In this document: positions 1 to 24,565 of the stretch, in pieces
How positions within the stretch are numbered: the first letter of the stretch is position 1
How the letters are laid out: the number at the start of each line of letters is the position of its first letter
Source: a virus
Lineage: Duplodnaviria; Caudoviricetes
Direction: 5' to 3' (one strand)
Virus record (IMG/VR): IMGVR_UViG_3300008117_000709
Location: 1-24,565 of that record
DNA length: 24,565 nt
Notes under the pieces: generated by a model
What the model was told of the DNA's origin: nothing
The model's database searches: none
What the model saw: the letters and a program-made list of their open reading frames with translations, nothing else
Translations under genes and position numbers: made by a program

Positions 1-3
1 TGT

Positions 4-863
4 TTAGCGAGAAGAATTGTTACGGTCATAATCAGCATAACGCTTTATGTACTTTTGGCGCAAGTCTGGGTTATCCCATACCCCTGCGTCGATCAAAGCC
101 TGTTTGCGTTCTGGGCTGATATAGATCTCTTTTCGGGTAGACGGCGCGGCATATTCGCGCTTACCGCCGACCGGGGGTCCACCCCGCTTTTTGGCTTTTG
201 GAGCGTCTTCCACAGTGTCTTCCCCATACCGGTGCGGTAGCCGCTTGGCTACACGATTGTCAAGTTCAATCCAATAATCTTCCGTTGCCGGGTTAAACCC
301 TTCGGAAGCAAGGCGCTTATCAATGGCCTGTACGATGGCCGAGTCTTCGTCGTTACCTTTGGGGTCGTACCAATTGTTGGCACCGATCCACTCTTTGGCA
401 TACGCCGCGACACGCGGGTCTGGACCTTCTTTGCGCGGTTGAACTTGAGTTTGCGCCTTGAGGCTCTCCAACTGCTTGCGACGATCCATGAGCTGGTCAC
501 GGATGGCAAGTGCCTTGGCCACATCTTCGCCCTGACCTTGTTCGATGGCCTTGGCAATGATGCGGTCTACGGTATGGATTTCAGCGCTGGTTTCGTTGAG
601 TCGCTGGTCCGCAGCCTGTTGGTCGTATTCGGTCGTGCGCTTTTCAACGGCTTGCAAGCGGCGTTTGAACTCATCATTCTCTGCCCACCACTAGGTTCCT
701 CTTCGGGTTCCTCGTTGTCCGCATCAGCCAGCCGCTCATCGGATTCATCTTCCGCCGAAGCCTCTGCTTCTAGAGCCTCTTCCTCTGGCTCAGGCGGGGT
801 TTCTGTAACTACGTATTCCTCTTGAGAGGCGTCGTCGTTCTCTGTCAGTTTTTCATTACTCAT
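4..863 (-). pseudogene. Scaffolding-like head protein, interrupted by a frame change near 680-690
   Basis: ORF 567..863 gives an acidic N-terminus (MSNEKLTENDD...EEPEEEP). ORF 4..657 extends upstream in another frame (ENDEFKRRLQAVEKR...) through a coiled coil and WIGANNWY, YWIELDNRV, ISPERKQALIDAGVWD. Position after portal and GroES fits a scaffold. The break may be an assembly artefact. Confidence 0.6.
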
Positions 864-873
864 GGTTTAGCCC

Positions 874-1266
874 TCAGATAAACGCTTTGATGGCAAGCGG
901 GTCACCCACTACGCCACCCACGATGTCTAGGTCGTTAAAGATCACGAAAAGCGCCTCTTCGTCACTACCGAAGGGAACCTTCCACCGATCTCCGCCGTAC
1001 TTGGGAACGCGAACGTAATCGCCCGGTTTGCACCAAGATCCTTCCGGCCAAGACTCCATCGTGTTGCGATTCTTAAAGGCCAACGGCCCAAGGCTTACGA
1101 CCTTGGCAATCTGGGTATTCCAGATCTCCGTCTCTCGCGTTTCGGTGTGCAGAATAATTCCGCCTTCGGACGTACGCTTTGCTGTACGAATCTGCACTAA
1201 AACACGCGAACCAAATGGAATCAAACCCGGCTCTACACTAGGAAAAGCCTGTTCTAACGTAGCCAT
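874..1266 (-). CDS. groES: GroES/Cpn10-like co-chaperonin
   Basis: PFGSRVLV, TSEGGIIL, AKVVSLGP, KPGDYV.VPKYGG, IFNDLDIVGGV follow the Cpn10 pattern. Confidence 0.85.
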   Translation of the reverse strand: MATLEQAFPSVEPGLIPFGSRVLVQIRTAKRTSEGGIILHTETRETEIWNTQIAKVVSLGPLAFKNRNTMESWPEGSWCKPGDYVRVPKYGGDRWKVPFGSDEEALFVIFNDLDIVGGVVGDPLAIKAFI

Positions 1267-1463
1267 TAAATATCCTCTAGGTCGTCTTCTTCTGCTTGTA
1301 GAAGTCGATCAATGTAAGTTAACGCGGCCTGCAACCCGGCGTAAGTGCCCACTGCCTTGCCATACTCAAACGAAGCATCCTTACCCTCAAGCTGCCGCTT
1401 CATCGCGTCGTGTGCGACACGAGCCTTGGCCCGCTCCAATTCATCAATGATGCGTTCAATCAT
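1266..1463 (-). CDS. Hypothetical head-cluster protein (65 aa)
   Basis: Coupled to both neighbours; FEYGKAVGTYAGLQAAL helix typical of small genes upstream of phage GroES. Confidence 0.75.
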   Translation of the reverse strand: MIERIIDELERAKARVAHDAMKRQLEGKDASFEYGKAVGTYAGLQAALTYIDRLLQAEEDDLEDI

Positions 1464-1633
1464 GCGTTCTTTTTACCCTTTGACATTAGCGCGGGCGTTG
1501 CCTTGGGGTCGCCCTTTACCCCTTTGGTCCCTTCGACCATGCCCTTCTTCGGGCCACCGTTCTTCATCTTCTGCCCATCGACGGACATTCCCATCGCGAG
1601 CATCTTGTGTTGGTTCATGTAATCGTTTGCCAT
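1460..1633 (-). CDS. Hypothetical small basic protein (57 aa, MANDYMNQHKMLAMG...KGKKNA)
   Basis: Hand-translated; fills the gap after the portal, AAGGGTG RBS, ATGA overlap with next gene. Confidence 0.65.
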   Translation of the reverse strand: MANDYMNQHKMLAMGMSVDGQKMKNGGPKKGMVEGTKGVKGDPKATPALMSKGKKNA

Positions 1634-1642
1634 AAATCACCC

Positions 1643-4171
1643 TTAAGGATTGATACCCGTACCTGTTGAAACACCGACCTTTTCACCCGTGATGGCTTCC
1701 ATCGCAGCGATCTGCTTGGCCGTATCGTTGTCTTCACGATTCGTAACCAGCTTGACGTTAAGTTCCGCTGCCTGACGTTTGTCGAGTCGGTCCTGTTTAA
1801 GCGCTTCACGCTGCATGTTGTCTTGCGCACGTTGCTGAGTTTGAACTTCCTCGCGCTGAAGTTTGGCTTGCGCGAGCTGCAACTCCGCCTGCTTGACCTG
1901 AATGTTCGCTTGATCCGCCGCAGCCTTGCGCTGCACATCGGCCATTTGAGCGGCGACTTTCGGATCTTGCGGCGCATTCATGCCCTGCATCTCTTGGAGC
2001 ATTCCAATGGCCTGCTGGACAATCTGCGGAATCGCTGAGAACGCTTCTTGCGCATCCGGTACGACACGCTGAGAAGCCGCCGCCAGCATCTGGTCAAATG
2101 AGCGTTTGACCTCTTTGTCCTTCACTTTTTGGAACTCGGAAATATCTCGCCCCGCAGCAGCCGAGGCCACCTCAAATATATGGGTCGCGTACCAAAGAGC
2201 AATATGCTCCTTGATGTGATTAAGAATTGCGGGAATGAATGTCCCCGCTGTGAGCATAGAAGAACCCAGAACGGGGCTCGTGAGATAATCAAGGTGAACT
2301 TGCAAGTGCGCAAGATGGTCTTGTTCTGGGAACGCGCTAACCGGACGCCCCAATGTCGCAGCCACGTTTTCATTGACGGCATTCAACTCCTTCGGGGTCG
2401 GAGCAGGCAGTAGTAGTTCCTTGGGGTTCGGAACGCGCAATTGATTGAGAATGCGCTCCTCTACCTTGCGGATGTCATAGACCTGAGGCAGTGCGAGCGC
2501 ACGCTGGGCAATCGCTTGAACCTGAGCGTAACGCTGGGCCTCGGAGAAGATGTTGGGGTCAGAGACCGGCACCACATCCATCGGGCCGTCAAAGTCTGAA
2601 CGCTTGACGAGCAGTTCACCCGTCTCGTTCTTGACCTCTTCGTCCTCAAGGTACATCTGATTGAGCCGGTGCAGCACTTTAAGCGTGCGACCCATGGCGT
2701 CATGCAATCGCGCATGAATCGCAGAAAACACCGCCATGCCCTGCTCGATGCGGGCCAACTGCGTCCCGACCGGCATGTTGCCTTGGTTCTCAGAGATGTC
2801 TTCAAGCGTAGTCCGTACGACGCCCTTGCCTGCTTCAACCAAGAAGCCAAGCAACTGCATCAAGGTCTGTGAAGGCTGGTTGAACGGAATCGGCATCGCA
2901 ATCTTTCGGATGTCGTCCGAGAACGCGCCGCCTTCGATCTCCTTCACCTCGGTCGGATCAATACGCTCGGACTGACCGCCTTCGCGACCACCCTTGAGCT
3001 TCAACATGCCCGGGAAGTTCGCAATGTGCGCAGAGTCCAAAAGCGCTCTCAGTGCACCCGTCGCCGCAGCCGAAATACCGCCAATCATCTGCGGGATGCC
3101 AATGGGGTACGCCCCGCGCCACGGGACGAAGGGGAACTCAATGATCCACTGCATCTCCTCCATGGTCGGGTCTTCTTCCCGCCAGTTTCGGTAGATGGAG
3201 AGAACCTTGCCCGTGATGTTGTCAATGGACATGATGTACGGCGCTAGACCGTATTCCTCTTCCAGATCCGAGATAACGTACACCTCAAAGATCGTGCGTA
3301 GGCCATCGTCGTTGTAGGCGTTAGAGTTACGACCTTCAATCTTGTTGTTGGCCGTTTCGGACTTTGAGTACTCCGGCTCAACCGACGCCACCGGAAGATC
3401 CACATCCCGGTACATCCCCGAACGCACACGCTGGAGATACTCAATCTCGGTCACGTACTGGACGTGCGTCTTGCGCTCAGCAGAATAAAAATTCGTTGCC
3501 GCAAAGGGCAGATAAACATCATCAATCGCAACATAAAGCGGAACCGGGCGCTTCTTGTTCGCGTCCCACGAGAGCTTCATGTACTGCGCACCGCCAAGCG
3601 GTACCTGAGTCAGAAGTTGCTCCAACTCCGCCCGGAACTCGGGCATCTGCTGCGTCAACTGCCAGTTGAGATACTTTGTCTTACGCTGCGCTTTGGCTAC
3701 TTTGTCAGCGGTGGCTTCACCAAAGATGTAATCCTTCGCAGGACCCTCAGGAGGGAAAAGTTCCTTGATGGCCCTTGCCGAGAAGTCCACGCAGACCTCG
3801 GTGAGCATTGGGTGCACGACTTTACTTGCGCCCTGAAACGAAGCGCCGCCCGGTGCATCATCTCCAAGTCCCGTCCGTCGTAGTCCCTCTTCATACTGCT
3901 CGTCACGCTTTGACCGCGCTTCCTTGTCTTTGGCTATTTGACCCAGCAAATCCTGCGCAACCGAATCCATGTCCGCTTCGGGCATCGACTCAGCAAGGTT
4001 CGCATAGAACTCAGACTCCGCCGCCGGAGCCGTCTCTTCACCAAAGCGGACAATGGCACCGCCGTCCTCGGTGTCTTCTACGTCAGACTCTTCATCCTCG
4101 GGAATCTCCAAAAGCTCACCCAGTTCTTCACCGGCTTCTTCGGTCGGATCTTCCATTTCTTCAGACGCCAT
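1643..4171 (-). CDS. Portal protein (842 aa, P22-like with long C-terminal coiled coil)
   Basis: Directly downstream of TerL; FQGASKVVHPML, ALRALLDSAHIANFPGMLK, MPVGTQLARIEQG, VPVSDPNIFS, AFPEQDHLAHLQVH motifs. Confidence 0.88.
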   Translation of the reverse strand: MASEEMEDPTEEAGEELGELLEIPEDEESDVEDTEDGGAIVRFGEETAPAAESEFYANLAESMPEADMDSVAQDLLGQIAKDKEARSKRDEQYEEGLRRTGLGDDAPGGASFQGASKVVHPMLTEVCVDFSARAIKELFPPEGPAKDYIFGEATADKVAKAQRKTKYLNWQLTQQMPEFRAELEQLLTQVPLGGAQYMKLSWDANKKRPVPLYVAIDDVYLPFAATNFYSAERKTHVQYVTEIEYLQRVRSGMYRDVDLPVASVEPEYSKSETANNKIEGRNSNAYNDDGLRTIFEVYVISDLEEEYGLAPYIMSIDNITGKVLSIYRNWREEDPTMEEMQWIIEFPFVPWRGAYPIGIPQMIGGISAAATGALRALLDSAHIANFPGMLKLKGGREGGQSERIDPTEVKEIEGGAFSDDIRKIAMPIPFNQPSQTLMQLLGFLVEAGKGVVRTTLEDISENQGNMPVGTQLARIEQGMAVFSAIHARLHDAMGRTLKVLHRLNQMYLEDEEVKNETGELLVKRSDFDGPMDVVPVSDPNIFSEAQRYAQVQAIAQRALALPQVYDIRKVEERILNQLRVPNPKELLLPAPTPKELNAVNENVAATLGRPVSAFPEQDHLAHLQVHLDYLTSPVLGSSMLTAGTFIPAILNHIKEHIALWYATHIFEVASAAAGRDISEFQKVKDKEVKRSFDQMLAAASQRVVPDAQEAFSAIPQIVQQAIGMLQEMQGMNAPQDPKVAAQMADVQRKAAADQANIQVKQAELQLAQAKLQREEVQTQQRAQDNMQREALKQDRLDKRQAAELNVKLVTNREDNDTAKQIAAMEAITGEKVGVSTGTGINP

Positions 4172-5672
4172 ACGGATTTACCCTCGGACGCGCATTGACA
4201 ATGAGCCTCGGCTGCAACGGCTTGGGCTTGCTCACACTTATCATATCCTTGTCGGCTAGGAAACGTAAACCTTGGGTGCAAGCATCCATCAAATCGTCAT
4301 GCCGAATGCTGCCCTCGCCGGAGAACGCACAAAGTTGATACAGAAGCGGTTCCGCCCACGAGCGAACCTGACCCTTGCGCTTCTCAGACTCCACAAACCA
4401 GACCATGCCGCTCGCAAAGAGGTGACTCACCATGTGAAGGCGCGTGAGTTTGCTTGCTTTGCCGGGATTGTAAGCGTGCGCGATGATGCCTTCTCTTGCG
4501 AGCATCTGCCGAAGCGAAATTCCGCTGCCTTTGTCTTCAATCACGATGGTATCGGGCTTTCTGCCGCTCCCCAACACCCGTCCGGGGCCAATCATCGGCT
4601 TGATTAAAGGCCGCTGCTCATCATCGCCGTAATAAACCTCACGCTCTTTGTGCACCCGCTTGATCAAATCCGGCATCCCAAGCCGATCTTCCCAACAATC
4701 AAGCAACATGATGCAGGGCTTGTCTTCTTGATGGAATAAACCCAAGACCACACACGCACTCGGGTCGGCATCGGACGTTTTCTTGTCGCGAGTTTGCTCC
4801 GTAAACGCCGTATCCAGACTCAAAACGATGTGTTCAAACACCGGCAAGGGCTTTTTCGCTGGCCATAACTTGACCCAATTGCGCTTAATGATCCCCTGCT
4901 CTTCCGGATTCAGCACTTCGGCGTGAATTTCCTGCCGACCTAGCGTCGTACCCTCAAATTTCAACAATTGCTGCTGGAAAGTCGGCGCTAAGTTCGCAAT
5001 GTTCTCGTACGTCGACGCCCGAACCACCGTTACATCGTCGCCATCGCGCTCAATCAACTCACGAATCAGCGCTTTGGGCTTCGGCGTCGTCGTTGCCACA
5101 ATTCTTGGGTGTTTTCCAAGGCGAAGCGCGAACATAATCATGTCCCACGCCTCTTGGTCGTACTGCCACGCCGCCAATTCGTCGCACCACGCGCCATGCC
5201 ACTGGCCACCACGGAGCCGGTCGGGCGTTTCAGCACTGATCCCTTTGATGAGCGAGTCGTTCTTTAAGATAATTTCCGACAGCGACCGGTTGTATTCCTT
5301 AATCGCACGCTCCGGAATCACCGAAATCAACCCCGAATCACCCTCAAAACACGTATCACGAATGTCCGCAGAGGTCGGCGCACACACCAACCAACGGCTT
5401 TCGGGCCTTTGGAATGCTTGCCACCATACCCACTCTGCCGCAGCCCGCGTTTTTCCCGCACCACGACCGGCAAGCATCAACCAAATGGTCCAATCGCCCT
5501 TCGGGGGAGCCTGATGCTTGTGCCGCTTCTCACACCACTTGGCATGCGCCTGCAACGCAAACAACTCATCGGTCGTGAGCTTGTTTAAATCCTCAAGGAT
5601 CTTCTGCGTCTGCGGGCTCGTTGCCGTAGCCGGGGGTGCGTTAAGCGTGAGGGTGGGGCCCTTCTCGGACAT
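4161..5672 (-). CDS. terL: Terminase large subunit
   Basis: Walker A AGRGAGKT, Walker B region LRGGQWHGAWCDE, motif III ATTTP, nuclease LSLDTA...IEDKGSG...HDDLMDA. Confidence 0.95.
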   Translation of the reverse strand: MSEKGPTLTLNAPPATATSPQTQKILEDLNKLTTDELFALQAHAKWCEKRHKHQAPPKGDWTIWLMLAGRGAGKTRAAAEWVWWQAFQRPESRWLVCAPTSADIRDTCFEGDSGLISVIPERAIKEYNRSLSEIILKNDSLIKGISAETPDRLRGGQWHGAWCDELAAWQYDQEAWDMIMFALRLGKHPRIVATTTPKPKALIRELIERDGDDVTVVRASTYENIANLAPTFQQQLLKFEGTTLGRQEIHAEVLNPEEQGIIKRNWVKLWPAKKPLPVFEHIVLSLDTAFTEQTRDKKTSDADPSACVVLGLFHQEDKPCIMLLDCWEDRLGMPDLIKRVHKEREVYYGDDEQRPLIKPMIGPGRVLGSGRKPDTIVIEDKGSGISLRQMLAREGIIAHAYNPGKASKLTRLHMVSHLFASGMVWFVESEKRKGQVRSWAEPLLYQLCAFSGEGSIRHDDLMDACTQGLRFLADKDMISVSKPKPLQPRLIVNARPRVNPYGV

Positions 5673-5673
5673 A

Positions 5674-5950
5674 TCAGCGATAACGCGAGGTCTTCTTCGC
5701 GATCTTGGACGGCTGCTTTACGAATTGCTTGCCAGCGGCCTTGCCCTCTCGCTTGGCACGAGTTGTTGCCGCGTATTCCGCAGGGGACAGCTTCTTTATA
5801 GCGTTTAGCCAGTAGCTGAGCTTTCCTCGCGGACCATTGCCCTGCGGCGGTGCCTTGTGTGGCCGATGCCTTGATCTGATTAAACAACTTCTTGCGCATC
5901 TCGGGCTTGGTGTAATTACCCGCTGCGTTCACTTTAGATTTCGTTGCCAC
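5674..5950 (-). pseudogene. Out-of-frame fusion of two small basic phage genes (VNAAGNYTKP...WSARKAQL part and LSPAEYAATTRAKR...QFVKQP part)
   Basis: GTG at 5950 reads ATKSKVNAAGNYTKPEMRKKLFNQIKASATQGTAAGQWSARKAQLLAKRYKEA. From ~5800 another frame reads AIKKLSPAEYAATTRAKREGKAAGKQFVKQPSKIAKKTSRYR* to 5674. I recall both as common phage small-protein families. Confidence 0.6.
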
Positions 5951-6488
5951 GGTCAACACTCCATACTTCAGTTTGACGCTTAAGTTTCGGCCAAGTGGCC
6001 TCGGTAATAAACGATTTGTCCAATACTAGCAAATGATTTGTGGGCTGCGCGGTATAACGACCGTTGTCTAACTTGACGAAGTAGAACTCCTTGCCCTGCT
6101 CCGGCTCCTGACTGAAACCATCCAGCATCGGGATTGCGGTGAAGAGGTAGGTACCGGTGTGTTCTTGGCGGGAACGTAGCCGGGTCTTGATACGGGTCCC
6201 TTCGAGAAAGGGGTACTCGGTCGTGCTGAAGTGAATGCCGTAGCAATCCCAAGTCTGTGCGTCGGCGGGGTCCCAAGGGGTCCCTGTGATGGTATGCGCC
6301 AACTTGTGCAGCGGGACGTTCCGGTATACCGCGCCGCATTCCAGCATGACGTGGCAACCCCAAGTGCGACCGGGGTGGGAAACCAGACCAAACCACGCAG
6401 CCCGTAGCCAGTCGGCGTTGCCAAAGGTGTTGGGCTCAACGTAGCAGTACGTGTGCCGGGGTAGGGGTCCCGCGCCGGTATGTAGCAT
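5934..6488 (-). CDS. Conserved hypothetical phage protein (184 aa)
   Basis: Likely start MLHTGAG at 6488; WFGLVSHPGR, VMLECGAVYRNVP, QTWDCYG, KLDNGRYTAQPTN. Confidence 0.75.
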   Translation of the reverse strand: MLHTGAGPLPRHTYCYVEPNTFGNADWLRAAWFGLVSHPGRTWGCHVMLECGAVYRNVPLHKLAHTITGTPWDPADAQTWDCYGIHFSTTEYPFLEGTRIKTRLRSRQEHTGTYLFTAIPMLDGFSQEPEQGKEFYFVKLDNGRYTAQPTNHLLVLDKSFITEATWPKLKRQTEVWSVDRGNEI

Positions 6489-6494
6489 AAACAA

Positions 6495-6522
6495 AAGGTA
6501 ACACAAGTGGGTAGCGTTGCAA
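6495..6522 (-). promoter_or_regulatory. Putative sigma70 promoter giving a leaderless mRNA
   Basis: Minus strand TTGCAA-16-TACCTT with TGn extension; ATG at 6488 lies 6 nt after the -10 box and has no SD. Confidence 0.45.
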
Positions 6523-6762
6523 AAGTGGGGTGGGGGCCTGAAAGTGAAATGTGCAGATGGGACCCGTTGCGCCACCCGTCGATTTGCGTGCGTCCCGTGT
6601 GTCGTCATTCGTCTATTGGCGCTCCGCGCAACGTCTCGCTAGGGACCCACGACCACGCGCCCACATTCGCGCCCATTACTTGCGCCACCGATACCAGTAG
6701 CAGCAGCAGCGGTACAGATTACTAGTCACAATTGCATAGCATTGGCGCGTAGCATTTAACTG

Positions 6763-6791
6763 TTGACATAACAACCTGCTTGCGTTAATCT
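6763..6791 (+). promoter_or_regulatory. Sigma70 promoter with palindromic operator-like spacer
   Basis: TTGACA(6763-68)-17 bp-TAATCT(6786-91); spacer contains CAACCTGCTTG. Confidence 0.75.
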
Positions 6792-6826
6792 GTAGTCGTT
6801 CGATAACTAAACAGGAATTAGCACAC

Positions 6827-7474
6827 ATGATCCGCATATCCACTACATCGAAGCTTGACGGGGTTCGCTCGTGGTCGCTTCAGGCTCGCGAGACTTGTCC
6901 CGGCTCTTTTGGTTCTGACGGTGAGCTTGTCCCGGCATGCGTTGGTTGTTATGCCGTTGGTGGCAACTACCGATATCCGAACGTTAAAGAGCCGCGCATA
7001 GAAAACCGGGAAGACTGGAAGCGCCCGGAATGGGTCGCCGATATGGTCGCCGCGTTGCGTAACGATAGGTTTTTCCGTTGGTTTGATTCGGGCGATATGT
7101 ACGCGCTCGCGCTCGCCGAAAAAATTTATCAAGTAATGGAAGCGAACCCGGATGTTCGGCATTGGTTGCCTACCCGAATGCACAAGTTTCCGAAATTCGC
7201 GGATGTGATCAAGCGCATGCAAGCGCTGCCGAACGTCATGGTTCGCCCGTCATCCGATAGCGTTACCGGAGAATATGTACCGGGTATTCACGGCTCGACC
7301 ATTGTCCCGGCTATTGATCAAGTACCAACGGGCGCGACGTTATGCCATGCCGCCACCAATGCCGGGAAGTGTGGCGCGTGCCGTGCCTGTTATGACAAGT
7401 CCGTAGCCGTCGTCGCCTATGTAGCGCACGGGCGCAGCATGATGAAAGTAATTCGCGAACAGTTAGCCGCCTAA
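6827..7474 (+). CDS. GP88-family (radical-SAM-like, Cys-rich) protein
   Basis: SWSL.A..TCPGS...ACVGCYA, FFRWFDSGD, HWLPTR, C-terminal C...GKCGACRACYD. Confidence 0.8.
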   Translation: MIRISTTSKLDGVRSWSLQARETCPGSFGSDGELVPACVGCYAVGGNYRYPNVKEPRIENREDWKRPEWVADMVAALRNDRFFRWFDSGDMYALALAEKIYQVMEANPDVRHWLPTRMHKFPKFADVIKRMQALPNVMVRPSSDSVTGEYVPGIHGSTIVPAIDQVPTGATLCHAATNAGKCGACRACYDKSVAVVAYVAHGRSMMKVIREQLAA

Positions 7475-7494
7475 CCAACAGGGAGAACTAGCAC

Positions 7495-7701
7495 ATGATC
7501 ACGTATCGACAATTTCGTAGCCTAGTGAATCGTGAAGTAATCCGTCAGTCTGGCATGGGACTAGAGTGTCTCGCCGATTGCGATATATCGGACTATTGGG
7601 ATTCTGATTTTACTGATCAGGAAGCGCAGGACGCGGCCATCGAATGCGCCCATATGGTACTGGCCGAAAACGATTTCCCAATGGATTGCATCGGAGAATA
7701 A
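7495..7701 (+). CDS. Hypothetical acidic protein (68 aa)
   Basis: GGGAGA RBS plus AGCAC motif; in cassette. Confidence 0.75.
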   Translation: MITYRQFRSLVNREVIRQSGMGLECLADCDISDYWDSDFTDQEAQDAAIECAHMVLAENDFPMDCIGE

Positions 7702-7705
7702 GCAC

Positions 7706-7912
7706 ATGAAAGTACGCGCCAATAGTTGGTATACCTACCGTCCTGCGCTCATCGACCAATGGAACGCATGCACTACGCTACGACCGGGCGACCGGGTACA
7801 GGTAAGAAAAGCGCCCGGATGTCCGCCACCCAATACCATGGGCCATGCTCACGTTTACGACGAGACCGGGAAGCTGCGCGGCCTAGTTCACACGGCTAGC
7901 CTGACGCGCTAA
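7706..7912 (+). CDS. Hypothetical protein (68 aa, PGCPPPNTMGHAHV motif)
   Basis: GGAGA RBS plus AGCAC motif; ends before terminator. Confidence 0.75.
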   Translation: MKVRANSWYTYRPALIDQWNACTTLRPGDRVQVRKAPGCPPPNTMGHAHVYDETGKLRGLVHTASLTR

Positions 7913-7932
7913 CAAGTTTTCGGTGCTAACAC

Positions 7933-8484
7933 TCAGGGGGCTTCGGCCCCCTCTTTTTTCTCAGGCGTGACATCTATGGTTATGCCGCGCTCCAGTATTC
8001 CGGCGAGTCCGGTCAAGATTTCGGTGCGCTGCTGAATTTCAATCGGGCCGCCGTCTTTGCCGGTTAGTTCTACCTGTTGTCGGTCGCTCCACCCTAATCG
8101 GGCCTTTGCCAAAAAGATTGCAGCGGTATCGGATCCGGCAATCGCCCGTTGAGCGAGCGACCCTACTACGTCGGTCATCATTCGGGTGCGACCGTGTTTC
8201 ATCTCGTCGTCGTAGTGTTCGCTCAGAGTTTCGGGCGATACCTTCAACGCTTCGCATACTTGCCTGACCGTGAATCCGGCTAGGGACATGGTGGCGACGG
8301 TCTGGGCAAGTGTCGGGTTCGGGTGCGTTCCCTTCGGTCGTCGCCCGTCTTTTGTGTCCGTTACGTTATTAAGTAACGCTTGGTCGCCTTTCGCTCTAGG
8401 ATCGGTTTTAAGCGGTCGGTCTGCCACCCCGCTACCCACGCCTAGGGTCTGTGTCTCCGTCGCCTCTAATGCCTTCTCCGTCAT
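7933..8484 (-). CDS. terS: Putative terminase small subunit
   Basis: GAAGGAG RBS before ATG 8484; HTH (GFTVRQVCEALKVSPETLSEHY), GSDTAAIFLAKARLGW and QVELTGKDGGPIE motifs typical of TerS. Confidence 0.7.
   Translation of the reverse strand: MTEKALEATETQTLGVGSGVADRPLKTDPRAKGDQALLNNVTDTKDGRRPKGTHPNPTLAQTVATMSLAGFTVRQVCEALKVSPETLSEHYDDEMKHGRTRMMTDVVGSLAQRAIAGSDTAAIFLAKARLGWSDRQQVELTGKDGGPIEIQQRTEILTGLAGILERGITIDVTPEKKEGAEAP
7935..7959 (+). terminator. Rho-independent terminator
   Basis: AGGGGGC-TTCG-GCCCCCT perfect 7-bp stem with cUUCGg loop, then CTTTTTT; overlaps the 3' end of terS. Confidence 0.85.
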
Positions 8485-8577
8485 CTTTACGCGCTCCTTC
8501 GGTTCAGCCCGTAGCCTGTGGGTATTGTGCCTCCGGCAAAACATAAAAACAATACCGAGTTCGATAAATTCTCTACC

Positions 8578-8813
8578 ATAAGAACTAATTAGAACGAATT
8601 CCGGTGATGTAAGTCGTTGATTGTCATAGATAAATACATTAAAAAAAAATTAATATCTATATACCCTCCTATCCTTTTCCTACTCTACCCCCTTGTGTTG
8701 TTTCATAGTTTTTCTTTGCTCTTTTTTCCCCTTATGTTCCAAACAATAACTAATTAATTATTCCGACTCCTTACTTTTCAATGACTTACAATTAATTAGT
8801 TCATTTGTTCTTA
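8578..8813. promoter_or_regulatory. AT-rich noncoding element with inverted IHF-like sites (candidate origin or packaging site)
   Basis: 8610-8622 reverse complement AATCAACGACTTA matches WATCAAnnnnTTR; 8776-8788 TTTCAATGACTTA has one mismatch; repeated AACTAATT. Confidence 0.55.
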
Positions 8814-8901
8814 AAAGGATTTTATCGATTCGCAAAACAGTCATAAGCAACTAAGAAAAATCAGGACATACGATTTTCACCCCTAATTTGCAAAAAATCT
8901 C

Positions 8902-8930
8902 TTGACTTGACGGTTTTTCTGGAAAACAAT
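8902..8930 (+). promoter_or_regulatory. Putative sigma70 promoter
   Basis: TTGACT-17-AACAAT upstream of GAGG RBS and ATG 8961. Confidence 0.4.
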
Positions 8931-8960
8931 AGGTCGTTTTTCTAACCATGAGGAATTTAA

Positions 8961-9278
8961 ATGTTATATTTTAAGGCCCTAACTCAAATAAATTCACCGG
9001 CAACGGCTAAGCAGGTGTTCGACAAGGCCAAAGAGATGGCCCCTCACAAGACGCGAGACCTACAGACCGTTCGGGCAGCGTTGGCCTATCTGGTGCGGAC
9101 TAATCGTGCCATTCGTGTCGGGCATGGACAGTACCAAGCCATACAGACCAACGAAAACGAGGTGATCAAACTGGTCGCAGAGAACCAGAGGCTACGGGAG
9201 AGACTGCGGACGCTCGCCAAGGCCTTCATGGTCATTATCGAGGCGAACGGCTACCAACTTAAAGACTTCGAGGGCTGA
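8961..9278 (+). CDS. Putative winged-helix DNA-binding protein with C-terminal coiled coil
   Basis: PATAKQVFD...TVRAALAYLVRTNRAIRVGHGQY resembles a wHTH; GAGGA RBS. Confidence 0.6.
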   Translation: MLYFKALTQINSPATAKQVFDKAKEMAPHKTRDLQTVRAALAYLVRTNRAIRVGHGQYQAIQTNENEVIKLVAENQRLRERLRTLAKAFMVIIEANGYQLKDFEG

Positions 9279-9280
9279 TC

Positions 9281-9550
9281 ATGTACGAGATATACGGCAG
9301 ATATAGAAACCTGAAACCTGTGGACATCGAGGAATGTCCGAAAAAAACTGACAAGCTCGTTTGGCGACGTTTAAACGATCAGGGCAAGCGCTACACCATT
9401 TTGGAGGCGCGGTGCGATATGAATTTCTCCGACTTATTTCAATCGGTGCGGGAGCTGCGCCAAGAGGTCGCAGAGTTGCGATTGAAACTCACCGAAACCC
9501 GCAACGAACTGTCGGACTTGAAGCGCAAGGTCTACGGTTCATCCACCTGA
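9281..9550 (+). CDS. Hypothetical coiled-coil protein
   Basis: GAGGG RBS, follows previous stop; heptad C-terminus. Confidence 0.65.
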   Translation: MYEIYGRYRNLKPVDIEECPKKTDKLVWRRLNDQGKRYTILEARCDMNFSDLFQSVRELRQEVAELRLKLTETRNELSDLKRKVYGSST

Positions 9551-9582
9551 TGGTCACTCCCTCATGTCGCAGCATGGGGGTA

Positions 9583-9612
9583 TTGACTAACACAAGCCGC
9601 TTGAATTACCTT
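9583..9612 (+). promoter_or_regulatory. Sigma70 promoter with perfect palindrome CAAGC-C-GCTTG in spacer
   Basis: TTGACT(9583-88)-18-TACCTT(9607-12); preceded by hairpin CCCTCATG/CATGGGGG (9559-9580). Confidence 0.65.
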
Positions 9613-9665
9613 CGACAAAACGAACAAACCCACCCACCATTAGTTAGAACGGACGGAGAAAGCAC

Positions 9666-9800
9666 ATGACCGACCCCGACATCCAAGAGCTTGTTGCTCG
9701 CCTGAAGGACTTTCTCGCCTACTGCGACGACACGAGCTTACCCCGCCCCGCCGGTATCCGGCACGAATCCATACCGGCAACGGAGCCAGAGGTCGCATGA
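9666..9800 (+). CDS. Hypothetical protein (44 aa, MTDPDIQELVARLKDF...)
   Basis: Hand-translated; GGAGAAAGCACATG start; ATGA coupling to next gene. Confidence 0.6.
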   Translation: MTDPDIQELVARLKDFLAYCDDTSLPRPAGIRHESIPATEPEVA

Positions 9801-9991
9801 AGAACTTTAAATGCGCTGACTGCGGCAAAGAGTTCAACGAGCCGCTGCATATCCACGAAAAGGAAATGATCGACTACGGCATCGGTCGCCAATGGGTCAC
9901 GCTCTGGGAGGGCGACGTTTGCCCTGCTTGCGAAAGTACCAACTGGGCCGACATTCCAGAGCCTGAGCCAGAAAACGAGGAGTCCGTATGA
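9797..9991 (+). CDS. Zinc-ribbon protein
   Basis: CADC...CPAC. Confidence 0.75.
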   Translation: MKNFKCADCGKEFNEPLHIHEKEMIDYGIGRQWVTLWEGDVCPACESTNWADIPEPEPENEESV

Positions 9992-10200
9992 ACAATTACA
10001 TTGTGTTGTATCGCACAGAAGAAATCATGTCCCCCTTTGACCCGCCTTTTGGGTTTGAGTGTGAGGCCGACGATGCTGACCACGCTGAAGAACAATGTTT
10101 AAACGCATACCCCGATAGCGGGGTGGTGTGGGTTATCGAAGGCGACGATTACCTCAAAGCCTTGGATCAATACTGGCATGAGAATGAAGTGATCTTATAA
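9988..10200 (+). CDS. Hypothetical acidic protein
   Basis: GAGGAG RBS, ATGA overlap; FECEADDADHAEEQC. Confidence 0.75.
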   Translation: MNNYIVLYRTEEIMSPFDPPFGFECEADDADHAEEQCLNAYPDSGVVWVIEGDDYLKALDQYWHENEVIL

Positions 10201-10221
10201 ACCACAAAGGAGATAGCACAG

Positions 10222-10371
10222 ATGAACAACAAGCAAAAAGCAGCGTTAGAAACGATTGCCAATTTTATCGAATGGTATTCAAGCAACGAAACGGAGCGCG
10301 ACCGACTGTGGGAAGCGGCGTGTGATTACGTTGAGCAAGACCATGTGCTGACGGATGGGGAGGCAGCATGA
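10222..10371 (+). CDS. Hypothetical protein (49 aa, MNNKQKAALETIA...)
   Basis: Hand-translated; AAGGAGATAGCACAG-ATG start. Confidence 0.65.
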   Translation: MNNKQKAALETIANFIEWYSSNETERDRLWEAACDYVEQDHVLTDGEAA

Positions 10372-10541
10372 AAACATACGATGTGACCATCAGGGCAACG
10401 ATTTATAAGACGATCAGGGTGGAGGCTGAAAACGAAGATGACGCTTATGTTGAGGCGCACGAGCGGTTTTCGGTGATGCCAGACGATAGCGAACGGTACG
10501 AAGAAGAAACGATGGATATTGAAGAAGTGGAGGCCGCATGA
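10368..10541 (+). CDS. Hypothetical acidic protein (57 aa, MKTYDVTIRATIYKTIRVEAENEDDA...)
   Basis: Hand-translated; GGAGG RBS, ATGA overlap; common phage 'VEAENEDEA' pattern. Confidence 0.7.
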   Translation: MKTYDVTIRATIYKTIRVEAENEDDAYVEAHERFSVMPDDSERYEEETMDIEEVEAA

Positions 10542-10660
10542 ACCCCAAAAAAAGCAATCGCCACCGATTCGACCCTGTTCCGCAGAACCAAAAAGACGCG
10601 CTGACCCTTGCTTTGAAGCTTGGGATAACGGCAACGAACGAACTGGGGATGAACCAATGA
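10538..10660 (+). CDS. Hypothetical protein (40 aa, ...PQNQKDALTLALKLGITAT...)
   Basis: Hand-translated; GGAGG RBS, ATGA overlaps on both sides. Confidence 0.5.
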   Translation: MNPKKSNRHRFDPVPQNQKDALTLALKLGITATNELGMNQ

Positions 10661-10749
10661 CCCCCACCGACTACGCTTTGGCTGAAACGGCAGCGTACGC
10701 CCTGCTTGTCTTTGCCGCCGTTGTTTATCTCTCTAGGAACCGTCTATGA
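10657..10749 (+). CDS. Small membrane peptide (30 aa)
   Basis: MTPTDYALAETAAYALLVFAAVVYLSRNRL; ATGA overlaps on both sides. Confidence 0.5.
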   Translation: MTPTDYALAETAAYALLVFAAVVYLSRNRL

Positions 10750-11459
10750 ATCAGCTCAATTTAAATCGAATCCATCTATCCCGCGCCGTCTGGCATCGCA
10801 TCTTTGAACACGCGGAGATGCTCTCTGCTTGCAAGGCTGAGATTATTTCAGAGGCGCAAGAACTGGACCGGCTACGCCCGAAGGCTCTGTACAACACCGG
10901 CTCCATCTCAGCGGCATCGGTGTGGGCTTTGACGGCTACGGCCTACTACTTTGCCCCGAAGGTAATCGCGGAGGTCGGCACCTTTATCGGTCGCTCCACA
11001 AGCGCGATGGCTCAAGGCTGCACTTACTCTGGGACGTTCTCCACGATTCACACCTGCGACCTGTCGAATGATATTGACCTGTCGGATGCGATGCCTTTTT
11101 CGTGGGGCGAGGCCGCGCTCGTTCAGTACCCCAAGCAAAGCTCTACGCAGATGTTTAAATCGCTTGCTGACGAGAACGTAAAGCTTGACCTGCTGCATCT
11201 GGACGGGCGCTTGACCGACGAGGACATGGCCCTACTGCCGCAACTTGTCAAAGACCAGACGCTTTTTACTCTGGACGACTTCGAGGGTCTTGAGAAGGGC
11301 GTTGCAAACGCACAACGGCTCATGCACACCTTGGGCAACGTCGCCCACTTTCTGATCTATCCGCCTGAGCGCGACACCTTGGCTCACTTTGGGCTGCGGG
11401 ACGGTTGCACGACCGCGATGTTGCTTCCGCGCTGCCTCTTTCAGATCACGGTGCAATAA
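10746..11459 (+). CDS. Class I SAM-dependent methyltransferase (Methyltransf_24-like)
   Basis: Motif I IAEVGTFIGRST, IHTCD, LDLLHLDG, FTLDD. Confidence 0.8.
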   Translation: MNQLNLNRIHLSRAVWHRIFEHAEMLSACKAEIISEAQELDRLRPKALYNTGSISAASVWALTATAYYFAPKVIAEVGTFIGRSTSAMAQGCTYSGTFSTIHTCDLSNDIDLSDAMPFSWGEAALVQYPKQSSTQMFKSLADENVKLDLLHLDGRLTDEDMALLPQLVKDQTLFTLDDFEGLEKGVANAQRLMHTLGNVAHFLIYPPERDTLAHFGLRDGCTTAMLLPRCLFQITVQ

Positions 11460-11461
11460 CC

Positions 11462-11620
11462 ATGAAACGCGAAAAACAACTGGCTGAATTTGTGGATCGT
11501 CTCATTGAGGACGAGATCCGGGCGGTCTACCGCAAGGTCTACGGGCAGGGCTTTTTCGTGGGCTTCGTAACGGCTCTAGTCGGCGCGATGGTCTTTTACG
11601 CCATCACGACAGGTGCTTGA
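11462..11620 (+). CDS. Small membrane protein (52 aa)
   Basis: MKREKQLAEF...GFFVGFVTALVGAMVFYAI; C-terminal hydrophobic helix. Confidence 0.6.
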   Translation: MKREKQLAEFVDRLIEDEIRAVYRKVYGQGFFVGFVTALVGAMVFYAITTGA

Positions 11621-11899
11621 GCTTGTAAAGCGCTGACAAGTAATGCCCCACAATCTCGTCAATGATGTTCTGGATCGCGCTTTCCTCGGCGTCGCAAAAC
11701 TCAAAGCGGCCTGTGGCGATACGGTCGAGCTGATCTTCCAGAAACTCCACGAGGTCGCGGTTCCAAGCTCAGGCAAGCCCTCGTAGAACTTCTGGGTCGC
11801 CTTGTGGACGGCGTACGACGGCGTATTTAAATGCACCGAATGGGCAACGTCCCTTGCCAAAAAGAGAAGGCCCACGAAGTCAGCGGCTTTCATGCTCAT
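11604..11899 (-). pseudogene. Ferritin/Dps-like DUF5856-type gene with internal deletion and frame change near 11763
   Basis: N-part MKAADFVGLLFLARDVAHSVHLNTPSYAVHKATQKFYEGLPEL; another frame continues NRDLVEFLEDQL...ESAIQNIIDEIVGHYLSALYKLKHLS*. The usual central D..AEAYQG segment is missing. Confidence 0.7.
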
Positions 11900-11943
11900 G
11901 GCAATAGCCTACCCCGAGGGCTGCGGAATTTCAAATGGGGGGC

Positions 11944-11983
11944 TTGCGTTGCCCCAAAGACGGGCATACACTCAAGCCGATTG
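11944..11983 (+). promoter_or_regulatory. Sigma70 promoter followed by operator-like CAAGCCGATTG
   Basis: TTGCGT(11944-49)-17-TACACT(11967-72); motif at 11973-11983 covers the expected start site. Confidence 0.6.
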
Positions 11984-12022
11984 GTTTAGCAAATCGTACA
12001 TACAAATAACTAGGAGAAGCAC

Positions 12023-12211
12023 ATGAACGGACGAAACGATGACCCTCGCCAGATGAACGACGAGGAGATGATGCAAGAGCTGGACCGAGCGATGGGTGAG
12101 TTCTTTGCGATGGAAAAGCAACTGGAGCAACAACTCACGCAGACCAGCGCCAAGACCCTACAGGCGTCGGCCAAGGCGATGGATCACTTCATGGGATTGC
12201 TGTTTAAGTGA
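12023..12211 (+). CDS. Hypothetical helical protein
   Basis: AGGAGAAGCACATG start. Confidence 0.7.
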   Translation: MNGRNDDPRQMNDEEMMQELDRAMGEFFAMEKQLEQQLTQTSAKTLQASAKAMDHFMGLLFK

Positions 12212-12212
12212 C

Positions 12213-12575
12213 ATGGCTCCGTTCCCTGACTTTCGGGAGCTGCGGGGGATTGCGCCCAAGGCCACGGTTCGCTGCGAGGTGTGCGGTACCGAGCATCGGG
12301 GGCGTTGCCATATGTTCCGCAAGAAGCCATACAGGAAAGCCCCGCCTCAAGAAACCCGCCGCTACAAAGAGGCCGCGAAGTTACATCAGCAGGTGGCCCG
12401 GGCGCGGTGGTGGATCAAGCAACTGACGGAGGCAGTCGATGAAGCAAGAGATTCCGGTGGACTCGGACGAGCGCGTAAGCCGCCCCCCGTTGCCCAAGAG
12501 CGAAAGAGAGTTGCTCGTCGAGCAGATCGTGGCGATGCAGCGGCAAATATATCTGATGGAGCGAAAGTTAAATGA
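12213..12575 (+). CDS. Hypothetical protein with CxxC...H...C zinc-finger-like motif
   Basis: MAPFPDFREL...RCEVCGTEHRGRCH; starts right after the previous stop. Confidence 0.55.
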   Translation: MAPFPDFRELRGIAPKATVRCEVCGTEHRGRCHMFRKKPYRKAPPQETRRYKEAAKLHQQVARARWWIKQLTEAVDEARDSGGLGRARKPPPVAQERKRVARRADRGDAAANISDGAKVK

Positions 12576-12624
12576 GATGGATCAAAAGGAAATGGCGTAC
12601 TTTCAAAGACCGCCTTCTCGTTGA
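12439..12624 (+). CDS. Hypothetical coiled-coil protein (overlapping)
   Basis: GGAGG RBS 5 nt before ATG; helical composition. Confidence 0.6.
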   Translation: MKQEIPVDSDERVSRPPLPKSERELLVEQIVAMQRQIYLMERKLNEMDQKEMAYFQRPPSR

Positions 12625-12709
12625 TTACGACTGGCGATGGGTACCGCCCCCAAACTACCGATGCTCGCGTGGCAAGCAGAGCGATTGCAGATATGGAGAT
12701 TACTGGTGA
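12572..12709 (+). CDS. Hypothetical Trp/Arg-rich protein (45 aa, ...WRWVPPPNYRCSRG...GDYW)
   Basis: Hand-translated; its TGA overlaps the GTG of the next gene. Confidence 0.45.
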   Translation: MRWIKRKWRTFKDRLLVDYDWRWVPPPNYRCSRGKQSDCRYGDYW

Positions 12710-12885
12710 GACACAAAGAGTACATGGTGGATCGGCTGCACGATGAGTTGGAGCGGCTGCGCACCGAGACGGCGAAGCTCAAGGCGGACTTTGAAAAGCA
12801 AGAGCGTGAACGCGAGCGGGGTGAGATTTTCTTCGCTCTTTTCATGTTTGGAGCGGGGCTCTTTTTAGGATGGGCATTGTTATGA
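12706..12885 (+). CDS. Coiled-coil protein with C-terminal membrane anchor
   Basis: GGAGA RBS before GTG 12706; IFFALFMFGAGLFLGWALL tail. Confidence 0.65.
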   Translation: MRHKEYMVDRLHDELERLRTETAKLKADFEKQERERERGEIFFALFMFGAGLFLGWALL

Positions 12886-13088
12886 AACTAGAAGTGTGCA
12901 TCGAAGGCGTGAGTGCCATTGTCCGGTCGGAGCTGAACGAAACGCTCAAGTGCCTTCAGGATGATTTAAAGCGCCGCAAGAAAGGCAACAGCATTGCGAT
13001 CTTTCACATGGACAAGGACGAGGACGTTGCCGAATTGCAGCGGCACATTGATGCGATGAAGTTGGTGCTGCGTTATTACGGAGAATGA
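12882..13088 (+). CDS. Hypothetical protein
   Basis: ATGA overlap; MKLEVCIEG...LVLRYYGE. Confidence 0.7.
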   Translation: MKLEVCIEGVSAIVRSELNETLKCLQDDLKRRKKGNSIAIFHMDKDEDVAELQRHIDAMKLVLRYYGE

Positions 13089-13089
13089 A

Positions 13090-13341
13090 ATGAAGAATCA
13101 TAAAGGTGTTTTTCTGCACATATTTGAGGATGAAGAAGGTGAATCTGTTATCAATTTTCAAGCGGAATTGCTTGGGATTGCGAACAACGTCGCCAGTCTT
13201 CAGCTTTACTCTTGGATTGACGGATTTCCAACCAAAGTCATTGAGATGCCGATGAAGGAGTTACTCTCCAAAAACATCATTTTTTATGACAACGAAAAGA
13301 AGTGGCGCGACAGCGCGGACTATTCTTGGAAAGCTAAATGA
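13090..13341 (+). CDS. Hypothetical protein (AT-richer than flanks)
   Basis: GGAGA RBS; VASLQLYSWIDG. Confidence 0.7.
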   Translation: MKNHKGVFLHIFEDEEGESVINFQAELLGIANNVASLQLYSWIDGFPTKVIEMPMKELLSKNIIFYDNEKKWRDSADYSWKAK

Positions 13342-13562
13342 CCCGCGACGACGTTATCAAATTGGCAGAAGGCAAAGGTTACAGAGCCAAGCCCTGTGTC
13401 GCAGACGGCATGATGGCGGTCAATGTCGGCAAGGCTGAGGACACCAACGAACGTATGCGTCTGACCGATTCGGGACAGTTGCTTGTGGTGGATGAGGGCT
13501 GTTACTGGCAGGTCGGGACGACTGATGAGTGGGCGAAGCATTTACAGGAGCAACCGCGATGA
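13338..13562 (+). CDS. Hypothetical protein (MTRDDVI N-terminus)
   Basis: ATGA overlaps on both sides. Confidence 0.6.
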   Translation: MTRDDVIKLAEGKGYRAKPCVADGMMAVNVGKAEDTNERMRLTDSGQLLVVDEGCYWQVGTTDEWAKHLQEQPR

Positions 13563-13870
13563 CCAACGAAGAACTAGACAGATTGTGGTTCAAGGCGATG
13601 CACCAATCTGTTGAAGAAGACAAAGCATTTATTCGTTACCACTTCGCCGCCCTTGTCGCTGCCGAGAAAGACAAGGAGATTGAACTACTGCGGGCAGACG
13701 CGAAACGATTAGATTGGTGCATTTCTGTCTTGCACTCTCAACGCAAAGAAGATTCATATCTGGTAACTGATACTGGGTGTGGTTGTTGTGGTGGAGGGAA
13801 ATACTTTGATTGCAGTATTTCTGGGCGAGACGCTATTGATGCCGCGATTCGGGCGAGGGGGGAGACATGA
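13559..13870 (+). CDS. Hypothetical protein (FAALVAA...DAKRLDW...CGCC...AIRARG)
   Basis: AGGAG RBS, ATGA overlap. Confidence 0.7.
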   Translation: MTNEELDRLWFKAMHQSVEEDKAFIRYHFAALVAAEKDKEIELLRADAKRLDWCISVLHSQRKEDSYLVTDTGCGCCGGGKYFDCSISGRDAIDAAIRARGET

Positions 13871-14033
13871 CTGTTGAAATCGTGTCTGAATATTGTTTGC
13901 TGCTAATTGTTGTGTGCTTCACCCTGTGCTTCATTGCGTTTACGGCGTTTCTAACGTCATGCGTTGCCCAAATTCTAATGGCGGGGTTTGGGGACTGGAT
14001 GGAGGCAAGGAAAAAAGCGATTCGGGCGAGGGG
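13844..14033 (+). repeat. 17-bp direct repeat GCGATTCGGGCGAGGGG
   Basis: Copies at 13844-13860 and 14017-14033. Confidence 0.9.
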
Positions 14034-14043
14034 CAGCGAGTGA
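13867..14043 (+). CDS. Small membrane protein ending in AIRARG (58 aa)
   Basis: Hand-translated; long hydrophobic stretch; ATGA and GTGA overlaps. Confidence 0.6.
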   Translation: MTVEIVSEYCLLLIVVCFTLCFIAFTAFLTSCVAQILMAGFGDWMEARKKAIRARGSE

Positions 14044-14717
14044 TCTCGACTTTTGTGTTCTTTCATGTGGGTGAGGACTTGTCGATGCCGACCAAGATGG
14101 TGGGGTCGTTGAAGTCCGTGATGCCAAGCGCTGAAGTCATTCAATGCTCTGACGAGGCCACGCCTGAAGTGAAGGGCGTGAATGAGGTCAAGCGCAGCAA
14201 GGGCGATGCGTCAGAGATGATGTACTGGCGCACAAGAGCGTTTGCCGAGGCCAAGATCACCCGCCCTGCGATGTACATTGATTCCGACATGATCTTTGTG
14301 CTGCCTGTGAATCCGGCTGCGTTATTGGCAGAGCGTGAGGTGATCTTCTGCCGCCGGTCGTTTGATCGGGACGCGGGGTTCAACGGTAAGCAGCGCGACG
14401 GGATGTTTAAACAGTACGATGGTATCCCGCTTGGGGTGTTGTACCCCTACCTTGGCTGCGCAACGATCACCAAGAACTACCATGCTTGGAAGGGCATGGC
14501 TGTGCTGATGGGGCTGATGAACCGAAACCTGCGGTCATGGTACGGCGACCAAGAGGCGCTCAAAGTGTACTCGCAGATCTTGTACCCCGAAGCCGTAGGT
14601 GAGATGCAGGAGCTGGACTACGCCTGTCTACCGGATAAGGCTCCGGTGGAGCATGTCCCTCACATCATGCACTTCAAGGGTGCGGCCCGTAAGCAAGCCT
14701 TTCTGAATTCGTTTTAG
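14040..14717 (+). CDS. Putative GT-A fold glycosyltransferase
   Basis: GTG 14040 overlaps previous TGA; DxD motif MYIDSDM, WYGDQEAL, IMHFKG. Confidence 0.75.
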   Translation: MISTFVFFHVGEDLSMPTKMVGSLKSVMPSAEVIQCSDEATPEVKGVNEVKRSKGDASEMMYWRTRAFAEAKITRPAMYIDSDMIFVLPVNPAALLAEREVIFCRRSFDRDAGFNGKQRDGMFKQYDGIPLGVLYPYLGCATITKNYHAWKGMAVLMGLMNRNLRSWYGDQEALKVYSQILYPEAVGEMQELDYACLPDKAPVEHVPHIMHFKGAARKQAFLNSF

Positions 14718-14726
14718 GAGACAGTA

Positions 14727-15032
14727 ATGGAAGAGTTTGACTATTTAAATATCCCCAAGCCCGAGAGCAGCGAAGAGGTCTGGTGCACGATTGGGGAGTC
14801 CGGGGAACTGGATGTGTTCAACTGGGACTTCGTGGAGAAGCAGGCTGCGGTGTACGACAAGCACCCCGGCAACTTGCCCCGCGACAACGTGCAGATCATT
14901 TGCAAGCTCGCGGTATTAATTCGCAAGCAGACGATTTTCAATTGCATGGCGGTCTTGAGCAAGTACGCCGAGCACCCGCCTGAAACGACTGTGATCTTTA
15001 TGCGCGAACCCGAGGTGAGCAATGATGAGTAA
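14727..15032 (+). CDS. Hypothetical protein
   Basis: AGGAG RBS; protein-like composition. Confidence 0.7.
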   Translation: MEEFDYLNIPKPESSEEVWCTIGESGELDVFNWDFVEKQAAVYDKHPGNLPRDNVQIICKLAVLIRKQTIFNCMAVLSKYAEHPPETTVIFMREPEVSNDE

Positions 15033-15198
15033 GGAAGACCCGACCCTGCGTGATTATTTTGCTTCGGCAGCGGTGCAGGGGTTGCTGGCGCGAGACGATC
15101 ATTGGCACAACCCTTGGGACATTGCCCGTGATGCGTACAAGATTGCCGATGCCATGATGGATGTACGCGAAGAGCGAACGGAGCGGGAAGATGACTGA
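15025..15198 (+). CDS. Small phage protein of the TLRDYFA...AY..ADAM type
   Basis: Hand-translated MSKEDPTLRDYFASAAVQGLL...AYKIADAMM; GAGGTG RBS. Confidence 0.75.
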   Translation: MSKEDPTLRDYFASAAVQGLLARDDHWHNPWDIARDAYKIADAMMDVREERTEREDD

Positions 15199-15874
15199 CC
15201 CGTCGCTTCGGGTGTTTATCGGGTGGGATTCCCGAGAAGACATTGCGTATCAGGTGGCGAAGAAGTCGCTTGAGTTGTACTCATCCATTCCGCTCGAAAT
15301 CGTTCCGGTAAAGCAAAACGATCTGCGCAAAGAGGGCGTGTATTGGCGTCCGGTTGATTCGATGGCATCGACGGAGTTCAGCCTCACGCGGTTTCTGACT
15401 CCACACCTCGCGGGGTATACCGGCTGGGCCTTGTTTTGCGACTGCGATTTTCTTTTCCGGGGGGACATCGCGACTTTGCTTGACTACGCCGACGGGGCAA
15501 AAGCGTGCTTCGTGGTACCGCACGACTACCGGCCTACCGAAACGGTCAAAATGAATAACCAACCGCAGCACGTTTACCCTCGCAAGAACTGGTCAAGTTT
15601 TATGTTCATCAATTGTCAGCATGAACAAGTTAAGAAGCTAACGCCAGAGATTGTGAACACGGTCACACCCGCGTATCTTCACAGGTTTGAGTGGCTGACT
15701 GACGATGTGATCGGGCATCTTCCGATTGCGTACAACTATCTTGAAGGGTGGTACACCAAGAATGACTGCCCGAATCCCATTGCCGTGCACATGACCCGTG
15801 GTGGTCCTTGGTTCAAGGACTGGGTGGATGTCGAATATGGCCGCGAGTGGATGGCTGTGGTGGCAACAATATGA
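15191..15874 (+). CDS. Glycosyltransferase (GT-A, CDI/GT8-like)
   Basis: VFIGWDSRE, STEFSLTRF, ALFCDCDF (DxD), YPRKNWSS, HMTRGGPWF. Confidence 0.85.
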   Translation: MTDPSLRVFIGWDSREDIAYQVAKKSLELYSSIPLEIVPVKQNDLRKEGVYWRPVDSMASTEFSLTRFLTPHLAGYTGWALFCDCDFLFRGDIATLLDYADGAKACFVVPHDYRPTETVKMNNQPQHVYPRKNWSSFMFINCQHEQVKKLTPEIVNTVTPAYLHRFEWLTDDVIGHLPIAYNYLEGWYTKNDCPNPIAVHMTRGGPWFKDWVDVEYGREWMAVVATI

Positions 15875-17250
15875 AACTCACCAAGCAAGACATCATCAAC
15901 AACGTCGAGAAACTTTTCAAGGCGAAGAAGTACGAAGACGCTTTGGACTTGTGTAACTACGGAATTGCCAAACATCCGTCGAGTGGGATTCTGTGCCGTG
16001 CGAAAGCCAAACTCTTGCAGACTATGGGTCGGTTTCGTGAGTCTATCAAAGCCTACTCGTTGCTGATTGATACGGGCGAGGCGCTTGCTGAGGACTACTA
16101 CAACCGGGGCATGTGTTACTCGGAACTCCAGCAGTACGAGAAAGCGATTGCCGATCAGAACGGTTCGCTCAAGGTAGACCCGAAGTTCTACATGGCGTAC
16201 ATGCAGCGGGGTGCGAGTCAATGGGAGCTGCGGCGTTGGGATGACGCGCTGGAATCGTTCCGCAAGGCGCACGAGATCAACAGCACCGACCCCAACTGCC
16301 AGTGGATTCTGGGTTTGCTCTCGTTGCAGATGAACGACTTCAAGACGGGCTGGCCCTTGTATGACACCCGGTGGCAGAGCGAACGATTTAAATCGCCAAG
16401 GCTCAATACCGACAAGCCGCAGTGGACGAAGGAGAGCGGCGCCAAGTCGGTGCTGGTGTGGGGCGAGCAGGGCATCGGGGACCAGATCATTTACGGCACG
16501 TTGCTTCCGACTGTACGTACATTGTCCGGACAGATGACGGCGATGGTGGAGCCGCGTTTGATTCCGCTTTTCTCACGGTCAATGCCGGACATTGAGTTCA
16601 TCCCGAACACCTCGCAGGTTCCGGCAGACAAGCACGAGACGCAGATTCCTTTTGCGAGTCTCGGGGCATCGTTGATTGAGTCCAAGGAAGACATCACCCG
16701 CTACGCCAAGCGTAACTTCTTGAAGGCGGACGACGCCAAGACGAAGGCGATCTGCGAAGAGCTTGGTATTACGGACGATGACTTTGTGGTCGGGGTGTCG
16801 TGGATTAGTTCAGCGATGAAGATCGGCCCTCACAAGAGCATGTCACTCGCAGAGATGATGCCGATCTTTTCGATACCGGGCGTGAAGTTTGTGAACTTGC
16901 AATACGGCCACGTCAAGCAAGATCTCGCGGACTTTGAGGCCAAGCATGGTGTGAAGATCATGCAGTCCTCGGTGGATTGCTGGAAAGACTTGGACGGTTT
17001 GGCAGCGCTTTGCTCAGCGTGCGATGTCATCGTTTCCATTAGCAGCTCCACGGTTCACATGGCTGGCGCATTGGGCGTACCCGTCATGCTGATGGATGCG
17101 AACAAGTTGTGGTACTGGGGCAACAAGGACGGCGACCGTAGCCTCTGGTACCCCTCGGTGCGGATCTTCCCAAGGGACTATGTGACTGCCTCTTGGAAGC
17201 CGCAGATTGAAGCCGTGGCGTATGAGATTCATGTGATGAAGAACGCATGA
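15871..17250 (+). CDS. TPR-repeat protein with C-terminal GT-B/GT9-like domain
   Basis: TPRs (YYNRGMCY, AYMQRGA); VWGEQGIGDQI, FVNLQYG, STVHMAGALGVP, SLWYPSVRIF. Confidence 0.85.
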   Translation: MKLTKQDIINNVEKLFKAKKYEDALDLCNYGIAKHPSSGILCRAKAKLLQTMGRFRESIKAYSLLIDTGEALAEDYYNRGMCYSELQQYEKAIADQNGSLKVDPKFYMAYMQRGASQWELRRWDDALESFRKAHEINSTDPNCQWILGLLSLQMNDFKTGWPLYDTRWQSERFKSPRLNTDKPQWTKESGAKSVLVWGEQGIGDQIIYGTLLPTVRTLSGQMTAMVEPRLIPLFSRSMPDIEFIPNTSQVPADKHETQIPFASLGASLIESKEDITRYAKRNFLKADDAKTKAICEELGITDDDFVVGVSWISSAMKIGPHKSMSLAEMMPIFSIPGVKFVNLQYGHVKQDLADFEAKHGVKIMQSSVDCWKDLDGLAALCSACDVIVSISSSTVHMAGALGVPVMLMDANKLWYWGNKDGDRSLWYPSVRIFPRDYVTASWKPQIEAVAYEIHVMKNA

Positions 17251-17369
17251 GCTGGTTCCCGACCGTGGCGCTGGCAGCATTGTGCGTTGCGGCATCGTGG
17301 CTCTTGGGCGGCGAACTGATTGATGCGGTGTTGTTGTATTTGCTTTTGATCTTGGTGGACAAAAACTAA
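17247..17369 (+). CDS. Small membrane protein (40 aa)
   Basis: Hand-translated; ATGA overlap; hydrophobic. Confidence 0.5.
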   Translation: MSWFPTVALAALCVAASWLLGGELIDAVLLYLLLILVDKN

Positions 17370-17394
17370 ACTTCTAACACAAGAGGGTTGTTTT

Positions 17395-17619
17395 ATGTAT
17401 GATAACGAGTCCCCGCCGGGTTCATGGAAGAAGGAACTCTCGGCTGCACCGTGGGGCTACGGACAGAACCAGAATCAGAAAGTCAGGGATGCCTTGGCGG
17501 CTGTTAGACAACGAGGCATGTGGACCGAAGCGTCGGTACTGGAGACAGAGATCACGACGCTCAAGGCAGAGATTGGTTATTTGATGGAGAGAATAGATGC
17601 GAGTAAGAGAGACAAATAA
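17395..17619 (+). CDS. Hypothetical protein (SPPGSWK...APWGYGQ)
   Basis: GAGGG RBS; helical C-terminus. Confidence 0.7.
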   Translation: MYDNESPPGSWKKELSAAPWGYGQNQNQKVRDALAAVRQRGMWTEASVLETEITTLKAEIGYLMERIDASKRDK

Positions 17620-17785
17620 AACGACTGGGGCGATCAGGGAATACCTTGCTGAGATTGGACGCAAGGGTGGCTCAGCGGCAACGGGTGCAAAGAAGCGCCG
17701 TAGCCCGGACCATTACAAGAAGATGGTCGCAGCCCGTCGTAAGAAGCGTAAGGCCAAAGCAAAGCAGGCGAAAGCAGATGAGTGA
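17597..17785 (+). CDS. Small basic protein with EIGRKGG (KGG-like) motif
   Basis: GGAGAG RBS; YLAEIGRKGGSA. Confidence 0.7.
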   Translation: MRVRETNKTTGAIREYLAEIGRKGGSAATGAKKRRSPDHYKKMVAARRKKRKAKAKQAKADE

Positions 17786-18005
17786 TCCGGTCAACCACCC
17801 TGAGCACTACCAGCAGGGTGGAATCGAAACCATTGACTATATCCGTGCGGTGCTGGGCAAAGAGCAGTTCGTGGCTTATTGCGTGGGCAACGTATTGAAG
17901 TACGCCAGCCGCCCGAAGAAGGGCAAGTATGCAGAGGACTTACGCAAGGCCGCGTGGTATTGCAACCGCGCTGCGGACGAACTTGATAAGGCATCGAAGG
18001 TCTGA
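17778..18005 (+). CDS. DUF3310 (SaV-like) protein
   Basis: DPVNHPEHY.QGGIETIDYI, GNVLKYASR, EDLRKAAWY. Confidence 0.88.
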   Translation: MSDPVNHPEHYQQGGIETIDYIRAVLGKEQFVAYCVGNVLKYASRPKKGKYAEDLRKAAWYCNRAADELDKASKV

Positions 18006-18011
18006 TACAGT
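17983..18011 (+). promoter_or_regulatory. Sigma70 promoter with extended -10 and no downstream ORF
   Basis: TTGATA(17983-88)-17-TACAGT(18006-11), TG at 18003-04. Confidence 0.6.
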
Positions 18012-18017
18012 TTGATT

Positions 18018-18083
18018 GTGCTATCTCCTGTTAATGACGGGATTGGCCCCGGATTGAGCACTCCCTCTCCGGGGCATTTTTTT
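18018..18083 (+). ncRNA. Candidate trans-acting antisense small RNA (~66 nt)
   Basis: Own promoter and terminator; 5' end GTGCTATCTCCTGTT is complementary to the RBS-AGCAC motif of six genes. Confidence 0.6.
18046..18083 (+). terminator. Rho-independent terminator
   Basis: GCCCCGGA(18046-53)/TCCGGGGC(18068-75) stem, then A and T7. Confidence 0.85.
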
Positions 18084-20322
18084 ACCTGCGTACTTTGTAT
18101 ACCCGCCGCTCACGACCGGGGCCGTTTGGCTTAATGATGTCCTCCATGATGTCGCCCGATTCCAAGAGCGTATTGAGATACTCGTTCCGATCCCGAGCCT
18201 TCATGCCTTGGCAAGCCTTGGCGAGTTGAGTACCGCTCATACCTTCTTTGCCTGCATCGCGAATGAGCTTGAGGATTCGCTTGTGCGCGGCTTCGATTTC
18301 GTTCTCTGCCACCTCGCGGTACATGAGTTCAGCGGTGTAGTTGAATGACCACCGCGCAAGATCTGCACCCATCTTCATTACTTCAAATGTAATGACAGGG
18401 GTATGCGGGTTACGGGCGATGGCTTCGATCATGGCGAGCTTCACCGAGATCTCTGCAAAGCGCACCCAGAGATAGTCTTTCTTACGAGCGCATTGAATCT
18501 GCCATTCCTTGAGTTTGTTGTACTCGTCAAAGGCATCGTCTTCCCACTTAACTTGGATGGGTACGACATCGGAACTCGCGACGTGCTGAATGTTTGAAAG
18601 ATTACCGATGCCCACGGGTACCACCGATGCTGCTTCAATGACATCGCGGATGATGTCTTCGGGTGGGCTCTGTCCGCCGTCGGGCACTTGGCTGTCGGGG
18701 TATTCCTCGAACGAAGGCATAAGCAGAATGCGGCTCATGGTGCCGTTATCCAGCATCTCAAACGTTAGTGCCTTGGTGAGCGACGAAGGCGTCGTGGTGC
18801 CAAAGAAGTTGAAGTTCGGTTGCTTGATGTCAAGACGCTTACGGTCTTTGTTGTCGGCGTACTCTTGGCCGTGATAGGTGCCACCGCTGCTGGAGTAAAT
18901 CTCAAGCAAAGTCTTGATGATGTCGCGCTGATGACCCGCTGCATTCTTGGCAGTCAAGCTTTGAAGGTAGAGGCCCATCTCATCAAGGTGGGAGATGCGC
19001 GAGGGGAAATCGTGCAGGGTGCGTAGAATCGCAACGCCTGATGAGAAGCGGTCGCCTGAGATGTAGTTGCTTAAGTTTGCGTCCTCCAGAATCTTCTTGA
19101 CCTTCTGACGCGAGTGATCTTTACCGGCACCGGGGGTGGCCACCGCAATGGAGAAGATGTTGCAACGGGTGCCAAACGAACTCATTGCGTACCGTCGCCC
19201 GAAGATTGCGCCAAACATGCAGATGGAATTCATCAACGCAAAGGTCGGCTGCGGTTGCTGGGAGCATGACAAAATCCAGCGCGTGACGCGACCCACGAGC
19301 GAGGGGCTTTCAAACCATTCGTTCGGGAAGTTGGAGCGGTTGCTCTTGGTGAACTTCTTGGTTTCGGTGAGTCCCGTCAGATCCACCCGCACTTCTTTGG
19401 TCGGATTCAGATTTAAATGCGGCGCAGGTACCCAGCCGTTTTGCTGAGCAAAAAAGTAGAGCGTACCGGCTCCGATCTTGGAGGGCGGCGACTTGCCGTA
19501 GTGATCCCACCGCTGCCGTGTCTCAAGGCTGTTGTACTTGCCGGAGGCTTGTGACCACTGGTCAAACACGATGAAGCCTTTGCCTTCGGTGGCGCAGTAG
19601 ACGGCCATACCGATGCGGTTCCAATCGTCCCAAGAAAGATCTGGATTGGGTACAAACTTGAGTGCATCTTGAACGGCAGCGAGTGTACCCGTGAGGCCCT
19701 CGATGGACGTTCTCACATCCTTGTCAGGGATGATGGTTTGCTGGAGCCGCGAGCGTCTCAGGTTGGGCGGCAGGGTTTTGTACGCCGCCTCGCAAGCCTC
19801 CAGCACTTGTTGGTGCGTCACAAGAGGCAACGACTCTAGCGGTACCTCGTGCGGCGCAGAGAAGGGCCACTGGTACGGCTTACCCGTCTCGGGGTGTATG
19901 GCATAGGCAACGAACTGTTGACCAACCCCAAGCACTTCAATCGGGTGTAGGCTGATCTTGGAGAACGGCTCGTTGGTGCGGTACAGGTACAACGCCTTGG
20001 GGGATTTGCCGATGCGTACAAAGTCGGTCTTGCCGAGTTTCTCTTGGATGGTGTTACCGACCGCGATGGCAACGGATGAATCAAGCACATCGACATCAAT
20101 GGCAACGACCTTGCCGGTCAAGATACCGACGCCTGCATCGGGCCACTTCTCCCAGATGTCAATGTGCGAGCGTGAACTATCGACCGTCGTCCAGCGTGGC
20201 ATGTCAAACCACTGGCCATTGTCATACCGTCCGGGCTTCTTGGTCCCCGGCATAATCGGAACAATGGTGTAGCCTGCATCCAGCAGCTTCGCACCATGCT
20301 CAAACATGAATTGATCAGACAT
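18082..20322 (-). CDS. Primase-polymerase / PriCT-2 / DUF3987-like helicase fusion
   Basis: N-terminal Prim-Pol (IVPIMPGTKKP, GVGILTG, AIDVD), PriCT-2 (WDDWNRIGMAV...FDQWSQASGKY...IGAGTL), P-loop PGAGKD, HLDEMG, DNGTMSR. Confidence 0.85.
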   Translation of the reverse strand: MSDQFMFEHGAKLLDAGYTIVPIMPGTKKPGRYDNGQWFDMPRWTTVDSSRSHIDIWEKWPDAGVGILTGKVVAIDVDVLDSSVAIAVGNTIQEKLGKTDFVRIGKSPKALYLYRTNEPFSKISLHPIEVLGVGQQFVAYAIHPETGKPYQWPFSAPHEVPLESLPLVTHQQVLEACEAAYKTLPPNLRRSRLQQTIIPDKDVRTSIEGLTGTLAAVQDALKFVPNPDLSWDDWNRIGMAVYCATEGKGFIVFDQWSQASGKYNSLETRQRWDHYGKSPPSKIGAGTLYFFAQQNGWVPAPHLNLNPTKEVRVDLTGLTETKKFTKSNRSNFPNEWFESPSLVGRVTRWILSCSQQPQPTFALMNSICMFGAIFGRRYAMSSFGTRCNIFSIAVATPGAGKDHSRQKVKKILEDANLSNYISGDRFSSGVAILRTLHDFPSRISHLDEMGLYLQSLTAKNAAGHQRDIIKTLLEIYSSSGGTYHGQEYADNKDRKRLDIKQPNFNFFGTTTPSSLTKALTFEMLDNGTMSRILLMPSFEEYPDSQVPDGGQSPPEDIIRDVIEAASVVPVGIGNLSNIQHVASSDVVPIQVKWEDDAFDEYNKLKEWQIQCARKKDYLWVRFAEISVKLAMIEAIARNPHTPVITFEVMKMGADLARWSFNYTAELMYREVAENEIEAAHKRILKLIRDAGKEGMSGTQLAKACQGMKARDRNEYLNTLLESGDIMEDIIKPNGPGRERRVYKVRR

Positions 20323-20695
20323 TGACGACTTGAACCTCTATGCGCTCTTCGTTGTCGTACTTCTTTGCAGCGACGAGTTCACACACGGCTGCGTCATCGT
20401 CAAATACGACTTCGTTCAGCGCGTCAAGAACTGCTTTAACGATATTGTCGAGGTCGGGTCGGGAAACGTGCCATCCCGTTTTGGTCTTATGGGAGAAGTA
20501 CGCCGTGATCGTAACCTTGACAGGACCTTCTAACACGGTCTTGCCTATCATCGCAACTTGTGCAAACGACTTGAGTGCTCGTTCGTAATCACGAGTCTTT
20601 TGCGGTGTGTACGTCACCACACCACCGGCCTTGGTGCGACCGAAGCGCGGACGGGATTTACCAATGGGTGTGCCATGGAACACGATGTCAATCAT
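20315..20695 (-). CDS. rusA: RusA-family Holliday junction resolvase
   Basis: PIGKSRPRF, RPDLDNIVKAVLDALN...DDAAV. Confidence 0.92.
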   Translation of the reverse strand: MIDIVFHGTPIGKSRPRFGRTKAGGVVTYTPQKTRDYERALKSFAQVAMIGKTVLEGPVKVTITAYFSHKTKTGWHVSRPDLDNIVKAVLDALNEVVFDDDAAVCELVAAKKYDNEERIEVQVVNV

Positions 20696-21060
20696 AGGGT
20701 TACTCCAAACTCTCGCTTAATTTTTTGAGCGTGATCTTTTGTGGGCCGCAGGGAATCCTTGATATAGGCAGCAAGGGTATTGCGCGAAATGCCGATACGT
20801 TTCGCCGCCTCTTGGATGGTCAAACCCCTGCGCACCAAGGCATCGTGCAGTTTAAACCCCGGCCCTACTGAGGCGACCGAACGAAGGTCTTGCACTTTCA
20901 CGGAACCCTTGGTTTTCCGCAGGATTATGGCCACCCACTGGGGCGACGGAGCACGGCTACCCGCAAGCCATCTTGTGACAGCGGTACGGGTACACCCGAC
21001 CAAGGCAGCAAACTGCTCCTGTGTCAAGCGCTTTCGTCTCATGTATTCATTCAGCGTCAT
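20692..21060 (-). CDS. Cro/XRE-family regulator with two tandem HTH domains
   Basis: GGAGG RBS before ATG 21060; LTQEQFAALVGCTRTAVTRW and LTIQEAAKRIGISRNTLAAY. Confidence 0.85.
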   Translation of the reverse strand: MTLNEYMRRKRLTQEQFAALVGCTRTAVTRWLAGSRAPSPQWVAIILRKTKGSVKVQDLRSVASVGPGFKLHDALVRRGLTIQEAAKRIGISRNTLAAYIKDSLRPTKDHAQKIKREFGVTL

Positions 21061-21087
21061 TGATCCTCCAAATTGCCCCCAACTTGG

Positions 21088-21157
21088 GTGACATATTGCC
21101 ACCCCTTGCATTCCGTCACAAGGGGGTATAACCTCTCAATCACTGGCATTGTCCAGT
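21088..21157. promoter_or_regulatory. Divergent control region with promoter and palindromes
   Basis: TTGCAT(21106-11)-17-TAACCT(21129-34) on plus; dyads GTGACATATTGCCAC, CCCCTTG/CAAGGGG, ACTGG/CCAGT. Confidence 0.5.
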
Positions 21158-21175
21158 CAATGTGGAGATGTAAAT

Positions 21176-21559
21176 ATGCGAAATGAAATTGAAATAGCAA
21201 ATGATCTTTGGGCCGCGAAGCAGGCTGAGTCTGAAGCCAAAGCAAAGCGGATTGAATTGGAAGAAGAACTGATTGCTGTCCTCGGTTCCAAAGAAGAGGG
21301 GCAAGAGAAGCACGCTGTCGGTGATTACAAGATCACCATCGAAGGCAAACTCATCCGCAAGATCGACTGGAAGGCATTTGATGCTCACGTTGCATCGAAG
21401 ATTCCGGCGTCCATGCACCCGGTGAGGATGGTGCGCGAAGTCGATGTGACCGGGGTCAAGTACCTCGCCAACAACGAACCGCAGCTCTATCGCCTCTTGA
21501 GCAGTGCGCTCACTGTTGTACCCGCTAAAACCTACGTCAAAATTGAATTGGGAGTCTAA
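21176..21559 (+). CDS. Conserved hypothetical protein of the recombination module
   Basis: GGAGA RBS before ATG 21176; W.AAKQAE.EAK.KR.ELEEEL...PAKTYVKIE. Confidence 0.75.
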   Translation: MRNEIEIANDLWAAKQAESEAKAKRIELEEELIAVLGSKEEGQEKHAVGDYKITIEGKLIRKIDWKAFDAHVASKIPASMHPVRMVREVDVTGVKYLANNEPQLYRLLSSALTVVPAKTYVKIELGV

Positions 21560-21561
21560 CC

Positions 21562-22326
21562 ATGGCTATATCACTTGCTAGTCTCAAGAAGACTGGCACC
21601 GCTCGTCCGCCGCGTATTGTTTTGTACGGCACACACGGCATCGGCAAAAGCACCTTCGCGGCGCAAGCCCCGGAGCCTGTGTTCATCCAGACTGAGGAGG
21701 GCCTTGATGCTGTCTCTGCAACAGCGTTCCCGCTCTGCCAAAGTTTTGATGACATTCTGGAATGCATCGGCGTTCTCGCTGGAGAGAGTCACGACTTTCA
21801 AACCGTCGTTCTAGACAGCGCAGACTGGGCCGAGCAGTTGATCCAGAAGCGTGTTGCGCAAGACAACAACGTCAAGACTATCGACGCCATCGGTTACGGA
21901 CGTGGTTATAAAGCCGCTGCCGATTACTGGCGACAACTGCTGGATGGGTTTGACCATCTGCGTTCCGACAAGAACATGCAAGTCATTCTGCTTGCACACT
22001 CGCAGGTTCGTAGATTCGATGACCCGCTGGCTGATCCGTACGACCGCTATCAGCTTGACCTGCATCACGGCAGCGCAAGTCTGGTCAGCGAGTGGTGCGA
22101 CATTATGATGTTCGCCAATCAGCAGTACAGCACGGTGAAGTCGGATGTCGGCTTTAACCAGAAAGTTACCCGCGCCGTTGGGACTGGTAACCGTGTACTT
22201 TATACCCAAGAACGTCCGGGCTGGCAGGCGAAGTCTCGCTGGTCGCTACCCGACACCCTCCCGCTGGACTACGGCAAGTTTGCTGAAGCCCTCGGAAATT
22301 CAATGGCACAAATCGTAGGAGAGTAA
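21562..22326 (+). CDS. AAA_24 / Sak4-like ATPase
   Basis: LYGTHGIGKST, VVLDSADW, GYGRGY, ILLAH, EWCD. Confidence 0.88.
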   Translation: MAISLASLKKTGTARPPRIVLYGTHGIGKSTFAAQAPEPVFIQTEEGLDAVSATAFPLCQSFDDILECIGVLAGESHDFQTVVLDSADWAEQLIQKRVAQDNNVKTIDAIGYGRGYKAAADYWRQLLDGFDHLRSDKNMQVILLAHSQVRRFDDPLADPYDRYQLDLHHGSASLVSEWCDIMMFANQQYSTVKSDVGFNQKVTRAVGTGNRVLYTQERPGWQAKSRWSLPDTLPLDYGKFAEALGNSMAQIVGE

Positions 22327-22327
22327 A

Positions 22328-22795
22328 ATGGCCAAGTTAAACTTTAACGCTTCAGAAGTCCCCAGCCAGCAAAGCGGTTACGAGCCGCGACCGACGGGCG
22401 AATACACCATGCAAGTCGTAAACAGCGACATGCGTACCACCAAGTCGGGCACCGGTCAGTACCTCTGGCTGGAGTTTGACATCCTGAGTGGCCCCGTGCG
22501 TGGTAAGTACTTTGAGAGGCTCAACCTTTTCAATGACAACGCCAAGGCCGTAGAGATTGCTAACCGGCAGCTCTCTGCGATCTGTAACGCTGTGGGTTTG
22601 GTTGCGCTTCAGGACTCTGAGCAGTTGCACATGAAGCCGCTCAAGGTCGTACTCAAGGTCACCGAGAGCAAGGACGGTTCTTTGCAAAACAATGCGAAGT
22701 ACCTTCCGCTGAACGCAGCCCCGGCTGCTACGGCACCGGCACCAGCGGCTCCGGCGGCTCCGGCTGCTAAGCCTTGGGAACGTCACAAGAAGTAA
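22328..22795 (+). CDS. DUF669 protein (putative ssDNA-binding)
   Basis: GEY...TKSGTGQYL.LEFDIL.G, ERLNL.N.NAKAVEIA...LSAIC.AVG, Ala/Pro tail ending KPW. Confidence 0.85.
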   Translation: MAKLNFNASEVPSQQSGYEPRPTGEYTMQVVNSDMRTTKSGTGQYLWLEFDILSGPVRGKYFERLNLFNDNAKAVEIANRQLSAICNAVGLVALQDSEQLHMKPLKVVLKVTESKDGSLQNNAKYLPLNAAPAATAPAPAAPAAPAAKPWERHKK

Positions 22796-22801
22796 CAGGT
22801 A

Positions 22802-22863
22802 GGCACGGCACCTCAGGGTGTATTGATTAACCCCCTAGCTGAACCGCTCTGGGGTGTCGTGCC
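22802..22863 (+). other. 17-bp RNA stem-loop with G-U pairs
   Basis: GGCACGGCACCTCAGGG pairs fully with CTCTGGGGTGTCGTGCC; 28-nt loop; no long U-tract. Confidence 0.7.
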
Positions 22864-22873
22864 GCTTTAAATC

Positions 22874-23830
22874 ATGGTCAAAATACCCGACTTGCAAGAT
22901 CCGACACTGCTTGCGCTTGATGCTGCCTTGGAAGAGGCGCAGCGCAGCTCCCCCCGAATGTATCTCGGTGCCTCTAGCATTGGCGAGAACTGTGAGCGTA
23001 GACTGTGGCTCAGTTTCCGCTGGGCCAAGCAAGGCTTTATCGAAGCCGCTGGGCTACGCCGAATTGAAGATGGGCACCGGGGCGAAAAGGTATTGGCAGA
23101 TTGGCTACGGTTAGTACCCGGAGTTGATCTTTCCACGGAAAAGGAACCCGGTGTCCAGCACAGTTTTCAAGACCACGGCGGTCACTTCCGTGGCAACTGT
23201 GACGGACTCATCACCGGTCTTTTGCAATCCCCAAAGAAACTTCATGTCTGGGAATGCAAGATCGTCAACGAGCAGAAGTTCAAAAAGGTTTCGTCGCTGA
23301 AGATCAGCAAGGGCGAAGAGAACGCGCTCAAGGAATGGGATTACGTCTACTACGCTCAGGCTCAAGTGTATATGCACTACTTCAAAGCCGAGCGTCATTA
23401 CATGACTGTGGGCAGTCCCGGTGTGCGCGACATTGTAAGCATCCGCACCGAATACTCAGAAGGCGATGCCCAGAAGTTTATCGACAAGGCCAAGCGCATT
23501 GTCTTTGCACCGAGGCCCCCGAGTAAGATTTCAAACGAACCTGCATGGCACGAGTGCAAGTACTGCTCGTTCCATGGGCTGTGTCACAACGATGAGATGC
23601 CAACGCAGAAGTCGTGTCGGACTTGCATGTACTCGACGCCGTTGCCAGAAGGTACATGGAAGTGCGAGAAGCATGACCACCTTCTCACCGACCCGATGCA
23701 ACGCGCAGGCTGCAACGATCACTTGTTTCACCCCAATCTTGTACCGGGAGAACAGACCGACTACGGTGAGGGCTGGGTGGAATACACGCTTAAAGATGGA
23801 ACCAAATGGACAAACCGGAGCCGCTCGTAG
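22874..23830 (+). CDS. Cas4-like PD-(D/E)XK exonuclease
   Basis: YLGASSIGENCER, GH, DG...WECK, YYAQAQVYM, ECKYCSFHGLC, plus CRTC..C..C. Confidence 0.85.
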   Translation: MVKIPDLQDPTLLALDAALEEAQRSSPRMYLGASSIGENCERRLWLSFRWAKQGFIEAAGLRRIEDGHRGEKVLADWLRLVPGVDLSTEKEPGVQHSFQDHGGHFRGNCDGLITGLLQSPKKLHVWECKIVNEQKFKKVSSLKISKGEENALKEWDYVYYAQAQVYMHYFKAERHYMTVGSPGVRDIVSIRTEYSEGDAQKFIDKAKRIVFAPRPPSKISNEPAWHECKYCSFHGLCHNDEMPTQKSCRTCMYSTPLPEGTWKCEKHDHLLTDPMQRAGCNDHLFHPNLVPGEQTDYGEGWVEYTLKDGTKWTNRSRS

Positions 23831-24003
23831 AGGACGATGATGAATTCTCGTTTTCTGGAGAAGAGATGTATTTGATTCTGAAAGCATTGGATGTGTACGC
23901 GCACGCCATGCTGCTCAGTGATTCGACGACTGAATTTTTGAAAGTACAGACGCTGGCCAAGTACATCATCAGTAAGACACCCCGATCAGGATTGAACTCG
24001 TGA
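23806..24003 (+). CDS. Hypothetical protein
   Basis: Fills the gap; GTGA overlap with helicase. Confidence 0.6.
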   Translation: MDKPEPLVEDDDEFSFSGEEMYLILKALDVYAHAMLLSDSTTEFLKVQTLAKYIISKTPRSGLNS

Positions 24004-24565
24004 TTACCTTACGCCCGTATCAAAACGAAGCCATTGACTATACGTTCAAGTACCTTGCTGAGAACGACGGCAATCCGCTGATCGTGCTACCCACAGGCAC
24101 CGGCAAGAGCTTTGTGATTGCGGAGTTTTGCCGCAAGGTCTTGGCCAACTGGCCCGACAGCAAGATCGTGGTGGTGACGCACGTACGGGAACTGATCCGC
24201 CAGAACCATGAAGAGTTGATGCGTCTGTGGCCCGAGGCCCCGGCGGGAGTGAACTCTGCGGGTTTAAATCAGCGCGACTACGACCCGGCGATTGTGTTCT
24301 GTGGGATACAGTCGGTGCACAAGCATGCGACCAAGTTCACGAAGGTGGATCTGTGCCTGATTGATGAGGCGCACCTGATCCCGCGTAAGACCAACACGAT
24401 GTACCAAAAGTTCCTAAAGACTCTGAAGGCGATGAACCCCCACCTTCGGGTGATTGGGTTGACTGCTACACCATATCGCTTGGACAGCGGGTTACTGTGC
24501 GGAGGCAGCGATGCACTCTTCACGGATGTGTCTTACGAAGCTCCGCTCTCGGACATGGTGAAGCA
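24000..24565 (+). CDS. SF2 DEAH helicase (YejH/RadD-like), truncated by window end
   Basis: Hand-translated from GTG 24000: LRPYQ, PTGTGKS, LIDEAH, GLTATPYRLD. Confidence 0.92.
   Translation, partial: MITLRPYQNEAIDYTFKYLAENDGNPLIVLPTGTGKSFVIAEFCRKVLANWPDSKIVVVTHVRELIRQNHEELMRLWPEAPAGVNSAGLNQRDYDPAIVFCGIQSVHKHATKFTKVDLCLIDEAHLIPRKTNTMYQKFLKTLKAMNPHLRVIGLTATPYRLDSGLLCGGSDALFTDVSYEAPLSDMVK

Follow-up and report, generated by a model that had tools for sequence, protein, structure and literature searches.

The window, by which we mean the whole analysed stretch of 24,565 nucleotides, covers part of the genome of a tailed phage that belongs to a family of uncultured aquatic phages. Its minus strand carries the genes for GroES, the portal protein and the large terminase subunit, the terminase small subunit lies at 7933-8544, and a block of small genes occupies the plus strand from 6827 to 18005, followed by a primase-polymerase, RusA, an HTH gene and a Sak4/SSB/Cas4-like module. 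An oppositely oriented transcription unit, P1 (see below), stands between the terminase small and large subunits, and a stretch of 30% GC close upstream (8580-8900) is a possible packaging site or origin. No GenBank phage matched the window at the DNA level; by portal protein the closest cultured phages are the Caulobacter phages RW, KcrB, RLK and GB2A (59%), and complete relatives of the phage measure 56-58 kb. A primase relative was not found in the GTDB genomes, and the one GTDB contig with a terminase match (50%), in a Burkholderiales MAG, is too little to name a host. From the host-type promoters, the small genes, the presence of ArdC and a like position beside the terminal repeat of KcrB, we infer that the small-gene block is expressed early.

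Between the plus-strand DUF3310 gene (17778-18005, domain match to PF11753) and the convergent primase-polymerase gene (18082-20322, minus strand) lies a predicted small RNA unit. Its putative sigma70-type promoter (17983-18011) overlaps the 3' end of the DUF3310 gene and consists of a -35 element TTGATA at 17983-17988, a 17-nt spacer and a -10 element TACAGT at 18006-18011. The predicted RNA of 66 nt runs from a presumed +1 at G18018 to 18083. It begins with a 5' seed (18018-18028, GUGCUAUCUCC) made of an open GUGCU end and an anti-SD CUCC, with pairing extendable to 18032, and these first eleven bases are the reverse complement of a tag found at ribosome-binding sites (RBSs) of several likely early genes. 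The RNA ends in an intrinsic terminator, a hairpin with a U-tract at 18046-18083 (z about -2.9), which also closes the long plus-strand operon and whose U-tract overlaps the primase stop codon. A consensus terminator scan missed this hairpin and folding revealed it, in agreement with the terminator that an earlier note on this DNA had placed at 18083. The promoter scan did pick up TTGATA-17-TACAGT; as its total of 10 hits was no better than the 12.3 obtained in shuffles, we base the promoter on its conservation. The earlier note recognised no described family, and the window indeed gave no Rfam match at E<=1, including no sequence-and-structure match to the models of C4 and P4 CI RNAs. The minus-strand primase mRNA shows no evident U-tract terminator at 18017-18084, so that read-through transcripts would include the full complement of the small RNA and could titrate it. 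A weak hairpin is also predicted at 18026-18042, partly over the anti-SD bases; similar hairpins fold in many relatives but outperform shuffled linkers (p<0.05) in just 6 of 33, and we make no claim of a conserved structure masking the anti-SD.

Six RBSs in the small-gene block are complementary to the 5' end of this RNA. Site 1 (6810-6829, matching in 14 of 16 positions at 6810-6825) is the RBS of the GP88 gene (6827-7474), the first gene behind the predicted early promoter P1 (6763-6791, TTGACA-17-TAATCT). Sites 2 and 3 belong to two genes of 68 aa each, namely 7495-7701 (site 7477-7497, bulged match 7477-7495) and 7706-7912 (site 7693-7708, bulged match 7693-7706), so that each of the three genes of the P1 unit, which runs up to a terminator at 7935-7960, is tagged. 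Predicted promoter P2 (9583-9612, TTGACT-18-TACCTT) leads into two strings of three overlapping genes and in both the tagged gene comes first: a 44-aa gene (9666-9800) with site 4 at 9655-9668 (bulged match 9655-9666), and a 49-aa gene (10222-10371) with site 5 at 10208-10224, the best match of all (13/13 at 10208-10220). The sixth target, a 62-aa gene at 12023-12211, follows promoter P3 (TTGCGT-17-TACACT, within 11944-11983) and has its site at 12008-12025 (bulged match 12008-12023). The matches had been reported in the earlier note, and their coordinates and sequences proved correct throughout: every one includes the SD and stops 0-2 nt before the ATG (starts at 6827, 7495, 7706, 9666, 10222 and 12023). 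At four of the sites the final A of AGCACA already belongs to the ATG, hence the common tag is AGCAC. Among 42 hand-listed start regions these six alone carry GCAC at the start codon.

Of 23,710 windows scored for how well they complement start regions of the same phage, the 16-mer at 18017-18032 ranked first. This score, the sum of the six best local alignments, was computed for 16-mers taken every 2 nt on both strands with antisense start-region copies excluded; it reached 64, compared with 53 for the best independent window and a mean of 32.8 (sd 3.3). Cofolding with the whole predicted RNA covered 18 of the 42 start regions, and the six targets were the six best, with -8.6 to -14.9 kcal/mol versus -1.0 to -7.8 kcal/mol for the 12 others. 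When duplex energies were computed without restriction for every possible start, the results were noisy, and tests on called genes were used instead.

We examined 97 primase-anchored loci, of which 2 were too short and 95 were counted. The element stands directly behind the primase stop in 91 of these, at 66-100% primase identity, and the 4 loci that lack it form a single lineage (L081, L082, L124 and L125), in which DUF3310 lies directly next to the primase; in L081 and L125 DUF3310 appears to be replaced as well. A model built from 25 copies detected the element once each in the window, G005 and 5 complete genomes, and not at all in the element-less lineage, in KcrB, in MW202545 or in a clade of 48% primase identity (L170-L173), which has a different layout and is without the element. 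Many loci are near copies of each other, so we counted distinct strings, 47 for promoter plus element and 33 for the 5' domain. The first ten bases of the seed are nearly invariant, the linker is free to vary, all copies fold a terminator, and bases 1-5 are predicted to be unpaired (>0.8) in 26 of the 33 distinct RNAs. The earlier note described the unit as lacking an open reading frame, and the total length of 58-87 nt with free indels agrees with the absence of a conserved one.

On the minus strand the element resembles an RBS of the phage itself, which would be expected if it were the relic of a deleted minus-strand gene, or a chance likeness. Yet in 32 of 34 distinct copies no start codon follows the reverse copy, and the two exceptions open only 3 and 24 codons; moreover, the seed is conserved far above its flanks and holds the first rank in the window scan. 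The leftover RBS, which the earlier note had named as a possible refutation, is thereby rejected, and we regard either form of this explanation as scarcely credible.

Ahead of the seed, the pattern TTG-n3, a 17-nt spacer and TAnnnT is present in 43 of the 47 distinct copies, compared with a frequency of 0.0018 at random positions. All 4 misses come from the L013 lineage, where the anchor was misplaced by 3 nt and the sequence shows TTGATA-17-TAAGCT or TAAGAT. From the -10 element to the G of GTGC the distance is 6 nt in 38 of the 43 copies, and since the base before this G is variable, the +1 is placed at G18018. The promoter proposed in the earlier note is found by the scan and supported by the spacing kept in relatives, whereas its TG extension of the -10 is absent from most of them. 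We also considered that the element is the 3' end of the plus-strand operon mRNA or is cut from it, or that its pairing is non-repressive and acts in cleavage or tuning. The operon shares the terminator, the promoter scan was no richer than shuffles, and the promoter elements overlap coding sequence: the -35 lies within the last codons of DUF3310 and, in most relatives, the TA of the -10 is part of its stop codon. However, the spacing is 17 in 43/43 passing copies, the T at position 6 of the -10 is invariant although it lies outside the stop codon, and the distance to the seed is fixed. The Leu codon that supplies the TT of the -35 is CTT, which makes up 23% of Leu codons in the window. Furthermore, the TA of the -10 is not the DUF3310 stop in the window or the L009 lineages, and in the L013 lineage a different gene lies upstream; the pattern is thus retained, with free middle positions, across three coding contexts. 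An operon-derived or non-repressive form is therefore, in our judgement, quite improbable. As judged from conservation only, the element would possess both a promoter of its own and an intrinsic terminator, the mark of a trans-encoded sRNA.

The tag was then defined as GCAC within 3 nt of the start, or TAGCA within 4 nt, and the early block as the same-strand genes up to 14.5 kb upstream of the element, in 14 records with our own gene calls; G014 and G011 (a near copy of G008) were left out. Tags were found at 52 of 361 early-block genes and at 4 of 428 others, counts that we read as a pattern and not as independent trials, since the block was drawn post hoc and the records are kin, so that p-values overstate independence. 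AGCAC is the top enriched 5-mer before early starts (33 of 235 distinct start regions versus 1 of 515 elsewhere). At -12 kcal/mol or better the seed has 65 early sites, and 300 permutations that shuffled its first seven bases and kept the anti-SD gave a mean of 13 and a maximum of 57, the seed beating all 300. By window rank, permutations and cofolding, a short imperfect seed is complementary to several distant translation starts above chance. Tags precede many unrelated small genes, and the set, comprising GP88, ArdC, SprT-like and unknown small genes, differs between genomes; some genomes (G003, G004, G005) have just 1-2. Orthologues of the gene at 12023 retain GCAC-ATG at only 22-47% protein identity, and Atlas searches with the proteins of the genes at 12023 and 8961 returned no usable family. 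Tagged genes seldom overlap their upstream neighbour (6/43 versus 99/175 untagged) and more often have the promoter pattern ahead of them (17/51 versus 16/181). No tags were seen in the absence of the element, the sole element-less lineage being represented without its early region. In one lineage (L046, L063, L070 and L075, the last being G005) a Sak4-like annealing gene carries an AGCAC tag. A different recurrent junction, GGAGGC(C/A)GC-ATGA, joins overlapping early genes in relatives and in the window (9797, 10368 and 10538). Conservation of the element sets in at the G of GTGC and that of the tag stops at the C of GCAC, one and the same base pair. Taken together, a conserved stand-alone unit with a seed directed against dispersed early-gene starts is well supported by sequence comparison.

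Two lineages (L013/L016/L019/L105 and L136/L137/L197) have changed seeds, and their contigs stop before the early block. A tag matching a variant seed was found in none of 283 loci, save unrelated contigs and the elements themselves. L137 and L197 are mosaics: upstream of the element they share about 90% identity with the window, and their terminator is nearly the same, but the primase is only 71% identical and the seed has changed. TTGCAC tags occur alongside the standard seed (L236 overlaps L056 at 100%), a mismatch with no compensation, and tag substitutions at 97 distinct sites were not biased towards changes that G-U pairing would tolerate (opposite U5, G 7, T 15, C 15). The missing wobble signature and the uncompensated mismatches would suit a reading in which AGCAC is recognised by a protein, such as a repressor or nuclease akin to RegA or RegB, or is a DNA repeat that remained after exchange of gene cassettes, with the reverse copy serving as a protein-binding site at a promoter and not pairing with mRNA. 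RegB of T4 shuts off early mRNAs by cutting GGAG followed by an A-rich consensus (PMC3014915). Against such a reading, in 91/95 loci the single reverse copy starts exactly at a predicted +1 and has a terminator behind it. In addition, the L013 variant, with its altered spacer, is still complementary to the SD-spacer-AUG layout, and the spacing from GGAG to AGCAC is variable, which fits an RNA duplex and is a poor fit for a DNA site. We therefore consider recognition by a protein or at the DNA level very unlikely.

The unit is probably a trans-acting sRNA that blocks translation of early genes and so times their shut-off in an apparently lytic phage; it is likely that one small RNA switches the tagged genes off together. 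In the model suggested by the sequences, host sigma70 polymerase would transcribe the RNA of about 66 nt from G18018, its open GUGCU end would nucleate on AGCAC by the start codon, and the duplex would zip over the SD in 11-16 bp, often bulged. The paired SD would exclude the 30S subunit and block early translation, and the overlapping downstream genes would be silenced through translational coupling. As the RNA must accumulate, there would be a delay, and early genes would be turned off after the first minutes of infection.

A second, transcriptional layer may act on the same genes. The operator-like palindrome CAASCNGMTTG is found in P1 (6772-6782) and P2 (9593-9603) and behind the promoter elements of P3 (11973-11983), that is at 3 sites in the window versus 0.41 strand matches expected, and 13 relatives have 32 sites in 118 kb of early block compared with 9 in 462 kb elsewhere; copies near +7 kb fall within the helicase gene. 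The sRNA's own promoter has no such palindrome. A phage repressor at these sites would stop new transcripts while the RNA muted existing ones, and the sRNA promoter would escape this layer. Candidates for binding the palindrome are the HTH gene at 20692-21057 and the conserved gene at 8961. Once it had built up, the RNA would also dampen superinfection by a relative. The same pairing could instead serve mainly immunity: together with a repressor at the palindromes, the RNA would hold early genes down in a carrier state or during dormancy, or would exclude superinfecting relatives. The seed is nearly invariant across the family and would give cross-protection, and the target promoters hold operator-like sites; C4 of P1 and P7 works in immunity (PMC12197685), and the start-associated sequences (SAS/ESAS) of cluster K mycobacteriophages occur in temperate phages (PMC3203893). 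On the other side, a search confined to tyrosine integrase, resolvase and ParA found them in 0 of 5 complete genomes, and the GTDB genomes hold no primase relative. A mainly immune role is therefore unlikely. The earlier note had offered immunity or timing as the purpose of one sRNA silencing early genes; comparison upholds the conserved unit and its tags, while lysogenic immunity is disfavoured by the lack of these three systems, and a role in timing or superinfection is likelier.

The literature covered, which included few subscription journals, held no description of the present RNA, nor of any phage sRNA that has many early genes of its own phage as targets. To our knowledge, described phage sRNAs have one phage gene or host genes as targets, and shut-off of a whole class of early genes is known from proteins, for example RegB of T4. 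The CI RNA of P4 is a phage RNA that pairs with short sites near the RBS of its own mRNA. The C4 RNA of P1 and P7 likewise pairs around the RBS of the phage's own mRNA, but acts through loops on one antirepressor mRNA in lysogenic immunity (PMC12197685). The present RNA would use a single-stranded 5' seed on up to six dispersed genes 6-13 kb off, and its predicted targets are GP88, ArdC, SprT-like and unknown small genes, in contrast to the antirepressor or immunity operon controlled by C4 and P4 CI. In its own promoter, short imperfect seed, many targets and U-tract terminator, the predicted unit resembles bacterial trans-encoded sRNAs and the phage RNAs PreS, VpdS and DicF; those described have mostly host mRNAs as targets, whereas here they would be the phage's own tagged genes (PMC12197685). 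The post-transcriptional shut-off of early mRNAs at the SD region by T4 RegB and RegA, with specificity from bases 3' of GGAG, is similar (PMC3014915), in role only, since these are proteins and RegB cleaves.

The closest precedent, as an analogy, is SAS of the cluster K mycobacteriophages. Two reports describe SAS as a conserved, SD-containing tag at the starts of unrelated non-structural genes, mostly after intergenic gaps, with a single reverse copy away from gene starts and inverted repeats upstream of some tagged genes; its function is unexplained there, and a partner RNA or protein is left open (PMC3203893, PMC12699233). The present tag likewise stands at the starts of non-structural, mostly non-overlapping genes and has one reverse copy away from starts, and the 11-bp palindrome in three target promoters is a feature merely analogous to the paired 17-bp repeats of SAS. 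The tag differs from SAS in being SD plus AGCAC with variable spacing and not a fixed 13-mer consensus, in occurring in 1-6 copies compared with 11-19 in cluster K, and in belonging to another host group. Unlike that of SAS, the reverse copy here lies at the predicted +1 of a conserved unit that has a promoter and a terminator, and no integrase was found, in contrast to the temperate cluster K phages. From sequence, then, the element is real, conserved and uncatalogued; it would act in the manner of a seed-pairing sRNA and does not belong to the C4 or SAS family.

If this is true, an RNA that uses a common tag to control early genes of its own phage, in a set that shifts between genomes, would be a new layer of phage timing. 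The present unit also provides a concrete, testable model for SAS, for which the 2025 paper gives no functional test. With 66 nt and a host-type promoter, the unit can be tested in reporter strains, for which the phage is not needed. More tentatively, and as a possibility that we hold to be somewhat doubtful, the system might be an RNA address system in which a five-base tag next to the start codon enrols new early or anti-defence genes and one conserved sRNA sets when the early phase ends and silences superinfecting relatives, SAS and a unit in KcrB being independent versions. The KcrB unit (L149, 15981-16071) would offer a cultured test case and is a lead only, as its rank (2,691 of 40,283) and its permutations (51 of 209 equally good) are weak statistics. 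It comprises TTGACA-17-TAGCCT and, after 6 nt, a 55-nt unit that starts from GTCTC and contains an anti-SD-like run and a terminator, and GAGAC is the top 5-mer before the early starts of KcrB, at 11 of 40 compared with 4 of 56 other starts.
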